Part shown: positions 1 through 51,136 of the stretch, piece after piece | How positions within the stretch are numbered: the first letter of the stretch is position 1 | Layout of the letters: every line of letters begins with the position of its first letter | DNA from: an uncultured bacterium | Lineage (GTDB): Bacteria; Patescibacteriota; Minisyncoccia; Phycocordibacterales; GWA1-40-21 | Reading direction: 5' to 3' | Length of the DNA stretch: 51,136 bases | NCBI GenBank assembly: GCA_903831595.1 | Contig: CAIKXY010000010.1 | Location: forward strand, 1-51,136 | Notes under the pieces: model-generated | Told to the model about the DNA's origin: nothing | The model's database searches: none | The model's input: only the letters and a program-made list of their open reading frames with translations | Made by a program: the position numbers and the translations under genes

Positions 1-2
1 AA

Positions 3-239
3 TATTTAGAAAAATTTAAAATAAGACATCAATCAAGAGATTCTTTACGAAATTCTGTTGCCGATGTTATAAAAGAAATTTGTGGTATAGAAATAGAACC
101 AAAAAAAATTGAAATAAAAAATTTTATTGCGAGAATAAATGAAAGGCCAATTGTAAAGACACAAATTTTTTTAAAAAAACAAAAAATACTTGAAATTTTA
201 GATAAAAAAATAGAAGGAAAAGTAAAAGAAATACTTTAA
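3..239 (+). CDS. hypothetical protein, C-terminal fragment (gene starts upstream of window)
   Basis: The frame is open from the window edge to TAA 237-239 (...ADVIKEICGIEIEPKKIEIKNFIARINERPIVKTQIFLKKQKILEILDKKIEGKVKEIL*) and is followed by a hairpin terminator. It is absent from the ORF track only because no start codon lies in the window. No family recognised. Confidence 0.4.
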   Translation, partial: YLEKFKIRHQSRDSLRNSVADVIKEICGIEIEPKKIEIKNFIARINERPIVKTQIFLKKQKILEILDKKIEGKVKEIL

Positions 240-247
240 TAACAAAA

Positions 248-281
248 CATAGACGCGTCCAAGGACGCGTCTATGTTTTTA
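248..281. terminator. bidirectional intrinsic terminator hairpin between convergent genes
   Basis: Inverted repeat catagacgcgtcc/ggacgcgtctatg with an A-rich 5' flank and a T-run 3' flank. It lies between the stop at 239 (+) and the PBP stop at 279 (-). Confidence 0.6.
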
Positions 282-2858
282 TTTAATTTTTATTTTAATA
301 GTTGACTCTCCTTTATTGTAAACGGTATCAGAAACAACCACCCTCAATTCGTTTGTTCCGATTACGTATGAATTTGTTGAGGATGGAACAAAGCCTATAA
401 CAAACGGGAAAGAGTCCGCGGTCCCTACAAGCTCATTATTTAGGTAAAAATCGGCCCTGGTGATGGGATAACGTGTGTTTGTGGTAAACATTACACTTAC
501 CCTATTATCTTTGCCGTACTCAATGTCTTGAGATGGATAAACAATGTTTATTTTGGGCTGATTAGCTTGTACATGGACATCATCAAATTGTGTTGGTTTT
601 ATTTTAAATGGAATAGTATTTGATGCCATCCAATTTTGTACACCATATTCCCACGAATTAAACTGTGGGTCATCTGATGGGTTCGTTGGCACTGGTCCTA
701 GTGGGTCATTTTTATCTACCCAATAAAGAATTGAGTGGACATTTGGCACAGAAACTTCAACTTTTGTTTCATCAGGTGTCATATCTGTTGCAAGTTTTCC
801 AGAAATTTTGTCAATAAAATATGTTTCGTTTCCTTGCCACAAACCTCGCAACGCCGGTTTGATGTTTTTATCGATTGGTTGTGGTTTAGTACAATTATTT
901 ATTGTTGTTGTACCGAGCGCAGAGTCCATAAGCTGTCTCCAAAGTGGTGCAACAATAAGTCCAGCAACATTTTTATGCATTGGTGTATTGTCATTGTTAC
1001 CAGCCCATGTTCCCAAAACTAAATCGGGCGTGTATCCGATAGTCCAAGCATCTTTTGAATCGTTTGTTGTTCCTGTTTTTGCTGCAACTTGTCTTCCAGG
1101 GAATGTAAAAACAGAATTTGTTCCATATTCTGGTGCCTTTGCAACATTATCTGACAGTACATCAGAAATTGTTTCTGCAATATTTGGTTCAAGAACGGTT
1201 TGAGAATTTTGTGAGTAAGATTCTAAAACATTTCCTTGTAAATCCTCAACGGAAAGTATTCCAGTATAAGAATTTTTTATTCCGTCATTTGCGAAGACTC
1301 CATAAGCGCTTGTTATATCAAGTAAAGAAACCTCTCCTCCTCCAAGTACTAGCGTGAGTCCATATTGGTTTGGGTCATCAGACAGACTTTTTATTCCCAT
1401 TGATTTTGCTGTTAATAATGAGTCTCTAATTCCAGCGAGATAAAGCAATTTAATAGAAGGAATGTTTAAAGACAAAGCGAGTGCATTTCTTAATGATATT
1501 GGTCCTCGGTATAGGCCATCAAAATCTTGTGGCATATAACAAGCCGTCGATGAGGAAATCACCGCGTTTGGATCTATTGGTTCACCTTGTGGTGTACATG
1601 TCGTTTGAAATTCTGTTGGAACATCAAAAAGCACAGTATCTGGCGTGTAACCTTTTTCAAATGCGGTTGCATAAACAAAGGGTTTGAAAGTTGAGCCGGG
1701 TTGTCGGTGGGCAAGTGCTACATTAAAATTTCCATCAATTTGTTTATCAAAATAATCTCTAGAACCAACCATTTCTAAAATTTGTCCGGTTTTTGGGTCG
1801 ATCGCGACCATCGCCAAGTTTGATGCATTAAAGTTCGGAACGCTTGTTGATGCATAAGCTTTTACAATTTCTTCTGCCTTTGATTGTAAATCATAATCAA
1901 GAGTGGTAATAACTTTCAATCCTTTTTGTTGAACAGCATCTTCTCCATATTTATCAACTAAATATTGTTTTATAAATTCTACAAAGTGAGGGGCTCTTAT
2001 TCCATATTTTTCTTGGGGTAAAAATGTAACATTTTCATTTATAGCTAAGTTATACTCATTTTTTGTAATAAAATTATTTTCAAGCATTTGTGACAAAACA
2101 AGTTTTTGTCTTACATTTAACTGTTTTTTATTTTGTCCATAAGGGGAGTAGTAAGTTGGTGCCTTTGGTATTGCAGCAAGATATGCTGCTTCGGCTAAAG
2201 TGACGTCAGACGCCTTTTTACCAAAAAAAGTTTCGCTGGCTTCTTCCACGCCATAAATATTTCCACCATAAGGATTGCTGTTTAAATAAACGGAAAGAAT
2301 CTGGTCTTTCGTCATTGTTTTTTCTAGCTCAATAGAAAGAAACCACTCTTTTAGCTTTCTTGTAATAGTTTTTTCTGTGGTAAGAAGAGAATTTTTAATA
2401 ACTTGCTGTGTAATTGTTGAACCCCCCTGGCTAAAGCTACCAGAAAAGATATTTGCAAAAATAGAGCGTATTATTGAAGAAATTTTTATACCACCATGTT
2501 GGTAGAAAGTTGAGTCTTCAATTGCCACTGTGGCATTTTTAATATTTTTTGAAATACTTTCAAATGGAACGACGGTTCTTTTTGTATCGGAATGTACGTC
2601 ATAAAGTAATATTTTTCCAGTGCGGTCATATATTTTTGTTGATTGGTTAATAACCCTTGTATCAAAAGAGTTTAAATCAGGCATCTGAAAAGTAGAAATC
2701 CATAAGGCGATAAGTCCACAAAACACAAAAAATATAGCAGCAATAATTATAAAAACTTGTTTAGGGTTTTTCTTCATAAAGTGTAGTGTTTTTTTGGCTT
2801 TCGGTTTAATCGTATGGGTAATGTGGTGTCTGGCTGTTCTGATTTTGTCTTCTAACAT
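279..2858 (-). CDS. class A penicillin-binding protein (bifunctional glycosyltransferase/transpeptidase, PBP1A family)
   Basis: 859-aa ORF with an N-terminal TM helix. GT51 motifs EDSTFYQHGGI, GGSTITQQ and RKLKE. Transpeptidase SxxK (STFKP) and KTGTT. Confidence 0.9.
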   Translation of the reverse strand: MLEDKIRTARHHITHTIKPKAKKTLHFMKKNPKQVFIIIAAIFFVFCGLIALWISTFQMPDLNSFDTRVINQSTKIYDRTGKILLYDVHSDTKRTVVPFESISKNIKNATVAIEDSTFYQHGGIKISSIIRSIFANIFSGSFSQGGSTITQQVIKNSLLTTEKTITRKLKEWFLSIELEKTMTKDQILSVYLNSNPYGGNIYGVEEASETFFGKKASDVTLAEAAYLAAIPKAPTYYSPYGQNKKQLNVRQKLVLSQMLENNFITKNEYNLAINENVTFLPQEKYGIRAPHFVEFIKQYLVDKYGEDAVQQKGLKVITTLDYDLQSKAEEIVKAYASTSVPNFNASNLAMVAIDPKTGQILEMVGSRDYFDKQIDGNFNVALAHRQPGSTFKPFVYATAFEKGYTPDTVLFDVPTEFQTTCTPQGEPIDPNAVISSSTACYMPQDFDGLYRGPISLRNALALSLNIPSIKLLYLAGIRDSLLTAKSMGIKSLSDDPNQYGLTLVLGGGEVSLLDITSAYGVFANDGIKNSYTGILSVEDLQGNVLESYSQNSQTVLEPNIAETISDVLSDNVAKAPEYGTNSVFTFPGRQVAAKTGTTNDSKDAWTIGYTPDLVLGTWAGNNDNTPMHKNVAGLIVAPLWRQLMDSALGTTTINNCTKPQPIDKNIKPALRGLWQGNETYFIDKISGKLATDMTPDETKVEVSVPNVHSILYWVDKNDPLGPVPTNPSDDPQFNSWEYGVQNWMASNTIPFKIKPTQFDDVHVQANQPKINIVYPSQDIEYGKDNRVSVMFTTNTRYPITRADFYLNNELVGTADSFPFVIGFVPSSTNSYVIGTNELRVVVSDTVYNKGESTIKIKIK

Positions 2859-2919
2859 AAAAAAGATTATAACATTTTAATAGATAGAAAAAAACAATCA
2901 ATTATGATAGATTTAGAGT

Positions 2920-4119
2920 ATGAAAATCAATACAGATCCAAAAAAAATAGAACACTTTTTAACTCGTGGGGTTGAAAATATTTTTCCCAATAAAGATTTT
3001 TTGAAAAAACAACTTTTAAGTGGTAAAAAATTAAAAATGTATCTTGGCTTTGACCCCACTGGTCCAACATTACACTTAGGTCATGCAGTACAACTAATAA
3101 AATTAAAAGAATTTCAAGAGCTGGGCCACCAAGTTATTTTACTCATAGGAGATTTTACTGCGATGATAGGGGACCCTGACAAACTTTCTGTTAGAAAACC
3201 ACTTACAAAAAGTGAAGTGTTAAATAATTGTAGATTATATAAAAAACAATCATCAAGATTTATAAATTTTGGTTTTGGTGGCGCAAGACTTGTATATAAT
3301 TCGAAGTGGTTAAGTAAAATGAATTTTAATGACATTCTTACACTTACTTCAAAGATGACAGTTCAACAAATGCTAGAAAGAGATATGTTTAAAAAAAGGT
3401 TTGATGAAAAAAGGCCAGTTTATATTCATGAGTTTTTATACCCGCTAATGCAAGGTTATGATTCTGTCGTACTTGATGTTGATGGTGAAATTGGAGGTAA
3501 TGATCAAACTTTTAATATGCTTGCTGGAAGAAATTTAATGAAGGAAATGGTGAATAAAGAAAAGTTTGTTCTTACTACAAAACTCTTAGAAGACAACTCA
3601 GGTATAAAAATGGGGAAAACAATGGGTAATATGGTGTCAATGTTGGAAGATGAATATCAAATGTTTGGAAAAGTGATGAGTTGGACTGACGGAATGATTT
3701 TACCTGGGTTTGAACTTTGTACTTATGTTTCTGATGAAGACTTAGAAAAATACAAAAAAAATTTAGAGAGCGGAGTTAATCCTCGCGATATAAAAATTAT
3801 TTTAGCAAAAGAAATAATAAAAGTTTATTATAATCAAGAAAAAGCTGATAATGCAGAGAAAAATTTTATAGAAACTTTTCAAAAAGGAGGATTGCCAGAA
3901 AATATTGAAGAAATTAAAACAGAAAATGGAAAATCTCTAATAGAACTTTTAGTTGAAAAGAAAATAGTTGCTTCAAAAACTGATTTTAGAAGATTAATAA
4001 CAGAAAATGCTGTCAGTAATGCAGTTTCTGGAGAAAAAATCACAGATCCAAACTTTAAAATACTTACCGACATTACTATCAAAGTTGGGAAAAAGAGGTT
4101 TGTAAAAATTACTATTTAA
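2920..4119 (+). CDS. tyrS: tyrosine--tRNA ligase
   Basis: 399 aa. Class I HIGH-type motif (PTGPTLHLGH), KMSKS-type motif (KMGKT) and a C-terminal S4-like tail. Confidence 0.88.
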   Translation: MKINTDPKKIEHFLTRGVENIFPNKDFLKKQLLSGKKLKMYLGFDPTGPTLHLGHAVQLIKLKEFQELGHQVILLIGDFTAMIGDPDKLSVRKPLTKSEVLNNCRLYKKQSSRFINFGFGGARLVYNSKWLSKMNFNDILTLTSKMTVQQMLERDMFKKRFDEKRPVYIHEFLYPLMQGYDSVVLDVDGEIGGNDQTFNMLAGRNLMKEMVNKEKFVLTTKLLEDNSGIKMGKTMGNMVSMLEDEYQMFGKVMSWTDGMILPGFELCTYVSDEDLEKYKKNLESGVNPRDIKIILAKEIIKVYYNQEKADNAEKNFIETFQKGGLPENIEEIKTENGKSLIELLVEKKIVASKTDFRRLITENAVSNAVSGEKITDPNFKILTDITIKVGKKRFVKITI

Positions 4120-4120
4120 T

Positions 4121-4597
4121 ATGAAAGTTATAGCAATAGACCCAGGGTACGAAAGAATGGGTGTAGCAATTATAGAAAAGACCTCGAGGGAAGAGGTTTT
4201 GTTGTTTTCCGAATGTTTTAAAACATCTTCAAAAATTTTCCATGCAGAAAGATTAAAACTTATTGGAAAAGAAATTGAGAGTTTAATTAAAAAATATAAA
4301 CCAGAAGCAATGGCAATTGAAACTTTGTTTTTTAAAAATAATCAAAAAACAGCGATGCTTGTGGCTGAAGCTAGGGGGGTGATGCTTTATGTTGCATCAG
4401 CGCTTGGCGTTTCTGTAAAAGAATTTTCTCCAATGGCTATAAAAATAGCTGTGACGGGATATGGAAATTCCGATAAAGAGCAGGTCACATATATGGTAGA
4501 AAAATTAATTAAAATAAAAACAAAAATCAAATACGATGATGAGTATGATGCAATAGCAGTGGGGCTTACATATTTTGCGAGTGTAAAAAACTATTAA
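4121..4597 (+). CDS. ruvC: crossover junction endodeoxyribonuclease RuvC
   Basis: 158 aa. MKVIAIDPGYERMGVAIIE N-terminus, AIETLFF and C-terminal DDEYDAIAVG acidic catalytic residues typical of RuvC. Confidence 0.9.
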   Translation: MKVIAIDPGYERMGVAIIEKTSREEVLLFSECFKTSSKIFHAERLKLIGKEIESLIKKYKPEAMAIETLFFKNNQKTAMLVAEARGVMLYVASALGVSVKEFSPMAIKIAVTGYGNSDKEQVTYMVEKLIKIKTKIKYDDEYDAIAVGLTYFASVKNY

Positions 4598-4630
4598 AAA
4601 AAGCGGCCACTTCGTGGCCGCTTTTTTTTA
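4596..4630 (+). terminator. intrinsic terminator (UUCG-loop hairpin plus T-run)
   Basis: gcggccac-ttcg-gtggccgc followed by tttttttt, immediately after the ruvC stop. An A-run upstream makes it potentially bidirectional. Confidence 0.7.
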
Positions 4631-4671
4631 TTTGCTTTATAATTTTCAACTTTTAAACTTTCTAACTCACT

Positions 4672-4917
4672 TTACCATTCATTCAAAGGTCTATAATCTC
4701 CAGAATCAATATCATCATCATCTTCTTCGCCTAGTGGAGATTCCTCTTCCTCAAGAAGTGGGTCGACTGGAGCAACTTCATCAAATGCATCGAGAACTCC
4801 ATCAGACAAAGTGCCAGATTCTTTTTCGGTTTCTTCTTCACCCCCAACCTTTTTTACTTCCTCATCTTTCTTCTCGTCTATTTTTTTTGTTTTTTTCATC
4901 TTACTATTTTTTTTCAT
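4672..4917 (-). CDS. small highly acidic hypothetical protein
   Basis: 81-aa ORF with a Lys-rich N-terminus and a Glu/Asp-rich body ending DDDDIDSGDYRPLNEW. It is preferred over the overlapping + strand ORF 4614..5084, which runs through the terminator and is low-complexity. No family recognised. Confidence 0.4.
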   Translation of the reverse strand: MKKNSKMKKTKKIDEKKDEEVKKVGGEEETEKESGTLSDGVLDAFDEVAPVDPLLEEEESPLGEEDDDDIDSGDYRPLNEW

Positions 4918-5173
4918 ATAAATTTGGCAAATTTACTTTTATAAAATTGCTCAAAACAGAGCTATTAGATACATTCTCTAAAATTTTAAAAAAAATGCAA
5001 ATAGTCAAAACTGTGGACAACTTCCAAAATTCAAGAAGCGAAGCGACTATGAATTTTGAGAATCCTGTTAAAAGTCGTAATTAAACGTTTGTTTATAAAT
5101 AAACAGAGCCGAAGGCGGGGTTGCAGATAGATATTTATTTAAAAATTTACTCCATTTAGACTTTGTACTGGGA

Positions 5174-5704
5174 TTACTCCGCATTCGTATAAACCTCTTG
5201 AACATCATCATTATTTTCCAAATCTTCAATCAATTTTTCCAATTTCGGAGTATCTTCTTCTGACACCTGCGTCATCATTTTAGGAATCCAGCCTTCAGGT
5301 TTTTTATCAAATGCCCAAGAAGCACTACCAGAACTTGCAAGGGAAGTATCATTTAAAGATAAAATATGTTTAATTTCTGCAGCGGCTCTGTTTTTATTTG
5401 ATGTAAGGCCTTCAATTATAATTGCTACTCCTCCTGGACCGTAAGCTTCGTAAGTAACTTCTTCCATTTGTTCCGCACCAGCACCGACAGCTTTTTTAAT
5501 TGCTCTATCAATATTATCGTTTGGCATGTCAGCGGCTTTTGCTCTTTCAATCGCAGCCTTAAGGCCTGGCGAAAGTAAGTTGCCATTAGCTTTTTTTGCT
5601 TCCATTTGCAAAAGTTTTGCATATTTTGTAAACACAGCACTTTTTTGTGCATCAGTCTTTGCTTTTAATCTTTTTATTTTTGAAAATTTATTATGCCCAC
5701 TCAT
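5174..5704 (-). CDS. YebC/PmpR family DNA-binding regulator (shortened form)
   Basis: MSGHNKFSKIKRLKA...YEAYGPGGVAIIIE...DDVQEVYTN matches YebC N- and C-terminal signatures. It is 176 aa against about 240 aa in the canonical family. Confidence 0.85.
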   Translation of the reverse strand: MSGHNKFSKIKRLKAKTDAQKSAVFTKYAKLLQMEAKKANGNLLSPGLKAAIERAKAADMPNDNIDRAIKKAVGAGAEQMEEVTYEAYGPGGVAIIIEGLTSNKNRAAAEIKHILSLNDTSLASSGSASWAFDKKPEGWIPKMMTQVSEEDTPKLEKLIEDLENNDDVQEVYTNAE

Positions 5705-5783
5705 ATAAAGTAGGATATATCATAAGAATTAAAAAAACAAGTAAAGTTTGCCAATATAATCTCTAGGTTGTAGTATTATAAAC

Positions 5784-6971
5784 ATGTTTAATTTTACTAA
5801 CATTTTTGAAAGTGAAATAGAAAAAGAGAAAAAAATAGATATACCAGCATTTTTTAATTTTACACTCCCAATAACACAAAAAGAAAAAGAAATTATAAAA
5901 CAAGTATCTAAGTCCAATGATATTAGTTGGGTTTCAAGAAACGTTTTAGAAACGGCTGACTTCGACACCACCTTTAAATGGCCCAAAAAACTTCCAGAGG
6001 GTTTTAACCCAGAAGAATTAATTGAAGGATGTAAAAATCCCGGGCTTGGAATCGATGAACTTCATAAGAGTGGTATTACCGGTAAGGGAATAACGGTTGC
6101 AATTATTGATCAAACAATTTCTCCAAAGCACAAAGAATTTAAAAATAATTTGATTAAAAATAAAGAATATAGTGATGGAAAACCAAAAATAATTATGGGT
6201 AAAATTAGTATGCACGGACCGGCGGTTGCCAGCCTCCTTGTTGGGAAAAAATGTGGTGTTGCTCCCGATGCAAAGCTTTATTATGCAGGGCATGGTGGAG
6301 AAACCAATAGTTTTTTAAGTTTTACAAAAGCATTAAAAGATATTATTGAATATAACAAAACTCATGAAGATAAAATTAAAATAGTTAGTGTTTCAAAGGG
6401 ATATCAAGAAATTCCAGGGGTAAAAGAATGGCTTGAACTTAAAAAAGAAGCCAAAAACCTAGGCATTACTGTTATTGATTGTGATTATTTTAATGAAAAT
6501 AATATTCATGGAGGTGGTTCAATAATAAACAAAGATAAACCAGACGATTATGAATTACCACTTTTCTATCCAAATTCGCAAAGAAATATACCCTCAATAG
6601 AAGACCTTAAACATAAACTTTCTTTAACTGATGAATATACACGAAAAAATTTCTTTGATAAATATAAAACAGAGCAAAATTATATTAACACAATTAAAGA
6701 ATCTTTAATTGTGCCGTCGGATTACAGAACAATGGCTTCTATGAAAGGAAATGATGAATATGTATATAATGCAAAAGGGGGATGGAGTTGGGCAGTACCC
6801 TATTATGCTGGAGTTTTTGCACTTGCTTTACAAGTAAACCCAGATTTAACAAATGAAAAGTTTTTAGAGATTGTAAAAAGAACGGCAGGTAAAACAAAAA
6901 AAGGATTTAAAGTAATTAACCCTCCGGGAATAATTGAGGAGGTAAAGAAAACGGTTGAAAAAGAAAAATAA
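5784..6971 (+). CDS. subtilisin-like (S8 family) serine peptidase
   Basis: Asp/His/Ser triad contexts GKGITVAIIDQ, HGPAVASLLVG and GGWSWAVPYYAGVFALAL in the S8 order. No obvious signal peptide. Confidence 0.6.
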   Translation: MFNFTNIFESEIEKEKKIDIPAFFNFTLPITQKEKEIIKQVSKSNDISWVSRNVLETADFDTTFKWPKKLPEGFNPEELIEGCKNPGLGIDELHKSGITGKGITVAIIDQTISPKHKEFKNNLIKNKEYSDGKPKIIMGKISMHGPAVASLLVGKKCGVAPDAKLYYAGHGGETNSFLSFTKALKDIIEYNKTHEDKIKIVSVSKGYQEIPGVKEWLELKKEAKNLGITVIDCDYFNENNIHGGGSIINKDKPDDYELPLFYPNSQRNIPSIEDLKHKLSLTDEYTRKNFFDKYKTEQNYINTIKESLIVPSDYRTMASMKGNDEYVYNAKGGWSWAVPYYAGVFALALQVNPDLTNEKFLEIVKRTAGKTKKGFKVINPPGIIEEVKKTVEKEK

Positions 6972-7007
6972 AACAAAGAGCGGCGCCGAAGGCGCCGCTC
7001 TTTGTTT
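6971..7007. terminator. bidirectional GC-rich hairpin terminator
   Basis: aaacaaagagcggcgcc-gaa-ggcgccgctctttgttt between convergent genes. The stem core agagcggcgcc is identical to the terminator at 31726-31750. Confidence 0.7.
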
Positions 7008-7013
7008 TATTTT

Positions 7014-8054
7014 TTATAAATCTAAACCTTTTAATTTTTTTCCTAAATGTTTTCTTGCTCTATCAGTGACCGTTCTTCCTCTTGGCGTTCTTTCTATCAA
7101 ACCAAGTTTGAGGAGGTAAGGCTCATAAACATCTTCTATCGTCGCCTGCTCTTCGGAAAGCGCGGCAGCAAGTGTATTTAGTCCAACAGGTCCGCCATTA
7201 AACTTATCCTCAATTATGGTCAACATTGCTCTATCCTCGTTATTAAGGCCTAATTCATCAATATTTAGCATATTTAAGGCCTCATTTACAATATTATTTG
7301 TGAGTTTTTGCTCTTTTACTTGTGCCAAATCACGTCCTCTTTTCAAAAGGTAGTTTGCAGTTCTTGGAGTGCTTCGGCTTCTCTTTGCAATTTCTTTTTT
7401 TGCTTCAGAATCAATTTCTACACCAAGAATTTTTGCAGAACGTTCAATTATTTTTTCTATTTCTTCATCAGAATAAAATTCGAGCTTAAATATTCCACCA
7501 GAAAAACGAGAACGAAGAGGAGCAGACAACATTGCGATCCTCGTTGTTGCGGCAATCAAAGTAAATGGAGGAAGATCGAGCTGGATTGTTCTAGCGCTTG
7601 GACCTTTACCAATAATAATATCGAGTGAACCAGTTTCCATAGCAGGGTAGAGAACTTCCTCAATTGTTTTATTTAGTCTGTGGATTTCATCAATAAAAAG
7701 AATATCTCCCGGCGAAAGATTTGTAAGGATTGAAGCGAGATCACCAACTTTTTCAATTGCTGGGCCAGAAGTAGACTTTAATTGAGCACGAGTTTCTTTT
7801 GCAATAAGATTTGCGAGAGTTGTTTTTCCAAGTCCTGGAGGACCATAAAAAAGTAAATGTTCTGGCGGATGTTTTCTTTGTTCAGCTGCTTTTAATAAAA
7901 TTTTAAGGTTGTCTTTGATGTTTTGTTGGCCGATATATTCTGCCCATGAATTTGGTCTTAATGTTTGGTCTAAAAATTTCTCATCACCGTTTACAGGGCT
8001 ATTTTCTTGGGTATTTTTAGGAATAGGAGTTTTTTTATCATTTTTTCTTGACAT
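7014..8054 (-). CDS. ruvB: Holliday junction branch migration helicase RuvB
   Basis: 346 aa. Walker [12 protein letters not shown], Walker [10 protein letters not shown] and a C-terminal winged-helix region typical of RuvB. Confidence 0.95.
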
Positions 8055-8132
8055 AATATTATTCTATGATATACTCTTTTTAGAGCCTATGAGGGGCATT
8101 TTTTATTTCTCCTCGGATTTTGTTTGTCGTTC

Positions 8133-8293
8133 TGAATATAAATCTCTAAACAATTGTGCTCGCAAGAGCATACGGGTTCTTTTTCAAGGACATTTTGGTC
8201 TTATTTCTTCGGAAATATTGCTGAGGTTATCCTTAAAAACTAATTTAACTTTTTACCGCCAGGTTTAAAGTATTGTTTAGAGATTTATGTTTT
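8133..8293 (+). ncRNA. candidate structured RNA of unknown class
   Basis: A 17-nt perfect long-range inverted repeat (8138-8154 ataaatctctaaacaat / 8272-8288 attgtttagagatttat), extendable with wobbles. It encloses a GNRA-loop hairpin (8156-8171, tgctc-gcaa-gagca) and a UUCG-loop hairpin (8202-8217, tatttc-ttcg-gaaata). Both tetraloops are canonical only on the + strand. Confidence 0.3.
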
Positions 8294-8549
8294 GAACACA
8301 GCGTTTGGGATTTATTCCAAAGCATCTCTTATTTTTTATCTTATTACTGTTTAGAATTTTTGCAAGTTCTAATATTTTTAGGACACATTTAGATTTATTT
8401 CTCAAGTAGGGTAATAAATTTTGACATTAAAATTGTTTTTGTTTATATGGTCACAGTTTATATTTACCATCAAGAAACAAAAAACATTGTTTGTAACTAA
8501 AATTTCAAAACGATGTCAAAATTTAGTATCTTACTACAAAATAATAAGA

Positions 8550-10232
8550 TTATTGTTGTATTTCCAAGTCTATAACTCTTCCGAGTTCATCTATTGAACT
8601 TATTCCTTTTAATACTTTTAGAATTCCATCTTGTTTCATATCAAGAATATTTTGTGGTATTGCAACCTCTTTAATTTCTCTATCAGATGCATTATTTACA
8701 ATAGCTTCCTCAATTTCACGCGTTGAAAGAATGGCTTCAACAATAGCTATTCTGCCTTTATATCCAGTACCGTTACATTTATCGCATCCTTTTGCTTCAA
8801 ATATTTTTTTTGTTTGGATACCATCTAAATATGTTTTATCATGAATACTTTCTAGTGTTTCTGTGATAATTTTATTTTCTTTTATATTAGGCTCTTTTTC
8901 AACCTTACAAAAATCACAAAGTTTTCTTAAAAGTCTTTGTGCCATAGCTACATGCATAGCAGACGGAATTGTTTTCGGATTTACACCAAGGTCGATCAAC
9001 CTAGGAAATGCACCAGCAGCTGAGTTGGTGTGCAGAGTCGAAAATACTAAGTGTCCTGTAAGTGCAGCTTGAATTGCAGTCGCTGCTGTTTCCGGATCTC
9101 GAATTTCTCCCACCATTATTACATCAGGGTCTTGCCTCATTGCTGCACGAAGCCCTGCGAGAAAAGTGTAACCTTTTTCTTCTTCAACTTGGGTTTGAAC
9201 GATTCCGTCCAAATGATATTCAACAGGATCTTCAATTGTGATGATTTTTACATCCGGAGAATAAATTTTTCTCATAAATGCATAAAGTGTTGTTGTTTTA
9301 CCAGAGCCTGTTGGACCAGTTATCAAAAGCATACCGTTTGGCTTGCTAATTTGTTCAATTAAAATATTTAAAGTCCTTTTTTCAATACCAAGTTGCTCTA
9401 AAGAAACTGCAATTGATTTTGGGTTCAAAAGCCTCATAACAATAGATTCATCATAAGCGCCGGGTATCACAGAAGTTCTTATTTCGATATTGTTGTCTTT
9501 TATTTTAATACTAAAACGACCATCCTGCGCTTCATCTTTAACGTTTAATTTTAAACCCGAAAGGAGCTTGATCCTTGAAAGTAATAAATTGTATGTACTT
9601 TTATCAAAAACAAAAGTGTCGAGAAGAACCCCATCAATTCTAAATCTCATTCTGACATCTTTTTCTTCTGGCTCAAGGTGAACATCTGAAGCGCCAAGTG
9701 CAAGGGCCCCAGCAAGCATGATCTCCATAATTTTAGATATTCTATATGTCTGTTTTACACCCAAAAGATCGTTTGTAAACTTTTCGATATCTGCAACGTG
9801 TTTGACCTTTTCCATTAAAACAGAAACATTTTCACTAGCAATATCAAAAGTCCCGGCAGTACTTTCTGAAGAGTATGATAAATCTTTATATCTGCCCCAC
9901 GCCTTTTCCAAACTTTTTCTTGAAACCATATGTACAGCAGGAAAATAACCATCATTTGATAATCTGTTTAATATTGAAATAGTTTTCTCATCATTCGGAG
10001 ATATAATAGCTACCTGAATTTTTTTACCAACCATTTGAAAAACTGCGGTGTTTGTAGCACGGGCTTCTTCCTCATTTAATATTCTTAGTGCGTCACTGTT
10101 TATTGGGATAGAACTCAAATCTAAATAATTATAGCCATATCTTCCAGCTAAAATTCTTGAAACATCTTCCTCTTCATTTTTTCGCATTTCTTCAAGACGC
10201 TTTTCCTGTTTTTCTTCATCAAAATCTACCAT
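8550..10232 (-). CDS. pilB: type IV pilus / type II secretion assembly ATPase (GspE/PilB family), paralog 1
   Basis: 560 aa. Walker A GPTGSGKTTTL, MVGEIRD, His box TGHLVFSTLHTN and a tetracysteine motif CDFCK...CDKCNGTGYKGR. Confidence 0.9.
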   Translation of the reverse strand: MVDFDEEKQEKRLEEMRKNEEEDVSRILAGRYGYNYLDLSSIPINSDALRILNEEEARATNTAVFQMVGKKIQVAIISPNDEKTISILNRLSNDGYFPAVHMVSRKSLEKAWGRYKDLSYSSESTAGTFDIASENVSVLMEKVKHVADIEKFTNDLLGVKQTYRISKIMEIMLAGALALGASDVHLEPEEKDVRMRFRIDGVLLDTFVFDKSTYNLLLSRIKLLSGLKLNVKDEAQDGRFSIKIKDNNIEIRTSVIPGAYDESIVMRLLNPKSIAVSLEQLGIEKRTLNILIEQISKPNGMLLITGPTGSGKTTTLYAFMRKIYSPDVKIITIEDPVEYHLDGIVQTQVEEEKGYTFLAGLRAAMRQDPDVIMVGEIRDPETAATAIQAALTGHLVFSTLHTNSAAGAFPRLIDLGVNPKTIPSAMHVAMAQRLLRKLCDFCKVEKEPNIKENKIITETLESIHDKTYLDGIQTKKIFEAKGCDKCNGTGYKGRIAIVEAILSTREIEEAIVNNASDREIKEVAIPQNILDMKQDGILKVLKGISSIDELGRVIDLEIQQ

Positions 10233-10312
10233 GACAATATAATATCATAAATAGACAAAAAACATACAAAATAATGGATAATTTTAAGGAAAGATTGATA
10301 TTTTTAATAGGC

Positions 10313-10341
10313 TTGACTTTATATTATCTTTACTATATAAT
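10313..10341 (+). promoter_or_regulatory. sigma70-like promoter
   Basis: TTGACT (10313-10318), a 17-nt spacer, then TATAAT (10336-10341), about 60-70 nt upstream of the repeat-protein gene. Confidence 0.5.
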
Positions 10342-10410
10342 ACTCTTAGCTTTTATAAACCTTTTTCAGTTCACATTGTCTGAGCTCATGGGTTTATATT
10401 GGAAAATTAT

Positions 10411-11475
10411 ATGAAAAAAATACAAAATAAAAATAAATACTATTATTCAATAATGACTATTTTTATAATGGCAACTTTTGTTATATTGCCGTTAATTGTC
10501 TCTGCAGAAGACTATATTTTTACGGGTGGTGGTTCTAACAGTCAGACGACAACAGGTGGGGGGTCAATTTCTCAATCAACATCTGGCGGGGGCTCGGTCT
10601 CTCAGACCACAGTTGGTGGTGGATCAGTATCTCAAACAGTAGCTGGTGGGGGTTCAGTATCTCAAACAGTAGCTGGGGGAGGTTCGGTTTCACAAACTAT
10701 AGCTGGAGGAGGTTCTATTTCTCAAACAGTAAGTGGCGGTGGAAGTTTTCAAGTTTATCAAACACAACCAGGGATTCTTTATAGTGGTTCACAAATTATA
10801 TATGCTAACCAACCATTAGTTCAGACACCAACTGGTATTACTTATGTTGATTATCCAATAAATTATGTAAATAGTGGATCCAGTCAAACAAATGGAGGTG
10901 TTTTATACACTAATTATCCAACCAATTATTCCGGACAGATCCAGTCGACAAATAGTAATACGTACTCTACGACATATCCTACGTATTATTCCCAACCAAC
11001 TTATTACACACAACCATTACCAGCACAAAATCAAGTTTTAGCTTACACAGACACTAATCCAAGTTTGAGCTCAGTTTATTTGAGTGATGTTCCATATACG
11101 GGCTTGTCAGATTCTTTACCAATAATAATTTTTATTTTATCTCTTATACTTTGGAGCGGAATATTGGCGTATGTATTTTTAAAAAGAAAAATTCATTCTA
11201 AAAATCTTTTAGCTACCGCATCTATAAGTGGAGTTGAATTAATAAATAACAAAAATCATTTGATGAACCAAAAATTTTTAATTCAAATTGAAAACGATAA
11301 TTCAGATATAAGTAAAGTAGAAGAATATGCAAGAATGAATAAAGTGCTTCTTTCTTCTGATGCAGCCGCAAAACTTGTAAAACTTGCAAGACTTGGGAAG
11401 ATAAAAGCTTCTGAGTTTATTAAAAATTCTGCAAATGGTGAATGGAAAGCTATTGGAGAAGGAGATATTAAATAA
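10411..11475 (+). CDS. secreted/membrane-anchored repeat protein (GGGSxSQT decapeptide repeats, Q/Y/T-rich region, TM helix, C-terminal cytoplasmic domain)
   Basis: The ORF-track frame is 10399..11475. ATG 10411 gives MKKIQNK plus a hydrophobic signal-like segment. There are 7.5 tandem decapeptide units, the motif DVPYTG followed by a TM helix and KRK, then a tail of about 95 aa. Confidence 0.6.
   Translation: MKKIQNKNKYYYSIMTIFIMATFVILPLIVSAEDYIFTGGGSNSQTTTGGGSISQSTSGGGSVSQTTVGGGSVSQTVAGGGSVSQTVAGGGSVSQTIAGGGSISQTVSGGGSFQVYQTQPGILYSGSQIIYANQPLVQTPTGITYVDYPINYVNSGSSQTNGGVLYTNYPTNYSGQIQSTNSNTYSTTYPTYYSQPTYYTQPLPAQNQVLAYTDTNPSLSSVYLSDVPYTGLSDSLPIIIFILSLILWSGILAYVFLKRKIHSKNLLATASISGVELINNKNHLMNQKFLIQIENDNSDISKVEEYARMNKVLLSSDAAAKLVKLARLGKIKASEFIKNSANGEWKAIGEGDIK
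10522..10746 (+). repeat. 30-bp in-frame tandem repeat (about 7.5 units) encoding (T/S/V/A)GGGS(V/I/N)SQT(T/V/I)
   Basis: Read directly from the sequence. Adjacent central units are nearly identical at the DNA level (gctggtgggggttcagtatctcaaacagta repeated). Confidence 0.85.
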
Positions 11476-11493
11476 TTTAATAAATACAAAATG

Positions 11494-11529
11494 TAGAAAA
11501 GCAGGCTTAAAATAAGGCCTGTTTTTCTA
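11494..11529 (+). terminator. intrinsic terminator hairpin
   Basis: tagaaaagcaggc...gcctgtttttcta imperfect hairpin just after the stop at 11475. Confidence 0.5.
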
Positions 11530-11558
11530 TTGACATACTGTTTCCTTTAGTGTATACT
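11530..11558 (+). promoter_or_regulatory. consensus-like sigma70 promoter
   Basis: TTGACA (11530-11535), a 17-nt spacer, then TATACT (11553-11558). It is followed by a structured leader of about 120 nt. Confidence 0.55.
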
Positions 11559-11683
11559 AGTTAACAGAGGGGCGAGGTTTTTTCTACCATTAATGTGGTC
11601 CTGCGTGACTACTATGGTTGTAACTTGCCCTTTTCTTTTTATCAAAAAATCGCGCAAAATTTGCGCAAACTACGGAGGTAGTC

Positions 11684-12259
11684 ATGGATAATGATAATAA
11701 GATTAGTTTTTTCAAAACAAAAGTAATACCCGTAATAGGATGGGGGGTGGTAATTATTTCCGCCCTATATTTACTGGTGTCGTTTGGCCAGGCTCTGATT
11801 GGAGGCTACAGGTATTATCATGCAGATACCATAGTAGCTGTTCAAATGAAACAGAGCACCACTGGCAATCATCAGACACAGAAACATGATGATGAGGAAG
11901 TGGTAAAGAAAAGCGAAAAATCGGCGGTTTCAATACCTCCGGTAATAGCAACCACAACCTCAACAGCAACACCAGTGGCAACAGTAACATCAACAGCAAC
12001 CTGCCATATAGGTTGGGTTGACAATAAAAGCTCGAAGCCTCTAAGGGTCTGGCAATATTTTTTAGAAGACCGGAGGTGGGTCGGCGAAGTTAAACCGGGG
12101 GATAGGTTTGGAATTAGAGAACCCCTCGATTTCCAAACCAGCTTCGAGTATTTAAAGCTTTATACAGAGCAAGATGGGGGAGAGGGAATATATCATAAAT
12201 TTTATTTCCCGTTAAAAACCCCTACAGAGCAGACTTGGGACGGAAGGTCCCAGCAGTAA
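11684..12259 (+). CDS. membrane-anchored hypothetical protein
   Basis: 191 aa. GGAGG Shine-Dalgarno 5 nt upstream, an N-terminal TM helix, a Thr/Ala-rich linker (ATTTSTATPVATVTSTAT) and a globular C-terminal domain. Visibly higher GC than its neighbours. Confidence 0.6.
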   Translation: MDNDNKISFFKTKVIPVIGWGVVIISALYLLVSFGQALIGGYRYYHADTIVAVQMKQSTTGNHQTQKHDDEEVVKKSEKSAVSIPPVIATTTSTATPVATVTSTATCHIGWVDNKSSKPLRVWQYFLEDRRWVGEVKPGDRFGIREPLDFQTSFEYLKLYTEQDGGEGIYHKFYFPLKTPTEQTWDGRSQQ

Positions 12260-12271
12260 ACAAAGGAGAAG

Positions 12272-12313
12272 AAACCCGTGCGATTGGAAACAATTGCGCG
12301 GGTTTATTTTTTT
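12272..12313 (+). terminator. intrinsic terminator (GAAA tetraloop hairpin plus T-run)
   Basis: aacccgtgcgattg-gaaa-caattgcgcgggtt followed by tattttttt. Confidence 0.65.
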
Positions 12314-12324
12314 ATTCAAAATAT

Positions 12325-12374
12325 AATAACCGGACTTTTTGTTGGATATACAACAAAAAGTCCGGTTATTTTTC
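12325..12374 (+). terminator. second, 20-bp perfect hairpin plus T-run (orphan terminator-like element)
   Basis: aataaccggactttttgttg-gatata-caacaaaaagtccggttatt followed by tttt. Confidence 0.55.
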
Positions 12375-12399
12375 TATATATTTGTGCTAAAATTAGATT

Positions 12400-12834
12400 A
12401 TGAAAACTATCAGCAAAAGTCTTTCTGATACACAAAAAATAGCGGAAGATTTTATTAAAAAAATATCAAACGAGGCTCAGGATAGCGCATTAGTCATTGG
12501 GCTTTATGGTGACCTTGGTTCTGGAAAAACAACCTTTACACAAGCAATAGCAAAACTTTTTAATATTAATGAAGATGTTACGAGCCCAACTTTTGTTATA
12601 GAAAAAATATATCCAATAAATTACAAAAATTTTGAAAAACTTATTCACATAGATGCATATCGTTTGGATTCGGCAAAAGAACTTTTTACACTTGATTGGG
12701 AGAGAACTTTAAGTGATTCAAAAAATATTATTTTTATAGAGTGGCCAGAAAGGGTGCTTGAAGTTTTGCCCAAAAATCATACAAAAATATTTTTTAAATT
12801 TTTGAGTGAGAATGAAAGAGAAATTGAAATATAA
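12400..12834 (+). CDS. tsaE: tRNA threonylcarbamoyladenosine biosynthesis ATPase TsaE
   Basis: 144 aa with the P-loop GDLGSGKTTFTQ in the typical YjeE/TsaE context. Confidence 0.85.
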   Translation: MKTISKSLSDTQKIAEDFIKKISNEAQDSALVIGLYGDLGSGKTTFTQAIAKLFNINEDVTSPTFVIEKIYPINYKNFEKLIHIDAYRLDSAKELFTLDWERTLSDSKNIIFIEWPERVLEVLPKNHTKIFFKFLSENEREIEI

Positions 12835-12837
12835 AAA

Positions 12838-15254
12838 ATGGCCAAAAAAATAGATAACAAAAAAACATTAGTCCTCTTAGATGTCCACGCGATTATTCAT
12901 CGTGCGTATCATGCGCTTCCTGAATTTGCTACAAGTAAAGGTGAGCCAACAGGTGCACTTTATGGACTTTCAACTATGCTTTTGAAAATTATTTCTGATT
13001 TAAAACCAGATTATATTGCTGCTTGTTATGACTTGCCCAAGCCAACTTATAGACACGAAGCATACAAAGATTATAAAGCTGGCAGAGCAAAAGCAGATGA
13101 TGAACTCATAACTCAATTAAAAAAATCTTACGATATATTCCGCGCATTTAATATACCGGTTTATTCAAAAGAAGGTTTTGAAGCAGACGATATGATTGGG
13201 ACAATCGTAGCAAAGAATAAAAAAAATAAAGATTTGAATATTGTAGTTGCGAGCGGCGATATGGACACACTACAACTTGTCGATGGTGATAAAGTCAGAG
13301 TTTACACTTTGAAAAAGGGGATTAAAGATACAATTATTTATAATGAAAAAGCGGTTATTGAAAGATACGGATTTGGTCCAAAGCTTTTACCGGATTACAA
13401 AGGACTTCGTGGTATCCATCAGATAATATTATAGGTATAAAAGGTATTGGGGAAGTGACAGCTAGTGATTTGATACAAAAATTTGGTTCAATTGAAGAAA
13501 TTTATAAAAAATTAAAGAAAAATAAAAAACAATTTGAAGAGGCGGGGATAAAAGAGAGGATTATTGGTTTGCTTATCGAAGGCGAGGAAGAAGCAAAATT
13601 TTCAAAAATGCTTGGGACTATAAGGCTTGATGCACCAATAGATTTTGCTATTCCAGAGAAAACATGGAAAGAAAATATTGATGTAGAAAAAATAATTTCC
13701 GTTTGGAGCGATTTAGAATTTAGAACTCTAGGGGCAAGATTGAAGGATATAATAAATGGAAAACCTAAAGCTGAAAATCAAAAAGTAGATGTAGAAAAAA
13801 AAGAAGAAAAAAATCAAATAATTGATACAGGATTGTTTGGACCTGATATTGATGGAGAAAAAGTAAAAGAACTCTCAATAATTCTTTGGCTTATAAATTC
13901 AAATGTGACCAATCCAACTCTCGAAGATATTTATAATTTTACAAAAGTAAAAGATTTAGGCGATGCAGAGAAAATTTTAATGGATGAATTAAAGAAAAGG
14001 GAGCTTGTGAAAGTTTGGGAGAAAATAGAAAAACCACTTATTCCAATAATTGAAAAAATGGAAAAAATTGGAGTAAAGATAGATAAAAAAGAGCTTGGTA
14101 TTTTATCAAAAACATATCATGAGAAACTTTCAATTTTAGAAAAGAAAATTTGGGAATTGGCGGGTGGAGAATTTAATATTAATTCACCAAAACAACTCGG
14201 AGAAATACTTTTTGTTAAGCTTGGTTTGAAACCAAAAAATCAGAAAAAAACTGGCTCTGGTGCACTATCCACAAAAGAATCTGAGCTTGAAAAAATGCGC
14301 GATATGCACCCAATAATTCCTTTTGTTTTTGAGTACAGAGAGTTGCAAAAACTTCTTTCAACATATATTGATGTAATTCCAAACCTTCTTGATGAAAACG
14401 ATAGACTTCATGCAAAGTTTTTACAGGCGGGAACAACGACAGGAAGACTTGCATCTTCAGATCCAAACTTACAAAATATTCCAAACTCAAGTGAGCTCGG
14501 TAGAAACATAAGAAAATCATTTATTACAGAAAAAGGATGTAAACTTTTAGCTTTCGATTATTCACAAATTGAGATTCGTATCGCTGCATTTTTAGCAAAC
14601 GATAAAAAGCTTATAGAAATTTTTAAAAATGGAGAAGATGTACACACTGCTGTTGCATCTGAAGTTTTTGGGGTTTCAAAAGAAAAAGTTGATAAAGAAA
14701 TGAGAAGAAAAGCGAAAGTAATAAACTTTGGAATAATGTATGGAATGGGTGTTAACTCTTTGAAAGGGCAACTTGGCTCAACTCGTGAAGAAGCACAAAA
14801 ATATTTGGACGAATATTTTAATAAATTTAATGGTTTAGCAAAATATTTAGAAAATGTAAAAATTGAGACAGAAAAACTTGGATATACAGAGACTTTTTTT
14901 AGTAGACGAAGATATTTTGAAGGAATGCGAAGCAAAATTCCATTTATCCGTGCGATGGCTGAAAGAATGGCAATAAATGCACCGATACAGGGGACAGAAG
15001 CAGACCTGATAAAACTTGCTATGGTAAAAATTGATGAATTTATTATTGCAGAAAAGTTGGGACAAAAAGTTAAACTCACTCTTCAGGTGCACGACGAACT
15101 TGTTTATGAAGTTGATGAAAAAATCGCAGAAGAAGTGGCGCCAAAAATTAAAAATATTATGGAAAGTCTGGTACCAATTAAAGATACAAAGGGGATTGTA
15201 ATGAAGGCTGATGTTTCAGTCGGAGAGGATTGGAAGGAGATGAAAAAATTATAA
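12838..15254 (+). pseudogene. polA: DNA polymerase I interrupted by a single-nucleotide frameshift (two ORFs, 12838..13434 and 13455..15254)
   Basis: ORF1 is the 5'-3' exonuclease domain and ends ...YKGLRGIHQIIL*. The frame of ORF2 reads PSDNIIGIKGIGEVTASDL from 13416, which is the conserved GDxSDNIPG(V/I)xGIGEKTA H3TH motif split at Gly-Asp. One missing base after ggt (13411-13413) explains the split. ORF2 carries Pol A motifs DYSQIEIR, RRKAKVINFGIMYG and QVHDEL. Confidence 0.85.
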
Positions 15255-15290
15255 AAATTTCCCCTAGGCTCCACCTCGGGGAAATTTTTT
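15255..15290. terminator. hairpin terminator between convergent polA and tig
   Basis: aaatttcccc...ggggaaattt followed by ttt. Confidence 0.55.
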
Positions 15291-15295
15291 ATAGT

Positions 15296-16357
15296 TTATT
15301 TTTGGTTTTCTAGGAATTTAATCACCGCATCATTCACAAGCACCATTTCAACATAAGCTTTTACTCTTTCTGGGTCTGCTCCTTTGTATTGTTCCATCAA
15401 ATTTTTAATTTCTTTTTCAGCTTGCTCTTTGTTTGGTTCAATTTTTTCTTCCAACGATATTTTTTGTAATACAAGTTGGGTTTTGGCTCTTTTTTCTGCA
15501 TCCGGATACCATTCTTTTCTCAAGTCTTCCCAAGTTTTTTTAATATGTTTTAAATATTCTTCAGGCTGAAGTCCCATTTGGGCTATATCAGCTTTAAATT
15601 GACCTTCCATTTTTGAAAGCTCACTTTCTACAACCATTTTTGGCATTTCAATTTTTGTTTCCTCGGCGAGTTTTTCTATTAATCTTGTTCTTTTTTTGTT
15701 TTCGGCATGAATTTCTTTTTCTTTTGCGATATTTATTTTTAATTTTGCTTTAAAGTCGGTAACATCCTTAAAATCACCAAGTTTTTTTACAAATTCATCA
15801 TTAAGTTCTGGAAGTTTTATTTCTTCTCCTTCAACATGCTTTTCACCTGCTGCATGAGTATGATTTTGATTTGCATACATTTTTCTGATTTGTTCGATTG
15901 TTTCATCGATTTGTTTTTCTGTGACCTCTTCAACTTTTTCTTCTATTTTGTTTTCTTTTTTAGCAATTTTTTTATAATCAGGAAGTTTTACTTCTGGCAT
16001 AACAGTCGCCTTTATCTTAAATTCGATAGGGGAGCCAATAGCAATTTTACTCAAAGCGATTTCTGGTCGGCCGAGGAAATTAATTTTTGATTCAACCAAT
16101 ATTTCAATAGCACAATCATTAATGGCCATTTCACCTGCGTCTTCAAGGATTCCCATTTCTCCAAATTTTTCTTTAATTTTTGCATCTGGAACATGGCCTT
16201 TTCTAAAGCCGGGAAGCTCTGCAATTTCTTTAATTTTTTTAAAGGCTTTTATTTTATAATCTTCCAAAGCTTCAGTTGTGATTTCGGCTGTTATTTCTAC
16301 AACACAATCTGGCAACTTTTTTGTATCTTTTATTTTATATATTTTTGTTGTTTTCAT
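15296..16357 (-). CDS. tig: trigger factor lacking the PPIase domain
   Basis: Ribosome-binding signature PGFRKGHVP in the N-domain and a C-terminal arm domain. It is 353 aa, and the segment where the FKBP-type PPIase domain normally sits is replaced by about 15 residues. Confidence 0.85.
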   Translation of the reverse strand: MKTTKIYKIKDTKKLPDCVVEITAEITTEALEDYKIKAFKKIKEIAELPGFRKGHVPDAKIKEKFGEMGILEDAGEMAINDCAIEILVESKINFLGRPEIALSKIAIGSPIEFKIKATVMPEVKLPDYKKIAKKENKIEEKVEEVTEKQIDETIEQIRKMYANQNHTHAAGEKHVEGEEIKLPELNDEFVKKLGDFKDVTDFKAKLKINIAKEKEIHAENKKRTRLIEKLAEETKIEMPKMVVESELSKMEGQFKADIAQMGLQPEEYLKHIKKTWEDLRKEWYPDAEKRAKTQLVLQKISLEEKIEPNKEQAEKEIKNLMEQYKGADPERVKAYVEMVLVNDAVIKFLENQK

Positions 16358-16395
16358 ATAAAAGGCAGTTTATATGAAAAATGAGAAAAATGCAA

Positions 16396-16434
16396 AAAAA
16401 AGAGGGGTTTCGCGCAGCGAAACCCCTCTTTTTA
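16396..16434. terminator. GC-rich hairpin terminator
   Basis: agaggggtttcgc-gca-gcgaaacccctct with flanking A- and T-runs, downstream of the minus-strand gene ending at 16442. Confidence 0.65.
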
Positions 16435-16441
16435 AATTTAG

Positions 16442-16687
16442 TTATAAACTATTAATTCCGTCACCTAAACCGTCAGTGTTTACAGCGTTTACATCTTTTT
16501 CAATATCAGAAACTGCGTCTGAAGAAGTTGAAGTTGTAGCTATTTCTTTTTGTATTGCAGCTTTAAATTCATTGCTTTTTTCTATCCTTTGCCCGGCAAA
16601 ATAGAAAGCTCCAACCAAGAGTATTACAATCACAATCATAATACCTATGATAGCTCCTAAATCTGTTGTTTTTTTGTTATTTTCCAT
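16442..16687 (-). CDS. small single-pass membrane protein, hypothetical
   Basis: 81 aa with one strong TM helix (LGAIIGIMIVIVILLVGAFYFAG). It sits 5 nt after the upstream ORF and is followed by a terminator. Confidence 0.5.
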   Translation of the reverse strand: MENNKKTTDLGAIIGIMIVIVILLVGAFYFAGQRIEKSNEFKAAIQKEIATTSTSSDAVSDIEKDVNAVNTDGLGDGINSL

Positions 16688-16692
16688 GTTAG

Positions 16693-17361
16693 TTATTGAT
16701 TATTTGTGCTTGTAGATTCAGTTTGTGGCGTTGACGTAGAATATTTTTCTTTCAATTGATCATTTTTTAATGATTCGACCACCTTAATTATTGACGCATG
16801 TGCAATTTTTATAGCATTTTTTGTTTTATCACTTTGTATTTTTATGCTTTTAAGTATTGAATTTCTTTGTATTTTTTCAGCTGTATTTGTAGATGTTGGA
16901 ATATTTTGTGCTAAAAGATTTTCTAGACTTGTAAGCTCCGTTGCTGCCAAAAAAACATTTGTCTTTGCAGTTGCCAAAAGTGCTTTTAGTACTGAGGTGT
17001 CTGTGCCACTTGCATCTATTTTGGAGATTCTCGATTCAATTCTTACAACTAAATCATTTAAGTTTCTTATTATTTTCTCAAACTGGTCCGCAATTTTTAT
17101 TTTTTGTTCATCAAGTTTTTTACCAATTTTTATTTCTATATCATTTTTCAACTCTTGTTTTTTCTCGTCCAATTTTACAGTAGTAGAGGCAATTTTTTCT
17201 TTCAATTTTGATTTTTCTATTTCAGCTTTCTGTCTGATATCTTCAATTTTTTGTTTTACTTGTTCAATTTTATTTTTTGTAGATGAAGATATTTCTGCGG
17301 AAGCTATTCCGAAGAAAAATAGTGAGACAAGTATCATTGAAGGAAGTAAATATTTTTTCAT
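16693..17361 (-). CDS. secreted coiled-coil hypothetical protein
   Basis: 222 aa with a signal-peptide-like N-terminus (MKKYLLPSMILVSLFFFGIASAE) and a Lys/Glu-rich heptad-like body. Confidence 0.55.
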   Translation of the reverse strand: MKKYLLPSMILVSLFFFGIASAEISSSTKNKIEQVKQKIEDIRQKAEIEKSKLKEKIASTTVKLDEKKQELKNDIEIKIGKKLDEQKIKIADQFEKIIRNLNDLVVRIESRISKIDASGTDTSVLKALLATAKTNVFLAATELTSLENLLAQNIPTSTNTAEKIQRNSILKSIKIQSDKTKNAIKIAHASIIKVVESLKNDQLKEKYSTSTPQTESTSTNNQ

Positions 17362-17431
17362 TTTGTTTAATTGTTAGTTAATAATATAAACATATTATAC
17401 TATTTATAACTCTACTTTTGCAAACAATAAT

Positions 17432-17464
17432 AAAAGGCGGTTTTGCAAAGCAAAACCGCCTTTT
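17432..17464. terminator. hairpin terminator downstream of nusA
   Basis: aaaaggcggttttgc-aaa-gcaaaaccgcctttt. Confidence 0.65.
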
Positions 17465-17479
17465 ATTATTGTTTTTATT

Positions 17480-18673
17480 TTATGCTTTTATCTCTTCTTC
17501 CTCTGCCTCAATGTATTCTCCTTCAACTGAAATAATATCTATTTTCCATCCAGTAAGCTTAGCTGCAAGACGAACATTTTGTCCTCCTTTTCCGATGGCA
17601 AGTGATTGCTGATCAGCTGCTACTTCTACCTCGGCTTTCTTCTCAGTCTCATCAACTGTGACGGAAAGAATTCTTGCTGGAGATAAAGATTCTTCAATAA
17701 ATTTCTTTGGGTCTGCTGACCATTCAATAATGTCTATTTTTTCTCCACCAAGTTCAGACATAACCGTTGAAACTCTTACACCCCTTTGTCCGACGAGCGA
17801 ACCAACTGGGTCAATATGCTCATCCTTTGAAGCAACTGCAATTTTTGATCGGGATCCTGCTTCTCTTGCGATTGATTTTATTTCGATAACCCCTGTTCCA
17901 AGCTCTGGTGACTCCGCTCTAAATAATTCCTCTAAGAATTTTGGATGTGAACGAGAAAGTCTCAAGAAGATTCCTTTTGGTGTTTCTTCCACTCTATATA
18001 GGTATCCACGAATTCTTTCTCCTGGTTTAAATTTTTCTCCTGGAATCTGTTCTTCAAATGGAAGTATTGCTGTTGCTCTTCCCATATCTACAAAAAGATT
18101 TCCTCTTTCAAGTCTTTGTACGATACCTGTGACGATGGCACCTTCTTTTTCTCCATATTCATTAAACACAGAAACTTTTTCTGCCTCTCTTATCTTTTGG
18201 ACAATAACCTGTTTTGCTGTTTGTGCGGCAATTCTTCCGTAATCACTCTTTTCTTCAAGAGGGAAGACAAGCTCGTCTCCAACTTTTGCATCTTTTTTAA
18301 TTCTTTTTGCATCTTCAATAAAAATATGATGTTCAGGATTGTAATAAACAATTTTTTCTCCTTTATCATTTAATTCAATTTTTTCCTCCTCTATCTTTTT
18401 TGTTCTTTTGAATCTTTCTTCGGCGTCTTTATCTTCTTTTTCTTCACGAATAACAACACTGTCTTTATCTACGACAGTTTTTATTTGTGCGAATTCCATT
18501 TTTCCGCTTGCAAGGTCAACTTTTGCTTTTATAATTTGGCCTCTTTTCCCATATTCTTTTTTGTAAGCAGTTGCCAAAGCCATCTCAATTGCTTCAAGCA
18601 TTTTTTCTTTTGGAATTCCTCTTTCTTGTTCCATTTGTTCAATAACAGAGTTTATTACTTTTAGGTCTATCAT
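17480..18673 (-). CDS. nusA: transcription termination/antitermination factor NusA
   Basis: 397 aa with N-terminal, S1 and two KH domains, e.g. GGQNVRLAAKLTGWKIDI. Confidence 0.95.
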   Translation of the reverse strand: MIDLKVINSVIEQMEQERGIPKEKMLEAIEMALATAYKKEYGKRGQIIKAKVDLASGKMEFAQIKTVVDKDSVVIREEKEDKDAEERFKRTKKIEEEKIELNDKGEKIVYYNPEHHIFIEDAKRIKKDAKVGDELVFPLEEKSDYGRIAAQTAKQVIVQKIREAEKVSVFNEYGEKEGAIVTGIVQRLERGNLFVDMGRATAILPFEEQIPGEKFKPGERIRGYLYRVEETPKGIFLRLSRSHPKFLEELFRAESPELGTGVIEIKSIAREAGSRSKIAVASKDEHIDPVGSLVGQRGVRVSTVMSELGGEKIDIIEWSADPKKFIEESLSPARILSVTVDETEKKAEVEVAADQQSLAIGKGGQNVRLAAKLTGWKIDIISVEGEYIEAEEEEIKA

Positions 18674-18810
18674 GTTGATTTTTGTTAATTTTTTAAAAAA
18701 ATAAGCCCGCCACCGGCGAACTTCAATACCTATATGTTAGCAGAATAAACTTTTTTGTCAAATAATACAAATTATAGCTAAAATAAAAAGTTACTGATAA
18801 TATATAGAGC

Positions 18811-20331
18811 ATGAAAAAAAGACTATCGTTTCTATTTCTTTCCGCACTTTTTTTGGTCCTTTCATATAGATTTTTTGGTTTATGGCCATTTAGTTTTTTT
18901 GCTATCGTTCCATTTTTTTATTTTATTAATACAAAGGAGAAAAAGTCTTTTTTCCACGTTTTCTTAATAGGTTTTTTCTTCGGGTTGTTTTATTCCGGAC
19001 TTCTTATTTTTCTGGTTCTTTTCCAACACTTACTAATATTAATATTGGCGACACTAATTTGTGGTGCGTTTTTTGGTGCTTTTGGAGTCGTGTACGTGTA
19101 CTTAAAGGGGGATGACATTTTTGATGTTTTTATATTTTCATCACTTTGGGTATTGTTTGAGTGGCTAAGACAAATAATTTTTCGTGATTTTGATTATACA
19201 GTTATAGCTTATACCACATATTCAATAAACTTCCTTATGAGTTTTGCTAGTATTGGCGGTACATACGCAGTTTCATTTCTAGTTGTATTATTTAATTCAT
19301 TTATTGGATATTTTAAAATTAATGGTTTTAATAAAAATTTTAGAAAAGTTTTGTTGTTAACAGCATTTGGTATACTAATTATTTTTACTTTTAATAAAGT
19401 ATATTTAAATTTAGGCAATAAAAATGGCCATGAAATTTCATTTTCTAGTATTCAGACAAATAAAAACCATTTAGAATACGGTGAGATGAAAGACAAAGTT
19501 TTAAGTTTAAATACTGAAATGGAAAACTATGTTTATAAGGCTGTAGGTATGAAAACCGAATATATAATTTATCCGGATAATCCAGTACAATATATTCTTA
19601 CAGACAACAGTATCTCTGCAAATAAATATATTAGTGCAACCTTTAATGATGTTAGTACAAAGCTTTCAAAAATTATTCCACAAAATACGAATTTTATTTA
19701 CTGGGCTGATACTATTAGAAAAAATGAAGGCGATAACATTTTTGACGAGTTTGTTTTTTATAAAAATGGAACCACTACCAATTATTACCAAAAGAGAAAC
19801 CTACATCCATTTTATGATTTAAGTTCAAATTACTTTAGAAATACTGGCGTGATAAATGTTCCATATGAGTACTCTGCCTCAAAAGAAAATAAAATAGTTT
19901 ATGTTGGTGATGGGGAGAGATTTGGTAATTTAAGTTGTTCTGAATTGAATTATTCTTTTCTAGCGAGGGGGGATAGTTTGATGGGTGCAAACATTATCTT
20001 ATCTCTAGGAAATTCTTCGGTTTTTGAACAAGGCGTTTTAGGGAGTCTTAATGTTGTTTTGGCTCAGTATCGAGCTATTGAAACTAACTTGCCATTCATC
20101 AGGAGTGATATGTGGGGGCCGTCAGTTTTAATCAATAAAAATGGGATAATTAATTCAGAGTTAAAAAACTCAAAGACGGGTATTTTATATGGTAAATTAT
20201 TTGTAGAAGATTTTCCTCAAAAAACTATTTATTCATATTGGGGTGACTATTTTCTAATAGTACTGCTTTTACTCTATTTATTTTTTGTGATACTATATAA
20301 GTGTAAAAATAAACAATTTATTAAAGTCTAA
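18811..20331 (+). CDS. apolipoprotein N-acyltransferase-like protein (polytopic N-terminus plus CN-hydrolase domain)
   Basis: 506 aa with multiple N-terminal TM helices. Lnt-like motifs are YQKRNLHPF (compare YxKxhLVPFGE) and a catalytic-Cys context LSCSELNY (compare iCYE). A C-terminal TM helix is also present. Confidence 0.6.
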   Translation: MKKRLSFLFLSALFLVLSYRFFGLWPFSFFAIVPFFYFINTKEKKSFFHVFLIGFFFGLFYSGLLIFLVLFQHLLILILATLICGAFFGAFGVVYVYLKGDDIFDVFIFSSLWVLFEWLRQIIFRDFDYTVIAYTTYSINFLMSFASIGGTYAVSFLVVLFNSFIGYFKINGFNKNFRKVLLLTAFGILIIFTFNKVYLNLGNKNGHEISFSSIQTNKNHLEYGEMKDKVLSLNTEMENYVYKAVGMKTEYIIYPDNPVQYILTDNSISANKYISATFNDVSTKLSKIIPQNTNFIYWADTIRKNEGDNIFDEFVFYKNGTTTNYYQKRNLHPFYDLSSNYFRNTGVINVPYEYSASKENKIVYVGDGERFGNLSCSELNYSFLARGDSLMGANIILSLGNSSVFEQGVLGSLNVVLAQYRAIETNLPFIRSDMWGPSVLINKNGIINSELKNSKTGILYGKLFVEDFPQKTIYSYWGDYFLIVLLLLYLFFVILYKCKNKQFIKV

Positions 20332-20346
20332 TTTTGTTAAAGATAT

Positions 20347-21654
20347 ATGAAAAATATCATTCACAAGTTTTTGTTAACATTATTGATGGTAAACGTTTTC
20401 ATATTTTGTTTGGCTAAGCCAGTATATGCTAATAACGCGCTTCCTATAATTGGAGATGCTTTTAAATGGTTAGGGGGTGCTGTTTTGGATGTTGTTTCAG
20501 TACCAATTAGGGCAGTAGGTGCATTAACAGCAGGGGCATGTACAATTTTAGCAGATGTGACAGGCACGGGACAAATGGTTGATCCGTTGTGCAATCGTGT
20601 TGGTTGTTTAACTTTTAATACTTGTCAACCACCAACACCACCAGTTTGCAACGATTGGACATATACCCTTACCCCGGGTGGAGTATGTAGCTATTCTAAT
20701 AGTAGTCACACCTATGAAGCACCGGCAATTGCGTCAAATCCTAAACCCGATGGCTGCGCTGGTGGTACACCAGGAACGTTTTATGTTTGCACTCCAGCTT
20801 GCACAGATTGGAATTATTCAAGCTGGGGTAATTGCTCAAACCAATTGCAAACTCGTACTGCGACGGGGAAATTACCTATAGCCGGTTGTGCTGGTAGTCC
20901 AAATGCTTCATTATTAAACAGAGCATGTGTTGGTGCCTCAATTAAGTCAGATGTAGCTCATGTTGTGTATAATGGTCGCGCAAATATTTCATGGACTTCT
21001 TCATTGGCAACAAGTTGTACAACGACAAAACAAGTGGATGGGTTTTCGCCAATTATATTTTCAACTGCGACCACAAACAATGGTTTGTCATCCGGGTACC
21101 TAAGTAAATCAACAAACTTTATTCTTAACTGTATGGATGCAAATAATAACAGGGCATCTGAATCTGTTGGTATAAATGTTGACGACCGAGGTAATGGTAA
21201 AAAAAGTTGCACTAACGCCGAAGATTGCCAGTTTGTTTGGAGTCCAGACTATACTTGCGAGTTAATATCAACAAGCGATGGCTCCGGAGATTACACGCTA
21301 CACTGTTATGACCCTTTAAACCCAACCAGTCCAAATAATCCAGGTGATATAGTTGTTAAAAAATCGACGATGCCAACATGTACTTTTTCCCAGGATTATA
21401 TAAACAAAAATACAGTATTAAAAATGCAGCCTTTTAATGGAACCAATATATCTAGTGATATTAGATGGTTGGGTAGTGATAAAGTTTCAACCATAACAAG
21501 TGGCCTAGAAACAAACAAGATTTATACAACAGTTGGCGTAAAAACAATTAGCGCAGTTGCTAGGATTAAATCTAACACTGGAGATGCTTACGTTTCTGCA
21601 TGTGTCTCAACAACCACAATGAAGTTAAGCACCAGCACTAACACAGAAATATAA
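20347..21654 (+). CDS. secreted Cys-rich protein with an Ig-like module and a shared C-terminal domain
   Basis: 435 aa with a signal peptide (…FIFCLAKPVYA). Two CxDWxY...W..C...Q.R.....GC(A)G modules. The C-terminal 91 aa are homologous to the C-terminus of the next ORF. Confidence 0.65.
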   Translation: MKNIIHKFLLTLLMVNVFIFCLAKPVYANNALPIIGDAFKWLGGAVLDVVSVPIRAVGALTAGACTILADVTGTGQMVDPLCNRVGCLTFNTCQPPTPPVCNDWTYTLTPGGVCSYSNSSHTYEAPAIASNPKPDGCAGGTPGTFYVCTPACTDWNYSSWGNCSNQLQTRTATGKLPIAGCAGSPNASLLNRACVGASIKSDVAHVVYNGRANISWTSSLATSCTTTKQVDGFSPIIFSTATTNNGLSSGYLSKSTNFILNCMDANNNRASESVGINVDDRGNGKKSCTNAEDCQFVWSPDYTCELISTSDGSGDYTLHCYDPLNPTSPNNPGDIVVKKSTMPTCTFSQDYINKNTVLKMQPFNGTNISSDIRWLGSDKVSTITSGLETNKIYTTVGVKTISAVARIKSNTGDAYVSACVSTTTMKLSTSTNTEI

Positions 21655-21663
21655 TTACTTATT

Positions 21664-21718
21664 AAAAAGCAAACAAAAAAGAGGCAAGTTTCGCGCGCCT
21701 CTTTTTTGTTTGCTTTTT
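21664..21718 (+). terminator. long (about 22 bp) hairpin terminator
   Basis: aaaaagcaaacaaaaaagaggc...gcctcttttttgtttgcttttt. Confidence 0.7.
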
Positions 21719-21766
21719 AATTTAACAAAATTTTGTTATAATATTACAAGTAATAAAAACTTATTT

Positions 21767-24700
21767 ATGAAAAAAATATTTATTTCACTTTTTGTTTTAA
21801 TTATATTTGGATTATTTTTTACAAATACGGTATTTGCACAAACAAATAACTTTGGCTCTTTGTCTGGCGGGGTAGTTGTTGCAACTGTCAGTATAAATAA
21901 TGCAAAAATTGTTTCGCAGAATGATAGGGATTTTGTTATTTCTTTTGATATTTCAAACAAAATTGGATCTCAGTCAAAAGTAAAATATTCTATTCAGTTG
22001 GTAAAAATTTCATCATTAGCCCAAACTATTTTTGACGAAAAATTTTATGATGAAGCACTTTTTTTAAGTGAAAATATGACTATTCATAAAACAGTCAATT
22101 ATATTGTACCCTCATCAGTTTCAGCTGGTACATATACTTTATACATAAGAAGTCAAAATGCCAGTGGCTTACCACTTTCTATTATCGGACTTGGTGACAT
22201 AAAAATCTCAGCCAACATTCTTGGCTCAATTGAGATTATTCCGAATACCTGCACTTTTAGTTATAGTCAAAACAAATATTTTGAGGCTTCTACAAATAAT
22301 AATATTTCAACCGGGTATATAAATGCAAAATGTAAGGTGAAAAACACTTTTTTGAAAGACACACCAATGGTTTTGGATTTTGTTACAAGAAGTCCATCAG
22401 TTTTTGGTAACATTATTCCTATATTTGGGAGCTCGACAAGGAATATACTAATTAAAAAAGGGACCAATGATGTAACAATTATGATGCCAAAAGCGAAGAA
22501 ACCACAATATTATAATTTATCATTTCACCTCACTTCTACTGATACAAAAATTTTATCAAACACTATTTCATATGATTACTTTATTGCCGGAGAGCAAGGA
22601 ATAATAAAAAATGTTGTTTTTGATAAAACTTATTACAAATCTGGCGATACAGCAAATGTGCAAATATATTCAAGTCAGTCGAGTACTAGCACAATTTCAG
22701 CAATTATTCGAGGTAGTTCCGGTGAATATTGTAGTGCCACATCAAGCAAGGTAGTTTCAAGTGTTTCAATTACAAATCTTTTAATTCCAATTGAAAAAAA
22801 TTGTCTAAATCCTAAAGCCGGCGTCATTTTGTCTGCAATGAATGGAAAAATACTTGATTCGAATAATTTGCAAATTATCACGACTACTGGTGTAACATCA
22901 AAAAGGGCACCAGCTTTACCAATAACTATTGTTATTCTGATTTTAATAATATTTTTACTCTTAATTATTGGAATTTTAATTTATAAAAATAAATCACGGG
23001 GATTAAAAGTGATAATTTTAATTTTATTTTGTTTTAGTGCTTTTAGCTTAAAAGACAAAATTACTTTTGCTGAGGGTATAGCTTTTTTCCCAGAAATTAA
23101 CATCCAAGGTCCTGGTTCGGTTGGCTTTGCTTACTCAACTGATTTGAAACCATATGTGAGTTTTTATTGTGATATATATAAAAATGGTGCACTCTGGGTT
23201 GCAAATGCTAATGGTTGGCATCCTGGAAATTGGGCTACACCATCTGGTAAAGTAATCCAGTTGGGTGCGTGGGATATGGTTACCAGCAACACAAATTATT
23301 TGATGGCATGTAGAAATGCTCACACTGGTGCTTCGATATCAACAGAACCAAGTGGTGGCTATGATATACCCCCCGGTAACCAATCAGTGCCGCAGCCAGT
23401 ATATCCACCGATTGATCCTACTACTCAAGGGTATTTACCATATGATGGGCCAGATACTGGTGGTCAGACTGGGCCAGCAATTTCAGATTTAACTGCAAGT
23501 ATGAATCCCGTAGAGTATAATGGTTCAACGCAAGTTTCTGCCAACGTTAGTAACTCAAGTTTTTGTGTGATAGATGGCCCCGATGGTTCATGGGTGTATT
23601 CTGATGTGGCTAACCCAATTAAAATTGTTTTGTATCAGAATAATTTATCCTTCAATGCCACTTTTAATGCTTACTGTGTTGGTTTAAATAATAATGCCGT
23701 GGCTAATTCACCAGCTTTGTATGTATCTGTAGAACCATATATTCCACCTGCGCAGACAGGCACTATAGGATTAAGTGCCATTCCCACCACAGTATCATAC
23801 GGAGGAGACACGATTGTCACCACTGATATAAGTAGTCTAAATAATATTAGCAGTTGTGCGATGACAAGTAGCCAAGGAGGAACCATCGTTTATGATTTTA
23901 GTCATTTTTTTTCTGTACCAAAAAGTATTAGTGTGTATTCTAACAATATGACATTAGATACGACTTTTCAGACAGAGTGTTATGACTCTGATGGATTTCA
24001 CTCCTATTTTTCTGTACCTTTAACAGTAAATGTTTTACCTGAATCTTTTAATGTTACTTTATCTCCTGCAAGTTCAACAGTAAATAAGGGAGATTCTGTA
24101 AAAGTAAATTGGAACGCAAATGAGTCTGGTAGTATTTGCCAAATCACAACTGATGATACAAACATCCAATCATATTCAAACCTTTCAGCAAGTGACATGT
24201 CTGCCGGTGTAAGAGTTGGGCCAATCACAAGTACAACAACAGTTAGTATTGAATGTCAGAATAAAACGACGAGTGCATCAGCAGCGGGGGCAATCCAAGG
24301 TATTGATCCTATACTTGCACCATTTTTGTCTTTGTACATCATACCTCAAGGTGATTCTTTTGGGTCAGCAGGATTTTACACAAATTTTGATAGTAGAAGT
24401 ATCCCGTATGACAACCTTGTTTCTGGCTATCAGCAAGGACAACAAGTCACAATACTTAACCCAATATTGCCGAACACACCATTTCCTAATCAAATAGATG
24501 ATATATCAGTTCTTTATAACCAAAACCAAGTCGGGTGTTTGGGTGATTATTGTGCCTCAATAAATATCGATAGCGTTGACCATCCTTACGGTGGCATTAT
24601 CTCACTTCATCTTAATGACGGTGGAGAAGGATATTCGGTAGGAGATCAACCATTAATTATGTCAATGACTGCAGGGCAAGGTGGGGGTAATGTGAAAGTC

Positions 24701-25840
24701 TCTGAAACAGACGGAGTCGCAGGAGCAATAAAAAATATATCAGTATTGTATGGAGGTTCAGGATATAAAATTGGTGATAAATTAATAGTCCAGGCCGGAA
24801 ATGGTGATGCAATAATAAATGTTGATAGTATAGATGAAAATGGTTCAGTCACGGGGGTATCATTGATAGAAAATGGTTCAGGATACATTTCTTCACATAT
24901 GATAGGTGGTGAATATCCATCTGATGTATCTGGTGGTAATGGAAATGGACTTCAAGTGGGAGTAGATGATGTTTATGGAAAAATTCTTTCTTTGTCGTAT
25001 GACCCTAGCAATGCATCAAATTTTAGCTCTGATTATTCAGTTGGAGATACAGCACAACTTATTGGTGGAATTCAAGGAATGGGTGGAGCAACAATACAAA
25101 TTGACCAGGTTGGGCAAGGTACGCCAACAAAAATATCTTTGTCACAAGTGGGCTCAGGATATCAAACAGGCTGGTCATACCCAATTGACGGGCCAGGATA
25201 CCCTTTAGTAACAATAGCCAAAGCTCAGCCGATGATGAATTTTTTTACATCTGATATACCTATGCGTGTTGCAACAAGTTCAGTTATTATAAAACCTATC
25301 TCAAGTAACCCTCCTTCAAGTAGGCCTATTATTCATAGGAAAAATATTAATACAATAGAATGGGAAGCAGATGGCGCAAAATCATGCAGTTTAACCATGA
25401 ATGGTCTGATTATTTCAAATGCGACATCAGGAGTTTATCAAGTTTTGGGTGGAATCAAAGATACAGACATATTCACAATATCTTGTGATCCAACAGGAAG
25501 TGCAACTATATCAGGGAAAACCGTAAACTTAAGTGCTGCATGTGTTCCATCACAATCTGACAATAATTTATACGTTAATAAAAATACGACATGGACGATT
25601 ATTCCTTTTGATAAAACTAAAACACTTAGAGTTATTACAAATACTGCAGAGTGGAGGGGTGATGAAATATCAGGTGTTAATAGTTCATATTATCCACTAA
25701 ATATAATTTACAGGACAGTTGGAGAAAAGTTTTTACATGGAACTATCTCAGTTCTTGATCCTTCAGACACTAGGCTGGACTTGGAATGCGAAACTACGAC
25801 TACAGTAAAATTAGACAAAGGGACGATCAATGAAATTTAG
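21767..25840 (+). CDS. very large surface protein (Ig-like Cys-pair repeats, GSGY/GD repeats, shared C-terminal domain)
   Basis: The ORF-track start 21710 overlaps the upstream terminator. ATG 21767 gives MKKIFISLFVLIIFGLFFTNTVFAQ, a signal peptide. An internal TM plus signal-like pair lies near 22915-23060. Confidence 0.7.
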   Translation: MKKIFISLFVLIIFGLFFTNTVFAQTNNFGSLSGGVVVATVSINNAKIVSQNDRDFVISFDISNKIGSQSKVKYSIQLVKISSLAQTIFDEKFYDEALFLSENMTIHKTVNYIVPSSVSAGTYTLYIRSQNASGLPLSIIGLGDIKISANILGSIEIIPNTCTFSYSQNKYFEASTNNNISTGYINAKCKVKNTFLKDTPMVLDFVTRSPSVFGNIIPIFGSSTRNILIKKGTNDVTIMMPKAKKPQYYNLSFHLTSTDTKILSNTISYDYFIAGEQGIIKNVVFDKTYYKSGDTANVQIYSSQSSTSTISAIIRGSSGEYCSATSSKVVSSVSITNLLIPIEKNCLNPKAGVILSAMNGKILDSNNLQIITTTGVTSKRAPALPITIVILILIIFLLLIIGILIYKNKSRGLKVIILILFCFSAFSLKDKITFAEGIAFFPEINIQGPGSVGFAYSTDLKPYVSFYCDIYKNGALWVANANGWHPGNWATPSGKVIQLGAWDMVTSNTNYLMACRNAHTGASISTEPSGGYDIPPGNQSVPQPVYPPIDPTTQGYLPYDGPDTGGQTGPAISDLTASMNPVEYNGSTQVSANVSNSSFCVIDGPDGSWVYSDVANPIKIVLYQNNLSFNATFNAYCVGLNNNAVANSPALYVSVEPYIPPAQTGTIGLSAIPTTVSYGGDTIVTTDISSLNNISSCAMTSSQGGTIVYDFSHFFSVPKSISVYSNNMTLDTTFQTECYDSDGFHSYFSVPLTVNVLPESFNVTLSPASSTVNKGDSVKVNWNANESGSICQITTDDTNIQSYSNLSASDMSAGVRVGPITSTTTVSIECQNKTTSASAAGAIQGIDPILAPFLSLYIIPQGDSFGSAGFYTNFDSRSIPYDNLVSGYQQGQQVTILNPILPNTPFPNQIDDISVLYNQNQVGCLGDYCASINIDSVDHPYGGIISLHLNDGGEGYSVGDQPLIMSMTAGQGGGNVKVSETDGVAGAIKNISVLYGGSGYKIGDKLIVQAGNGDAIINVDSIDENGSVTGVSLIENGSGYISSHMIGGEYPSDVSGGNGNGLQVGVDDVYGKILSLSYDPSNASNFSSDYSVGDTAQLIGGIQGMGGATIQIDQVGQGTPTKISLSQVGSGYQTGWSYPIDGPGYPLVTIAKAQPMMNFFTSDIPMRVATSSVIIKPISSNPPSSRPIIHRKNINTIEWEADGAKSCSLTMNGLIISNATSGVYQVLGGIKDTDIFTISCDPTGSATISGKTVNLSAACVPSQSDNNLYVNKNTTWTIIPFDKTKTLRVITNTAEWRGDEISGVNSSYYPLNIIYRTVGEKFLHGTISVLDPSDTRLDLECETTTTVKLDKGTINEI

Positions 25841-25951
25841 GGTACAATTTGAGTGCCGTTAGTTTAAAAGGCGGTGCTTTGTGAAGAATATTCTGCCCAT
25901 ATTATTCCTTACTATTGAACTTAATTATTTTCTGATATAATTAAGAAAGTA

Positions 25952-27718
25952 ATGATATTAGAAAGTAAACAGCTTAAAGATTTTTTAGTTGATACAGGTC
26001 TTGTAACTAAGACTGAGTATGATTTTGTTGAGAGCCAAATTAAAAAAGGAAAAATAAAAGATTCTATTGAAAAATATTTTGTAAGCCAAAATAAAATCTC
26101 TGAAGATGATTTGCGTAGAGCACAAGCCTATGTGATGGGTATTCCTTTTGTTGATTTAAAAAATCAGAAAATCGATGTCTCTGTTTTGTCCCTCATACCA
26201 GAGCCACTTGCTCGTAAAAATAATATTGTTTCTTTTAGGAAAAACATTGATTCTCTCGAAGTTGCAATGCTTGATATAAATAACCTTTCTACTATCGAAT
26301 TCATAAAAAAGAAAGTTGGATTAAAAATTTTACCTAGACTTACAGATTCTGGTTCAATAAAAAGTGCAATTCTTCAATATCAAAAAAGTTTGAGAGCCGA
26401 GTTTGGCGATTTAATTCAAGAGGATATAAAAAGTTTAAAAAATGTTGGAAGTCTTGAGACGGAAATAAAAGGAGAAACATTAGAAGAAACATTAAAAAAG
26501 AGGGCAGAGGAGCTTCCCGTTGTTCGTATTGTTGAAACACTTTTAAAACATGCTGCACTGCAAAATGCTTCTGATATACACATAGAATGCCTCGAGGACA
26601 CACTTCTTATAAGATATAGAATTGATGGAATACTACATGACGCAATGAGTATTCCTAAAACTGCTGCAACTAGTATCATCGCCAGAATAAAAGTTCTTGC
26701 TAACCTTAAACTTGATGAAAAAAGATTGCCTCAAGACGGAAGGTTTGATATTGATATAAATGATGAAAAAATTTCTTTTAGGGTTTCTATTATCCCAACA
26801 TACTTTGGTGAGAAAGCCGTTTTAAGATTACTAAGAGAAAATGTCGGAGCTTACACTATGGAGTCGATGGGTTTTCACGGAGTAAATTTGGAAAGAGTTC
26901 ACGAGGCAATGAAACAGGCAACTGGAATGATACTCACCACTGGTCCGACAGGTTCTGGAAAGACGACTACTCTGTACACAATATTAGAATTGTTAAATTC
27001 TTCTGATGTGAACATTGCAACAATTGAAGATCCTATCGAATATCAAGTGGCACGAATAAACCAAACACAAGTTAAGCCGGAAATTGGGTTTACTTTTGCA
27101 AATGGACTTCGCTCTTTAGTGAGACAAGATCCAGATATAATAATGGTGGGGGAAATACGAGACAACGAAACTGCATCTCTTGCGGTTAACGCTGCACTTA
27201 CCGGACACGTCGTACTTTCAACCCTTCACACAAATTCCGCAGCGGGTGCGATACCAAGACTTATAGATATGAAAGTTGAGCCATTTCTTCTTGTTTCAAC
27301 CATAAATATTATTCTTGGGCAAAGACTTGTTAGAAAACTTACAAAAAATAAAGAAAGATATATATTATCAAAACCAGAACTTGCATCTTTGGGTAAGGTT
27401 GTGGATTTAGATAAAGTATTGAGAACATTAAAAGAGGAAAATATGATTGGCAAAAACGATGATTGGAATAATATCTATTTTTATAAAGCAAATCCTTCCG
27501 CAGATTCGACCGATGGATATTTAGGAAGAATTGGAATACACGAAGTGCTTAATATGACTTCAACAATAAAAAATCTTGTTATTAAGGGTGCAACCTCAGA
27601 CGAAATTGAGGCACAGGCAAAAAAAGAGGGAATGTTATCTATGATTGAAGACGGAATATTTAAATGTGTTACTGGTCTAACTACGATAGAGGAAGTATTG
27701 AGAGTGGTTTCAGAATAA
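25952..27718 (+). CDS. pilB: type IV pilus assembly ATPase (GspE/PilB family), paralog 2
   Basis: 588 aa. N-terminal GSPII_E-N-like domain, Walker A GPTGSGKTTTLY, MVGEIRD and TGHVVLSTLHTN. It lacks the tetracysteine motif present in paralog 1. Confidence 0.9.
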   Translation: MILESKQLKDFLVDTGLVTKTEYDFVESQIKKGKIKDSIEKYFVSQNKISEDDLRRAQAYVMGIPFVDLKNQKIDVSVLSLIPEPLARKNNIVSFRKNIDSLEVAMLDINNLSTIEFIKKKVGLKILPRLTDSGSIKSAILQYQKSLRAEFGDLIQEDIKSLKNVGSLETEIKGETLEETLKKRAEELPVVRIVETLLKHAALQNASDIHIECLEDTLLIRYRIDGILHDAMSIPKTAATSIIARIKVLANLKLDEKRLPQDGRFDIDINDEKISFRVSIIPTYFGEKAVLRLLRENVGAYTMESMGFHGVNLERVHEAMKQATGMILTTGPTGSGKTTTLYTILELLNSSDVNIATIEDPIEYQVARINQTQVKPEIGFTFANGLRSLVRQDPDIIMVGEIRDNETASLAVNAALTGHVVLSTLHTNSAAGAIPRLIDMKVEPFLLVSTINIILGQRLVRKLTKNKERYILSKPELASLGKVVDLDKVLRTLKEENMIGKNDDWNNIYFYKANPSADSTDGYLGRIGIHEVLNMTSTIKNLVIKGATSDEIEAQAKKEGMLSMIEDGIFKCVTGLTTIEEVLRVVSE

Positions 27719-27729
27719 GAATATAAAAA

Positions 27730-28938
27730 ATGAAGTTTAAATTTAAAGCAGTAAAAAATGATGGTATAAAATATGAGGGGATAAAAGAATCCAATGATAA
27801 ATTTACTTTATATGAAGAACTTAAAGCAGATGGTAGTACTTTACTTGTTGCATCAGAGGTAACAAAAATTAAATTTAATATAAATGTTCCATTTATTGAT
27901 TCTATTCCTGAACACCAAAAAATAATTTTCGCTAGAAATTTAGGTTCAATGATAAATGCTGGGCTTTCTCTTGCAAAAGCGTTAGATATTTTAGAAAAAC
28001 AAATTACCAACAAAAGATTTAAAAAAATAATTGAATCTTTAGAGGCAAGTATAAGGAAGGGTCAGACATTAAGTTTGGCTTGCTCAGAATATCCTGACGT
28101 TTTTCCTCAACTTTTTACTTCAATGGTGAAGGCTGGTGAAGAATCTGGTAATCTTGCTGACTCACTAAAAATTGTGGCGAACCAACTAGAGGGAAGTTAT
28201 AAACTAAAGAAAAAAGTACAAGGAGCTATGGTTTACCCATCGATTATTCTTTCCGTAATGATAATTATCGGTGTACTTATGCTTGTATTAGTTGTACCAA
28301 GTATTACCGCAACTTTTAAAGATTTAAAAATAGAATTGCCTTTCATGACACAAGTACTAATTTCAGCTAGTGATTTTCTAAAAAATAATATAGTTACAAC
28401 TTTGTTGGCTCTGGTATCAGTAGTTATTGTTTGTTATATATTTTTCCGTTCAAAGTCTGGAAAAAGAATCTTAGATTATATCTTTTTAAAACTTCCTGTG
28501 ATTGGAGAAATTACAAAAGAAACAAATTCAGCGAGAATCACGAGAACAATTTCTTCACTCCTGTCATCAGGTGTTCCTTATGCTGAAGCGATTTCAATCA
28601 CAAGGGATGTTGTTCAGAATGGATATTTTAAGGATGTTTTGACTTCCGCAATTAGCACTGTTGAAAAAGGCGGAATGATCTCAAGTGTTTTTATGGAAAA
28701 TACTAATCTGTGCCCAATTTTTGTTGCGGAAATGTCTGTCGTAGGTGAAGAAACGGGCAGATTGCCATCAATGTTTATGGAAGTCGCTAATTTTTATGAA
28801 GAGTCAGTTGATCAAAAAACAAAAAATATTTCTACTATAATTGAGCCAGTACTCATGGTAATAATTGGTCTTGCAGTAGCAATTTTTGCTCTTGCAATTA
28901 TAAAACCAATTTATTCTTTGACTGATTCAATTCAATAA
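27730..28938 (+). CDS. pilC: type IV pilus platform protein (GspF/PilC family)
   Basis: 402 aa with two T2SS-F-like repeats and three TM segments. It lies directly downstream of pilB. Confidence 0.9.
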   Translation: MKFKFKAVKNDGIKYEGIKESNDKFTLYEELKADGSTLLVASEVTKIKFNINVPFIDSIPEHQKIIFARNLGSMINAGLSLAKALDILEKQITNKRFKKIIESLEASIRKGQTLSLACSEYPDVFPQLFTSMVKAGEESGNLADSLKIVANQLEGSYKLKKKVQGAMVYPSIILSVMIIIGVLMLVLVVPSITATFKDLKIELPFMTQVLISASDFLKNNIVTTLLALVSVVIVCYIFFRSKSGKRILDYIFLKLPVIGEITKETNSARITRTISSLLSSGVPYAEAISITRDVVQNGYFKDVLTSAISTVEKGGMISSVFMENTNLCPIFVAEMSVVGEETGRLPSMFMEVANFYEESVDQKTKNISTIIEPVLMVIIGLAVAIFALAIIKPIYSLTDSIQ

Positions 28939-28939
28939 A

Positions 28940-29404
28940 ATGAATAGATTTAAAATAAATAAAAAACTTTCAATTGGTTTTTCTTTAGTCGAATTACTGA
29001 TAGTAATTGCGATTTTGGGAGTAATAACTTCAATCGTAATTTCCTCGTTTGGGCAGGCGGGAGGAACAGAAGCGTTAAACACATCAGCAATTTCAGCAAT
29101 ATCTGTTTTAAATGGTGCAAAATCAATGGCAATTTCTTCAAAAGATGCTTCTAAATACGGAGTAAGGATTTTTAATAATAAATTTGTTACATTTAAAAAT
29201 AGTTATGGCACAGAAAATCAAGAAACTGTTTTTTCAAACCTTATTGCTATAAGTACATCTACGGGAATAAATACTGACATTATTTTTAATAATGTATCCG
29301 GGAGTACAAGCGCCAGCGGAACAATAACATTTACGGTTTTAAGCAATCCGTCAAAAACAAATATTATTAGAATCTATTCTACTGGTATAATTGAAAGAAA
29401 TTAG
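28940..29404 (+). CDS. prepilin-type N-terminal cleavage/methylation domain protein (candidate major pilin)
   Basis: KKLSIG|FSLVELLIVIAILGVI: a class III signal with Gly-1 and Glu+5. Confidence 0.8.
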   Translation: MNRFKINKKLSIGFSLVELLIVIAILGVITSIVISSFGQAGGTEALNTSAISAISVLNGAKSMAISSKDASKYGVRIFNNKFVTFKNSYGTENQETVFSNLIAISTSTGINTDIIFNNVSGSTSASGTITFTVLSNPSKTNIIRIYSTGIIERN

Positions 29405-29896
29405 ATGATGAAAAAAAATCTAAAAAAAGGGTCAGGTCTAGTTGAGATATTAGTTGCTGTTTTTATTTTTTCTATAATTTTAGGTGCATTGATTAATGCT
29501 AGTAGTGCTTATTTTTCAGGCGCTGGAGTAAACTTATCCTCCACTAAGGCGGCATACCTTGCGGAAGAAGGTATTGAAGCGGTAAAAACAATTAGAGATT
29601 TTGGCTGGAATAATATAAGTGCTTTATCAGATAATACTGATTATTATTTGTATTTTGACACATCTTCATCAACAAATAATGTCTGGAAAGCCACGACAAC
29701 ACCGTCAATTATTGATTCTAATTTTATTAGAACTTTTAAAATTAATTCCGTATATAGAGACATAGACGGAAGAATAATTTTAAGTGGAGGGACTCTTGAT
29801 ATAAATACTAGAAAAGTTATTTCATCCGTTTCTTGGAAATCAAATAATTCTACAACAACAAAAAGCCTTTCGACTTATATAACAAATATTTTTTAA
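29405..29896 (+). CDS. pilin-like protein (minor pilin candidate)
   Basis: KKG|SGLVEILVAVFIFSIIL: a prepilin-like N-terminus with Glu+5. Confidence 0.65.
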   Translation: MMKKNLKKGSGLVEILVAVFIFSIILGALINASSAYFSGAGVNLSSTKAAYLAEEGIEAVKTIRDFGWNNISALSDNTDYYLYFDTSSSTNNVWKATTTPSIIDSNFIRTFKINSVYRDIDGRIILSGGTLDINTRKVISSVSWKSNNSTTTKSLSTYITNIF

Positions 29897-30414
29897 TGTT
29901 AAAAAAAATAAAACAACAAAAAATACAGGGATTCACGCTAGTAGAAATGATGATATACCTTGCACTCATGACTGTGATTGCTGTCGTTATTGTTCAGTCA
30001 ATAGTTGTTGTTCTGAAGTCAAATCGAAAAGGCTTTGCTGAAAGCAATCTTAGAAATACTGCCTATTCGGCTCTTGAAGGGATGGTTCGAGAGATACACG
30101 CCTCAGATAGTACTATTATTGCTAGTGGCAGTTTATTACAATTAAATCAAAGCAATCCTATTGCCAATGTCGTCCAATTTTCTACGTCATCTGACGCAAG
30201 ACTAAATATGTATGAGGGGGGGAGTACATCAACATTATCTTATTTTGGACCACTAATCTCAAAAGATGTGATTGTAAAAAATTTAATCTTTACAAATATA
30301 AATACTGGTAAATCACAAGCGGTAAGAATACAGATTAATTTAACAACGGCTGTTGATGGTCAAACAAAAAGTGAGTGGTTTTATGATACTGCCATACTAA
30401 AAGGGTCATACTAA
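29896..30414 (+). CDS. prepilin-type N-terminal cleavage/methylation domain protein (minor pilin candidate)
   Basis: KIQG|FTLVEMMIYLALMTVIAV. Confidence 0.75.
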   Translation: MLKKIKQQKIQGFTLVEMMIYLALMTVIAVVIVQSIVVVLKSNRKGFAESNLRNTAYSALEGMVREIHASDSTIIASGSLLQLNQSNPIANVVQFSTSSDARLNMYEGGSTSTLSYFGPLISKDVIVKNLIFTNINTGKSQAVRIQINLTTAVDGQTKSEWFYDTAILKGSY

Positions 30415-30418
30415 AAAA

Positions 30419-31720
30419 ATGAAAAACAAAAAACCAAAAAATAATTCCGGATATGTAATGCTTCTCACAACAATAATTTTTATGATGGTTTCCATTGTAA
30501 TTATTTTTGGACTTTCCACACCAACACTGCAACAAATATTTTCTTCAAGAGATATTTGGAGTGCAAAACAAAGCTACTATCTTTCAGAGGCTGGGGCTGA
30601 GGATGTTGTGTATAGATTAAAAGATAGTGTTATGAATGCTAATGTAGGTGTAACTGAAACTTTGTCTTTGGATGGTTACAGTGAAGTCACACAAATTAGT
30701 GATACGGTATCTGGAAAAACAGTTTCATCTTTATCAAATCAAAATGGTTACAAAAAAAATATTGAAGCAGAGCTTACTCAAGGTTCCGGCGTTTCATTTA
30801 ACTACGGAATTCTTACAGGTAATGGAGGTTTTAAAATGACTGGTGGATCAAAAGTCATTGGAAACATTTATTCAAATGGCGATATCGTCGGTGGTTCTGG
30901 TGTCCATATTACAGGAACAGCCGTCGCGGCATCTGGCAGTAAAATTTTAGGAGATGGTGGCGATTATCTTTATATCGGTTCAAGTTCTAAAGATATGGCT
31001 TGGGCAAAAAATATTTCCAATGTAAGTGTCACTGGTAGCTTGTACTGTCAAATTGGAAGTAATAATGATAACCATAAAGCTTGTAATGTAACTAAAGGCA
31101 TTCCAGATTCGATTCCAATGGCGGTGACAGATGATAACATAAACCAATGGAAGTCAGAGGCCCTAATTGGTGGAACTTACAATGGTGATTTCACAGTTGA
31201 TTCAAATGGCGATATAGTTGGGCCGAGAAAAATTACTGGTGACTTAACTGTGAAGGGGGGAGGAACACTTATGGTTACAGGGACATTATGGGTTGTTGGT
31301 AATATTGATTTAACAGGTGGAGGAAAAATAAAATTGTCGCCAAGTCTTGGTAAAAATAGTTCTATTATTGTCACCGATGGGTATGTAGATGTTGGAGGAG
31401 GATCATCATTCGACGGTTCTGGGACTGCCGGAAGTTACCCGGTTGTCGTGACAACTTCTATCTGTTCAGCCACAAGTCATTGTCACAATAACAATTCAGC
31501 AATTTCACTTTCTGGCGGAGCTGGTTCCGTAGTATTAATTGCTCCATATGGGGATGTAAATATTGATGGCGGTTCTGGTGCGCGTTCGGTTATGGCCAAT
31601 TCCGTTTCTCTTTCAGGTGGTGCAACAATTACTTATGATTCTGGTTTAGCTAACCCATCATTTAGTAGTGGACCTTCTGGAGGTTGGGTGGTCTCTGGGT
31701 GGAGGGAATTAGAAAACTAA
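30419..31720 (+). CDS. large pilus-associated protein (PilX-like hydrophobic N-terminus, Gly-rich beta-helix-like body)
   Basis: N-terminus NSGYVMLLTTIIFMMVSIVIIFGL without Glu+5, and repeated G-rich motifs (GGxxxxG, VTGT/ITGD). It is the last gene of the pilin operon, before the terminator. Confidence 0.5.
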   Translation: MKNKKPKNNSGYVMLLTTIIFMMVSIVIIFGLSTPTLQQIFSSRDIWSAKQSYYLSEAGAEDVVYRLKDSVMNANVGVTETLSLDGYSEVTQISDTVSGKTVSSLSNQNGYKKNIEAELTQGSGVSFNYGILTGNGGFKMTGGSKVIGNIYSNGDIVGGSGVHITGTAVAASGSKILGDGGDYLYIGSSSKDMAWAKNISNVSVTGSLYCQIGSNNDNHKACNVTKGIPDSIPMAVTDDNINQWKSEALIGGTYNGDFTVDSNGDIVGPRKITGDLTVKGGGTLMVTGTLWVVGNIDLTGGGKIKLSPSLGKNSSIIVTDGYVDVGGGSSFDGSGTAGSYPVVVTTSICSATSHCHNNNSAISLSGGAGSVVLIAPYGDVNIDGGSGARSVMANSVSLSGGATITYDSGLANPSFSSGPSGGWVVSGWRELEN

Positions 31721-31725
31721 TAAAT

Positions 31726-31750
31726 AGAGCGGCGCCTACGGCGCCGCTCT
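31726..31750 (+). terminator. GC-rich hairpin terminator (same stem as 6971-7007)
   Basis: agagcggcgcc-tac-ggcgccgctct followed by tctgctttt. Confidence 0.7.
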
Positions 31751-31791
31751 TCTGCTTTTAAAAAACTTTATTAAGTGTTATTATTTTATTT

Positions 31792-32961
31792 ATGAATGAA
31801 CATGAACACAAATCTATAAACATAAATATTACACCTGGCTCTATTTTAAAAGGTATTGGTATTGTTTTATTGATTTTATTTTTATATTTTATAAAAGATT
31901 TAGTTTTGGTTGTCTTAGTTGCAGTTGTTATTGCTTCAGGGATGGAGCCACTCATTGCCTTTTTCAAAAGGTATAAAATCAAAAGATTACCAGCCTCAAT
32001 AATTTCCTATTTAACAATTTTTGCTATTTTTATTGGTCTAATGTTTTATTTCGTGCCATCAGTTTTGGATGAAGCAAGTTCGCTTCTTACCGAATTACCA
32101 AAATATTTAGAGTCAACCACACTTTGGAACCCACTAAACATTAGCAATGATACAGTGACTACTTCTCAAAAAGTTGTTCAAACATTGTCTGATACTGTAA
32201 ACAATCCAACACAATTGGTACATGATGCACAGAGCCAAATAAAAACAGTCATTCCAAGCACTAGTTTTGGACTTGGTGACCTTGTAAAAAGTATCCAAAG
32301 TATTTCTTCAAACGTCTCAAATGGTTTTATAAATATTGTATCGGCAATTTTCGGTGGGCTTTTATCATTTATTTTAATTGTTGTCTTGTCCTTCTATCTT
32401 TTGGTACAAGAAGATGGAGTCGCAAGATTTTTAAGACTTGTTACGCCACTCAAACATGAAAAGTACATTGTTGATTTGTGGAAAAGATCTCAGATTAAAA
32501 TTGGACAATGGATGCAAGGACAATTATTGCTTGGCATTATCATCGCCGTTCTTTTATATCTAGGACTTATGATTTTAGGTATACAGAATGCTTTGTTGCT
32601 CTCGGTTTTGGCAGGTTGTTTGGAAATTATTCCAGTTTTTGGTCCAGTCTTGTCCGCAATCCCAGCAATTCTTGTGGCCTTTGTCGGCGGAGGTATAGCA
32701 CCAGCAGTTTTAGTTTTGGGTCTTTACATAATTATCCAACAGTTTGAGAACCATCTTATTTATCCACTTGTTGTTAAGAAAGTTGTAGGAGTTTCTCCAA
32801 TTCTTGTAATTCTCGCAATTATTATTGGATTTAAACTTGCTGGGTTCCTTGGAATAGTGTTGTCAGTTCCTATGGTTTCTGCTTTAATGGAATTGGTTGA
32901 TGATATTCAGAAAAAGAAAACACTTTTCTGGCAGAAAGCTGAAGAATTAGAAAAAATTTAA
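31792..32961 (+). CDS. AI-2E family transporter (PerM/UPF0118-like permease)
   Basis: 389 aa, polytopic. The characteristic C-terminal region LEIIPVFGPVLSAIPAILVAF is present. Confidence 0.7.
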   Translation: MNEHEHKSININITPGSILKGIGIVLLILFLYFIKDLVLVVLVAVVIASGMEPLIAFFKRYKIKRLPASIISYLTIFAIFIGLMFYFVPSVLDEASSLLTELPKYLESTTLWNPLNISNDTVTTSQKVVQTLSDTVNNPTQLVHDAQSQIKTVIPSTSFGLGDLVKSIQSISSNVSNGFINIVSAIFGGLLSFILIVVLSFYLLVQEDGVARFLRLVTPLKHEKYIVDLWKRSQIKIGQWMQGQLLLGIIIAVLLYLGLMILGIQNALLLSVLAGCLEIIPVFGPVLSAIPAILVAFVGGGIAPAVLVLGLYIIIQQFENHLIYPLVVKKVVGVSPILVILAIIIGFKLAGFLGIVLSVPMVSALMELVDDIQKKKTLFWQKAEELEKI

Positions 32962-32971
32962 TTAATTAAAC

Positions 32972-34423
32972 GTGGCTAACACAAATAAAAAATTTTATAT
33001 AACGACAACTTTGCCGTATGTTAATGCGAGCCCTCACATGGGGCACGCTTTAGAGTTTGTCCGTGCGGATGTAATAGCGAGATACAAAAAACTTCAAGGT
33101 TTTGATGTATTTTTTAATACAGGGACAGATGAACACGGTCAAAAAGTTTATCTTAAGGCTCAAGAAGAGAAAAAAAGCGTTGAAGAATATACAACTTTTT
33201 ATGCAAACAAGTTTAAAGAATTATTAAATCTTCTCGGGATTTCAAAAGATATTAACTTTATCAGAACAACAGACGAGCATCATATTAAATCTGCCCAAGA
33301 GTTTTGGAAATTGTGTGATAAGAACGGTTACATTTACAAGAAAAATTACCAAGTCAAATATTGTGTGGGGTGTGAGCTGGAAAAAGCCGATTCTGACCTT
33401 GTAAATGGAAAATGTCCAGACCACCCAAATTTGGAAATAGAATATATCGATGAAGAAAATTATTTTTTTAAATTTTCAGCACTTCAAGACCAACTATTAA
33501 AATATTATTCAGAAAATCCAAATTTTGTTATTCCAGATTTTCGTTTTAATGAAATTAAAGCTTTTGTTTCCAGGGGTTTGATTGATTTTAGTATTTCAAG
33601 ATTGAAATCAAAGATGCCATGGGGGATAGAAGTACCTGGCGATAAAGACCAAGTTATTTATGTCTGGTTTGATGCACTGATAAATTATATTTCTGCTATT
33701 GGCTGGCCGGATGATATGAATAAGTTTAATACATGGCAAATTGAGACAGGCGGAATGGTGCAGTATTGTGGAAAAGATAATCTTCGCCAACAGTCCGCAA
33801 TGTGGCAAGCAATGCTGATGGCCGCTGGTCTCCCAAATTCAAAAACTATCGTCATAGACGGTTTTGTTACTGGTGCTGGCGGAATAAAAATGAGCAAATC
33901 CATTGGTAATGTTGCAGACCCAGTTGAATTGATAAATGAATACGGCACAGATGCAATGAGATATTATGTGACGAGAGAACTTGCTCCTTTTGAAGATACT
34001 CCATTTACAAAAGAAATGTTCAAAGAATCTTATAATGCAAATCTTGCAAACGGCCTCGGCAATCTTGTAAGTCGTGTGATGACAATGTCTCAAAACAATC
34101 TTGAAAAAGCAGTTGAAATCGACCTTGTATCTTTATCAGAAGATTTTAAAAATGCTGTAGAAAAATATAATCTTCAAGAGGCGACAAATATTATTTGGAA
34201 GAAAATTGGTGAATTAGACGTAAAAATTCAAACTACTCAACCATTTAAACTTATAAAAACAGAAAAAGAAAAGGCAATCGGAATAATAGAAGAATTAGTG
34301 ATTGGGGTTTATGAAATTGCTGTTCATCTTGAAGCAATTTTGCCAGAAACTTCAAATAAAATTAAAAAATTAGTAAAAGAAAACAAAAAACCAGAAGTAC
34401 CATTATTCCAAAGAATGGAATAA
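32972..34423 (+). CDS. metG: methionine--tRNA ligase
   Basis: GTG start. HIGH-type PYVNASPHMGH, KMSKS and a zinc knuckle CVGCE...CPDH. Confidence 0.9.
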   Translation: MANTNKKFYITTTLPYVNASPHMGHALEFVRADVIARYKKLQGFDVFFNTGTDEHGQKVYLKAQEEKKSVEEYTTFYANKFKELLNLLGISKDINFIRTTDEHHIKSAQEFWKLCDKNGYIYKKNYQVKYCVGCELEKADSDLVNGKCPDHPNLEIEYIDEENYFFKFSALQDQLLKYYSENPNFVIPDFRFNEIKAFVSRGLIDFSISRLKSKMPWGIEVPGDKDQVIYVWFDALINYISAIGWPDDMNKFNTWQIETGGMVQYCGKDNLRQQSAMWQAMLMAAGLPNSKTIVIDGFVTGAGGIKMSKSIGNVADPVELINEYGTDAMRYYVTRELAPFEDTPFTKEMFKESYNANLANGLGNLVSRVMTMSQNNLEKAVEIDLVSLSEDFKNAVEKYNLQEATNIIWKKIGELDVKIQTTQPFKLIKTEKEKAIGIIEELVIGVYEIAVHLEAILPETSNKIKKLVKENKKPEVPLFQRME

Positions 34424-34440
34424 TGGTAGTATAAGTATTC

Positions 34441-34848
34441 AGTATTAGTATAAAAATACATGAGCGATATTTTAAATTTTACAAATTTGATAGCTTACCA
34501 AAAAGCTCATACATTAGTACTTGAAATTTATAAAATTACCAGCAAATTTCCTAAAACTGAGCAATTCTGTTTGGTAAACCAGATAAGAAGAGCTGGAATT
34601 TCTGTTACGTCAAATATTGCCGAAGGTTTTGCCCGCATGACCGCCAAAGACAAAATTCATTTTTATGGAATGTCTCGCGGATCACTTTTAGAATTACAAA
34701 GTCAAATATTTATTGGAAAAGATTTAAATTATTTGTCAACAGAAGATTATAAAAATACTGAAGAAAAAATCACGGAGGTAAATAAATTACTTTTAGGTAT
34801 AATTAAATCAGCAAAAAATTACTAATACTAATACTTTATACTAATACT
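34441..34848. repeat. 14-bp perfect inverted repeat bracketing the four-helix-bundle gene
   Basis: agtattagtataaa (34441-34454) and tttatactaatact (34835-34848), embedded in AGTAT(A/T)AGTAT word repeats. Confidence 0.7.
34460..34825 (+). CDS. four-helix-bundle protein (23S rRNA intervening-sequence protein / Avd-like family)
   Basis: 121 aa. AYQKAHTLVLEIYKITSKFPKTEQFCLVNQIRRAGISVTSNIAEGFAR...FYGMSRGSLLELQSQ is the family signature. Confidence 0.85.
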   Translation: MSDILNFTNLIAYQKAHTLVLEIYKITSKFPKTEQFCLVNQIRRAGISVTSNIAEGFARMTAKDKIHFYGMSRGSLLELQSQIFIGKDLNYLSTEDYKNTEEKITEVNKLLLGIIKSAKNY

Positions 34849-35631
34849 ATGAATTATATCGATATACATTCTCATCTAAGTTTTGCTGATTACAAGCAAG
34901 ATCTTGTTTCTGTGATAGAAAAAATGAAAAGTGAAGGTGTCTCAACTATTTGCGTTGGTTCAGATTATGAAAGTTCAAAAGATTCCGTAGAAATTGCTGA
35001 AAAAAACGAAAATATTTTTGCTTGCATCGGACTCCACCCAACTGGGAAAGATGGGGAAATTTTTGATGAGAAAAAATATGAAGAACTTGTAAAAAGTCCG
35101 AAAGTTGTATCAATAGGTGAGTGTGGGCTGGATTATTTTAGATTAGCCGGCAATATAGTTGAACAAAAAAAATATCAGAAGAAAGAATTTATAAAACAAA
35201 TTGAATTTGCTATCAAATATGACAAACCATTAATGCTCCATATACGAGATGCATATGAAGACGCTTATGAAATATTAAAAAAATACAACCTGCCTGCGCA
35301 GGCAGGCGGAAAGGTAAGAGGAAATATGCATTTTTTTGCCGGTAGTCTCGAATGGGCAAAAAAGTTTATTGATTTAGGTTTTACGATATCTTTTACTGGT
35401 GTTATTACTTTCGCTCGCCAATATGATGAAGTTATAAAAAATATTCCGCTTAATAAAATTCATGCAGAGACAGACGCACCGTTTGTTGCACCAATTCCTT
35501 ATAGAGGGAAGAGAAATGAACCAACTTATGTGGTGGAGGTAGTCAAAAAAATCGCTGAAATTCGTGGGGAAGACTTTGAGAAGGTAAGGTTGCAACTTTT
35601 AGAGAATGCCAAGAGAGTATTTAGTATATAG
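34849..35631 (+). CDS. TatD family metal-dependent hydrolase (DNase)
   Basis: 260 aa with IDIHSHL, ECGLDY, LHIRDA and HAETDAPF motifs. Confidence 0.9.
   Translation: MNYIDIHSHLSFADYKQDLVSVIEKMKSEGVSTICVGSDYESSKDSVEIAEKNENIFACIGLHPTGKDGEIFDEKKYEELVKSPKVVSIGECGLDYFRLAGNIVEQKKYQKKEFIKQIEFAIKYDKPLMLHIRDAYEDAYEILKKYNLPAQAGGKVRGNMHFFAGSLEWAKKFIDLGFTISFTGVITFARQYDEVIKNIPLNKIHAETDAPFVAPIPYRGKRNEPTYVVEVVKKIAEIRGEDFEKVRLQLLENAKRVFSI
35289..35306. repeat. 18-nt perfect GC-rich palindrome cctgcctgcgcaggcagg inside the TatD-family gene (copy 1)
   Basis: Identical over 20 nt (aacctgcctgcgcaggcagg) to 38621-38640. It is translated NLPAQAG in both genes. Confidence 0.9.
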
Positions 35632-35684
35632 AATACAGTATAAAGTATAAAAAATGCCTTTATTTATAGCCATTTTCTGTGCTA

Positions 35685-35713
35685 TTGACACGCGAGCCCA
35701 AAGGGTGTATAAT
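35685..35713 (+). promoter_or_regulatory. consensus sigma70 promoter for DGR-1 target gene
   Basis: TTGACA (35685-35690), a 17-nt spacer, then TATAAT (35708-35713). Confidence 0.6.
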
Positions 35714-35758
35714 TGTGGCTAGTAATAAATAGGTTCTTTTATAAACTAAATTGAAAAA

Positions 35759-35811
35759 ATAGTCATAGCCAAAAGCTCCTAATTTTTTTGGAAACTTTTG
35801 GCTATGACTAT
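35759..35811 (+). promoter_or_regulatory. 17-bp perfect hairpin in the 5' leader of the DGR-1 target gene
   Basis: atagtcatagccaaaag (35759-35775) pairs with cttttggctatgactat (35795-35811). Confidence 0.5.
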
Positions 35812-35877
35812 CAATATCCACGATACGTCAAGAGTAATTCAGCCTGTCTTATGACAGACAAAAGGGAGGATTTGACC

Positions 35878-36489
35878 ATGGATAACATGCTCAAAAAAGC
35901 ACTTCGCGATTATCGCGAACTGCGCGAACAGTTTGAAAACGTATTGTTAGGCGAAGAAAGCGAACTTTGGGAGAGAGAAGCGAGAAAGTTTCTCTCAAAA
36001 CGCCCCTGCTGGAATCAGAAAGAAAATAGCTACCTGAAGCTAATTTCTGATGGCAAAAAAGTTGTTATTGCTTCAACAGACGGCAAGGAAACTATCGCCA
36101 ATGCTCAGAAAATTTTTCCGAGCGGTATAGATTCTGATTTCAAAAACTGGAATCTCGATGTGCCGAGTACACCGACCAAGGAAACAAAAACGCAAGTTTT
36201 TGAGATGGTCAAGGACGGCATGTTCAAGGATATCTTCGGAAGTTTTGGAGAAAACTTGGACCGTCTGTGCTTCACGCAAAGCCAAATCATCTTTTTTGTG
36301 AAAAACCACGCTAAGTGGCTTCGCACTGGTGGCTATGGAACCTTCTTTCTCTTTAAAGTCGGGAAGGATTATTTCGTGGCGAACGTGTACTTGAACTCTG
36401 ATGGGCTTTACGTGTACGTGGATCGCTTCTCGTGTGGCTACGTCTGGTGTGCTGAGTACAGGCGTCGGATTGTTGTCCCACAACTGTAA
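35878..36489 (+). CDS. DGR-1 variable (target) protein
   Basis: The preferred start is ATG 35878, preceded by AAGGGAGGA. The ORF-track TTG 35788 lies inside the leader hairpin. The C-terminal approximately 38 codons are VR1. No signal peptide. Confidence 0.85.
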   Translation: MDNMLKKALRDYRELREQFENVLLGEESELWEREARKFLSKRPCWNQKENSYLKLISDGKKVVIASTDGKETIANAQKIFPSGIDSDFKNWNLDVPSTPTKETKTQVFEMVKDGMFKDIFGSFGENLDRLCFTQSQIIFFVKNHAKWLRTGGYGTFFLFKVGKDYFVANVYLNSDGLYVYVDRFSCGYVWCAEYRRRIVVPQL

Positions 36490-36496
36490 TTTTTTC
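36368..36496 (+). repeat. DGR-1 variable repeat (VR1) including IMH-like 3' end
   Basis: Ungapped alignment to TR1 (offset 458). In 36368-36479 there are 13 mismatches, all at TR adenines. Confidence 0.9.
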
Positions 36497-36531
36497 ACTT
36501 AGTTTTTTTGTCCCTTTGAAACTTGGACACT

Positions 36532-36578
36532 TTGACCCTCTGAAATCCGTAAGGAAAGTAAGGGGGTCAATTTTTTTG
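36532..36578 (+). terminator. hairpin plus T-run downstream of VR1 (terminator and/or DGR target-recognition hairpin)
   Basis: ttgaccctc (36532-36540) pairs with gggggtcaa (36562-36570). The loop contains tcc-gtaa-gga, and ttttttt follows. Confidence 0.55.
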
Positions 36579-36735
36579 TTTTAATTTGTATTTTTGTATA
36601 TAATAAAAACGCAATTATAAGCGTTTTCGGCTATGGCTTAAGACTACAATTGTATATCTATATTATTTTAGAGTTTTACCGGATATGTCTTGTAAAAGAG
36701 TGAATGGTATAAATATCTTATAAAAATAAATAAAG

Positions 36736-36764
36736 TTGGTGTAGTATTTTAGAGGACTTATAAG
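36736..36764 (+). promoter_or_regulatory. candidate promoter of the TR1 RNA
   Basis: TTGGTG (36736-36741), a 17-nt spacer, then TATAAG (36759-36764). The -10 element ends 62 nt before TR1, the same distance as at DGR-2. Confidence 0.4.
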
Positions 36765-36825
36765 TCCCGCATAAGATACAATCTGTCATGGTTTGGCGGA
36801 TGGTGATATGGGAGAAATATTGCAC

Positions 36826-36954
36826 ATAATTTCGTGGCGAACGTGAACTTGAACTCTGATGGGCTTAACGTGAACGTGAATCGCTTCTCGAATGACAACG
36901 TCTGGAATGCTGAGAACAGGCATCGGATTGTTGTCCCGAAACTAAAATATTTTC
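36826..36954 (+). repeat. DGR-1 template repeat (TR1)
   Basis: Asn-codon-rich (AAC/AAT) invariant copy of VR1. It is translated as a spurious ORF in the track (MANVNLNSDGLNVNVNRFSNDNVWNAENRHRIVVP). Confidence 0.9.
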
Positions 36955-36980
36955 TCCCGCTTATTTGGCGGGAGTTTTTT
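36954..36980 (+). terminator. hairpin plus U-run immediately 3' of TR1
   Basis: ctcccgc-ttatttg-gcgggag followed by tttttt. The avd stop codon (complement of tta 36961-36963) lies in the loop. Confidence 0.55.
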
Positions 36981-37260
36981 GTTGTAAACCTTTTTTCCAT
37001 CCACCGAGCATTCTTCCAATTTCTTCTAATTTTTCAGACAACTCAATATATTTTTCATTTGGTATCAATTTACTTTCCCATGCAAGTTGGGAGAAGAATT
37101 TTAGAGTATCTAATTTTGTTATTGTTTTTCCTAGTAGTATAATCTTTGATTCAGGAGGTAAATATACTGATGCAAAACTAAATTCTAGAATATCTAAAAA
37201 TGAACTCTCTATCTTTTGTCCAATACCAAAGCGTTCAGTTTTAGGAAAATTTCTGTGCAA
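36961..37260 (-). CDS. avd: DGR accessory variability determinant (Avd-like four-helix-bundle protein), 5' end ambiguous
   Basis: FPKTERFGIGQKIE...KLDTLK...EIGRMLGGW resembles Avd/IVS four-helix-bundle proteins. The TTG start at 37260 truncates helix 1, and the frame stays open upstream to the G10 tract. ATG 37345 would be in frame if the tract were one base shorter. Confidence 0.8.
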   Translation of the reverse strand: MHRNFPKTERFGIGQKIESSFLDILEFSFASVYLPPESKIILLGKTITKLDTLKFFSQLAWESKLIPNEKYIELSEKLEEIGRMLGGWKKGLQQKTPAK

Positions 37261-37319
37261 ATTTAGCCAAAATTGATAAGCATCTTTTTCTTTTGATATT
37301 ACAACGGGCGATTTCTGTA

Positions 37320-37329
37320 GGGGGGGGGG
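37320..37329. repeat. G10 homopolymer between/within the avd 5' end and RT upstream region (DGR-1)
   Basis: Direct reading: ttctgta + G10 + tcac. Confidence 0.95.
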
Positions 37330-37355
37330 TCACTTTATAGTTCATATAATTTATT

Positions 37356-38339
37356 ATGGAAATTAATTTTAATACTTACGATACTATCATATCTCTAAAA
37401 AATATTCACGAAGCTTGGCGTGAATTTATTTCTGACAAAAGATATAAAAATGATGTTGCCGAATATGCGCTTGCTCTTTCAAATAATATATCTAACTTAC
37501 ACCATGATTTGAAAAATAAAACATATATTCATTTTGGATATAAAGCTTTTTCTATTAATGACCCAAAACCAAGAAATATTCATAAAGCAATTGTGCGTGA
37601 TCGATTATTACACCATGCGATTTATAGGATTCTTTACCCTTATTTTGATAAAAAATTCATACACGATTCATACTCATGTAGAAATTTTAAAGGCACACAT
37701 AAAGCATGTAATCGTTTTAGAGATTTTGCGAGAAAAGTATCAAAAAATCACAGTAGAACATGCTGGGTTTTAAAATGTGATATAAGAAAGTTTTTTGCTT
37801 CTATAGACCATCTTATTTTGCTGAATATTTTAAAAAGACATATTTTTGATGTTGATACTCTATGGCTTTTAGAAAAAGTCATAGAAAGTTTTAGTAGCAC
37901 TCAAAAAGGAAAAGGCTTGCCTCTTGGGAATCTGACATCACAACTTTTGGTAAATATTTATATGAACGAGTTTGACCAATATATAAAACATACTCTTAAA
38001 ATAAAATATTATATTCGATATGCCGATGATTTTTTGGTATTAAGTGATAAAAAAGAAGAGTTGAAATCTTTGCTCGTTTTAATAGATACATTTTTAAAAG
38101 AAAGGCTTGCTTTATTACTGCATCCAAATAAAGTATTTATAAAAACATTTGCTTCCGGGGTTGATTTTCTCGGTTGGGTGAATTTTTCTGACCATAGAGT
38201 TTTGAGGACAGCCACAAAAAGAAAAATGTTTAGAAAATTAAAGGAAAGTAACAAAAAAGAAACCATTCAGTCGTATTTGGGTATGTTAAAACATGGAAAT
38301 GGTTTTAAACTTAGAAATAGAGTAACCAATTTTTTGTAA
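37356..38339 (+). CDS. DGR-type reverse transcriptase
   Basis: 327 aa with RT motifs including LPLGNLTSQLLVNIYMNEFD (the DGR-typical SQ motif) and IRYADDFLVL (YxDD). Confidence 0.95.
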   Translation: MEINFNTYDTIISLKNIHEAWREFISDKRYKNDVAEYALALSNNISNLHHDLKNKTYIHFGYKAFSINDPKPRNIHKAIVRDRLLHHAIYRILYPYFDKKFIHDSYSCRNFKGTHKACNRFRDFARKVSKNHSRTCWVLKCDIRKFFASIDHLILLNILKRHIFDVDTLWLLEKVIESFSSTQKGKGLPLGNLTSQLLVNIYMNEFDQYIKHTLKIKYYIRYADDFLVLSDKKEELKSLLVLIDTFLKERLALLLHPNKVFIKTFASGVDFLGWVNFSDHRVLRTATKRKMFRKLKESNKKETIQSYLGMLKHGNGFKLRNRVTNFL

Positions 38340-38377
38340 TTTTCAATTTTTACAATTTTCTGTTATAGTTTTTTGTA

Positions 38378-39265
38378 ATGGAACCAAAAATTTTAAAAAC
38401 GTTACCAAGCGCAGATTACGAGCTTATTGATAGCGGAAATGAAGAAAAGCTTGAACGCTATGGGAAATATGTTTTGAGAAGACCAGATCCACAAGCTCTG
38501 TGGAATAAAACCTTGTCTGAAATTGAATGGAAAAATGCAGACGCTACTTTTGGAGCTGATAAAAAAACATGGAAAAAGAAAAATGCCAGTATGCAAAATG
38601 AGTGGCAAATCTCTTTTGATAACCTGCCTGCGCAGGCAGGTTTAAAATTTAATATTAAACCAACAGCTTTTAAACATACTGGAGTTTTCCCAGAGCAAGA
38701 ACCAAATTGGATATTTATAAAAGATAAAATTAAAAACGCACAAAGACCAATAAAGGTTCTGAATCTTTTTGGATATACAGGCGGAGCAACTTTGGCCGCA
38801 CTTTCTGCTGGCGCGGAAGTCACACATGTTGATGGTTCAAAATCTGCAATCACTTGGGCAAAAGAAAACGCTGAACTTAGCGGGCTTGATAAAAAACCAG
38901 TTCGCTGGATTATTGATGACGCAAGAAAATTTGTGATGAGAGAAATAAAACGTGGTGGAAAATATGATGGAATAATAATGGACCCGCCATCATTTGGCAG
39001 GGGAGGAAAAGGCGAAATTTGGAAAATTGAAAGCGATTTTATAAAACTTTTAGAAGAATGTTCAAAAATACTTTCTGATAATCCACTTTTCTTTATAATA
39101 AATGGTTATGCTGCAGGATATTCTTCGCAAGCTTACTATAATGCTTTGAAACCTCTTGTAGAAAAATATGGAGGCCAATTTGAAATAGGGGAACTTACAA
39201 TACAAGAATCAAAAGCCGGCAGACTTTTACCTTGTGGTATTTTTGCCAGATGGAGTAAAAATTAA
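38378..39265 (+). CDS. class I SAM-dependent methyltransferase (RlmI/YwbD-like, PF10672-type)
   Basis: VLNLFGYTGGATLAALSAGAEVTHVD (SAM motif I) and IIMDPPSFG (motif IV). Confidence 0.8.
   Translation: MEPKILKTLPSADYELIDSGNEEKLERYGKYVLRRPDPQALWNKTLSEIEWKNADATFGADKKTWKKKNASMQNEWQISFDNLPAQAGLKFNIKPTAFKHTGVFPEQEPNWIFIKDKIKNAQRPIKVLNLFGYTGGATLAALSAGAEVTHVDGSKSAITWAKENAELSGLDKKPVRWIIDDARKFVMREIKRGGKYDGIIMDPPSFGRGGKGEIWKIESDFIKLLEECSKILSDNPLFFIINGYAAGYSSQAYYNALKPLVEKYGGQFEIGELTIQESKAGRLLPCGIFARWSKN
38623..38640. repeat. 18-nt perfect GC-rich palindrome cctgcctgcgcaggcagg inside the methyltransferase gene (copy 2)
   Basis: Identical 20-mer to 35287-35306, in the same reading frame (NLPAQAG). Confidence 0.9.
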
Positions 39266-39333
39266 TTTTGTTTAGTCGTTTAACATTAAAAATGCTATAA
39301 TCATTTAGTTATTAGTTTTAATCAATTAAAAAA

Positions 39334-40152
39334 ATGGATGAAAATAAACAGTGTTGTGAAGGAGTATGCCCTTGTATAAAAGGAATGTGTTCTCATATGA
39401 AAAAGTTTGGTCATAAGAAAGTTTTTGCAGTAATAATGCTTTTGGTTTTAATTTTTATTGTGGTAAAAGTCTGTGGACATGGGGATTACAATAGAAACGG
39501 TATTCAAAAAGATACAATAGTTGTAAGTGGAAAAGGAGAACTTACAGTAAGACCAGATATAGCAACAATTTCTTTTAGTGTTATGGAAGAGAATATGGAT
39601 GTAGCAGTCGCATCTGATGCAGTAAATACAAGAATTGCAGCAATTATTGCAAGTTTGAAGGCAAACGGAGTAGATGAAAAAGATATAAAGACAACAGGAT
39701 ATAATATTTATCCAAGATATGATTATTTAACATCACAAGTATATCCTTATGGAGGAAAGCAAACACTTGCAGGATATGATGTAACACAAAGTCTTAGTTT
39801 GAAGATAAGAGATCTTACAAAAGCAGGGAAAATAGTTACCGACCTCGGAACACTTAAAGTCACTGATATGAGTGGTTTGAATTTTACAAATGATAAGTAT
39901 GATGATTTGGTAAAAGAAGCAAGAGATGAAGCCATCGTTCAAGCAAGAAGTGAAGCAACAAAACTTGCAAAAGCTTTGGGCGTTAGACTTGTTAAAATAA
40001 CTGGATATTCAGAAAGTGGAAATAATTATCCTGTTTATTATGATAGAGCAGCAATGGGCGTTTCTTCAATGAAAAGTTCAGTTGAGGCGGTATTGCCAAC
40101 AGGAGAAAACAAAATCACTTCAAATGTTAGTATTACTTATGAAATAAAGTAA
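39334..40152 (+). CDS. SIMPL (DUF541) domain protein with Cys-rich N-terminal tail and TM anchor
   Basis: RPDIATISFSV..., GYNIYPRYDY..., VTQSLSLKIRDL and a C-terminal ITYEIK are typical of SIMPL. The N-terminus is MDENKQCCEGVCPCIKGMCSH, followed by a TM helix. Confidence 0.8.
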   Translation: MDENKQCCEGVCPCIKGMCSHMKKFGHKKVFAVIMLLVLIFIVVKVCGHGDYNRNGIQKDTIVVSGKGELTVRPDIATISFSVMEENMDVAVASDAVNTRIAAIIASLKANGVDEKDIKTTGYNIYPRYDYLTSQVYPYGGKQTLAGYDVTQSLSLKIRDLTKAGKIVTDLGTLKVTDMSGLNFTNDKYDDLVKEARDEAIVQARSEATKLAKALGVRLVKITGYSESGNNYPVYYDRAAMGVSSMKSSVEAVLPTGENKITSNVSITYEIK

Positions 40153-40189
40153 AATAGCTAATTAGCTTGTAGCTCCTTAGCTTATTAGG

Positions 40190-40236
40190 AAAAAGCAACA
40201 GGACGGTGACCAAAGATCGCCGTCCTGTTGCTTTTT
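40190..40236 (+). terminator. long hairpin terminator
   Basis: aaaaagcaacaggacgg...ccgtcctgttgcttttt. Confidence 0.7.
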
Positions 40237-40317
40237 AGTTATGTTTTATGGTACTATATATTTAAGCCCGAAAGGGTGGTTTTTTAAAGAAAGATTTATA
40301 AATTTAATTTTGCATTG

Positions 40318-40370
40318 TTGGATTCTTGTATTTCTAAAAGCTACAAGCTATATCCTACAAGCTAATAAAA
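40318..40370 (+). repeat. leader repeat copy B (upstream of secE)
   Basis: ttggatt...ttctaaaagctacaagctatatcctacaagctaataaaa aligns with 40562-40616. Confidence 0.7.
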
Positions 40371-40550
40371 ATGTCAAAACTATCAAACTATCTTCTAGAG
40401 ACAAAAGAGGAAATGAAACATGTTAGCTGGCCAACAAGAAACCAAACAATTATTTTTACAGTACTTGTCATTGTTATTTCAATCGCGGTCGCCGCATATC
40501 TTGGACTTTTCGATTACTTATTCTCACTAGGTCTTAAGAGTATTATTTAA
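40371..40550 (+). CDS. secE: preprotein translocase subunit SecE
   Basis: 59-aa ORF MSKLSNYLLETKEEMKHVSWPTRNQTIIFTVLVIVISIAVAAYLGLFDYLFSLGLKSII with the SecE signature (E.KKV.WPtr) plus one TM helix. It lies directly upstream of nusG and is below the ORF-track length cutoff. Confidence 0.85.
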   Translation: MSKLSNYLLETKEEMKHVSWPTRNQTIIFTVLVIVISIAVAAYLGLFDYLFSLGLKSII

Positions 40551-40561
40551 TAAATTAATTT

Positions 40562-40616
40562 TTGGATTAGTTTGAGTTTTCTAAAAAGCTACAAACTACT
40601 TCCTACAAGCTAAAAT
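40562..40616 (+). repeat. leader repeat copy C (upstream of nusG)
   Basis: ttggatt...ttctaaaaagctacaaactacttcctacaagctaaaat. Confidence 0.7.
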
Positions 40617-41162
40617 ATGGCAAAACAAACAATTGAAGGCGGAAGACATTGGTATGCAATTCACACTTACGCTGGTTATGAAAATGCAGTTGCGAGAAAT
40701 CTAAAACAAAGAATAGATTCTTTGAATATGAACGACAAAATTTTTAATGTCGTTGTTCCTGTTGAAAAGAAAATTAAAATAAAAGGAAACAAAAGAGTAG
40801 AAGAGGATGAAAAAATATACCCAGGTTATATTTTGGTAGACATGATTGTTACTGATGAATCATGGTTTGTTGTTAGAAATACACCAAGAGTTACAGGGTT
40901 TGTAGGAACAGGAGTTCACCCAGTACCATTAACACAAAAGGAAGTTGAATTTTTCTTGGGCAGACTTGATACTAACAAAGTTTCTCATGCTGTAGATTTT
41001 GTTGCCGGTGATACAGTAAAAATCGTTGATGGACCATTCAAAGACCTTGAAGGCAAGATTAGCGAAGTTGATGGGGAAAAAGGAAAGGCAAGAGTTATGG
41101 TGCTTATGTTTGGAAGAGAAACATCAGTCGAGCTTGATTTACTTCAAATAAGAAAAGTTTAG
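40617..41162 (+). CDS. nusG: transcription termination/antitermination factor NusG
   Basis: WYAIHTYAGYENAV NGN domain and KOW motif GDTVKIVDGPFKDLEGKISEV. Confidence 0.95.
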   Translation: MAKQTIEGGRHWYAIHTYAGYENAVARNLKQRIDSLNMNDKIFNVVVPVEKKIKIKGNKRVEEDEKIYPGYILVDMIVTDESWFVVRNTPRVTGFVGTGVHPVPLTQKEVEFFLGRLDTNKVSHAVDFVAGDTVKIVDGPFKDLEGKISEVDGEKGKARVMVLMFGRETSVELDLLQIRKV

Positions 41163-41223
41163 CTTTACTTTTAAGAGGATATTTGGTACTTTAAGCAAGC
41201 CTCTGATTAACTAATATAAAAAT

Positions 41224-41646
41224 ATGGCAAAAAAAATAGCAAAAAAATTAAAATTACAAATCCCAGCGGGGAAAGCTACACCGGCTCCTCCTATTGGTCC
41301 AGCTTTGGGTCAGGCAGGTATAAACATTGGTGATTTCGTCAACAAGTTTAATACCGCGACAAAAGCAATGATTGGAGACACTCTTCCTGTAGTTATTACA
41401 GTTTATGAAGATAGATCATATGATTTCATCTTAAAAACTCCACCTACAGCTAGTATGATATTGAAGGCGATAGGTCAGGAAAAAGGTTCTGGTAAACCCA
41501 ACACAGTTAAAGTTGGAACCATTACAAAAGCCCAAGTCAAAGCAATTGCTGAAAAGAAAATGGTAGACATGAACGCAAATGATATAAATGCAGCCATGAA
41601 AATGGTAGAAGGAGCAGCAAGATCCATGGGGGTAGAAGTTAAATAA
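41224..41646 (+). CDS. rplK: 50S ribosomal protein L11
   Basis: [22 protein letters not shown] signature; 140 aa. Confidence 0.95.
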
Positions 41647-41650
41647 TAAA

Positions 41651-41682
41651 AAAGATGTGCTTAAAAGCACATCTTTTGTTTT
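41651..41682 (+). terminator. intrinsic terminator after rplK
   Basis: gatgtgctt-aa-aagcacatc followed by ttttgtttt. Confidence 0.65.
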
Positions 41683-41815
41683 AACTTCTACCGGCCGGAA
41701 GCTGTGAAGCTGAGGCGGGCCCGCGCAACTTTTCAGCAGAAAAGTATGTGTGGGTTGACGTGAAATAAATTTTAAACAAAAGGACGGCACGCGAAGCGTG
41801 CCGTCCTTTTTGTAT
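41683..41815 (+). ncRNA. candidate small RNA: GC-rich structured segment with its own terminator
   Basis: A GC-rich island in AT-rich DNA. It contains the palindrome gcgggcccgc, the hairpin cttttc-agca-gaaaag, and the terminal hairpin ggacggcacgc-gaa-gcgtgccgtcc followed by ttttt. No plausible ORF. The strand is inferred from the T-run. Confidence 0.3.
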
Positions 41816-41849
41816 TGTATTATTTTTAAAAAACTATAAAATTAGAATT

Positions 41850-42311
41850 ATGTTAGGACCTAGAGACAATTATATTTCATGGGATGAATGTTTGATGCGA
41901 ATTGCTTTTACGATTTCAGAAAGATCAAAAGATCCATCGACCCAAGCTGGTGCGGTTGTCGTGAATGAAGAAAATGTCGTTGTTGGAATGGGATACAATG
42001 GTTGGCCACGTGGAATTGAAAGTTGTGATTTACCATGGGATAGGGAAGGCAATTTTGAAGACACAAAATATGCATACGTTTGTCATGCCGAAGAAAATGC
42101 AATTTATAATGCAAACAATACAACAAAAGGTTGTAAAATATATACAACACTATTTCCATGCAATGAATGTGCAAAAACAATAATTCAAAATGGGATAAAA
42201 GAAGTCATTTATGACTGTGATAAATATCACGACCAACCAGAAGCAAAAGTTTCAAGAAAAATGTTTAAGTTGGCAGGCATAAAATTAAGACAATATTCAT
42301 GCAAAAAATAA
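41850..42311 (+). CDS. deoxycytidylate (dCMP) deaminase
   Basis: CHAEENAI and PCNECAKTI zinc-binding motifs; 153 aa. Confidence 0.9.
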   Translation: MLGPRDNYISWDECLMRIAFTISERSKDPSTQAGAVVVNEENVVVGMGYNGWPRGIESCDLPWDREGNFEDTKYAYVCHAEENAIYNANNTTKGCKIYTTLFPCNECAKTIIQNGIKEVIYDCDKYHDQPEAKVSRKMFKLAGIKLRQYSCKK

Positions 42312-42856
42312 TTATAGGTCTTGTGGGGCAAATAGCTTGCGGGAAGGAAGCTGTAAAAAAATATCTCGCAAAAAAATACAATACAAAAGATTGTAAATTT
42401 TCTACTCCACTTCGTGATGTGGTAAATAGACTTACTATTCCCGAGAGTAGAGAAAATCTTCAAAAACTTTCTACGAGTTTACGGGAAAATTTTGGACAAG
42501 ACCTATTGGCAAAAGTTATTGCATCAGACGCCTCGAAGTTAGATTCAGAAATAGTTGTAGTTGACGGTATACGTAGAATGGCGGACATGAAATACTTAAA
42601 AGAATTACGAAATTTTTATTTAATAAAAGTAGAAGTTGATGCAAAAATAAGATACGAGAGAATGGTTAGGAGAAATGAAAATGCTGGCGACAAAGATAAA
42701 ACTTTTGAGCAATTTATTGCCGACCAAAATAATGAAACAGAAAAAGAGATTCCGACTGTTATGAATTTTGCCAAAATAAGTATAGATAATAATGGGACTT
42801 TAGAGGAATTATATGAAGAAACAGATAATGTAATTAAGGAAATATTAATGAAATGA
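42299..42856 (+). CDS. P-loop nucleotide kinase-like protein (dephospho-CoA kinase / dNMP kinase-like)
   Basis: N-terminal IIGLVGQIACGKEAV P-loop-like motif. It is 185 aa and overlaps the flanking nucleotide-metabolism genes. Specificity not determinable. Confidence 0.45.
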   Translation: MQKIIIGLVGQIACGKEAVKKYLAKKYNTKDCKFSTPLRDVVNRLTIPESRENLQKLSTSLRENFGQDLLAKVIASDASKLDSEIVVVDGIRRMADMKYLKELRNFYLIKVEVDAKIRYERMVRRNENAGDKDKTFEQFIADQNNETEKEIPTVMNFAKISIDNNGTLEELYEETDNVIKEILMK

Positions 42857-43479
42857 AAAGAGGTAAATTTATTGTTATTGATAGTGGAGAAGGAGCAGGG
42901 AAAACCACTCAAATTAAGCGTCTCAAGGATTTGTATGGGAATCTTGTTGTTCTCACGAGAGAACCTGGTGGTTCTCCTTATGCAGAAGAAATCCGTAATA
43001 TTATTTTAAAATCTGAAAATGCAGGTCAAGCAGACGCAAAAGTCATGTTTTCATTGTATTGGGCAGCAAGGGCGGATCATCTTAAAAATACTATCATTCC
43101 CGCTTTAGAAAAAGGTAAAATCGTTGTATGTGACAGATTTGATTCTTCCACTTTTGCCTATCAGATAGTTGCACAAGATGGTCGAGAATTAGAAAAATTA
43201 TATTGGGAAACAAGAGAAATATTTTTAGGAGATACAAAGCCAGATTTGTATATTTATTTTGATATAGACCCTAAGATTGGTCTCAGTAGAAAAAATGGGC
43301 AAGGGGCTGATGAAAGAAATCATTTTGAAGATAGACAAATTAAATTTCATGATGCTTTGAGAAAAGGTTTTAAGGAGTTTATTAAACATGTTCCGCATGA
43401 GATAATAGATGCAAGTCAGCCTATTGATGTCGTATGGAATAATTTTAAAACTGTAGTAGAAAAAGAAATAAATAAATGA
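42853..43479 (+). CDS. tmk: thymidylate kinase
   Basis: P-loop DSGEGAGKTTQ, TREPGG and the DRF motif. Confidence 0.9.
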   Translation: MKRGKFIVIDSGEGAGKTTQIKRLKDLYGNLVVLTREPGGSPYAEEIRNIILKSENAGQADAKVMFSLYWAARADHLKNTIIPALEKGKIVVCDRFDSSTFAYQIVAQDGRELEKLYWETREIFLGDTKPDLYIYFDIDPKIGLSRKNGQGADERNHFEDRQIKFHDALRKGFKEFIKHVPHEIIDASQPIDVVWNNFKTVVEKEINK

Positions 43480-43898
43480 TTCTAAAAATCAAAAAATTAC
43501 ACACAGATGCAAAGGTCCCCCAATATGCACATTATGATGATGCGGGTTTTGATTTGTGTGCAAAAGAAACTATTGTCGTTAAAAAAGGAGAGAGAGTGGC
43601 TGTACCAACGGGTATTGCAATGGAAATTCCAGAAGGATACGTTGGGCTCGTTTGGGACAAAAGTGGACTTTCTATGAAATATGGGCTCAAAACTATTGGC
43701 GGAGTTATAGATTCATCTTATAGAGGGGAAGTGTTGATAGGGGTAATAAATTTTGGTGAAAAAGATTATATTTTTGAAAAAGGTCACAAGGTTGCTCAAA
43801 TGATAATTCAGAAAAAAGAAAAAGTAGATTTTGAAGAAGTAAAAGAACTATCTGATACAGTCCGTGGGGAAGGTGGTTTTGGAAGCACGGGGAAATAA
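43476..43898 (+). CDS. dut: dUTP diphosphatase
   Basis: AGFDL, GVIDSSYRGE and RGEGGFGSTG motifs; 140 aa. Confidence 0.9.
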   Translation: MILKIKKLHTDAKVPQYAHYDDAGFDLCAKETIVVKKGERVAVPTGIAMEIPEGYVGLVWDKSGLSMKYGLKTIGGVIDSSYRGEVLIGVINFGEKDYIFEKGHKVAQMIIQKKEKVDFEEVKELSDTVRGEGGFGSTGK

Positions 43899-43923
43899 TT
43901 ATTAATTAAATATATTATTAAAT

Positions 43924-45744
43924 ATGGCAAAAGAAAACATAGACAATCAAAAAAAACTATCAATGAAAGAGTTTTTCAATACTATGAAATGGTTGTTTCT
44001 TTTTAATTTTAAATTATCGCCAGGATTTGCTTTATCACAAATTATTATACGTATGATATTAAATATAAGCCCACTATTTAATGCATATATTTTTGCTAGA
44101 CTTTTAGATAAAATAATAAAAATTTTAGGTAATTCAAGCGCCAGCTTAAATGACATAATACCCCTACTTTTATTACTACTTTGTTTCAATTTAATAATTT
44201 CTGCTTTTAATTCTGCGTATTCATCTATTATGGCTTCAATGGGCAATCTTTCTTCATACATGGTACCAATAATTTTATCTAAACAAATAAGCTCTTTGGG
44301 TATTCAGACTCTTGAAAATCCAGAGGTCGTTAACAAAATTCAAAGGGCAAGAGAAACAATGAATTCAACTAACAATGATTTTGAAAGATTAGTAATATCT
44401 TGTTCACAAGTTATTGTATTTATTGTCACATCAATAGTTGTGATAAAAATAATGCCACTAATTGCACTTATTATTGTTATAGCCACCATACCAGAAGTCG
44501 TATCAAATAAAATTTATATGAGAAGAAATTGGTTATATTGGCGCACCGAAACTGAAAATATTCGTAGATCTAATGGCTGTAATTCTACTCTGAATGAGAC
44601 ATCAAATTTACAAGAAATTACCATTACTTCGTCCTTTAATTTTATTAGTGACATTAGTAGGAAATTCACCGACCGATTTATGGCCCTACAAATTAAAAAT
44701 TTTAAGGAATGGTATTTATCCGGTTTTCTTTTTGGTTCCATTGGAGATATAGCGGGTATTTTTGGATATTTTTCAATATTTAAGAATTTATTTTACAAGT
44801 TTATATCGATAGGAGACGTAACATTCCAGATGAGAGCTTTAGATATGTTTTCCAGCAATTTATCAATTATGATCAATAGTTTCAACGGTCTATTAGAAAG
44901 AGCAAATAGAGTAAATGAAGTAAAAATCGTTTTTGATATGAAACCTATTGTTGATGATGGCAACATAAAACTTGGAAAAATTGATTTTGCTCCAAATATT
45001 AAATTTAATAATGTAAACTTCAAATATCCTGGTGCCGATAGATATATTATTAATAATTTGAGTTTGAATATTAAGCCGGGAGAAAAAATTGCAATAGTTG
45101 GAGAAAATGGAGCAGGGAAGACAACACTAGTTAAACTTTTGAGTAGATTTTATAAAATTGATAGTGGCTCAATTTTACTAAATGATATAAATATAAATAA
45201 TATTGAAATAAAAGATTGGTACAAAAATCTTGGCGTATTATTTCAAGATTTTAATACTTACCCATATTTGAGTCTCAAGGATAATATTTTTTTAGGTAAG
45301 TCTGATGAAAACTTGGATATGGATAAAATTAAAATTGCTGCCACTCAGGCAAATATTGATTCGTTTATTGGAAAATATAAAGATGGATTTGATCAAATAC
45401 TAAGCGAGAAATTTAAAGGTGGTACTCGCCCAAGCACGGGGCAGTGGCAGAAAATTGCAATTGCCAGATTTTTCTATCGAAATTCGCCAGTCGTTGTTTT
45501 TGATGAGCCAACAGCTTCTATTGATGCTGTGTCAGAGGCAGAAATTTTTGGAAAAATTTATGATTTTTTTAAAGGCAAAACCGTGATTATTATTTCGCAT
45601 AGATTTTCTACAGTTAGAAATGCGGACAAAATTTATGTACTGGACAATGGAAAAATTATTGAAAGTGGAAAGCACACTGAGCTTATGAAATTAAAGGGAA
45701 GATATTATAACGCGTTTAATATTCAAGCAAAAGGCTACAAATAA
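43924..45744 (+). CDS. ABC exporter, fused permease/ATP-binding protein
   Basis: N-terminal 6-TM domain. Walker A GENGAGKTTL, signature-like STGQWQKIAIAR and Walker B VVVFDEPTASID. Confidence 0.85.
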   Translation: MAKENIDNQKKLSMKEFFNTMKWLFLFNFKLSPGFALSQIIIRMILNISPLFNAYIFARLLDKIIKILGNSSASLNDIIPLLLLLLCFNLIISAFNSAYSSIMASMGNLSSYMVPIILSKQISSLGIQTLENPEVVNKIQRARETMNSTNNDFERLVISCSQVIVFIVTSIVVIKIMPLIALIIVIATIPEVVSNKIYMRRNWLYWRTETENIRRSNGCNSTLNETSNLQEITITSSFNFISDISRKFTDRFMALQIKNFKEWYLSGFLFGSIGDIAGIFGYFSIFKNLFYKFISIGDVTFQMRALDMFSSNLSIMINSFNGLLERANRVNEVKIVFDMKPIVDDGNIKLGKIDFAPNIKFNNVNFKYPGADRYIINNLSLNIKPGEKIAIVGENGAGKTTLVKLLSRFYKIDSGSILLNDININNIEIKDWYKNLGVLFQDFNTYPYLSLKDNIFLGKSDENLDMDKIKIAATQANIDSFIGKYKDGFDQILSEKFKGGTRPSTGQWQKIAIARFFYRNSPVVVFDEPTASIDAVSEAEIFGKIYDFFKGKTVIIISHRFSTVRNADKIYVLDNGKIIESGKHTELMKLKGRYYNAFNIQAKGYK

Positions 45745-45772
45745 TTCGCTTTTTGTTGGATTTTGCTCTATT

Positions 45773-47095
45773 ATGTCGTCAATGATTAAAAAAGTAGTAA
45801 AACCAAATATTTGGGATGTTGTTGTAATTGGTGGAGGGCCCGCTGGGCTTATGTCTGCTTCTATTGCTGCAAAATATGGTGCTAAAGTGCTACTTTTGGA
45901 GAAGAATGATGTTATGGGCAAGAAGCTACTTCTTACAGGCGGAGGTAGATGTAACCTTACAAATGCGGACCCAGATGTTAGAAATTTTGTTTCAAAATTT
46001 GGGAAAAAAGGGGATTTTCTTTTCTCACCACTTTCAATTTTTGGCACTGATGATACTATAAGATTTTTTGAAAAGCTTGGAATTAAAACAAAAGTGGAGC
46101 CCGGTTTTAGAGTATTTCCAGAGTCTGATAATGCGCTCGATGTTTTAGGTGTTCTTACAAAACTTGCTAAAGAAAATGGAGTTGAATTCAAGCTCGGTGC
46201 ATTAGTCGCCCATATTAAAAAATCTTCTCCCCGAGGTGGAGCCTCGGGGAAGATTTCCTCTGTTATTCTTGAGAACGGCGAAGAAATAAAAGCGAAAAAT
46301 TTTATACTAGCGACTGGTGGAAAATCTCATCCAGAAACTGGTTCAACAGGTGATGGTTTCAAATGGCTAAAAGAAATCGGGCATAAAGTTGTAGACTCAA
46401 ATCCGTCACTTGTTCCAATAAAATTAAGAGAAGCATGGATAGCTGAGCTTGCTGGTATTACACTTGAAAATGTCGGCGTATCTATATGGGTTTTGAAAAA
46501 AGAAACAGATAAGTCTGAATGGAAAAAAGTTTTGGGTAAAAAAGGAAGAATACTTTTCACACATGTGGGTCTTTCAGGGCCAACTATATTAAATATGAGT
46601 AAAACGGTCGGTGATTTGCTTAAAGAAAAGAAAGAGGTAAAAATTGCTATCGATTTTTTCCCAGGCGTTGGTCTTGATATTATGCATGAGAGAATGATAA
46701 AACTATATGAACAGAATCCAAAAAAGAAAATTAAAAATCTTATACCAGTCGAAGTTCCTGAAAAAATTTATTTAAAAATTTTAGAAATTATGGGTATGGA
46801 TGGGGAATGGTTTGCAAATGAAATAAAAAGAGCGGAAAGAATTGCAATTGTGGAAATGTTAAAAATGTTTAAGCTCACTGCCGACAGCTTGCTCGGATAT
46901 GACAAGGCGATTGTTTCTTCTGGCGGAGTTGATTTAAATGAAGTTGATTTTAAAGAATTTAAATCAAAATTATATGACAATTTGTTTTTGGTAGGAGATA
47001 TTTTAGATTTTGATAGGTCTTCTGGTGGGTATTCATTACAACTTTGCTGGACAAGCGGGTATATAGCGGGGAAAAGTTCAGCAAAAAATTGTTAA
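45773..47095 (+). CDS. NAD(P)/FAD-dependent oxidoreductase, HI0933/YhiN/BaiN family
   Basis: VVVIGGGPAGLMSA dinucleotide fold and TGGGRCNLTN family motif. Confidence 0.85.
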   Translation: MSSMIKKVVKPNIWDVVVIGGGPAGLMSASIAAKYGAKVLLLEKNDVMGKKLLLTGGGRCNLTNADPDVRNFVSKFGKKGDFLFSPLSIFGTDDTIRFFEKLGIKTKVEPGFRVFPESDNALDVLGVLTKLAKENGVEFKLGALVAHIKKSSPRGGASGKISSVILENGEEIKAKNFILATGGKSHPETGSTGDGFKWLKEIGHKVVDSNPSLVPIKLREAWIAELAGITLENVGVSIWVLKKETDKSEWKKVLGKKGRILFTHVGLSGPTILNMSKTVGDLLKEKKEVKIAIDFFPGVGLDIMHERMIKLYEQNPKKKIKNLIPVEVPEKIYLKILEIMGMDGEWFANEIKRAERIAIVEMLKMFKLTADSLLGYDKAIVSSGGVDLNEVDFKEFKSKLYDNLFLVGDILDFDRSSGGYSLQLCWTSGYIAGKSSAKNC

Positions 47096-47151
47096 ATAAT
47101 ATAATAAATATTTAGTTTTACTAATTCAAAAATTTATAGTAATCTAATCAT

Positions 47152-48975
47152 ATGGAAAACCTCGACTTCCTCAAAAATAAATACAATCTACACAATACAG
47201 AAGAAGTAGAAAAAGCAGCAAAACGCACAGAAAAGCGCACTGGAGAAAAAGTGCCACAAAATCCAAAAGATCAGATACAAAACTACCTAGACAGATTCAC
47301 CGAAATTATTGAAAGAAAGGAACCAGGGAAAAGAGAAAGGGGAATAGAAGCTATAAAAAGTGTTATAGATGACAAGTACATTATTAAACCTGAAGAAATT
47401 CCAGAAAGCTATTATGAAAACCAAAGGCGAATCGCTCGTGAACAAGGCCATGGAGATGTTGAAATAACCGATGAGGCAAGAAATCAACTCAAAGAAGTCA
47501 TAATAAAAGATCAAAAAGATTCTCTAGACAACTGGATTGACTACCTATCATCAAAAGATGCCACATATCCAGACTGGCTCAAGTATTTTGCTATTAGAAA
47601 TCTTCTCGGAATGGGAGAATATGATAAAGAAAAGAAACAATTCACTAAAAGATCAAAAGGCACAGTAAAGCCATTCCCAGACATAAACAGAGAAGCATTA
47701 GCATATGTACTAGATGCAATAGAGAAGAAACATAAAGGAATACCAAACGATAAAGACCCAGAATTCCAGGCTCTTCTACGAGGAGAAAATTTTGCTAAAC
47801 TCTATGCATGGGCTATAGACAAAGCTACACCAGAATCGGAGAAAGGACTTACAAACATAAAGGGTGAATGGGTAAAGTATAGACAAGGCAAAGACCACAT
47901 GCCACTCGTAGAATCTTTGCAAGGTCATGGAACAGGATGGTGCACAGCAGGAGAGTCAACAGCAAAAGCTCAACTGGAAGGCGGTGACTTCTATGTATAT
48001 TATTCAGAAGATAAAAATGGAAAATCAAATGTTCCAAGAGCTGCTATTCGTATGCAAGGAAATGAAATAGGTGAAGTCAGAGGTATAGGAGCAGACCAAA
48101 ACCTAGACCCATACATTGGTGATGTAGTAAAAAAGAAACTTACAGAATTTCCAGATGGAGACAAATACAAAAAGAAAGAAGCTAATATGAAACTTCTTAC
48201 TCAAATAGATAACAAAACAAAACTAAAACAACCTCTTATAAAAGATGAACTCATTTTTCTATATGAAGTAAACACTGAAATCGAAGGCTTTGGATATCAA
48301 AGAGATCCTCGCATAAAAGAAATAATCGACCAAAGAAATCCAAAAGAAGATGCACCTATAGTTTTTGATTGTCAGCCAAATCAAATCGCATATTCTGAGA
48401 AAAAAATAAATAAAGATACAAAAGCTTATGTTGGACCTCTATTCAAGGGAATATTCCAAACAAACATTGACCATATAGGAACTTCTTTCCCAGAGGGAAT
48501 GTTGAAAAAGATGGAAGCTGAAATTGGTGGAAAAAATAAAAAAGAACTCGAGAAAGAACTAAAGGAAAATAAAGTTTGGATTTCGGATTATGCTAAAAGC
48601 ATGATGAACAATTCTGATTTCACTACATCAAAAAAATTAGAACAATTAAATCTCGCTCGTATCACTGTAAAATCTCTCGGTTTTCCAAATGGCGCCACAA
48701 CTGATGAAATATACAAAAAAGCGGAAGAACTTGGTTTAGAATTATGTCCAGCAGAAGTCGGTCCCCAGCTTCGTTTGCAGTATTTGGACCAGCCAAATGG
48801 AGAATATATTTTTATAGGAATGAAACAAATTTCTGACTCCGTTGGCTACCCGAGCGTGTTCAATGTGCTCCGCTACGACGATGGCAGGCTGGAGCTCGAC
48901 GGCCGCAGCGCTAAGCCTGACGATAGGTGGGGTGGCGGCCGCGGGTTTGTGTTCCGCATGCCTCGCAAGTCTTAG
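47152..48975 (+). CDS. DGR-2 variable (target) protein
   Basis: 607 aa with no signal peptide. The C-terminal approximately 47 codons are VR2. The last ~100 aa resemble the C-terminus of the DGR-1 target. Confidence 0.85.
   Translation: [607 protein letters not shown]
48829..48968 (+). repeat. DGR-2 variable repeat (VR2)
   Basis: Ungapped alignment to TR2 (offset 446). There are 22 mismatches, all at TR adenines. The invariant 3' block is gtttgtgttccgcatgcctcgcaa. Confidence 0.9.
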
Positions 48976-49185
48976 AACTTATCTCTTTTATAACTTAGCT
49001 CTAGCACTTAGATACTTAGAACTTTGTTCTTGAAAATTTTTTGATATAATAATTTTGGTAGTAGGTGAATATGCGAGAGATTACGATTTCTCGCTACCGA
49101 ATCCAGTATCCATAAGTTGAGAATGTTTGTGATTATGATTTCAAACAGAGGGCTTATGTAGACGCTTCAATAAAAATGAAGATAC

Positions 49186-49213
49186 TTGGTGCAAAATATT
49201 ATGGCATTATTAT
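49186..49213 (+). promoter_or_regulatory. candidate promoter of the TR2 RNA
   Basis: TTGGTG (49186-49191), a 16-nt spacer, then TATTAT (49208-49213). The -10 element ends 62 nt before TR2. Confidence 0.4.
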
Positions 49214-49274
49214 GCCAAATTAGATTCAATCCCGAGAGCATTCAAGGGGTGGTGGTAAAGAAGATATTTTGCAC

Positions 49275-49414
49275 ATTTCTGACTCCGATGGCAACCCGAA
49301 CGTGTTCAATGTGAACCGCAACGACGATGGCAAGCTGAAGCTCAACGACAACAACGCTAAGCCTGACAATAGGTGGAATGACAACAACGAGTTTGTGTTC
49401 CGCATGCCTCGCAA
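49275..49414 (+). repeat. DGR-2 template repeat (TR2)
   Basis: AAC/AAT-rich copy of VR2, seen in the track as the spurious ORF ...SDSDGNPNVFNVNRNDDGKLKLNDNNAKPDNRWNDNNEFVFRMPR. Confidence 0.9.
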
Positions 49415-49426
49415 CTCTTTTCATTT

Positions 49427-49457
49427 CTCTCCCATTTATTTGGGAGAGTTTTGTTTT
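49427..49457 (+). terminator. hairpin plus U-run immediately 3' of TR2
   Basis: ctctccca-tttatt-tgggagag followed by ttttgtttt. It is homologous in position and shape to 36954-36980. Confidence 0.55.
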
Positions 49458-49775
49458 CCCCCACACCTTTCATTTTATCCTCTCAAATCATATAATGATG
49501 GTTATGTTTTATCTCTATATATTGAAAAGCACTAAGGATGATAATTTGTATATAGGCTCTACAAATGATTTGAGACGAAGACTTTCTGAACATAGTAATG
49601 GAAAAGTACGTTCAACAAAATCTCGTGTCCCATTTGAACTTAGATATTACGAATCATTTTTCAAAGAGATAGACGCAAGGAAAAGAGAGTTTTCGCTTAA
49701 AAAAGATGGTAAAGCACTCGGACAATTGAAAAGAAGAATTTCAGAAAGTCTTAAATAAAATGAAAGGTGTGGGGG
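49458..49775 (+). mobile_element. 318-bp TIR-bounded element encoding a small GIY-YIG protein, inserted in DGR-2
   Basis: 21-bp perfect terminal inverted repeats (49458-49478 cccccacacctttcattttat / 49755-49775). They are flanked by 9-bp direct repeats, ttttgtttt (49449-49457) and ttttgtctt (49776-49784). The element is absent at the homologous DGR-1 site. Confidence 0.75.
49495..49758 (+). CDS. GIY-YIG nuclease family protein (small UPF0213/YhbQ-like)
   Basis: MMVMFYLYILKS...NLYIGSTNDLRRRLSEH...YYESF...KREFSLKK shows GIY-YIG motif spacing. It is about 87 aa, and the stop codon lies within the right TIR. Confidence 0.8.
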   Translation: MMVMFYLYILKSTKDDNLYIGSTNDLRRRLSEHSNGKVRSTKSRVPFELRYYESFFKEIDARKREFSLKKDGKALGQLKRRISESLK

Positions 49776-50110
49776 TTTTGTCTTAATATCTGCCCATTCC
49801 AACCACCTAGCATTTTTCCAATTTCATCTAAATGGAGAGATAAAGCGATATACTTTTTATTATCCAAAGATTTTGTTTCCCACAAAACCATAAGCAAGAT
49901 TTTCAATGTGTCTAATTTTCTGATGGCAACAGATATATAAGTTCTTTTTTCTTCTTTTGGCAGGAAACTTGCTACAGAAATTGCTTCTATGATTTCTATA
50001 AATAATGTGTCAATTCTATTTCCTAGAGAATATCTATGTGGTTTGGGCAGAATTTGATAATATTCATACCAAAGAATATAAGCAGTTTTTACTTTCTGTA
50101 AAAGTGGCAA
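49751..50110 (-). CDS. avd: DGR accessory variability determinant (Avd-like), 5' end ambiguous
   Basis: Paralog of 36961..37260 (…RKLDTLKILL…EIGKMLGGW…). It has a TTG start in the track. The frame continues through the G9 tract, and upstream ATGs (50136, 50139, 50145) are out of frame by one base. Confidence 0.8.
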   Translation of the reverse strand: MPLLQKVKTAYILWYEYYQILPKPHRYSLGNRIDTLFIEIIEAISVASFLPKEEKRTYISVAIRKLDTLKILLMVLWETKSLDNKKYIALSLHLDEIGKMLGGWNGQILRQNPHTFHFI

Positions 50111-50123
50111 AAGTTTCTGTAGA

Positions 50124-50132
50124 GGGGGGGGG
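50124..50132. repeat. G9 homopolymer at the avd 5' end / RT upstream region (DGR-2)
   Basis: Direct reading: ttctgtaga + G9 + tcat. Confidence 0.95.
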
Positions 50133-50168
50133 TCATCATAGTCATGTTTTTTGTGTTGTAATTATATT

Positions 50169-51136
50169 ATGTTTAAAATTCAATTCATTAATAAATATAA
50201 AGATATCATTGAAATGGAAAATCTCCTAGAAGCGTGGAGAGAATTTGTTGTAGGTAAAAAATTAAGAAAGGATGTGGAAGATTTTCAAAGACATTTAATG
50301 AATAATATTATTTCACTTCATAAAGATTTAGAGACAAAAACATATAAACATTCTTCCTATGAGGCATTTAATATTTCCGACCCAAAACCAAGAAATATAC
50401 ATAAAGCAAAAGTGAGAGATAGACTGCTACATCATGCTTTATACAGGAAACTTTATCCGTTTTTTGATAAAACATTCATAGCTGATTCGTATTCTTGCAG
50501 GGTCGGAAAGGGAACTCATAAAGCGTTGGAGAGATTTAAGTCTTTTTCAAATAAAGTATCAAAAAATAATACAAAAACGGTTTGGATTTTGAAATGTGAT
50601 ATCAGAAAGTTTTTTGCTTCAATAGACCAAGAAGTTTTGTTGAGAATATTGAATAGTTATATACCAGATAAAGATATTATATCTATTTTATCTGAAATTA
50701 TTGGTAGTTTTTATTCCACTGAAAAAGGTAAAGGTTTGCCTCTTGGAAATCTAACGTCACAACTTTTGGTAAATATTTATATGAACGAATTTGACCAATT
50801 TGTAAAACACAAACTAAAAGCAAAATATTATATACGATATGCAGATGATTTTGTGATTTTTTCTGAGAATAAAAATAAATTAGAAGACTTACTCTTATGT
50901 ATAAGAGTGTTTCTTTGTGAAAAATTAAAATTAGAATTGCATCCAAATAAAGTTTTTATAAAAACTCTGGCCTCGGGCGTTGATTTTCTTGGTTGGGTGA
51001 ATTTTTCTGACCATAGAGTTTTGAGAACAACTACAAAAAGAAAAATGTTTAGAAATATAAAAATGAAAGAAGGAAAAATAGAGACGGTTCAATCATATCT
51101 TGGGTTGTTGAGCCATGGGAATGCTCAAAAATTGAG
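50169..51136 (+). CDS. DGR-type reverse transcriptase, 3' end outside window
   Basis: Open frame from ATG 50169 to the window edge. The translation MFKIQFINKYKDIIEMENLLEAWREF...LPLGNLTSQLLVNIYMNEFDQF...IRYADDFVIF is highly similar to RT 37356..38339. It is missing from the ORF track because no stop codon lies in the window. Confidence 0.9.
   Translation, partial: MFKIQFINKYKDIIEMENLLEAWREFVVGKKLRKDVEDFQRHLMNNIISLHKDLETKTYKHSSYEAFNISDPKPRNIHKAKVRDRLLHHALYRKLYPFFDKTFIADSYSCRVGKGTHKALERFKSFSNKVSKNNTKTVWILKCDIRKFFASIDQEVLLRILNSYIPDKDIISILSEIIGSFYSTEKGKGLPLGNLTSQLLVNIYMNEFDQFVKHKLKAKYYIRYADDFVIFSENKNKLEDLLLCIRVFLCEKLKLELHPNKVFIKTLASGVDFLGWVNFSDHRVLRTTTKRKMFRNIKMKEGKIETVQSYLGLLSHGNAQKL

Follow-up and report, generated by a model that had tools for sequence, protein, structure and literature searches.

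The window, that is, the whole 51,136-bp stretch of DNA analysed, has a GC content of about 33%, and the names of the sources of close homologs point to a Patescibacteria-like genome. It contains, on the same strand, the genes for a TatD-family hydrolase and for an RlmI-like methyltransferase, with an island here named DGR-1 between them (Table 1). The island includes a target gene with a VR, the corresponding TR, a bAvd-like gene and an RT gene; there are 19 differences between VR and TR, and 17 of these fall at TR adenines. Each of the two genes flanking the island is interrupted by one copy of the same short palindrome.

Table 1. Palindrome copies, their host genes and the neighbouring DGR-1 island in the window.
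Feature	Position	Strand	Details
Host gene 1, TatD-family hydrolase	34849..35631	+	260 aa; Pfam TatD_DNase PF01026, E=7.6e-73
Palindrome copy 1	35289..35306	.	Between bases 2 and 3 of codon 147 (TatD-family gene); adds LPAQAG, residues 148-153
DGR-1 island (context, not part of the element)	35673..38355	+	Alignment of relatives stops at ~35672 and resumes at ~38356
DGR-1 target gene with VR	VR 36368-36498		TR 36826-36956
bAvd-like gene	36961-37260	-	Pfam bAvd
RT	37356-38339		Pfam RVT_1; stop at 38339
Host gene 2, class I SAM-dependent methyltransferase, RlmI-like	38378..39265	+	295 aa; Methyltrans_SAM PF10672, Cons_hypoth95 PF03602
Palindrome copy 2	38623..38640	.	Between bases 2 and 3 of codon 82 (RlmI-like methyltransferase gene); adds LPAQAG, residues 83-88

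The 20-mer AACCTGCCTGCGCAGGCAGG has two exact matches in the window, at 35287-35306 and 38621-38640, the positions at which the preliminary description had reported it. No match was obtained in 100 dinucleotide-preserving shuffles, even with three mismatches tolerated, which agrees with the earlier view that chance identity is negligible. Its 18-mer core, CCTGCCTGCGCAGGCAGG, which can also be written as (CCTG)2C·G(CAGG)2, is indeed a perfect 9+9 palindrome, without spacer. Because copy 2 happens to be flanked by AA and TT, its perfect palindrome grows to 22 bp (38621-38642). A scan of the window with the 16-nt core, allowing up to three mismatches, found no third copy, apart from an unrelated match with three mismatches at 23744. 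The 18-mer is predicted to form a stable hairpin, with -11 kcal/mol as RNA and -6.5 as DNA.

Both copies are inside plus strand ORFs, whose translation confirmed that they are read in the same phase, as N-LPAQAG. The protein context is KKY-N-LPAQAG-GKVRGN in the TatD-family hydrolase and SFD-N-LPAQAG-LKFN in the methyltransferase, and the residue stretches across the insert in the two host proteins are ..KKYNLPAQAGGK.. and ..SFDNLPAQAGLK... The GC-rich codons of the LPAQAG insert are atypical for the window. In the AlphaFold model of the TatD-family protein, residues 149-153 have pLDDT values below 50 and are placed in a loop between helix 136-144 and strand 158-160, while in that of the methyltransferase residues 83-86, also below 50, are placed in a turn between strands 76-80 and 89-93. 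The models thus put both insertions in surface loops of low confidence, as proposed earlier.

Alignment of the TatD and RlmI-like orthologs, the check proposed in the preliminary description, identified LPAQAG as an insertion and not as a conserved peptide, since most close orthologs lack it and others have it elsewhere. Among the 120 best orthologs of each gene, six TatD and five methyltransferase sequences carry the insert at the window's site, and LPAQAG-like inserts were found at three further TatD sites and at two to three further methyltransferase sites. Empty TatD sites read TAC GAC/GGA AAA (L151) and TAT GAT/GGA AAA (L123), against TAC AA[18-mer]C GGA AAG in the window, and the empty methyltransferase site reads GAT AAT TTA AAA (L123), against GAT AA[18-mer]T TTA AAA. 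Codon alignments of filled and empty alleles (window, L121, L151, L152, L123, L166, L168 and L169) show a net gain of exactly 18 bp and no target-site duplication; judged from these alignments, each window copy is a nucleotide-precise 18-bp insertion of CCTGCCTGCGCAGGCAGG. Substitutions within orthologous inserts number one in L121, two in L152 and one in L168, and the decayed copies remain in frame. Parsimony on NJ trees requires at least three gain or loss changes at the same site, for both genes. One and the same methyltransferase site carries the insert in three separate clades, which could be due to homologous exchange among relatives instead of repeated insertion.

The 18-mer is not restricted to these two genes. 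A scan of species-representative genomes (596 Gb) recovered at least 120 stretches with 125 copies, about 96 of them in loci with less than 50% GC, against a chance expectation of ~0.8 copies over the whole collection at 40% GC; taxonomic proportions and per-genome counts from this collection are lower bounds. Among the matches listed, the low-GC carriers are nearly all Patescibacteria of many classes, together with a few Bacteroidota, and the cultured isolates Litoribacter ruber and Rosettibacter primus have the 18-mer too. Contigs of 600-840 kb contain one to three copies among the matches listed, and the window contains two in 51 kb. A Hamming scan detected about nine perfect copies, and seven with one or two mismatches, among those not used for locus finding. 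The mosaic intergenic repeats of Sphingobacteriales bin43 include the 18-mer as a module, and local clustering and tandem copies were found in L153-L165. A metagenome scan for two copies within 30 nt of each other returned 13 contigs with direct tandems, near-tandems and doubly interrupted tRNA-Gln genes, with no long array that could be a source. The literature was searched for the 18-mer sequence, for LPAQAG and for palindromic in-frame insertions in Patescibacteria, and no publication describing the element was found, in line with the remark in the preliminary description that nothing of this kind had been reported for such a genome.

The genomic context of the copies was evaluated in mechanically defined stop-to-stop stretches of at least 150 codons. 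Among the matches listed, 55 of the 96 low-GC copies are located in such long ORFs and ~43% are non-coding. The 55 copies (again among the matches listed) are read as LPAQAG in 41 cases, as PACAGR in 11 and as CLRRQ in three (binomial p=5e-10), whereas pure R^Y targeting would give 18.6, 11.9 and 24.5, respectively (chi-square against the observed counts, p=1e-10). The count of further copies that had been called for thus returned many in other genomes, with a strongly biased coding phase. As the LPAQAG phase accounts for 41 of the 55 long-ORF copies among the matches listed, the insert seems to be translated and subject to a selective filter. The reading frame is never broken, since the element is 18 bp long and contains no stop codon in any phase. 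The flanks of the 18-mer show an R/Y preference at -1/+1 only; among the matches listed, a purine occupies position -1 in 80% of 192 half-flanks (p=5e-18), and does so in 73% of the non-coding copies.

The palindrome was also observed interrupting copies of the tRNA-Gln gene that adjoin homing-endonuclease genes (GIY-YIG or HNH); a GIY-YIG protein is encoded in the window as well, at 49504-49758. The tRNA-Gln genes of L038, L158, L159/L162 and L165 contain one or two 18-mers, one site lying between positions 10/11 and the other in the anticodon loop (37/38 or 35/36), and a perfect cloverleaf is restored once the 18-mers are removed. In L038, L158 and L159/L162 an intact tRNA-Gln gene with the same anticodon adjoins the interrupted copy, and in L159 the interrupted gene differs from its intact neighbour by paired, stem-preserving changes. 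Three Rfam scans covering 54 loci found no rRNA, and no Rfam family other than tRNA-Gln, overlapping the palindrome.

The two copies are located on either side of the DGR-1 island, 3.3 kb apart and with no others in the 51 kb. From this bracketing, the preliminary description had raised the possibility that they serve in recombination or recognition of the island. The second copy starts 282 nt past the RT stop, in close agreement with the 284 bp originally given, and L168, a DGR-bearing relative, also has the methyltransferase copy. However, the notion that the palindromes are a boundary or recombination site of the island is contradicted by the data and retains hardly any probability. Synteny with relatives places the island boundaries 270-370 bp inside the two copies, within the TatD-methyltransferase spacer, and not at the palindromes. 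The segment between the copies holds the 3' end of the TatD-family gene and the 5' end of the methyltransferase gene, so that recombination between the copies would destroy both genes. In one relative both genes carry the LPAQAG insertion, only 18 nt separates them and there is no DGR, while L121, L151 and L152 have one insertion each and no DGR, and in L166 the palindrome copy adjoins a different island. Because relatives carry one or both insertions without a DGR, and because the island edges are inside the copies, the association between palindrome and DGR-1 is coincidental. The palindromes also differ from the DGR cis elements (the IMH and the hairpin downstream of VR), which sit at the 3' end of VR/TR: they are inside other genes, 1.06 kb upstream and 2.1 kb downstream of VR. 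The spacer itself is a hot spot for island insertion in relatives.

The window copies are probably, though by no means certainly, independent precise insertions of a dispersed 18-bp palindromic mini-element that many Patescibacteria and some Bacteroidota carry at low copy number. The comparisons show that the element enters as exactly 18 bp, without target-site duplication and preferably between a purine and a pyrimidine. Genic copies survive mainly after codon position 2, where they add the flexible LPAQAG and usually leave the flanking residues unchanged, and where the site is a surface loop; once inserted, copies drift by substitution. The two window copies are older than, or independent of, the DGR-1 island, which landed later in the inter-gene spacer, and at both sites they are presumably neutral passengers with no cis function. 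Mobility presumably relies on a protein acting in trans that would recognise the palindrome, probably binding as a dimer, either to the 9+9 arms or to the extruded hairpin or cruciform, and would cut the element out and insert it flush at both ends. A mobile tRNA-Gln/homing-endonuclease cassette carrying copies may contribute to horizontal spread.

Several points weigh on the mini-element. Its apparent low copy number per genome, unusual for a selfish repeat, counts against it, and the presence of an identical 18-mer in very divergent classes would call for a recogniser that is conserved or for horizontal transfer that is frequent. We know of no transposition chemistry that handles an 18-bp substrate without target duplication. 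No transposase or RAYT/Y1 transposase gene was found in the window, and when the 1,663 ORFs located up to 2 kb from copies were clustered all against all, no neighbour gene family, transposase or RAYT proved recurrent; only the tRNA-Gln/GIY-YIG context recurs. A bolder version, which we regard as rather doubtful, is that the 18-mer is the smallest mobile DNA yet seen, cut out flush and reinserted without target duplication by a structure- or sequence-specific nuclease conserved across the superphylum. The small GIY-YIG family, present beside the interrupted tRNA-Gln copies and in the window, is one candidate for this nuclease. If true, precise excision would be a routine event, and this could explain the intact cloverleaves of tRNA-Gln copies with one or two inserts.

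Other origins were weighed against the mini-element. It is unlikely that the copies are filler from break repair, in which a cellular or selfish nuclease would recurrently generate a blunt, self-complementary 18-bp duplex or hairpin that is captured when a double-strand break is joined, so that copies mark past breaks. Flush, unduplicated and orientation-free insertion is what would be expected from blunt ligation of a self-annealed palindromic oligonucleotide, and this origin also agrees with the recurrence of the same two tRNA-Gln places beside GIY-YIG or HNH genes, at which breaks would be anticipated, with the location of the window copies on either side of the hot-spot spacer, and with the local clusters and direct tandems. 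No source of such an oligonucleotide is known, however; most copies have no endonuclease gene nearby, an end-joining system would be required in Patescibacteria, and the R^Y flank preference needs a separate explanation. A REP-like cis element useful to the host, that is, a binding site or structural signal (DNA uptake signal, recombination or Chi-like site, mRNA hairpin) kept for a conserved protein, would account for the identity of the 18-mer across divergent lineages, for its stable hairpin, and for the mosaic intergenic repeats of bin43, which resemble REPs in BIMEs. It is nevertheless quite improbable: presence or absence among close orthologs and decay at orthologous sites mean that no particular copy is conserved, and the positions within ORFs track peptide tolerance and not gene boundaries. 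DNA uptake sequences (DUS/USS) are very dense, at about one per kb, and the two copies in the 51,136 bp of the window, a density of ~2 per 51 kb or less, are far below this.

Removal at the RNA level, with the hairpin acting as an intervening sequence that is taken out of transcripts and the ends rejoined, would make the insert harmless in tRNA and mRNA alike, and the restored cloverleaves of the interrupted tRNA-Gln genes, together with the stem-preserving pairs that distinguish the two L159 copies, point in this direction. Yet the interrupted copy can be dispensable where an intact tRNA-Gln with the same anticodon lies alongside (L165 is too short to tell), and the strong bias for the LPAQAG phase, with CLRRQ disfavoured, argues for translation in mRNAs; decayed copies also keep the frame. 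Inspection by eye found no bulge-helix-bulge context at the anticodon-loop insertions, and the Rfam scans placed no copy in rRNA or another family. This explanation is very unlikely. Finally, a convergent functional peptide or an assembly or adapter artefact has a next to negligible probability. Peptide identity, and nothing further, favours it. Against it, the codons are identical despite ~3000 synonymous encodings of LPAQAG and are GC-rich, atypical for a genome of 33% GC, and further copies of the 18-mer lie outside coding sequence or are read in another phase. The same sites are moreover filled in assemblies from independent projects (JGI, ENA, NCBI and Logan), and substitutions in the inserts follow divergence.

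Further ideas about the source of the palindrome were tried and rejected. The idea that a larger transposon, with terminal repeats of 9 bp, had left the 18-mer as its excision footprint was discarded after inspection of ~830 kb of low-GC loci, in which solitary half-sites were almost always decayed or variant whole palindromes and did not represent the ends of larger units. For a phage vehicle, an IMG/VR scan gave 25 stretches, nearly all of them high-GC chance matches, with only three low-GC loci. Telomerase-like addition of CCTG, which would build the arms, was dropped since variants with unequal arm repeats or a CCGG centre were too few.

Most known cases of palindromes inserted in frame come from Rickettsia and yeast mitochondria, and their mechanism has been obscure for decades in either group. 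The 18-mer is far simpler than either, being a single invariant palindrome with exact boundaries, no duplication, an R^Y preference and a measurable phase filter, and its occurrence across the Candidate Phyla Radiation and in two cultured isolates makes the movement of short palindromes directly testable. In carrier genomes it repeatedly gives rise to six-residue indels in proteins that are otherwise conserved; tRNA genes that it interrupts can escape gene finders, and it can pass for the boundary of a neighbouring mobile island, as with DGR-1.

The 18-mer shares features with several known systems. MITEs are 50-500 bp long, derived from IS elements and flanked by target-site duplications. Those such as Correia, ERIC and BOX are, like the 18-mer, non-autonomous, composed largely of inverted repeats and tolerated inside ORFs, with occasional in-frame fusion (PMC10969869). 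The terminal inverted repeats of MITEs have their counterpart in the 18-mer, which as a whole is a 9+9 inverted repeat, but it is only 18 bp long and, from the comparison of filled and empty alleles, lacks a target-site duplication. With the REP/REPIN-RAYT system it has in common a short GC-rich palindromic stem-loop, the lack of target duplication and the mosaic repeats of bin43. REPs, which are mobilised by RAYT transposases, are imperfect palindromes of 20-40 bp with a GTAG or CGTC tag, extragenic, species-specific and present in tens to hundreds of copies (PMC3733652). The 18-mer and its flanks carry no GTAG or CGTC tag, and it is often genic, low in copy number and of the same sequence across phyla. 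A RAYT (Y1 transposase) gene was neither found in the window nor recurrent within 2 kb of copies.

The GC clusters of yeast mitochondria, among them the in-frame insertions in var1 and the Magnusiomyces 'byp' elements, are considered to move, by a mechanism that is unknown (PMC8811140). Like the 18-mer, they are short GC-rich palindromes in a very AT-rich genome, polymorphic among strains and found, besides their mostly intergenic sites, in frame in coding sequence (PMC8811140). They are longer and variable in sequence, with terminal AG/TAG repeats read as target duplications, and the byps are skipped by the ribosome (PMC8811140). The 18-mer insert appears to be translated, is unduplicated and has a bacterial host.

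The parallel drawn in the preliminary description was with the Rickettsia palindromic elements (RPEs), which are ~150 bp long, form about ten families and are confined to Rickettsia (PMC10969869). Membership in this group is not supported: RPEs of ~100-150 bp encode roughly 30-50 residues (PMC10969869), against 18 bp and six residues here, and the 18-mer, a perfect palindrome without spacer found in Patescibacteria and some Bacteroidota, occurs in a different phylum. The analogy itself holds: in each case palindromes have entered housekeeping genes that are unrelated to one another, in frame and in a reduced genome, and the peptide they add is specific to the family and sits where the protein fold can accommodate it; non-coding copies are known for RPEs as well as for the 18-mer (PMC10969869).

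The 20-nt sequence AACCTGCCTGCGCAGGCAGG is matched exactly in two unrelated genes, encoding a TatD-family hydrolase and an RlmI-like SAM methyltransferase (see table), as the preliminary description had it; it had no match in 100 dinucleotide-preserving shuffles, even with 3 mismatches permitted. The core common to both copies, CCTGCCTGCGCAGGCAGG (hereafter the 18-mer), is the perfect 9+9 palindrome previously claimed, without spacer, and in copy 2 the palindrome reaches 22 bp because AA and TT flank it. Both copies are indeed read in the same phase, giving N-LPAQAG. The arms of the 18-mer consist of tetranucleotide repeats, (CCTG)2C and G(CAGG)2, and as RNA it folds into a hairpin of -11 kcal/mol whose 7-bp stem is capped by a GCGC loop. 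The window has a GC content of about 33%, and the other strong GC-rich hairpins found in it by a hairpin scan were only terminator-like stems between A and T runs. Close homologs of both host proteins carry the source names Paceibacterota, Minisyncoccia or Patescibacteria, which assigns the window to a CPR bacterium.

Positions of the 18-mer copies, their host genes and associated features (L-numbers are genome or metagenome loci retrieved for comparison)
Feature	Sequence	Position	Strand	Remarks
20-mer, copy 1	window	35287-35306		in + strand TatD-family ORF; exact match
20-mer, copy 2	window	38621-38640		in + strand RlmI-like methyltransferase ORF; exact match
Host gene 1	window	34849-35631	+	TatD-family hydrolase
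Host gene 2	window	38378-39265	+	RlmI-like SAM methyltransferase
DGR-1 VR; TR	window	36368-36498; 36826-36956
Second DGR	window	48816-51136
Second DGR, VR	window	~48816-48985		end of ORF 47152-48975
Second DGR, TR	window	~49262-49431
GIY-YIG nuclease gene	window	49504-49758		between second DGR's TR and bAvd-like gene
Second DGR, bAvd-like gene	window	49751-50110	-
Second DGR, RT	window	from near 50124		continues past window end
23S_rRNA_IVP / bAvd-like gene	window	34460-34825		four-helix bundle; between MetRS and TatD
Interrupted tRNA-Gln copy or fragment	L158	800-925
Interrupted tRNA-Gln copy or fragment	L159	4225-4345	-
Interrupted tRNA-Gln copy or fragment	L162	1-130	-
Interrupted tRNA-Gln copy or fragment	L165	1660-1784	-
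Interrupted tRNA-Gln copy or fragment	L038	6731-6830	-
Interrupted tRNA-Gln copies or fragments	L027; L037; L042; L110	1724-1770; 3529-3575; 361-400; 720-760
Direct tandem 18-mers	L153; L155; L156; L160; L163; L164	2807; 2641; 1924; 804; 946; 10254		36 nt; LPAQAGLPAQAG when coding
18-mer clusters	L157; L161; L164			some with 3-4 copies plus decayed ones in 2-3 kb
Palindrome variants	L016; L032; L103; L087; L075	3196; 3415 and 4803; 486; 393; 921

A conserved LPAQAG peptide was ruled out by ortholog alignment, since most orthologs lack the insert and others carry it at different positions; the peptide is an insertion. Of the 120 top-scoring orthologs per protein, 6 TatD and 5 methyltransferase sequences were filled (carried the insert) at the site used in the window, and the remainder were uninterrupted, reading ..KKY-D/E/S-GK.. 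and ..SFD-N/D-LKF.., respectively. In other orthologs, LPAQAG or a decayed form of it (such as LPARAG, LPTQAG, LPMQAG or LSAQVG) lay elsewhere, at positions 14, 148 and 155 of TatD and about 72 and 264 of the methyltransferase. In codon alignments with relatives' DNA, the empty methyltransferase allele of L123 (GAT AAT TTA AAA) contrasts with GAT AA[CCTGCCTGCGCAGGCAGG]T TTA AAA in the window and L151, and the empty TatD allele of L151 (TAC GAC GGA AAA) with TAC GA[18-mer]C GGA AAA, bearing one substitution, in L121. The window's TatD allele (TAC AA..C GGA AAG) is structured as in L121, and L166, L168 and L169 represent independent insertion events identical in structure to the window's. Filled and empty alleles differ by the 18-bp palindrome only, and no target-site duplication was found at the filled sites. 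AlphaFold2 models of the two host proteins (mean pLDDT 87 each) agree with the proposed surface-loop location: both inserts have pLDDT <50, residues 149-153 of TatD forming a loop between helix 136-144 and strand 158-160, and residues 83-86 of the methyltransferase a beta-hairpin turn.

Further copies exist across genomes, at least 125 in at least 120 stretches when one genome per GTDB species was scanned. About 96 of the matches listed lie in loci below 50% GC; the chance expectation for the whole 596-Gb collection at 40% GC is about 0.8 copies. Matches in high-GC DNA (Streptomyces, Burkholderiales, Terriglobia) fit chance occurrence. Low-GC carriers among the matches listed belong to many Patescibacteria lineages (Paceibacteria/Parcubacteria, Microgenomates groups, WWE3, Dojkabacteria, Saccharibacteria, and Kaiser-, Uhr- and Magasanikbacteria). 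A smaller set comprises Bacteroidota and relatives, namely Sphingobacteriales bin43 (at least 8 copies), a Saprospiraceae MAG and two isolates, Litoribacter ruber and Rosettibacter primus; some further MAGs are labelled Gammaproteobacteria. Copy number per genome looks low, the counts being lower bounds. Among the matches listed, 80% of the adjoining bases fit a purine before and a pyrimidine after the 18-mer (R^Y), a preference also seen at non-coding copies; apart from this, their flanking sequences are unrelated.

ORF contexts were called mechanically, and 55 of the 96 low-GC copies among the matches listed fell in long open stretches. There the LPAQAG, PACAGR and CLRRQ phases occurred 41, 11 and 3 times (p=5e-10), against 18.6, 11.9 and 24.5 expected from the R^Y preference alone with the window's codon structure (p=1e-10), a strong bias towards LPAQAG. 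The Cys/Arg-rich phase is nearly absent, indicating that inserts in genes are probably translated and their peptide filtered by selection.

Orthologous copies have drifted, with one substitution in L121, one in L168 and two in L152; among copies not used for locus retrieval, about 9 were perfect and 7 had 1-2 mismatches. Single-gene NJ trees, weak in themselves, gave at least 3 changes at a single site, which is homoplasy. A metagenome scan for two 18-mers <=30 nt apart returned direct tandems (LPAQAGLPAQAG) as well as pairs separated by 15-26 nt; some contigs held 3-4 copies in 2-3 kb. Such clustering points to reinsertion nearby or to local hot spots. Some palindrome variants have a CCGG centre or unequal CCTG/CAGG repeat numbers between arms. 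In Sphingobacteriales bin43 (JAAFJW01; L012, L033, L071, L077, L083, L102) the 18-mer forms one building block of mosaic repeats between genes, such as GCGTTAACGAYGGTAGCGG-18mer and AGCGTGTTA-18mer-TAACACGCT.

At least 5 Parcubacteria genomes carry the 18-mer at one identical tRNA-Gln site, ..GGATCG^TCTAATGGTAGGAC, between tRNA positions 10 and 11, in a 5' fragment or full-length copy adjoining an intact tRNA-Gln. The metagenome scan also found full-length copies with two inserts, the second in the anticodon loop (37/38 in L158 and L165, 35/36 in L159/L162), which ARAGORN detects only once the 18-mers are removed. In L038, L158 and L159/L162 the neighbouring tRNA-Gln is intact and shares the anticodon; L165 does not extend far enough to judge. 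The tRNA-Gln copies of L027, L038, L158, L159 and, by alignment to L027, L110 have a small GIY-YIG gene between them or next to them, and in L037 an HNH endonuclease gene takes its place. We infer that the interrupted copies are dispensable duplicates within a homing-endonuclease cassette, where the inserts may show where cleavage occurs, or may interrupt direct repeats through which the endonuclease gene would otherwise be deleted. Such a cassette could plausibly carry the 18-mer horizontally among Parcubacteria, and leaves copies in other classes unexplained.

The two window copies bracket DGR-1, a diversity-generating retroelement island, and a recombination or recognition role had been considered for them. 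DGR-1 itself was confirmed: its VR and TR differ at 19 positions, 17/19 at TR adenines, and its genes include a bAvd-like gene and an RVT_1 reverse transcriptase. Alignments of relatives to the window break off at about 35672 and resume at about 38356, which places the island within the TatD-methyltransferase spacer (window 35632-38377), with the palindromes 366 and 268 bp outside it in conserved genes. Both LPAQAG insertions are present on the contig encoding the orthologs P0013 and P0125, the TatD copy alone in L121 and L152, and the methyltransferase copy alone in L151, in each case without a DGR. The bracketing is therefore coincidental and the 18-mer is ruled out as the DGR-1 boundary. 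L168 shares the RT with the window (81% amino-acid identity) and has a DGR in the spacer and the methyltransferase copy; the methyltransferase copy of L166 adjoins a different four-gene island of 2.7 kb. In L123-L125 and the P0125 contig the spacer measures 18 nt; in L121, L151, L152 and L169 it consists of unrelated DNA, 300-480 nt long. On sequence comparison it appears to be an insertion hot spot, which is at most what the bracketing reflects. The pre-island distance between the window copies, about 590 bp, fits the local clustering elsewhere. The window also holds a second DGR, with VR/TR mismatches mostly at TR adenines. The 23S_rRNA_IVP / bAvd-like gene is lacking from the MetRS-TatD spacer in L123 and L151 and looks like a separate small insertion.

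Other palindromic elements were found in both gene families: a 66-nt in-frame insert in the L151 TatD gene, with the hairpin GAGACCTT..AAGGTCTC (L151:6861-6887), and a 55-nt in-frame element in the L123 methyltransferase gene (L123:11154-11208; also L124, L125), whose 12-bp terminal repeats ACCCTGTTAAAT recur in the unrelated loci L030:5447 and L159:5792. Genes of this clade have therefore been colonised repeatedly by such elements, and the 18-mer is smaller and more widespread than the others. In the window, two hairpins of terminator type (6977-7001 and 31726-31750), separated by 24.7 kb, have the same 11-bp GC-rich stem, AGAGCGGCGCC..GGCGCCGCTCT, with different loops, and may be another short palindromic repeat family. 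A GC-rich palindrome at 46228-46250, TCCCCGAGG-TGGAG-CCTCGGGGA, lies in an HI0933-like flavoprotein ORF (45773-47095; peptide PRGGASG) and may be an in-frame insertion of a different family.

The steps observed are a flush 18-bp gain, no duplication, R^Y preference, read-through translation, a phase filter, loop location and later drift. A putative trans-acting protein would recognise either the 9+9 palindrome itself or the hairpin or cruciform formed from it, and would cut and join at the element ends. No transposase or Y1/RAYT gene was found in the window, and no recurrent gene family was found within 2 kb of 18-mer copies. The data also fit the main rival, capture of a recurrent 18-bp duplex by break repair.

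The full-text literature outside subscription journals yielded no report of the 18-mer sequence, the LPAQAG peptide or in-frame palindromic insertions in Patescibacteria, and to that extent the claim that such elements are undescribed for this kind of genome stands. REPs carry a GTAG/CGTC tag, lie outside genes and reach high copy number (PMC3733652), none of which applies to the 18-mer; it resembles REPs within BIMEs only in Sphingobacteriales bin43. MITEs have a terminal duplication, unlike the 18-mer, and so do yeast mitochondrial GC clusters, which otherwise work alike (PMC8811140). Although size and taxon exclude the 18-mer from the Rickettsia palindromic elements, to which it had been likened, it works as they do (PMC10969869).

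Follow-up and report, generated by a model that had tools for sequence, protein, structure and literature searches.

The prototype of the diversity-generating retroelements (DGRs) is that of BPP-1, a phage-borne cassette with the order mtd-avd-TR-brt. In the stretch of DNA analysed here (51,136 nt from an uncultured bacterium, contig CAIKXY010000010.1, hereafter "the window") we found a DGR of a kind widespread among the ultra-small Patescibacteria (CPR), termed DGR-1. It shares with BPP-1 a reverse transcriptase (RT) homologous to bRT and carrying the motifs I/LGxxxSQ and Y[AM]DD, the accessory protein Avd, and a template repeat (TR) paired with a mutagenised recipient repeat (VR), which is situated at the 3' end of the target gene and shows adenine-specific changes at AAY codons. 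Also shared are an IMH/IMH*-type boundary and, as a positional counterpart of the Avd-binding element, a stem-loop immediately downstream of TR. Unlike the phage-borne BPP-1 element, DGR-1 is chromosomal, has the order target-TR-avd-RT with avd inverted and the spacer RNA antisense to avd, encodes a target that is not recognisably of the C-type lectin (CLec) fold, and has a homopolymer interrupting the 5' end of avd.

In its host lineage, cassette layout and a target protein without recognisable domains, DGR-1 resembles the CPR-set DGRs of Wu et al. 2018 (PMC5758913). [quoted passage not shown] As a cassette, DGR-1 is not essentially different from the CPR set, and its layout probably corresponds to B3; since the arrangement target-TR-avd(antisense)-RT is known as CPR-typical, the cassette is an ordinary new member. 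All 79 genome loci of its relatives come from Patescibacteria MAGs.

The second point of comparison is provided by simple-sequence-repeat contingency loci, e.g. those underlying poly-G/C phase variation in Campylobacter, Neisseria and Haemophilus. As in these loci, DGR-1 has in a 5' coding region a G/C homopolymer of the 8-12 nt class that is very rare elsewhere in the genome, the length of the avd tract varies between otherwise identical sequences with both in-frame and out-of-frame alleles, and other repeat types occur at the homologous position in relatives. In contrast to the known loci, the gated gene encodes part of a targeted mutagenesis machine instead of a surface or restriction-modification function, in-frame alleles are in the minority, and reversible switching within a clone, with an effect on expression, is a prediction.

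Adenine-specific divergence, its boundary and the reverse transcriptase

The target gene (35878..36489, + strand, 203 aa), whose start was set by a GGGAGG located 8 nt before it and by homologues that start with MDxMLRKALR, contains at its 3' end VR1 (36368..36479, + strand). TR1 (36826..36954, + strand) comprises a segment that pairs with the mutagenised VR (36826-36937) and an IMH*-like tail (36938-36954), and has 11 AAY codons in the VR frame; no further copy of TR1 was found in the window. A first-pass annotation had counted by hand 13 mismatches in a gapless VR1/TR1 alignment, all of them at adenines of TR, and machine alignment bears this out: TR A is replaced by T in eight cases and by G in five, with no mismatch at a non-adenine position within 36368-36479. 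With 29 A in the 112 nt of TR, the hypergeometric probability of finding 13 of 13 mismatches on A is 2e-9; all 13 are located at position 1 or 2 of the codons of the target gene.

The same cassette and the same mutation spectrum occur in 90 related loci. Among these Patescibacteria elements 1505 of the 1579 VR/TR mismatches (95%) are at TR adenines, and the hypervariable columns of the target protein family coincide with the mismatch positions of VR1. VR heterogeneity at TR-A positions was seen in near-identical relatives (L082 and L094; L135, L136, L137 and L139). Such relatives, otherwise identical over 2.4 kb, differ almost exclusively at VR adenine sites and in the length of the avd tract: all 16 differences between L082 and L094, and 14 of the 15 between L135 and L136, are VR sites at which TR has A, which shows in-situ DGR activity in this clade. 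For DGR-1 we found one further, independent assembly (in ENA), identical to the window copy in VR and tract; the DGR-1 copy itself may be currently active.

The homology of VR and TR extends, as proposed earlier, as far as 36496/36954, and its terminal part (36465..36496, + strand) forms an IMH-like 3' boundary, in which VR first matches TR exactly over a block of 15 nt (36465-36479) and then shows fixed differences from it at 36480-36481, 36486-36487 and 36491. The only tail mismatch recorded in the first-pass annotation, at 36480 (A in VR, G in TR), is real and non-adenine, but four others (36481, 36486, 36487 and 36491, all with A in TR) had been overlooked, as had the fact that the differences in the tail are fixed and not mutagenic. 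At 36481 the difference (CGAAACT in TR, CGCAACT in VR) is fixed in 73 relatives, which leads us to reject a random substitution at this site and supports an IMH/IMH*-type boundary; in the same relatives the 8 nt preceding the boundary show a VR/TR identity of 93% or more. The difference at 36480, by comparison, is synonymous (Pro codon CCA in VR, CCG in TR) and present in few relatives. The boundary type suggested earlier is thus supported by the identical block together with the family-wide fixed differences; the block in DGR-1 lacks the GC-richness that the BPP-1 IMH has in its first 14 bp.

The RT (37356..38339, + strand, 327 aa, RVT_1 1e-25), whose start codon and the ATG of the divergent avd gene are 10 nt apart, possesses both annotated DGR motifs, LPLGNLTSQ and YADD. 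Its best match in PDB is 8ub7_A (E=4e-38, residues 6-308), in which IGSLTSQ is aligned opposite LGNLTSQ, and which, judging from the aligned sequence …IPIGSLTSQLFANVY…YMDDIVVLGD…, we take to be the bRT of Bordetella phage BPP-1. The best group II RT (E=1.7e-18) and the best chain deposited as a retron-type RT (E=6e-18) are inferior to this match by 20 orders of magnitude, and the NCBIfam group II, retron and DRT models all score under their cut-offs. An affiliation with group II intron or retron RTs, which the first-pass annotation had named as evidence against a DGR, is therefore rejected in favour of the bRT-like chain, on the basis of PDB matches, motifs and NCBIfam models of non-DGR RTs.

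Target scaffold and structures of the RNA

In the AF2 model of the target protein (pLDDT 92 for the full protein, 96.7 for the domain) a helical hairpin at the N-terminus precedes a compact alpha/beta domain (residues ~50-203), of which VR encodes the final 40 residues. The family includes about 138 homologues, from Patescibacteria in every case where the source is named. No Pfam domain was found in the 66 members searched and no PDB match to the sequence profile; a Foldseek comparison of the models (pLDDT 92 and 97) with PDB and the viral folds of BFVD gave a best E of 0.39, and CLec chains reached a TM of only 0.28-0.36. Neither a CLec nor an FGE-sulfatase-like fold was thus recovered by Pfam, PDB-profile or Foldseek searches. 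A very divergent CLec-like topology is possible in the models, and the family appears to represent a confidently modelled scaffold without a recognisable homologue.

Several potential structures flank the repeats. Upstream of the target gene there is a promoter-like site (35685..35713, + strand, TTGACA-17-TATAAT), its putative function suggested by the match at 12 of 12 consensus positions, and the 5' leader contains an inverted repeat (35759..35811) with 24-nt arms, 88% complementary, and a 5-nt loop. Downstream of the target stop codon, in a region with a predicted RNA fold of -23.7 kcal/mol (36490-36600), a 10-bp hairpin is followed by a T-run (36532..36570, + strand); it is likely a terminator and may correspond to the post-IMH inverted repeat. 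A conserved hairpin, ATCTGTCA...TGGCGGAT (36781..36801, + strand), located ~25-45 nt upstream of TR1 and followed by a near-invariant GGTG, exhibits compensatory changes in the alignment of relatives (ATCCC/GGGAT, GCTCT/AGAGC, ACTCC/GGAGT) and may have a role in the DGR RNA.

Directly 3' of TR lies an 8-bp stem-loop (36954..36974, + strand, CTCCCGC...GCGGGAG) followed by a U-rich segment. It overlaps the avd stop codon on the opposite strand; since avd lies antisense between TR and RT, the RNA that follows TR corresponds in reverse complement to the 3' end of avd. The stem-loop was found in 90 of 92 elements, with a median of -15 kcal/mol as compared to -7 for shuffled sequences, and four of its predicted pairs are kept via two-sided changes in 2, 21, 8 and 23 of 86 sequences. 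Structural work on bRT-Avd-RNA has identified the stem-loop directly 3' of TR as the Avd-binding element of BPP-1, and an element of this type has been reported in 207 of 278 DGRs; the stem-loop of DGR-1 matches its position and is, by analogy, a putative Avd-binding element. BPP-1 also has an upstream:downstream cPRT Stop duplex. A similar pairing in the window involves a 13-nt complementarity with one mismatch (GGTTTGGCGGATGG vs CCATCCACCGAGC), whereas over 77 loci of the family 61% of positions pair, compared to 60% with permuted partners.

The adenine-specific repeat pair, the bRT-like RT, Avd, the IMH-like boundary and the post-TR stem-loop all support the original reading of the locus, and we consider it very probable that DGR-1 is a DGR that has diversified VR1. 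In the mechanism we propose, a + strand RNA comprising a structured leader, TR1 and the stem-loop immediately 3' of it would be reverse-transcribed by the bRT-like RT with Avd, with misincorporation opposite template adenines, and the resulting cDNA would replace VR1 (36368-36479) up to a 3' limit set by the block 36465-36479. Up to 11 AAY codons and other A-containing codons would thereby be recoded in the last 40 residues of the cytoplasmic-looking target protein, which are predicted to form a beta-meander on the alpha/beta domain.

The homopolymer at the 5' end of avd

The avd gene (36961..37345, - strand) is antisense to TR and RT, with the ATG at 37345 and the body running from 37319 to the stop at 36961. 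The first-pass annotation had described the cassette as complete with an Avd-like gene, and an Avd homologue is indeed present: it passes the Pfam bAvd threshold (47.1 bits vs the cut-off of 40) and scores 60-64 bits with the NCBIfam model DivGenRetAVD, under its 80-bit cut-off. However, "complete" needs a qualifier, because a run of ten C (G10 on the + strand, 37320..37329), which encodes PPP near the Avd N-terminus, puts the conserved ATG and the body of the gene in different frames in the sequence as assembled; neither the homopolymer nor the antisense orientation had been noticed. Removal of one C yields a 127-aa Avd spanning positions 3-104 of the NCBIfam profile, while the called ORF (36961..37260), a 99-aa fragment, lacks positions 1-18, and no canonical in-frame start was found in DGR-1 between the tract and Avd helix 1. 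Gene callers cut short or miss avd in such elements, and many relatives have no in-frame start.

In the window, with a GC content of 33.5%, there are no more than three G/C runs of at least 7 nt, and both of its DGRs carry a tract at the equivalent spot (G10 and G9). In two independent collections, 92 of 109 non-redundant relatives (about 85%) have G7 or longer (G7-G12) at the 5' end of avd, and those without a G tract often possess (GA)n, (GT)n, (CT)n or (GGC)n instead. Runs of 8 or more number 96 at the avd-RT junction and 7 elsewhere in 1.02 Mb, and the PPP is always encoded by C-only codons, even in AT-rich genomes. Among 79 scorable elements 14 are in frame (18%), 43 have one C too many (54%) and 22 are in the other wrong frame (28%), these frame and tract counts being drawn from assemblies, in which homopolymer lengths from short-read metagenomes carry some error. 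A GTG, TTG or ATG in the avd frame occurs shortly past the tract in 61 of 94 relatives and in DGR-2, the second DGR of the window; such starts could give tract-independent expression of Avd. We found no prior report of the avd tract in the literature.

The tract behaves as a contingency locus in that its length differs between otherwise identical relatives and both in-frame and out-of-frame alleles exist. Relatives with flanks 100% identical over 800 nt have G10, G8 or G6AG4, and others with 99% identical flanks have G10 or G9; this polymorphism is seen in relatives, DGR-1 itself being known from two identical assemblies. We propose that the C10 run is a candidate slipped-strand switch, the length of which would control Avd output: with the ATG one nt out of frame as assembled, Avd and mutagenic retrohoming would be OFF, and C9 or C12 would restore the frame. 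Whether the tract is a heritable ON/OFF phase-variable switch on Avd is in our judgement evenly balanced, and the minority of in-frame elements is compatible with an OFF-by-default state and equally with programmed +1 recoding.

Recoding is indeed the main rival to the phase-variable switch. Here the C-run would promote +1 ribosomal frameshifting on CCC-C, i.e. proline-codon slippage during poly-proline stalling, or slippage of RNA polymerase, giving a low, roughly constant dose of Avd irrespective of DNA length. CCC-C is prone to +1 shifts, and transcriptional slippage is favoured by long homopolymers; moreover, the +1-needing state is the commonest (43 of 79, chi-square p=2e-4 vs uniform), it spans many ATG-to-tract spacings, and a stable hairpin abuts the tract in many relatives. 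We nevertheless consider recoding unlikely, given the 28% of elements in the other wrong frame and the 18% in frame, the relatives with dinucleotide repeats in place of the C-run (a poor fit to tRNA-Pro slippage), and the fact that in DGR-1 the run is directly followed by neither a stop in the zero frame nor a rare codon. Since tract length differs between otherwise identical DNAs, change at the DNA level certainly happens.

The placement of the tract bears on a further and quite unlikely explanation, that it acts on RT or on transcription as a spacer of variable length, or as a 5'-UTR element, in the divergent promoters of RT and avd, comparable to promoter-located phase-variable repeats, with Avd starting at a downstream GTG or TTG. 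The avd and RT start codons are back-to-back, with the tract 6-55 nt upstream of the latter, but it keeps a constant place with respect to avd (sd 3.4 nt) and not with respect to RT (sd 13.7 nt). Canonical in-frame starts just past the tract are common among relatives (61/94), a TTG-started Avd2 spans the whole Avd profile, and the alternative repeat types would also be suitable as spacers; on the other hand, an ATG is conserved a few codons upstream of the tract, the post-tract residues R-x-x-P-V-V-I-L-K are conserved as protein in the avd frame across divergent DNA, and DGR-1 has no downstream start that keeps helix 1.

Somewhat less probable still is that DGR-1 is decaying or dead, with avd a frameshifted pseudogene and the A-specific pattern a fossil, DGR-2 or another element acting in trans, or none. 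As assembled, avd cannot yield a full-length protein, and DGR-2, with an RT gene 73% identical, is only 12 kb away; yet avd of DGR-2 stands in the same relation to its own ATG, and TR2 has no similarity to VR1. In DGR-1 the RT ORF is uninterrupted, conservation extends to TR, IMH and the RNA hairpins, the sole lesion is at a hypermutable tract, and the same state is found in most relatives, including L136, which has an out-of-frame G8 and still differs in VR from L135 at 14 TR-A sites. Finally, that the tract length is mis-assembled and the run merely represents three or four in-frame proline codons is very improbable. Homopolymers are indeed prone to error, N-gaps occur in the avd-RT region of two relatives, and one contig terminates in a C16 run beside the RT start; against this, the G10 is found also in the independent ENA assembly, the tract recurs across many studies and assembly naming styles, the CCC-only codons in genomes of 33-41% GC and the dinucleotide replacements point to selection on the DNA repeat itself, and 82% out-of-frame elements far exceed plausible error.

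Implications for the control of mutagenesis

Little is understood so far of how cells restrict DGR mutagenesis or control its timing, and the prototype systems have been studied with constitutive or overexpressed components. Apart from the tract, the DGR-1 cassette is one more CPR-type DGR, the target family of which adds a confidently modelled scaffold, for which no homologues are known, to the proteins able to accommodate massive variation. Our overall proposal, held tentatively and at slightly below an even chance, is that targeted hypermutation in this large clade of CPR DGRs is under stochastic, heritable ON/OFF control by the avd repeat and that the target scaffold is neither C-type lectin nor Ig. 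If this is true, the avd repeat would keep most cells Avd-OFF, with rare slippage variants turning the retroelement on, and a contingency locus would gate a diversity generator. A conserved, length-unstable repeat in avd would then offer a simple mechanism for bet-hedging on mutagenesis, in organisms that are unusually rich in DGRs.

Repeats, proteins and RNA elements of DGR-1

Machine alignment of the recipient repeat VR1 (36368-36479), at the 3' end of the target gene (35878..36489, plus strand), with the template repeat TR1 (36826-36937) is ungapped and contains exactly 13 mismatches, as counted by hand in the first-pass annotation; the TR base is A at all 13, replaced in VR by T at eight sites and by G at five. 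All of them fall at codon position 1 or 2 of the target CDS, and given the composition of TR1 (29 A in 112 nt), the probability that 13 random differences would all hit A is 2e-9. Translated in the VR frame, TR1 reads NFVANVNLNSDGLNVNVNRFSNDNVWNAENRHRIVVPKL, with 11 AAY codons, and VR1 reads YFVANVYLNSDGLYVYVDRFSCGYVWCAEYRRRIVVPQL. No other copy of TR1 and no remote VR for it were found elsewhere in the window.

The last mutagenised site of VR1 is 36464, followed by a block identical to TR (36465-36479). The homology had been described as continuing to 36496/36954 with one non-adenine mismatch at 36480; the extent and this mismatch both stand, but the list of differences was short by four (36481, 36486, 36487 and 36491), at each of which the TR base is adenine. 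The 36480 difference, which is synonymous in a Pro codon (CCA in VR, CCG in TR) and rare among relatives, is located just beyond the segment homogenised by retrohoming. The proposed IMH/IMH*-type boundary, i.e. the 3' limit of mutagenesis, is borne out by 73 related elements, in which VR and TR are at least 93% identical in the 8 nt before the boundary and then exhibit a fixed difference. In 47 of the 73 this is an A>C change (TR CGAAACT versus VR CGCAACT), which is not randomised and matches the PQL C-terminus conserved in the target family.

The RT (37356..38339, plus strand) matches RVT_1, and its best solved homolog is 8ub7_A (E=4e-38, residues 6-308), whose aligned sequence (…IPIGSLTSQLFANVY…YMDDIVVLGD…) we take to be that of the Bordetella phage bRT. 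It is not a group II intron or retron enzyme: the best group II RT (1.7e-18) and the best chain deposited as a retron-type RT (6e-18) are far behind 8ub7_A, and the NCBIfam group II, retron and DRT models all score below their own cut-offs. The prediction of an Avd-like gene is likewise upheld by the called ORF on the minus strand (36961..37260), which exceeds the Pfam bAvd threshold (47.1 bits versus 40) and lacks profile positions 1-18. A further gene of the Avd superfamily, again for a four-helix bundle, is present 1 kb upstream of the target (34460-34825, plus strand); it matches Pfam 23S_rRNA_IVP (E=3e-37), remains under the bAvd cut-off (34.8 bits) and shows 26% identity to the Avd of DGR-1.

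Directly 3' of TR1 there is an 8-bp stem-loop followed by a U-rich segment (36954-36974, plus strand). An equivalent hairpin is found in 90 of 92 elements, with a median of -15 kcal/mol versus -7 for shuffles in per-sequence folding, and its pairs are kept by compensatory changes. Per-sequence folding was used because the hairpin loops misalign, and RNAalifold run on a MAFFT alignment of TR and its flanks recovered only 4 bp. By analogy of position and size, this element would correspond to the Avd-binding stem-loop of the BPP-1 DGR RNA, a feature reported in 207 of 278 DGRs (bRT-Avd-RNA cryo-EM structure preprint). A second conserved hairpin with visible covariation (36781-36801) is located 25-45 nt upstream of TR. 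Owing to the inverted orientation of avd, the RNA that follows TR runs antisense to the avd 3' end, and it contains a near-invariant CCAnCCnCC that is reverse-complementary to the GGW codons of Avd. A candidate upstream:downstream duplex resembling the "cPRT Stop" of BPP-1 is attractive in the window and in the related locus L001; family-wide (77 loci) it reaches 61% pairing versus 60% with permuted partners, and part of its downstream strand is conserved because it is antisense of these same codons. No Rfam family was detected in the DGR-1 region.

The target protein and its leader

The 203-aa target has no match in Pfam or NCBIfam, and Pfam matches were found in none of 66 members of its family. 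The family comprises about 138 members, those with a named source coming from Patescibacteria, bar one labelled Flavobacterium sp., which is probably mis-binned. AlphaFold2 models built with 50-66 homologs (pLDDT 92 for the whole protein; 96.7, with pTM 0.92, for residues 50-203) predict an N-terminal helical hairpin followed by a compact alpha/beta domain, with VR on the last three or four strands. Foldseek searches with the full and domain models revealed nothing significant in PDB (best E=0.39), a search of the BFVD viral library with the target was equally empty, C-type lectin chains reached TM values of only 0.28-0.36 to the model, and the family profile matched no PDB sequence. As the fold, Pfam and profile searches were all empty, we do not assign the target to the C-type lectin fold; a very divergent lectin-like topology is conceivable. 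No signal peptide is evident from reading the sequence.

About 30 genomes (L014, L021, L026, L029, L036, L037 and about 25 more) encode a homolog of the target that has neither RT nor avd nor TR within 5 kb, and several loci (L002, L004, L020, L045) carry two target copies. Some family members may be remote or orphan DGR targets. A consensus promoter-like site (35685-35713) lies ahead of the target start codon, and an inverted repeat (35759-35811; 24-nt arms, 88% complementary, 5-nt loop) occupies part of the 165 nt of leader that separate the two. This repeat is followed by a T-run on the minus strand and so could terminate antisense transcription from avd.

A repeat tract at the start of avd

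On the avd strand (gene 36961..37345), the conserved ATG (37345) is followed by five codons, a C10 tract (G10 on the plus strand, 37320-37329) and the Avd body. DGR-1 had been regarded as complete, which holds for its parts, all of them present, but not for the reading frame of avd, whose ATG and body this assembly places in different frames. Removal of one C yields a 127-aa Avd covering profile positions 3-104. In the avd frame a TGA directly precedes C10, and there is no canonical start between C10 and helix 1. Opening of this frame by genetic code 25 or 4, in which TGA is sense, was considered and rejected: long ORFs are intact under table 11. TGA terminates only 2 of 45 ORFs, and even if it were sense the avd frame would still have no ATG. 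The window (33.5% GC) contains only three G/C runs of at least 7, and the sole one beyond the two DGRs is a G7 at 30216-30222, within ORF 29896..30414.

The second element, DGR-2 (47152-51136), has the same layout as DGR-1. It comprises a 607-aa target with no Pfam match (CDS 47152..48975), VR2 (48826-48973), TR2 (49272-49419) followed by a stem-loop, avd2 (49751..50110, minus strand) and RT2, which starts at about 50170 and runs past the window end. VR2 and TR2 differ at 22 TR adenines and at one non-A position (48969/49415). The RT genes of the two elements share 73% DNA identity and the Avd proteins 40% identity. At the site equivalent to the tract, DGR-2 has a G9 (50124-50132), also out of frame with its own ATG; a TTG start, of a kind missing from DGR-1, would yield a full Avd domain here. 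Between the TR2 stem-loop and the avd2 stop, an interval of only about 25 nt in DGR-1 and most relatives, there is a small GIY-YIG nuclease gene (49495-49758, plus strand; Pfam GIY-YIG, E=1e-15), which looks like a mobile or homing-type insertion in the DGR spacer.

Across relatives, a G-run of at least 7 is present at the 5' position of avd in 92 of 109 non-redundant elements (mode G10, range 7-12), and those without it often possess another simple repeat at the same site: (GA)n in L038, L086 and L133, (GT)n in L096, (CT)n in L128 and (GGC)n in L144. In 1.02 Mb of related loci, G/C runs of at least 8 occur 96 times at the avd-RT junction and 7 times elsewhere. The tract always consists of CCC codons, followed by a conserved R-x-x-P-V-V-I-L-K; its spacing from the ATG ranges from 3 to 39 nt, and a GTG, TTG or ATG follows soon after it in the avd frame in 61 of 94 elements. 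Over 2401 nt, L135 and L136 differ only at 15 VR positions (14 of them TR adenines), at one SNP and in the tract (G10 versus G8); the tract of L137 is G6AG4, and L139 combines G10 with another VR. L082 and L094 share 99.2% identity across 4037 nt; they diverge at 16 VR sites, every one of them a TR adenine, as well as in the tract (G10 versus G9). Near-identical loci thus differ in tract length, which makes the tract a second hypervariable site beside VR in this clade.

In a subgroup (L002, L028, L044, L082, L099, L101, L119 and others) a stable hairpin abuts the tract, 5' of the G-run on the plus strand (e.g. GAGAAGCACCtttGGTGCTTCTC-G12); in the avd mRNA the C-run is followed at once by a stem-loop formed from the R-E-A-P-K-V-L-L codons. 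This hairpin may stimulate slippage or frameshifting; its strong version is absent from DGR-1 and DGR-2. The avd-RT regions of L017 and L058 contain N-gaps, and the contig of L081, the closest relative by RT (80% aa identity), stops in a C16 run, 30 nt before the RT start. Such breaks would fit a region that is heterogeneous or difficult to assemble.

Proposed function of the tract and the place of DGR-1 among CPR-type DGRs

From the comparison of sequences we favour the tract as a putative slipped-strand contingency switch on Avd, for which OFF would be the common state, because the repeat as such is conserved, is replaced by other repeat types, is polymorphic at the DNA level and occupies a coding position. 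A search of the available literature for DGRs with homopolymer, poly-G, slipped-strand or phase variation returned no report of an avd tract, nor is one mentioned in the available part of the survey by Wu et al. 2018 (PMC5758913). The main rival is programmed +1 frameshifting or transcriptional slippage at the tract, by which the out-of-frame avd would still be expressed. In a frame census of the 79 elements whose open upstream ATG is single and unambiguous, 14 (18%) keep the frame, 43 (54%) carry one surplus C and 22 (28%) are in the third frame, a departure from uniformity (chi-square p=2e-4) whose excess of the "+1" state keeps this explanation alive. That the tract serves RT as a promoter spacer or 5'-UTR element is less likely: its position is fixed with respect to avd (sd 3.4 nt, measured to Avd residue 20) and not to RT (sd 13.7 nt). 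The G-run as a Shine-Dalgarno sequence of RT was rejected, its distance to the RT ATG ranging from 6 to 55 nt. That DGR-1, with its avd out of frame, is a dead copy is also less likely; its relatives diversify in nature, for which the comparisons among L135, L136, L137 and L139 and between L082 and L094 are direct evidence. An assembly error in tract length is less likely as well: G10 is reproduced in an independent ENA assembly, whose contig (ERZ27229613 k141_240424), identical to this one, was the only hit of a sequence search for strain variants of DGR-1.

A scan of one genome per species recovered 79 loci, all from Patescibacteria MAGs (Paceibacteria, Moranbacteria, Zambryskibacteria, Uhrbacteria and others), about 45 of which have the layout target(+)-TR(+)-avd(-)-RT(+). 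An RT-based metagenome scan added 80 loci, with avd inverted and directly upstream of RT in all 71 usable ones. A VR/TR pair is detectable in 90 loci; in these, 1505 of 1579 mismatches (95%) involve TR adenines, with a median VR-to-TR offset of 443 nt and a median gap of 25 nt from the end of TR to the avd stop. According to Wu et al. 2018 (PMC5758913), the layout "B3", in which the order and orientation of avd and TR are unlike the prototype, accounts for 90% of CPR DGRs, and many CPR VR classes are not assignable to a fold. The layout of DGR-1 probably corresponds to B3, and its cassette is therefore an ordinary member of a described clade. Its core is securely a real DGR with all parts present, and the element is a further member of the known CPR-type DGRs, departing from those described in two points: a target scaffold without recognisable relatives and a repeat in avd that is conserved but unstable in length and that puts avd out of frame as assembled here.

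Follow-up and report, generated by a model that had tools for sequence, protein, structure and literature searches.

We propose that a homopolymeric cytosine tract near the 5' end of avd, found in both DGRs of the contig analysed here and at the same codon positions in most of the related genomes surveyed, is a conserved simple-sequence ON/OFF contingency switch on Avd and hence on DGR mutagenesis. From the comparison of assembled sequences, we assign this reading a probability of roughly 0.6. The window, i.e. the whole contig of 51,136 nt, contains two DGRs whose avd genes are both out of frame with their start codons, one by a C too many and the other by a C too few.

Both DGRs are complete and of the TR-(avd)-RT type, with avd on the strand opposite the RT gene, a layout that corresponds to architecture B3 and accounts for 90% of CPR DGRs (Wu et al. 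2018, PMC5758913). In DGR-1, the RT gene (37356-38339, plus strand; RVT_1, E = 1.4e-25) encodes GNLTSQ and YADD motifs in its translation and is oriented divergently to avd-1, the start codons of the two genes being 10 bp apart. TR-1 (36826-36968, plus strand) aligns over 143 nt with VR-1 (36368-36510, plus strand), which forms the 3' end of the target gene (35788-36489), and 18 of the 25 mismatches in the local alignment, edges included, fall at TR adenines. DGR-2 comprises an RT gene divergent from avd-2 and running off the contig end (50169-51136, plus strand), TR-2 (49262-49438, plus strand), and VR-2 (48816-48992, plus strand) at the 3' end of its target gene (47152-48975); here, 24 of the 39 TR/VR mismatches lie at TR adenines, again in a local alignment that includes the edges. 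The features by which a DGR is recognized, namely an RT with GxxxSQ and YADD, an adenine-biased TR/VR pair, and a bAvd protein encoded on the opposite strand, are thus all present.

Directly after each TR lies a G+C-rich, terminator-like hairpin whose T-run is found on the TR strand. The first, detected on both strands at 36954-36974 with its T-run on the plus strand, is located between TR-1 and the 3' end of avd-1, and on the other strand it also constitutes that 3' end; the second follows TR-2 at 49427-49448. Because of this placement, the hairpins suggest that the TR RNA is a short separate transcript and is not co-transcribed with the RT. A third gene for a four-helix bundle was found 1 kb upstream of the DGR-1 target (34460-34825, plus strand). 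It belongs to the 23S rRNA intervening-sequence protein family PF05635 (E = 3e-37), its bAvd score is under the cut-off, and it has neither a homopolymer nor an adjacent RT.

The bAvd-family gene avd-1 (36961-37345, minus strand) is intact except for a frame break at a C10 homopolymer (37320-37329, minus strand; G10 on the plus strand), the proposed switch, which occupies codons 6-9. On the minus strand, the start codon ATG (37345-37343) is followed by AAC TAT AAA GTG A, the C10 tract (37329-37320), and TACAGAAATCG; the sequence downstream of the tract reads TACAGAAATCGCCCG. The sequence-only reading had this ATG, the first codon of the leader MNYKVT, offset by one base from the avd frame and had predicted that a C9 tract would restore a full-length Avd, and both points were borne out. 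As assembled, avd-1 has one C in excess, and its removal yields a product of 128 aa (MNYKVTPPPLQKSPVV..., beginning MNYKVTPPPLQKSPVVISKEKDAYQFWL) that matches Pfam bAvd PF22296 over residues 17-120 (E = 7e-13). The two frames through the tract give MNYKVTPPPLQK in Avd versus ...TPPPTEIAR in the out-of-frame peptide. The avd frame itself (ORF 36961-37260) remains open upstream through the C10 as far as a TGA immediately 5' of the tract (37330-37332, minus strand), and the only canonical in-frame start as assembled is a TTG (37258-37260, minus strand), from which a 99-aa product would be made.

Two simpler ways of opening avd-1 were rejected. A downstream start is contradicted by the absence of any ATG, GTG, or TTG in the avd-1 frame between the tract and TTG 37260, and by tract-less relatives, which begin 17-28 residues before Y24. 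A code with TGA as a sense codon is at odds with the dense intact ORFs under code 11, which is upheld by the stop usage in the window (TAA 30, TAG 7, TGA 2), and such a code would still provide no ATG before the TAA at 37353.

The consequences of the TTG start were evaluated on an AlphaFold model (pLDDT 92) of an in-frame homologue with 84% identity. This model is a four-helix bundle that superposes on the Bordetella phage Avd 4dwl (Foldseek, TM 0.79/0.88), and it likewise fits the Avd chains in 8ub7, a DGR ribonucleoprotein; a profile search of PDB sequences gave no significant match, but the fold search did find Avd. Helix 1 corresponds to residues 15-31 of Avd-1. A start at TTG 37260 falls on residue 30 and removes 15 of the 17 helix-1 residues, among the lost residues being the invariant K21, Y24, and W27, in line with the earlier claim that most of this helix would be missing. 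The PPP encoded by the tract lies in the non-helical N-terminal tail of the homologue model, where one proline more or fewer should be tolerated, judging from the predicted structure.

A corresponding tract is found in avd-2 (49751-50145, minus strand; bAvd, E = 1.2e-10), which has the leader MTMMT. Its C9 homopolymer (50124-50132, minus strand; G9 on the plus strand) is one C short as assembled: the minus strand reads ATG ACT ATG ATG A, C9 (50132-50124), then TCTACAGAAA, and C10 is needed to bring the ATGs at 50145, 50139, and 50136 into frame. The sequence-only reading had described a motif that recurs at DGR-2, out of frame in the opposite direction, and this holds, DGR-2 carrying TTTCTGTAGA-G9-TCA, which is that motif plus one extra A. 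An exact look-up of the 119-aa avd-2 ORF returned no match. The 3' end of avd-2 is altered by an insertion of ~318 nt (49458-49775) that replaces the last avd-2 residues, has 19-bp inverted repeats at its bounds (ccccacacctttcatttt / aaaatgaaaggtgtgggg), and encodes a GIY-YIG nuclease domain (Pfam, E = 3e-15). The insertion looks like a small mobile element and is absent from two related contigs (L167 and L168), in which the protein ends ...ILKQNSPK.

Runs of this kind are rare in the genomic background. The window has a G+C content of 33.5% and contains only three G/C runs of at least 7, of which the avd-1 and avd-2 tracts are the two longest; the remaining one, a G7 at 30216-30222, is located inside an intact ORF (29896-30414). 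CCC accounts for 36 of the 523 Pro codons in the window (6.9%) and for 18% across related loci, and no other window ORF of at least 150 aa encodes PPP. Among the other PPP tripeptides in long ORFs of related loci, 0/6 are encoded by C9.

A protein search recovered 345 homologues, almost all of them without a name or from MAGs of Parcubacteria, Moranbacteria, and Paceibacterota. Many of these begin M-x(1-15)-PPP, and others begin just past that point, as expected where gene callers met the frame break. Our DNA survey covered 80 GTDB species-representative genomes with this avd family (459 kb of loci), and a run of C6-C13 was found at the same avd 5' codon positions in 63 of them. With the two window loci included, the modal tract lengths are C9 (n = 25) and C10 (n = 21), flanked by C6 (n = 1), C7 (n = 2), and C8 (n = 7) on one side and C11 (n = 3), C12 (n = 4), and C13 (n = 2) on the other. 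G/C runs of at least 8 occur 60 times at the avd 5' site versus four times elsewhere in the 459 kb. This specificity of the run, together with the codon usage for PPP, indicates that the homopolymer is kept at the nucleotide level and not merely as a proline motif. In distant viral avd loci (30-42% identity), the tract is found in only 1 of 80, and a metagenome scan with a single protein yielded only two loci. Individual relatives show further homopolymers: L017 has no tract in avd but a C11 600 nt upstream (position 2403), and L032 has a second one, an A12 in avd helix 1 ~20-35 nt after its C12 tract, which breaks the frame.

The frame state was scored for 67 tract loci, comprising genome loci, the two metagenome loci, and the two window loci, with a locus regarded as in frame if an ATG at most 60 nt upstream is open to the tract and in the avd frame. 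The split into 24 loci in frame, 26 with one C too many (+1 needed), and 17 with one too few (-1 needed) is compatible with a uniform distribution (chi-square p = 0.37). The in-frame share agrees with one third (p = 0.70) and departs strongly from the 0.9 that would represent genes mostly in frame with occasional errors (p = 8e-27). A full-length, ATG-started ORF is present in all 12 relatives without any repeat (12/12) versus 23/64 tract loci (Fisher p = 2.7e-5). Pseudogenization of avd was ruled out by the intact gene bodies of the out-of-frame loci: all 42 assessable ones have 115-198 open codons past the tract, with a median of 119 compared to 118 in the in-frame loci.

The sequence-only reading had asked whether Avd N-termini are conserved across relatives, or whether orthologues start downstream of the tract. 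In-frame relatives do start M-x(1-15)-PPP, and those out of frame keep the orthologous ATG and leader instead of starting further downstream. Just upstream of the tract, all out-of-frame loci have an ATG that lies in another frame, and the leaders read from these ATGs (MTIK, MTFN, MNKxxHI, MTHTNKDH, MSQLNFH, and MNYKV) are orthologous to the in-frame leaders, a conservation that may come in part from the RT gene overlapping on the other strand. Three hallmarks of a contingency locus are found together at avd, namely a run of at least 8 within the ORF, an orthologous repeat of variable length, and a frame that toggles in an otherwise intact gene.

Tract length also varies between loci that are otherwise very similar. 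Nomurabacteria loci with near-identical flanks carry C7, C8, C9, C10, and C11, and the tract is almost the sole difference between two of the related loci, of which L027 has an out-of-frame C10 and L029 an in-frame C9. In three relatives (L033, L060, and L070), the repeats (GA)13, (GA)10, and (GA)6 are found at the tract position, ~3-40 nt upstream of the match start, leaving one locus out of frame and two in frame. All three fall within a subfamily (...RLIPVVLKLKD) that also includes the C-tract loci L061, L062, and L074 and in which both C9 and C10 are present. As one kind of simple repeat replaces another at a single site, the comparison argues that what selection keeps may be the instability of the repeat itself, and not a G-specific structure or a polyproline peptide. 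At one further locus (L067), a C6 is followed by TCTCTCTC.

In the mechanism that we favor, the poly-C run would be hypermutable; it is placed as such switches usually are, close to the start of the gene, and encodes part of the unstructured Avd N-terminal tail. Slipped-strand mispairing during replication would lengthen or shorten the run by one base, presumably at a high rate and reversibly within the population, and the body of avd would thereby move in and out of frame with its ATG, resulting in heritable, reversible phase variation. The DGR of the Bordetella phage cannot do without Avd, which has to bind the RT (Wu et al., PMC5758913), and by extension from that work the loss of full-length Avd would silence mutagenic retrohoming of the target. 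Under this mechanism, the contig consensus would represent an OFF state of both DGRs. The broader proposal, for which we see even chances, is that most CPR DGRs carry a contingency repeat in avd, either poly-C or (GA)n, which would make targeted hypermutation phase-variable, with most cells frozen and a stochastic minority ON. Such a second-order evolvability switch would be the first family-wide SSR phase variation described in CPR.

The sequence-only reading had left the choice between a phase-variable and a recoding switch. Its phase-variable part is supported by the variable length of the run, the random frame, and the existence of in-frame alleles, whereas a programmed frameshift or polyproline stall as the designed mechanism is not. 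Recoding as the main route to Avd is the strongest of the rival accounts, although in our view unlikely. It would mean that slippage by RNA polymerase, or by tRNA-Pro and the ribosome, gives a low yield of Avd from a tract of any length, so that the tract acts as an attenuator and its length in the DNA is nearly neutral. RNA polymerase is known to slip on long homopolymers, and tRNA-Pro readily shifts by +1 on CCC-C; a uniform split of frames over the 67 loci would be expected if the frame were irrelevant, and the intact ORFs of out-of-frame loci fit this account as well. The same is true of the clustering of tract lengths at 9-10 irrespective of frame, which suggests that length is constrained and not the ON state. 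However, known programmed frameshifts are fixed in direction, and because the direction is not conserved among the tract loci, where requirements for +1, -1, and no shift are about equally common, a designed frameshift is unsupported. Efficient slippage would also destroy the product of the 24 in-frame loci, the (GA)n repeats of the three relatives are a good substrate for DNA slippage but a poor slippage site for the ribosome or RNA polymerase, and the best-documented cases of RNA polymerase slippage involve A/T rather than C/G runs.

The structure of the sequence 3' of the tract bears on the same question. A fold of -6 kcal/mol or below is predicted for the 30 nt that directly follow the run in 37% of the tract loci, whereas control windows taken from the same genes reach this value in 6.5% of cases (Fisher p = 2e-11). 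The hairpin starts 0-3 nt after the run on the avd strand, and at least six unrelated stem sequences are found (e.g. GAGAATTACC/GGTAATTCTC, GAGAAGCACC/GGTGCTTCTC, GGAGCACC/GGTGCTCC, and AGCGCC/GGCGCT), the pairing being kept through changes on both arms (L012, L023, L027, L029, L030, L031, L034-L046, L058, L059, and L066). A slippery run followed by a hairpin has the geometry of a -1 frameshift stimulator and would thus suit recoding, but most relatives show a weak fold or none, as do the two window loci, at -0.5 and -2.1 kcal/mol. The hairpin is beyond what simple replication slippage explains; it could be a stimulator of slippage or frameshifting, or an RNA element in the RT sense. Alongside the contingency switch, the covarying hairpin may tune slippage in some lineages, and slippage may provide leaky expression from out-of-frame alleles.

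Among closely related assemblies, in-frame and out-of-frame alleles of the window genes co-occur. The C10 of avd-1 is included in an independent 8-kb MEGAHIT contig (L084) that is 100% identical to the window over 3,300 nt. Two short contigs from other assemblies (L166 and L081) instead have 'TGTGTGCGGT + C9' replacing 'A + C10' (positions 54-72 and 30-48, respectively, equivalent to window positions 37320-37331), an allele that is 8 nt longer, in frame, and encodes MNYKVCVRSPPLQK... of 130 aa. The first of these contigs shows 1 mismatch in 694 nt and an identical upstream flank of 53 nt, and the 10-nt block of the variant allele has no other copy in the window. A relative at 87% identity (L082) shares the ATGAACTATAAAGT(G/C)A leader and has a C11, which is again out of frame. 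For avd-2, the C10 protein MTMMTPPPLQK... (131 aa) is publicly present as P0123 on contig L165, where 710 nt compared with the window show 2 mismatches plus the extra C (flanks 99.7% identical), and the related avd-2 allele on L167 and L168 also has a C10. Because alleles in both frame states co-occur at such close range, these data, which represent assemblies and not reads, are suggestive of population heterogeneity at both avd genes. The variant contigs of about 700 nt could in principle be assembly by-products, and the C9 of the window avd-2 could be a consensus error, given the C10 in three other contigs.

It is improbable that the out-of-frame state in the window only reflects a mistake in consensus or assembly over a long homopolymer, with genes that are really in frame and no switching. 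Homopolymers of 9-10 are error-prone, and such an error would be consistent with the in-frame C10 of avd-2 on L165, L167, and L168 and with the scaffold gap at another relative (L019), where a run of N immediately follows the C12 tract. Yet the avd-1 C10 was reproduced independently in the MEGAHIT contig, and the rest of the 51-kb contig is dense in intact ORFs despite 18 A/T runs of 8. Moreover, the tract loci come from many different studies and assemblers, and 64% of them are out of frame versus 0/12 tract-less ones, which would need an error rate of ~65%, and errors account neither for the range of C6-C13 between species nor for the conservation of C9-C10 where CCC is a minority Pro codon.

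Equally doubtful is a role of the run as a cis-element for the divergent RT or for RNA-RNA pairing (promoter spacer, Shine-Dalgarno-like G-run, 5' UTR structure, or antisense pairing of the overlapping 5' ends) with an incidental effect on the avd frame: the avd and RT start codons are 4-56 nt apart, so that each promoter must lie inside the other gene, the G9 of the Nomurabacteria group is ~10 nt upstream of the RT ATG at a Shine-Dalgarno-like distance, and in a third of the loci the G-run on the RT-sense strand comes directly after a hairpin. A promoter-spacer or Shine-Dalgarno role is disfavored by the variable spacing between tract and RT (4-56 nt overall, with 26 and 36 nt for the two window loci), and promoter-like matches in consensus scans are no commoner than in shuffled sequence. 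Against a cis-element in general, (GA)n can stand in for the run, the tract is always at the same avd codon positions, and the incidental disabling of an essential partner in two thirds of the genomes would meet strong counter-selection.

CPR bacteria are the largest reservoir of DGRs. A repeat that puts an essential accessory gene out of frame in ~2/3 of the genomes would point to a regulatory principle, the stochastic and heritable gating of hypermutation, that is testable on existing metagenomic reads; the contingency switch predicts that VR diversity in a population follows the fraction of in-frame tracts. The tract would also account for avd being often annotated as truncated or missing in CPR DGRs, and it can guide the choice of start codon and tract length when these elements are reconstituted. 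In the searchable literature, we found nothing relevant that links DGRs or avd with a homopolymer, phase variation, or frameshifting, although Paul et al. 2017 may contain a passing mention, and Wu et al. make no mention of a homopolymer (PMC5758913). Whereas DGRs, the B3 architecture, and Avd are known, we could not find a precedent for the link of a conserved contingency repeat to targeted hypermutation across many CPR lineages.

Several known systems share parts of this arrangement. The elements resemble the DGR of Bordetella phage BPP-1 and those of the CPR B3 type in the bAvd fold, the RT with GxxxSQ and YADD, and the adenine-biased TR/VR pair, and the divergent avd is as in CPR B3; unlike the avd genes of the window, BPP-1 avd has no homopolymer. 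With the slippage sites of dnaX, prfB, and IS elements, the avd loci have in common a slippery homopolymer, followed in a third of the relatives by a stable hairpin, but they differ from these sites in having no conserved direction, in that one third need no shift, and in the lack of a stable hairpin at the window loci. Phase variation by homopolymers is well known from Campylobacter, Neisseria, Helicobacter, Bordetella, and others. Like the poly-G/C loci of Campylobacter jejuni, Neisseria, and Helicobacter, avd has a conserved, length-variable run of 8-13 nt near the 5' end of the ORF, the length of which toggles the frame, and out-of-frame alleles keep an intact ORF. In contrast to those loci, where surface, glycosylation, or restriction-modification genes are controlled, the target is the accessory subunit of a mutagenic retroelement, its hosts are CPR bacteria (Patescibacteria) that are uncultured, and the tract, known here from assembled sequences, is family-wide over many candidate phyla and not confined to one genus. 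Functional parallels may also be seen in switchable mutators (mutS/mutL alleles) and phasevarions (mod methyltransferases), in which a repeat likewise gives stochastic, heritable control of a diversity generator. There, the genome-wide mutation rate or methylation is affected, whereas the repeat in avd would control targeted, adenine-specific hypermutation of one VR.

Follow-up and report, generated by a model that had tools for sequence, protein, structure and literature searches.

A miniature inverted-repeat element carrying a single GIY-YIG nuclease gene, inserted into a DGR and belonging to a widespread family in Patescibacteria

The element and its insertion site

The DNA analysed is a stretch of 51,136 nt of contig CAIKXY010000010.1 (the window), and all coordinates refer to its forward strand. 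In DGR-2, a 318-bp segment (49458-49775) lies between perfect 21-bp terminal inverted repeats (TIRs, 49458-49478 and 49755-49775), in the following arrangement:

49427..49448, plus strand: hairpin of DGR-2 just 3' of the TR, terminator-like, 8 pairs, tail TTTTGTTTTC
49449..49457, no strand: left copy of the target-site duplication, TTTTGTTTT, the same as the single copy in the empty sites L083 and L084
49458..49478, plus strand: left TIR, CCCCCACACCTTTCATTTTAT, also the 5' arm of helix H1, assigned from the inverted repeat and family conservation
49491..49496, plus strand: TATAAT, candidate -10 box, 7 nt 5' of the ATG at 49504; the hexamer is kept in most of 29 aligned elements
49504..49758, plus strand: GIY-YIG nuclease gene (Pfam PF01541), 84 aa plus stop, the stop codon lying inside the right TIR
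49751..50110, minus strand: avd of DGR-2, host gene of the insertion, assigned from Pfam bAvd, NCBIfam DivGenRetAVD, the C-termini of homologues and in-silico excision
49755..49775, plus strand: right TIR, ATAAAATGAAAGGTGTGGGGG, also the 3' arm of helix H1, assigned from the inverted repeat and family conservation
49776..49784, no strand: right copy of the target-site duplication, TTTTGTCTT, with one T-to-C change relative to the left copy
~36826-38339: DGR-1, with TR ~36826-36943, hairpin 36953-36975, avd 36961-37260 and RT 37356-38339

As an earlier note on this DNA had claimed, the two arms of 21 nt are 100% complementary. They are spaced by 276 nt, and the 21-mer does not recur elsewhere in the window, even when up to 3 mismatches are tolerated (chance expectation 0.01). 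The direct repeats beside the element, TTTTGTTTT (49449-49457) and TTTTGTCTT (49776-49784), are identical at 8 of 9 positions, again as claimed, and represent a real target-site duplication. In fact, at the orthologous sites L083 (whose Avd is 93% identical) and L084 the element is absent and a single TTTTGTTTT is present, in the context GGGAGAG TTTTGTTTT AATAT... or GATAG..., so the 9-bp duplication is genuine and not a T-rich coincidence. The filled site was seen in two independent assemblies (L081 and L082) and is, therefore, no assembly artefact.

The target was the T-tract after the TR-proximal hairpin of DGR-2, where 9 bp (TTTTGTTTT) were duplicated and the last three codons of avd replaced. 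Hairpin and T-tract form a terminator-like site which belongs to the target region, outside the element; the same hairpin is found in the orthologous DGRs L083 and L084, and its minus strand codes for the ancestral Avd-2 C-terminus and stop codon. In the filled site, the end SPK (three codons plus stop) is swapped for PHTFHFI and a new stop codon, both provided by the minus strand of the right TIR, while the T-to-C change in TTTTGTCTT turns a K into an R. It had been proposed that excision mends this C-terminus, and removing the element and one 9-bp copy in silico does give an Avd-2 ending in ...GQIL(K/R)QNSPK, in agreement with the ...KQNSPK or ...KQNSPAKAGEK of close homologues. When the element is excised with 4 bp instead, a frameshifted Avd results, 28 residues longer and unlike any homologue, and it is for this reason that the 9-bp reading stands. 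The insertion was probably almost neutral for the DGR, since the T-tract stays beside the hairpin and the TIR provides a nearby stop codon.

The location of the segment, between TR and avd in a DGR that is evidently functional (of 24 TR-to-VR differences, 22 fall at TR adenines), could mean that it belongs to the DGR, either as an ancestral module lost from DGR-1 or, as the earlier note suggested, as a nuclease aiding cDNA integration into the variable region. Nevertheless, related DGRs do not carry it: the closest orthologues, L083 and L084, are without it at exactly the same position, where the DGR-2 copy is flanked by its 9-bp duplication. When the 80 related loci were searched by tblastn with Avd-1, Avd-2 and the RT, a single avd-like match appeared (L044), so that an avd-like gene is nearby at only 1 of 80, with no conserved co-occurrence with DGR RT, Avd or TR; the same element is found elsewhere at DnaA-box-like sites, tRNA gene ends and intergenic spacers. 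Empty orthologous sites and missing co-occurrence refute the idea for practical purposes, and its residual probability is very small indeed. DGR-1 does lack an insert at the equivalent position, but it is a paralogue and not the empty allele for which it had been taken, the true empty sites being the orthologous DGRs of other genomes. The element is thus unconnected with DGR mutagenesis, its nuclease gene is a passenger inside DGR-2, and this gene should not be annotated as a DGR component.

The nuclease gene and its product

The only conserved ORF between the TIRs encodes a UPF0213/YhbQ-like GIY-YIG protein, matching Pfam PF01541 with E = 1.1e-15 and 58 bits (cut-off 22.6) over profile positions 1-74 of 78. 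The ORF had previously been read as 87 aa; its identity stands, but the real start is probably the ATG at 49504, giving 84 aa, since most of the more than 400 close homologues have exactly this length. The catalytic residues of the GIY-YIG type (Y3, Y5, Y16, G18, R26, H30 and E62) do not vary among 34 aligned homologues, and a median dN/dS of 0.09 reveals strong purifying selection on the gene. At the 50% identity level there are 632 representatives with E <= 1e-10, and 6,061 with E <= 1e-3.

The AlphaFold2 model of the protein (pLDDT 79) presents the GIY-YIG alpha/beta fold, the top Foldseek matches being 1zg2 (UPF0213 BH0048), Slx1, 1ywl, I-TevI and the UvrC N-terminal domain, with modest TM-scores of ~0.5. 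By sequence, the nearest are 1zg2 (E = 7.5e-6) and 1ywl (EF2693, E = 5e-3). This closest similarity, as well as the single domain of 84 aa (~85-100 aa in the subfamily), places the protein among the UPF0213/YhbQ-like ones. No recognised transposase class (DDE, DEDD, HUH, Ser or Tyr) is encoded by the element, whose sole ORF is the GIY-YIG domain: the Pfam search of the protein gave only PF01541 and a weak T5orf172 match, and the NCBIfam search only sub-threshold GIY-YIG-type matches, with no HUH/Y1 (IS200-like) transposase in either. The group I intron endonuclease model TIGR01453 scored 23 bits against a cut-off of 56. As regards expression, the TATAAT hexamer, if it acts as a -10 box, would produce a leaderless mRNA; the consensus promoter scan made no call at this position because the -35 is weak.

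A family of elements in Patescibacteria

Patescibacteria harbour a widespread family of miniature mobile elements, to which the segment 49458-49775 belongs as one copy. Its members are 285-320 bp long and composed of two TIRs with a conserved CCCCCACACC terminus and one 84-aa catalytic-domain-only UPF0213/YhbQ-type GIY-YIG gene. At about 65 of the 80 genome loci the same gene lies between inverted repeats of 15-25 bp ending in CCCCCACACC. The outer 10 nt of the TIR are conserved across the family, while the inner 11 nt of the left arm covary with the right arm. Over the whole TIR, 93.3% of cells are paired versus 72% in shuffles, 17 of 21 pairs having changed on both sides. At other sites, L001 and L097 encode proteins 92-93% identical to that of the DGR-2 copy and show 35-37 internal differences from it (25-32% of third codon positions), with none at the 42 TIR positions. 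In a compact subfamily, the start codon falls inside the left TIR. The gene-bearing unit can be present more than once per contig (L010 and L021).

The earlier note had proposed looking for further copies of the 21-bp TIR and for filled and empty sites, and both exist: exact copies occur at many different sites, including L001 and 14 metagenome contigs whose flanks are unlike those of the window wherever readable (one of them, L093, being the same site as genome locus L011), and the DGR-2 site is filled in L081 and L082 and empty in L083 and L084. Its main reading, a miniature TIR element with a GIY-YIG gene inserted into DGR-2 with a target-site duplication, is borne out by these copies, by the empty sites and by the lack of the segment in related DGRs. 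Over the family, 40 of 66 independent insertions have exact duplications of 4 bp or more, versus 3.5 expected from re-paired flanks; 19 of the 66 have no exact duplication and 6 more only 2 bp. The norm is 4 bp, sometimes 5, the 9 bp of DGR-2 being an outlier. Recent transposition is not indicated in the species-dereplicated sample, where no pairs more than 97% identical were found at different sites, and phage carriage was also discarded, the matches in viral contigs being only three, partial and distant.

The literature yielded neither a description of such GIY-YIG-only TIR elements nor an insertion-sequence family based on GIY-YIG, in line with the surmise that small YhbQ-like GIY-YIG genes are undescribed as cargo of elements with TIRs and target-site duplications; nor was a report on function or mobility found for UPF0213/YhbQ/COG2827. 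A GIY-YIG miniature transposon family is, apparently, undescribed so far.

The same ends also bound derivatives without the gene, namely MITE-like forms of ~135 bp and hairpins of 30-45 bp (~40 bp), and the 613 kb of flanking DNA contain ~35 extra TIR pairs, all of them gene-less and 27-204 bp long. Since these derivatives keep the same ends, the inverted repeats, common to all forms, are likely to be the cis-acting mobility signal. The DGR-2 copy is not itself a MITE, as it bears an intact, selected ORF.

The existence of these derivatives raises the question of whether the element might be non-autonomous and MITE-like, moved in trans by a conventional transposase (e.g. DDE), with the GIY-YIG gene as cargo or with an accessory or addiction function. 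Repeats shared by forms with and without the gene suggest that the latter is not needed in cis; in addition, 4-bp duplications are typical of several DDE insertion-sequence families, the protein has just 84 aa, and no GIY-YIG protein is known to catalyse transposition. Nevertheless, all elements of at least 275 bp with these ends, among the ~65 loci and the metagenome copies examined, hold the GIY-YIG gene and nothing else, and the 613 kb of flanking DNA contain no conventional transposase between such TIRs. Moreover, the gene is under the strong purifying selection described above, the start and stop of its reading frame are intertwined with the TIRs, and its association with them is kept from 92% down to 54% protein identity. 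Movement in trans is, on these grounds, an unlikely explanation. Autonomy is favoured because there is no other ORF between the repeats and the stop codon lies in the right TIR.

Target sites

The elements have inserted at very diverse sites, and 54 out of 58 insertions lie between genes, within the final 12 codons of an ORF or a short way upstream of a gene. A recurrent target, TTAT/CCACA, was found, with ~16 perfect TTATCCACA boxes flush with the element ends. Insertion into replication origins was discarded because these boxes stand alone, at 1-2 per 6 kb, and do not form clusters, and TTATCCACA is, therefore, better called a preferred target motif than oriC. A location at hairpin bases was rejected as well, since 58 reconstructed empty sites, compared in folding energy with 347 control windows, showed no enrichment (p = 0.86). 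At tRNA genes, the TIR termini rebuild the gene ends.

In 17 of 66 insertions, versus 5.9 expected, one of the flanks agrees with the TIR terminus at 6 or more of 8 positions. At L003, L006, L031, L061 and L063 it copies 7-19 nt of this terminus, and at L006, L061 and L063 even private TIR variants are copied. A homology-assisted process fits such copying better than simple cut-and-paste.

The matching and copied flanks, the recurrent target with its flush boxes and the rebuilt tRNA gene ends all speak for a free-standing homing-endonuclease gene, which would cut sites resembling its own ends and be copied from a donor via double-strand-break repair and microhomology, the repeats and duplications being by-products. 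The GIY-YIG homing enzymes (I-TevI, I-BmoI, phage T4 Seg) share with the element's protein the catalytic fold and residues, selfish behaviour and some preference for recurrent targets, although the match to I-TevI is weak (E = 0.34 by sequence, E = 0.24 by fold). These enzymes, of ~200-270 aa, also possess a linker and a DNA-binding domain; they reside in introns or between phage genes and have one cognate site, with no known inverted repeats or duplications. Against homing stand the 84-aa, single-domain protein, devoid of that DNA-binding domain, the great diversity of insertion sites and the exact 4-5-bp duplications at 40 of 66 insertions, which fit staggered-cut fill-in and not synthesis-dependent repair, as well as the same repeats on gene-less derivatives, several of which carry 4-bp duplications. 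Consequently, the gene was not classed as a homing endonuclease, and this explanation is regarded as improbable.

Secondary structure of the element

Besides H1, formed by the two TIRs, two internal helices were located:

49481..49490, plus strand: 5' arm of helix H2, TCTCAAATCA, non-coding, directly 5' of the TATAAT box
49566..49575, plus strand: 3' arm of helix H2, TGATTTGAGA, codons N21-D-L-R24
49578..49590, plus strand: 5' arm of helix H3, AAGACTTTCTGAA, codons R25-R-L-S-E29
49740..49752, plus strand: 3' arm of helix H3, TTCAGAAAGTCTT, codons I79-S-E-S-L83

In H2, as judged by RNAalifold and by counting pairs, both partners have changed in 8 of 9 pairs and pairing reaches 96.9% of cells; H3 presents compensatory synonymous changes across the family. 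In the subfamily of the DGR-2 copy, the whole element is thus predicted, from covariation, to fold into a three-way junction of H1, H2 and H3. Paired cells amount to 94.6%, versus 83% in shuffles and at most 51% with the partners slid; none of 500 shuffles reaches the observed value on four of five measures, and 40 of 500 do so on the count of further pair types. In the compact subfamily, which is more distant, the TIR helix alone was recovered, with neither H2 nor H3 detected, and the three-way junction is not extended to it. H2 and H3 are, therefore, dispensable in cis, as they are also absent from the hairpin-only derivatives. A known RNA family or ribozyme was discarded, since an Rfam search of the element (E <= 10) gave chance-level matches only and the junction has no conserved core.

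It could be argued that the paired ends and helices act mainly in RNA, the 21-bp stem being processed (e.g. by RNase III, as in rRNA intervening sequences), which would make the insertion harmless and the mRNA stable, a role compatible with DNA mobility. The compact subfamily, with its start codon in the TIR, has no room for a promoter of its own, and most elements point the same way as the gene or tRNA beside them (~20 versus 6, in our own reading of the neighbourhoods). GIY-YIG ORFs occur, moreover, in insertions of CPR rRNA genes that are not introns (PMC11270868). Nevertheless, a hand tally of pair types in the junction gave 19 G.U-type and 28 C.A-type mismatches and, since the former are not commoner, there is no sign of strand-specific RNA. 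In the DGR-2 subfamily, the likely -10 box comes after the 5' arm of H2, and neither H1 nor H2 could, therefore, form in the mRNA of the element itself. An RNA role also leaves unexplained the duplications, the empty sites and the gene-less derivatives with the same repeats; as the main function of the helices, it is held to be rather unlikely.

A proposal for mobility

Taken as a whole, the results are best explained by a GIY-YIG miniature mobile element with TIR ends whose nuclease is its own mobility enzyme, which we consider probable. The nuclease itself, we infer, would drive mobility by staggered cuts at AT-rich sites. The protein, probably as an oligomer, would recognise the conserved outer 10 bp, or the stem of the two paired repeats, and would cut at the element boundaries as well as at the target, with a stagger of usually 4 nt, sometimes 5, and 9 at DGR-2. 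Preferred targets would be TTAT/CCACA, tRNA gene ends, gene 3' ends and terminator T-tracts, and host repair or ligation would finish the insertion and make the duplication. The three covarying helices and the whole-element junction of the DGR-2 subfamily point to a folded single-stranded intermediate, more likely DNA than RNA, which may be the substrate of this Slx1-related, structure-sensitive nuclease.

In a bolder formulation, the family would be a new class of DNA transposon in prokaryotes and, at 285-320 bp, the smallest that is autonomous, in which an 84-aa GIY-YIG protein mobilises a folded substrate (the paired repeats or the three-way junction), probably single-stranded DNA. This is put forward tentatively, as a serious possibility that falls somewhat short of probable. 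GIY-YIG enzymes are hydrolytic nucleases and are not known for strand transfer, which speaks against the protein being a mobility enzyme. The absence of a separate DNA-binding domain in the 84-aa protein makes its recognition of 10 bp hard to explain. The unfixed length of the duplication (4, 5 or 9 bp) and its lack at 19 of 66 insertions likewise count against the best explanation, as do the copied TIR termini in some flanks, the lack of near-identical pairs in the dereplicated sample, the restriction of H2 and H3 to part of the family and the target sites not enriched in hairpins.

Relation to known systems and implications

The element resembles insertion sequences and MITEs (e.g. the IS5 and IS630 types) in its TIRs, short target-site duplications, and filled and empty sites, in its gene-less miniature derivatives with the same ends, and in the survival of insertions at non-disruptive sites. 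Unlike insertion sequences, it has no DDE, DEDD, HUH, serine or tyrosine transposase but only the 84-aa nuclease domain, its duplication varies (4, 5 or 9 bp), and it folds as a whole into a covarying three-way junction. Autonomous insertion sequences are known only down to ~0.7 kb, more than twice its 285-320 bp.

The architecture is similar to that of REP/REPIN-RAYT systems, where a small nuclease-type gene is also flanked by inverted palindromic repeats, gene-less hairpins and doublets of the same sequence are dispersed in the genome, and a covarying stem has a conserved short terminal motif. The RAYT enzymes are of the HUH/Y1 (IS200-like) type, usually encoded by one copy that is passed on vertically, and REPs are not known to have target-site duplications. 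Here, in contrast, the enzyme is of the GIY-YIG type, duplications are the rule and the gene-bearing unit is present at many sites; a REPIN/RAYT system was, therefore, rejected, the HUH/Y1 transposase being absent.

The UPF0213/YhbQ proteins (COG2827; BH0048, PDB 1zg2, and EF2693, PDB 1ywl) are the closest by both sequence and fold, and are also catalytic-domain-only. Slx1, a eukaryotic structure-specific GIY-YIG nuclease, provides the second-best fold matches (Foldseek probability 0.99) and cuts branched DNA, according to the titles of its structure entries, an activity which would suit a three-way-junction substrate. Unlike the nuclease of the element, Slx1 has an added zinc-finger domain, requires Slx4 and is a repair enzyme outside mobile elements.

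Were the GIY-YIG protein to move the element, its transposase chemistry would have no counterpart in the bacterial insertion sequences known so far, and no self-sufficient transposon known would be more compact, with a bearing on the minimal requirements for mobility and possible use as a very small DNA-insertion tool. The widespread UPF0213/YhbQ proteins gain a testable function, and Patescibacteria, whose reduced genomes are thought poor in such elements, a major family of repeats and mobile elements. As for the GIY-YIG insertions in CPR rRNA genes, inverted repeats, direct repeats and transposition are unmentioned in the paper that describes them (PMC11270868), their hosts belonging to the same group as those of the element family. 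It is plausible that these insertions and the DGR-2 element are of the same family which, if true, may explain these 'non-intron' insertions.

Insertion of the element into DGR-2

The segment flagged in the earlier note lies between the DGR-2 hairpin and the 3' end of avd-2, among the following features of the window:

47152-48975, DGR-2 target gene
48826-48973, DGR-2 variable region (VR), within the target gene
49272-49419, DGR-2 template repeat (TR)
49427-49448, DGR-2 hairpin, then T-tract
49751-50110, minus strand, DGR-2 avd
50170 to beyond the window end, DGR-2 reverse transcriptase
~35788-38339, DGR-1, a paralogous second DGR

Mismatches concentrated at TR adenines are a hallmark of DGRs, and in DGR-2 22 of the 24 mismatches between TR and VR fall there. 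In the avd 5' region of both DGRs a G9-G10 homopolymer is present (50124-50132 and 37320-37329), which on the avd strand is a C-run coding for a Pro-Pro-Pro conserved in long-form Avd homologues. In both, an upstream ATG lies one base out of frame with the avd body, an offset for which a sequencing error in the homopolymer or slippage-based phase variation of the long Avd form could account.

The element is bounded by perfect 21-nt terminal inverted repeats (TIRs) spaced 276 nt apart, with no further match to the 21-mer in the window when up to 3 mismatches were allowed (0.01 expected), and the direct repeats TTTTGTTTT (left) and TTTTGTCTT (right) stand at its edges. Its single conserved ORF encodes a protein with a GIY-YIG domain (PF01541, E = 1.1e-15). 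Homologues of Avd-2 number more than 2,000, and the C-termini of those nearest to it read ...GGWNGQILKQNSPAKAGEK, ...KQNSPNK or ...KQNSPK. For the empty-site comparison, the DNA of two Avd-2 relatives was read in the window's plus orientation: L083, a DGR that has a reverse transcriptase next to it and whose Avd shares 93% identity with Avd-2, and L084, which carries Avd P0136. In both, GGGAGAG TTTTGTTTT leads directly into the avd body, with one copy of the 9-mer and no element, while the filled site reads GGGAGAG TTTTGTTTT (318 bp) TTTTGTCTT AATAT. In-silico excision of the element together with one 9-mer gives Avd-2 the ending ...GQIL(K/R)QNSPK*; a 4-bp duplication was rejected for this site, as removing the element and 4 bp only left a frameshifted tail resembling nothing. 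The earlier proposal of a TIR element carrying a GIY-YIG gene and inserted in DGR-2 with a target-site duplication is thus borne out by the perfect repeats, the single-9-mer empty sites and the restored ...QNSPK*. The 9-bp flanking repeat is a true target-site duplication and the segment an insertion. The filled site is not an assembly error, since it is identical in two further assemblies (L081 and L082).

Insertion changed the Avd-2 C-terminus from ...SPK* to ...PHTFHFI*, and a T-tract, which scans as a terminator, still adjoins the DGR-2 hairpin; the cost to DGR-2 was probably small. The alternative that the nuclease takes part in DGR function is not supported, the orthologous DGRs at L083 and L084 being empty.

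An extended family with conserved ends

The GIY-YIG protein has more than 400 close homologues, the majority of exactly 84 aa, 70-92% identical and nearly all from Patescibacteria, and a filter-free search of 1.84 billion representatives gave 632 matching clusters at E <= 1e-10 and 6,061 at E <= 1e-3. In about 65 of the 80 genome loci fetched, the gene lies between 15-25-bp inverted repeats with the conserved outer motif CCCCCACACC ... GGTGTGGGGG. The inner arm sequence varies by lineage and complementarity is kept: over 53 distinct repeat pairs, 93.3% of cells are paired, against 72% in shuffles and about 41-60% with slid partners, and 17 of 21 base pairs show two-sided changes, values that no shuffle reached.

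Exact flanking direct repeats of at least 4 bp accompany 40 of 66 non-redundant insertions (33 of 4 bp, 7 of 5 bp), compared with 3.5 expected on random re-pairing of left and right flanks. Since the family duplications are of 4 or 5 bp, that of the window is an outlier in length, not in kind. In 17 of the 66 insertions (5.9 expected), a flank is similar to the repeat terminus, with at least 6 of 8 matches, and in L006, L061 and L063 the flank carries even private variants of the left repeat. This likeness leaves room for a homology-assisted step. In the right flanks of L006, L031, L061, L063 and L003, the first 7-19 nt of the left TIR, private variants included, recur directly after the duplication, for which simple staggered-cut insertion does not account.

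As regards the window's own subfamily, the exact 21-mer was found in 14 metagenome contigs, which, where both flanks could be read, hold it at sites other than that of the window, mostly with 4-bp duplications; L093 among them shares its insertion with genome locus L011. Two copies, L001 and L097, have 92-93% protein identity to the window's element and differ from it at 35-37 of 276 interior positions (25-32% of third codon positions). Nevertheless, their TIRs show 0 differences in 42 nt, so that the TIRs must be under strong constraint. To judge from its substitutions, the GIY-YIG gene is also constrained, with a median dN/dS of 0.09 and invariant residues Y3, Y5, Y16, G18, R26, H30 and E62. 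In two cases a pair of gene-bearing copies shares a genome: L010 and L021 lie ~12 kb apart on contig CAZADR010000002.1, and L015 and L018 in one MAG. The copies belong to diverged sublineages and are not recent duplicates, and L010, L021 and L015 are at DnaA-box-like sites.

Gene-less derivatives

The 613 kb of fetched DNA contain about 35 extra gene-less pairs of the same repeats, none of which encloses another ORF. They fall into size classes of about 130-140 bp, ~70 bp and 27-45 bp, the last being essentially two repeats back to back (hairpins). Several show duplications of 4 bp, and several lie within a gene-bearing element or directly adjoin one. The ~135-bp MITE-like and 27-45-bp hairpin derivatives include:

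L003 3278-3412
L004 2158-2291
L055 3265-3401
L057 3270-3405
L089 4007-4145
L090 12412-12451
L096 24-66
L040 2573-2603

As these forms carry no other ORF, the repeats are what all forms have in common and are likely the cis-acting mobility determinant, with the GIY-YIG protein the sole trans-acting candidate that the family encodes. The main rival, in which a conventional transposase at an unlinked locus mobilises the elements in trans, is possible but less likely: gene and repeats stay strictly associated across 54-92% protein identity, the ORF ends are interleaved with the repeats, and the DNA examined holds no transposase bounded by them.

In different genomes, nearly the same flank, TTTACCAAGCAAAGT, recurs after CCCGCACAC-type miniature elements; it could be either a conserved target or one piece of a larger composite repeat:

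L046 ~2046
L065 ~3403
L066 ~3464
L067 ~1108
L071 ~3411
L048 ~3121

Insertion sites

Of 58 insertions placed in context, 33 are intergenic, 14 just upstream of a gene and 7, like that of the window, in the last 12 codons of an ORF, only 4 being nominally inside one. About 16 element ends are flush with a perfect TTATCCACA, a DnaA-box-like 9-mer (the DnaA-box consensus); such insertions among the 66 scored duplicate TTAT, and the many members exactly at TTAT|CCACA include L002, L008, L010, L011, L016, L019, L020, L075, L087, L090 and L095. A replication origin was rejected as their context, the boxes being isolated and without origin-like clustering. Further insertions follow T-tracts. At tRNA genes the TIR terminus rebuilds the end of the gene, overlapping it by 4-7 nt at the extreme 3' or 5' end, with the element in the orientation of the tRNA in all four cases:

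L030 2888-2960, tRNA-His
L063 2909-2980, tRNA-Gly
L034 3275-3364, tRNA-Ser
L070 3275-3350, tRNA-Ala

On a Nomurabacteria contig (L072 4955-5028), ARAGORN called a tRNA whose TTA anticodon would decode the UAA stop codon; the call may be false, or the tRNA a suppressor.

Predicted fold of the whole element

RNAalifold, applied to 29 aligned elements from the subfamily of roughly 303-319 bp, predicted three helices:

H1, the two terminal repeats paired
H2, 49481-49490 with 49566-49575
H3, 49578-49590 with 49740-49752

Linkers of 2-3 nt connect them in a predicted three-way junction using both element ends. Overall, 94.6% of cells are paired; shuffles give 83% and slid partners no more than 51%. 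Both sides have changed in 8 of 9 pairs of H2, 6 of 13 of H3 and 11 of 21 of H1. On four of five whole-structure measures none of 500 shuffles reached the observed value; on the fifth, the count of further pair types, 40 did. The compensatory substitutions in H2 and H3 are partly synonymous, and the 13-bp internal inverted repeat of H3 (I4) is kept through compensatory synonymous changes.

An RNA-level role of the stems is a possible contributor. Nevertheless, mismatches tallied by hand from pair-type counts carry no strand-specific RNA signature, since the G.U type (19) is not commoner than the C.A type (28). Moreover, a probable -10 box (TATAAT, 49491-49496) is found downstream of the H2 5' arm, so that neither H1 nor H2 could form in the mRNA of the element itself. 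On our reading, tally and box position favour a folded single-stranded DNA form. The element matched no Rfam family. In a compact, distant subfamily only H1 was recovered, and the hairpin derivatives lack H2 and H3, which are thus not needed in cis for movement.

Nuclease and proposed mechanism

The comparisons establish an insertion with duplication and empty sites, and show that the family has conserved ends, derivatives lacking the gene, and a nuclease gene under selection. For its movement, the nuclease, probably oligomeric, would recognise the conserved terminus or the paired repeats, cut the element boundaries and make staggered target cuts, mostly 4 nt apart, with host repair or ligation completing insertion. 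The element works like insertion sequences with MITE derivatives, and its arrangement is similar to REPIN/RAYT, but its enzyme class differs from both and assignment to either failed. Literature searches combining GIY-YIG with TIR/TSD, transposase/transposon, MITE/REP/RAYT or CPR/Patescibacteria, and on UPF0213/YhbQ/COG2827, gave no description of such elements, and a paper reporting non-intron insertions with GIY-YIG ORFs in CPR rRNA genes (PMC11270868) does not mention repeats or duplications. The family is large and apparently uncatalogued, and its minimal mobile elements bring an unexpected candidate mobility enzyme and a predicted whole-element structured fold.

Among solved structures, the closest in sequence are those of the UPF0213 proteins BH0048 (1zg2, E = 7.5e-6) and EF2693 (1ywl). 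The AlphaFold2 model (pLDDT 79) best matches 1zg2, followed by Slx1, 1ywl, the I-TevI catalytic domain and the UvrC N-terminal domain. A homing-type copy mechanism possibly contributes, although the nuclease consists of the catalytic domain alone, with none of the DNA-binding modules of homing endonucleases. Some relatives (P0256, P0260, P0273, P0294, P0310 and others) are of 230-370 aa with the GIY-YIG domain N-terminal; an added DNA-binding domain or a read-through fusion may account for their length.

Follow-up and report, generated by a model that had tools for sequence, protein, structure and literature searches.

Why should both of the DGR cassettes in one bacterial contig carry an accessory gene, avd, that is thrown out of frame at the same place, by a run of nine or ten C residues, and in opposite directions? 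This is the question raised by the window, i.e., the whole stretch of 51,136 nucleotides (51 kb, 33% GC) that was analyzed here, and it touches on the natural on/off control of DGR mutagenesis, which to our knowledge is largely unknown. The first-pass annotation, made from the letters alone, had preferred heterogeneity or slippage of the tract to simple gene decay, and here we weigh this suggestion against the other explanations of the broken frames.

The Two DGR Cassettes of the Window

Both cassettes have the same order, namely a target gene with its variable repeat (VR, + strand), the template repeat (TR, +), avd (− strand), and the DGR reverse transcriptase (RT, +). In DGR-1, VR-1 (36368–36496, +) forms the 3′ end of the target gene (35788/35869–36489) and pairs with TR-1 (36826–36954, +), followed by avd-1 (36961–37345, −) and RT-1 (37356–38339, +; 327 aa). 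In DGR-2, VR-2 (48826–48973, +), at the 3′ end of the target gene 47152–48975, pairs with TR-2 (49272–49419, +), and avd-2 (49751–50145, −) is divergent from RT-2 (50169–51136, +), which runs past the end of the window. The two RTs match RVT_1 (PF00078; E = 1.4e-25 for RT-1 and 3.2e-26 for RT-2) and share the sequence LGNLTSQ of the I/LGxxxSQ motif. The TR/VR differences are adenine-specific in both cassettes, with 17 of the 18 mismatches in DGR-1 and 22 of the 24 in DGR-2 placed at TR adenines, and therefore both are genuine DGRs with past activity. Once their frames are corrected, the two bAvd-like proteins score 49.5 (Avd-1) and 42.3 bits (Avd-2) against PF22296 (bAvd, gathering score 40), matching from residue 16–17 on, and the same family was found on 2163 and 628 homologs. 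The Avd alignment profile found no match among PDB sequences at E values up to 0.01, so the N-terminus is not mappable by sequence onto a solved Avd. The avd and RT starts are 10 nt apart in DGR-1 and 23 nt apart in DGR-2, without overlap.

Other features accompany these cassettes. A GC-rich hairpin plus a T run directly follows each TR (36954–36974 and 49427–49448, +), which suggests that the TR RNA may be a transcript separate from the RT mRNA; the DGR-1 hairpin is also readable as an avd-1 terminator on the opposite strand. An ORF of 121 aa (34460–34825, +), about 1 kb from the DGR-1 target on its upstream side, encodes a stand-alone four-helix bundle, with precomputed 23S_rRNA_IVP and bAvd matches on a twin contig of the same strain, and lacks a repeat tract. 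A small GIY-YIG nuclease ORF (49510–49758, +; PF01541, E = 4e-15), placed between TR-2 and the stop of avd-2, looks like an inserted mobile gene, given that a strain 97.8% identical to the window has about 180 nt there (L168) as compared with about 520 nt in the window.

The G9 and G10 runs (+ strand) at homologous positions of these paralogous cassettes are the only G/C runs of at least 8 in the window, the next longest being one G7, and A/T runs reach 8 at most. With 5 matches to G8 observed and 0.4 expected from shuffles, these tracts are not chance features. On the minus strand, they are the C9 and C10 tracts located 1–5 codons after the avd ATG.

The C9 tract of avd-2 (50124–50132, −), which we take to be hypermutable, stands in the sequence ATG ACT ATG ATG A-C9-TCTACAG. 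The three ATGs of this start cluster (50134–50145, starting at 50145, 50139, and 50136) share one frame, which from 50145 reaches a stop after 18 codons (MTMMTPPLYRNFCHFYRK*), and the avd-2 core frame reads HDYDDPPPLQKLLPLLQKVKTAY across the tract. Coordinates and frame arithmetic thus bear out what the annotation had claimed, i.e., that the G9 run puts these ATGs out of frame, that the avd-2 frame has no ATG of its own, and that one base more is needed; C7 or C13 would serve as well as C10, and the core frame lacks GTG and TTG in addition to ATG all the way from the upstream stop to TTG 50110. It is at this TTG that the called ORF begins (49751–50110, 119 aa), and an exact look-up of its product found no record. 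With C10, the computed reading is MTMMTPPPLQKLL..., that is, a protein with the N-terminus MTMMTPPPLQK.... In avd-1, the ATG (37345–37343) is in frame only if the C10 tract (37320–37329, −) becomes C9 or C12, in agreement with the claim that this locus needs one base fewer. As annotated, avd-1 gives a 99-aa product from TTG 37260 with a truncated bAvd domain; this same product (P0286) is on record in NCBI/ENA, so that the deposited annotation is truncated. The distances from the tract to the RT ATG are 26 nt at DGR-1 (37356) and 36 nt at DGR-2 (50169), as had been given.

Tract Length Varies in Otherwise Identical DNA

In the window contig, both avd genes are therefore in what we call the OFF phase, with the upstream start out of frame, and ON alleles of both loci are found in sister assemblies. 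For avd-2, a 711-nt contig from another assembly (L167) differs from window 49719–50428 by two SNPs and by having C10 instead of C9, and it encodes a product (P0152) with 100% identity to the MTMMTPPPLQK... protein that had been predicted from the window alone. This protein and a second one (P0151) begin at the avd-2 ATG cluster in C10 alleles, and the strain 97.8% identical to the window (L168/L169) has C10 as well. For avd-1, the twin contig of the window strain (L081), identical over 4891 nt, carries the same G10, and being the only hit of the RT-1 look-up it is uninformative on polymorphism. Nevertheless, an in-frame allele of avd-1 does exist in two other assemblies (L176 and L177), although it is not the simple C9 that had been predicted; it reads GTG-TGTGTGCGGT-C9, is 8 nt longer than the GTGA-C10 of the window, and encodes MNYKVCVRSPPLQK.... 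The stretch ahead of its C9, GTGTGTGTGCGGT, is a short (GT)n-like insertion (L176 1–60 and L177 30–75, corresponding to window 37320–37345). Heterogeneity of tract length, as the annotation had proposed, is thus present at both loci.

The same kind of polymorphism was seen in other strains. In one of them, recovered from many samples, five contigs have C10 (L162–166) and six have C11 (L170–175), and most pairs differ by the tract only over 2.1–3.4 kb; database records place the C10 product on 32 contigs and the C11 product on at least 11 contigs, and 21 of these were read. Two ATGs in different frames lie upstream of this tract, so that C10 gives MLIPMIKLNTLHTTNGTPPPT... and C11 gives MVPPPPT..., and two of the three phases may be productive in this strain, with differing N-termini. 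Further pairs are L092/L107, identical over 1157 nt except for C9 vs. C10; L097/L110, with one SNP plus C10 vs. C11 over 3736 nt; and L006/L053, with C11 vs. C9 and 99.2% identity overall. Consistently, the N-termini within protein clusters at 90% identity vary as changes of the tract predict, with PP, PPP, or PPPP, plus some internal-start calls.

Besides homopolymers, the differences between L006 and L053 are almost exclusively concentrated in three VR-like clusters (682–790, 4356–4416, and 5424–5446). The first of these falls at the 3′ end of a target gene with an Lcl_C domain and looks as if a DGR had recently diversified it between the strains.

The Repeat in Related Patescibacteria

Relatives were fetched by means of the Avd protein and not by means of the tract (80 loci of species-representative genomes plus 80 metagenome contigs), and all of them are Patescibacteria-type sequences. 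Among 151 comparable loci, a poly-C of at least 8 is present in 114, C5–7 in 16, another SSR in 13, and none in 7, and the poly-C length ranges from 5 to 14 with a mode of 9–10, as read from short-read assemblies (MEGAHIT k141 names) in which homopolymer lengths carry some error. The comparison with other members of this DGR lineage, which had been put forward as a check, hence supports heterogeneity of the tract. Other G/C runs of at least 8 amount to only a handful in the 777 kb of fetched DNA.

At the same site, the other SSRs are (GCCA)9-11, (GTCA)13, (AGCC)6-8, (CAAC)8-11, (CAAT)7, (ACGA)9, and (GA)6, and a 7-mer, (AGCAATC), in about eight copies or more, also replaces the poly-C. These non-poly-C repeats belong to a single subclade with flanks 85–95% identical, in which the copy number varies among relatives and one member has no repeat at all. 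The type of repeat is therefore swapped while its unit is never a multiple of 3, which is the outcome expected if mutability is selected, but not if a peptide or a binding site is.

The avd and RT genes of most relatives overlap head to head, with the first 10–20 avd codons antisense to the RT N-terminus and the avd ATG antisense to a conserved RT His codon (about position 7–8). For this reason, conservation of the avd ATG is not independent evidence of a start codon.

We scored the frame in 143 SSR-bearing loci and found 63 ON (57 with an in-frame ATG and 6 with an in-frame GTG/TTG only) and 80 OFF, the latter needing one base fewer (46 loci) or one more (25), being ambiguous (7), or lacking an upstream ATG (2). 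The core ORF of avd is intact (at least 111 codons) in all 143, either ON or OFF. An upstream start is in frame in 6/7 loci with no SSR, in 12/16 with C5–7, in 9/12 with 4-nt and 7-nt repeats, and in 31/95 with C9–11, i.e., at the chance rate of about one third for the latter (C5–7 vs. C9–11, Fisher's test, p = 0.002). Where the tract is short or absent, the statistics reveal selection on the avd frame, and together with the intact core ORFs they argue against decay and indicate that avd truly starts at the upstream ATG and that long tracts drift freely through the three phases.

A Probable Phase-Variable Avd

We consider it probable that this tract works as a contingency-type SSR that confers phase variation on Avd, and through it on DGR activity, in a large DGR lineage of the Patescibacteria. 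A non-multiple-of-3 repeat in the 5′ coding region, of polymorphic length, that moves an ORF in and out of frame is what is found in contingency loci, and here the tract, its frame consequences, its length polymorphism, its replacement by other non-multiple-of-3 repeats, and the frame statistics are all directly seen. From this we infer functional switching, in which DGR activity would follow the phase. Slipped-strand mispairing at replication would alter the length of the tract, and each change of length would shift the avd start codon in or out of frame with the bAvd domain. An out-of-frame tract should abolish Avd and thereby silence mutagenic retrohoming, while an in-frame tract should permit it. 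In the DGR of Bordetella phage, bRT alone has no RT activity and Avd is needed (PMC6182149); because of this requirement, known only from the Bordetella phage system, the OFF phase should stop mutagenic retrohoming. The expected result would be a stochastic and heritable ON/OFF gate on the diversifier, presumably reversible within a clone.

Alternatives to the Proposed Switch

The simplest rival explanations deny that the broken frames exist or matter. Long homopolymers of G/C are prone to error, the contigs come from short-read assembly, and one relative has an N run exactly on the avd tract (L062, near 3480), indicating that assemblers struggle at this site, so that sequencing or assembly errors might hide tracts that are in truth all in frame; we hold this to be very improbable, given that such an error would have to hit two thirds of the C9–11 tracts, that C10 and C11 each recur in many independent samples and both also within JGI assemblies, that G10 is identical in two contigs of the window strain, that the copy number of tetranucleotides varies too among loci with flanks 85–95% identical, and that other A/T8 runs of the window leave their ORFs unbroken. 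Gene decay of both avd copies into pseudogenes, which would account for the two frameshifts of the window contig, can hardly be credited when avd has no other lesion, the core ORF remains intact in 143/143 relatives at 60–95% amino-acid identity, in-frame alleles of both loci occur in sister assemblies, and the break is always at the same repeat; in this respect, the preference of the first-pass annotation for slippage over decay has held. An internal start downstream of the tract (TTG 50110 in avd-2 and TTG 37260 in avd-1), which would leave the tract untranslated and its phase irrelevant, was named there as one of the findings that would overturn the claim, and the evidence goes against it. 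Gene callers often pick such internal starts, and the 119-aa product of avd-2 loses none of the Pfam bAvd match, whose first residue is number 17 in the 131-aa form, but the TTG start of avd-1 would remove bAvd profile positions 4–16. Moreover, only about half of the loci have TTG at the codon homologous to TTG 50110, the others having TTA, CTG, CTC, ATA, or CTA, i.e., a codon for Leu or Ile throughout, as one would expect if it is translated, and the loci with stable or absent tracts keep their upstream ATG in frame. Usually only 0–8 nt separate the tract from the codons of the conserved LLPLLQK peptide, which leaves no room for a start, and the codons following the tract vary synonymously (Leu as TTG, TTA, CTG, or CTA), so translation begins at or before the tract. 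An internal start is possible for avd-2 only, and as a general explanation it is improbable. A frame-blind expression of Avd deserves more attention, although we still judge it unlikely. Homopolymers of at least 9 are known slippage sites for RNA polymerase, and slippage of this enzyme on C9–C11, or ribosomal frameshifting on CCC, would give a constant in-frame minority, with the tract setting a low dose of Avd instead of an ON/OFF state. The 31/95 in-frame share of C9–11, exactly at chance while short tracts are mostly in frame, also fits a DNA phase that is irrelevant, e.g., through RNA polymerase slippage, and both DGRs have been active in the past although the two loci of the window are thrown out of frame, one in each direction. 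Against this, the length polymorphism is seen at the DNA level, one subclade has tetranucleotide or heptanucleotide repeats, which are DNA-slippage substrates and not known transcript-slippage sites, and the needed shift changes from locus to locus, among those needing one base fewer or one more, the ambiguous ones, and those with no upstream ATG, without any conserved direction of recoding. RNA folding around both window tracts, on both strands, found no structure beyond shuffles (avd-sense z = −0.08 and −0.01) and hence no stimulatory element near either of them. Slippage of RNA polymerase or of the ribosome may nonetheless add leakiness to the proposed switch.

A different rival accepts the tract as functional but places its function on the other strand, the G run being mainly a promoter element of the divergent RT (and of other genes) whose length would tune RT transcription, with the avd frame as a collateral effect. 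In the RT sense, a TAnnnT hexamer follows the G run directly (offset 0) in 55/129 poly-C loci, while every other offset accounts for at most 15, and RT most often begins 13 nt past the tract (30 loci), which gives a leaderless-like −10 box + N7 + ATG. This abutting hexamer is equally frequent in avd-ON (21/52) and avd-OFF (34/77) loci, as befits a DNA-level feature, and one relative (L006) has two extra G10 runs 12 nt upstream of the ATGs of other genes, one encoding a secreted peptidoglycan-binding protein and the other being a second bAvd-like gene, and one of these two runs is polymorphic as compared with L053. However, in the window loci no −10-like hexamer adjoins the tract, and the RT ATGs are 26 and 36 nt away from it; the repeat arrays of the subclade, 26–57 nt long, cannot be a −35/−10 spacer; no clear −35 was found in the relatives; tract length shows no correlation with how far away the upstream hexamer lies (r = −0.04), with no spacer compensation; and the frame statistics of the short and absent tracts point to selection on the avd frame. 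We therefore regard this promoter reading, which is compatible with a switch, as having a small chance of being the main explanation, comparable to that of frame-blind expression. The suggestion that tract length could additionally affect the divergent RT leader is accordingly plausible for the many relatives in which the G run adjoins a −10-like hexamer, and conjectural for the two window loci, for which it had been made.

Further observations concern the same region. In the relatives (L001–L161, e.g., L055, L092, and L023) and not in the window, the arrangement G(7–14) + TAnnnT + 7 nt + ATG of RT recurs, which suggests that in them the RT mRNA may be leaderless, with a −10 box touching the repeat. 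The extra G10 runs of L006 lie at 546–555 and 2395–2404 (minus-strand sense), before the second bAvd-like gene and the gene of the secreted peptidoglycan-binding protein, and the second of them reads G10-TATAAT-AATAGA-ATG and is a G9 in the near-identical L053 (2422–2430). A scan for the sigma-70 consensus around both window tracts gave 7 vs. 4.4 ± 2.3 and 4 vs. 3.1 ± 1.9 in shuffles, within about 1.1 sd, and no convincing promoter of RT or avd. A TAnnnT exactly 7 nt upstream of the avd ATG (96 cases) was rejected as independent promoter evidence, being the antisense of conserved RT codons. Programmed recoding was rejected as well, in view of a phase spread over all three frames, window loci that need opposite shifts, and the lack of a stimulatory structure around them. 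Another relative (L072) ends in a G48 run (6297–6344, at the contig end) that is probably a sequencing artifact.

A phase-variable Avd could also be combined with the promoter layout into a two-sided stochastic switch across the Patescibacteria, acting on one strand through the avd frame and on the opposite strand next to the −10 box of a leaderless RT promoter; subpopulations would thereby flip between diversifying and variant-keeping states. In its full form, this would be a heritable switch of evolvability kept by second-order selection, given that one type of repeat has given way to another (poly-C, 4-mers, and 7-mer) with the frame-shifting property retained. We put forward this wider proposal tentatively, as a possibility that is rather doubtful as a whole.

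Implications

If the switch exists, it would solve a problem inherent in these systems, as continuous diversification would erase useful variants, and a slippage-prone repeat in avd would provide a simple, heritable, and reversible gate. The regulation question can be addressed in existing metagenomes by relating tract phase to VR heterogeneity per strain and sample. The switch would also carry contingency loci beyond pathogens adapted to a host, into ultra-small bacteria of the environment. On the practical side, with most long tracts out of frame, avd is truncated or missed by gene callers in more than half of these cassettes, and therefore DGR surveys that require an intact avd will undercount or misannotate them.

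Comparison with Known Systems

Phase variation by SSRs and DGRs are each well known separately. Intragenic SSRs control phase variation in Neisseria pilC and in Campylobacter genes by poly-G/C, in Haemophilus influenzae lic1 by (CAAT)n, and in mod genes by (AGCC)n. The avd repeat resembles these contingency loci in that its unit, located within the codons that directly follow the ATG, is no multiple of 3, in its length polymorphism within otherwise identical DNA together with a mixture of ON and OFF over assemblies, and in the shared unit types poly-C, (CAAT)n, and (AGCC)n. For some Haemophilus genes, two productive phases have been reported, owing to an additional ATG in a different frame, comparable to the strain with C10 and C11 alleles described above. 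In contrast, the gene gated here would encode the accessory protein of a targeted-hypermutation system instead of a surface structure or a restriction-modification enzyme, and the hosts are uncultured environmental Patescibacteria, known here from assembled sequences, and not host-adapted pathogens.

Phase-variable promoters are represented by the poly-G/C of porA and opc in N. meningitidis and by the (TA)n of the divergent hifA-hifB promoter in H. influenzae. The likeness consists of one repeat shared by a divergent gene pair, in which, in 43% of the relatives, a −10-like hexamer of RT immediately follows the G run. The differences are that no convincing −35 was found, that spacer compensation is missing, that this layout is absent from the window loci, and that the avd repeat is also inside the coding region of the opposite gene.

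Like the DGR of Bordetella phage BPP-1 (avd-TR-brt), these cassettes have an RT with LGxxxSQ, a bAvd-like four-helix bundle, and an adenine-specific TR/VR pair. Their order is different (target-VR, TR, avd on the reverse strand, RT), with avd and RT divergent and their starts 10–23 nt apart, or overlapping in many relatives, and we know of no SSR in the avd of BPP-1. In the full-text literature, whose scope leaves out the main CPR DGR paper (Paul et al. 2017), we found nothing relevant that links DGRs with homopolymer or SSR phase variation, or the Patescibacteria/CPR with phase variation. Judging from the sequences, what would be new, and was not found described in the searchable literature, is the gating of a targeted hypermutation system by a hypermutable switch, conserved over a large uncultured lineage. 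Its closest counterparts in logic are the phasevarions and phase-variable mutators, in which a simple switch also stands over a higher-order generator of diversity; unlike them, the avd tract would govern the diversification of one defined target gene, and not methylation-dependent regulons or the genome-wide mutation rate.
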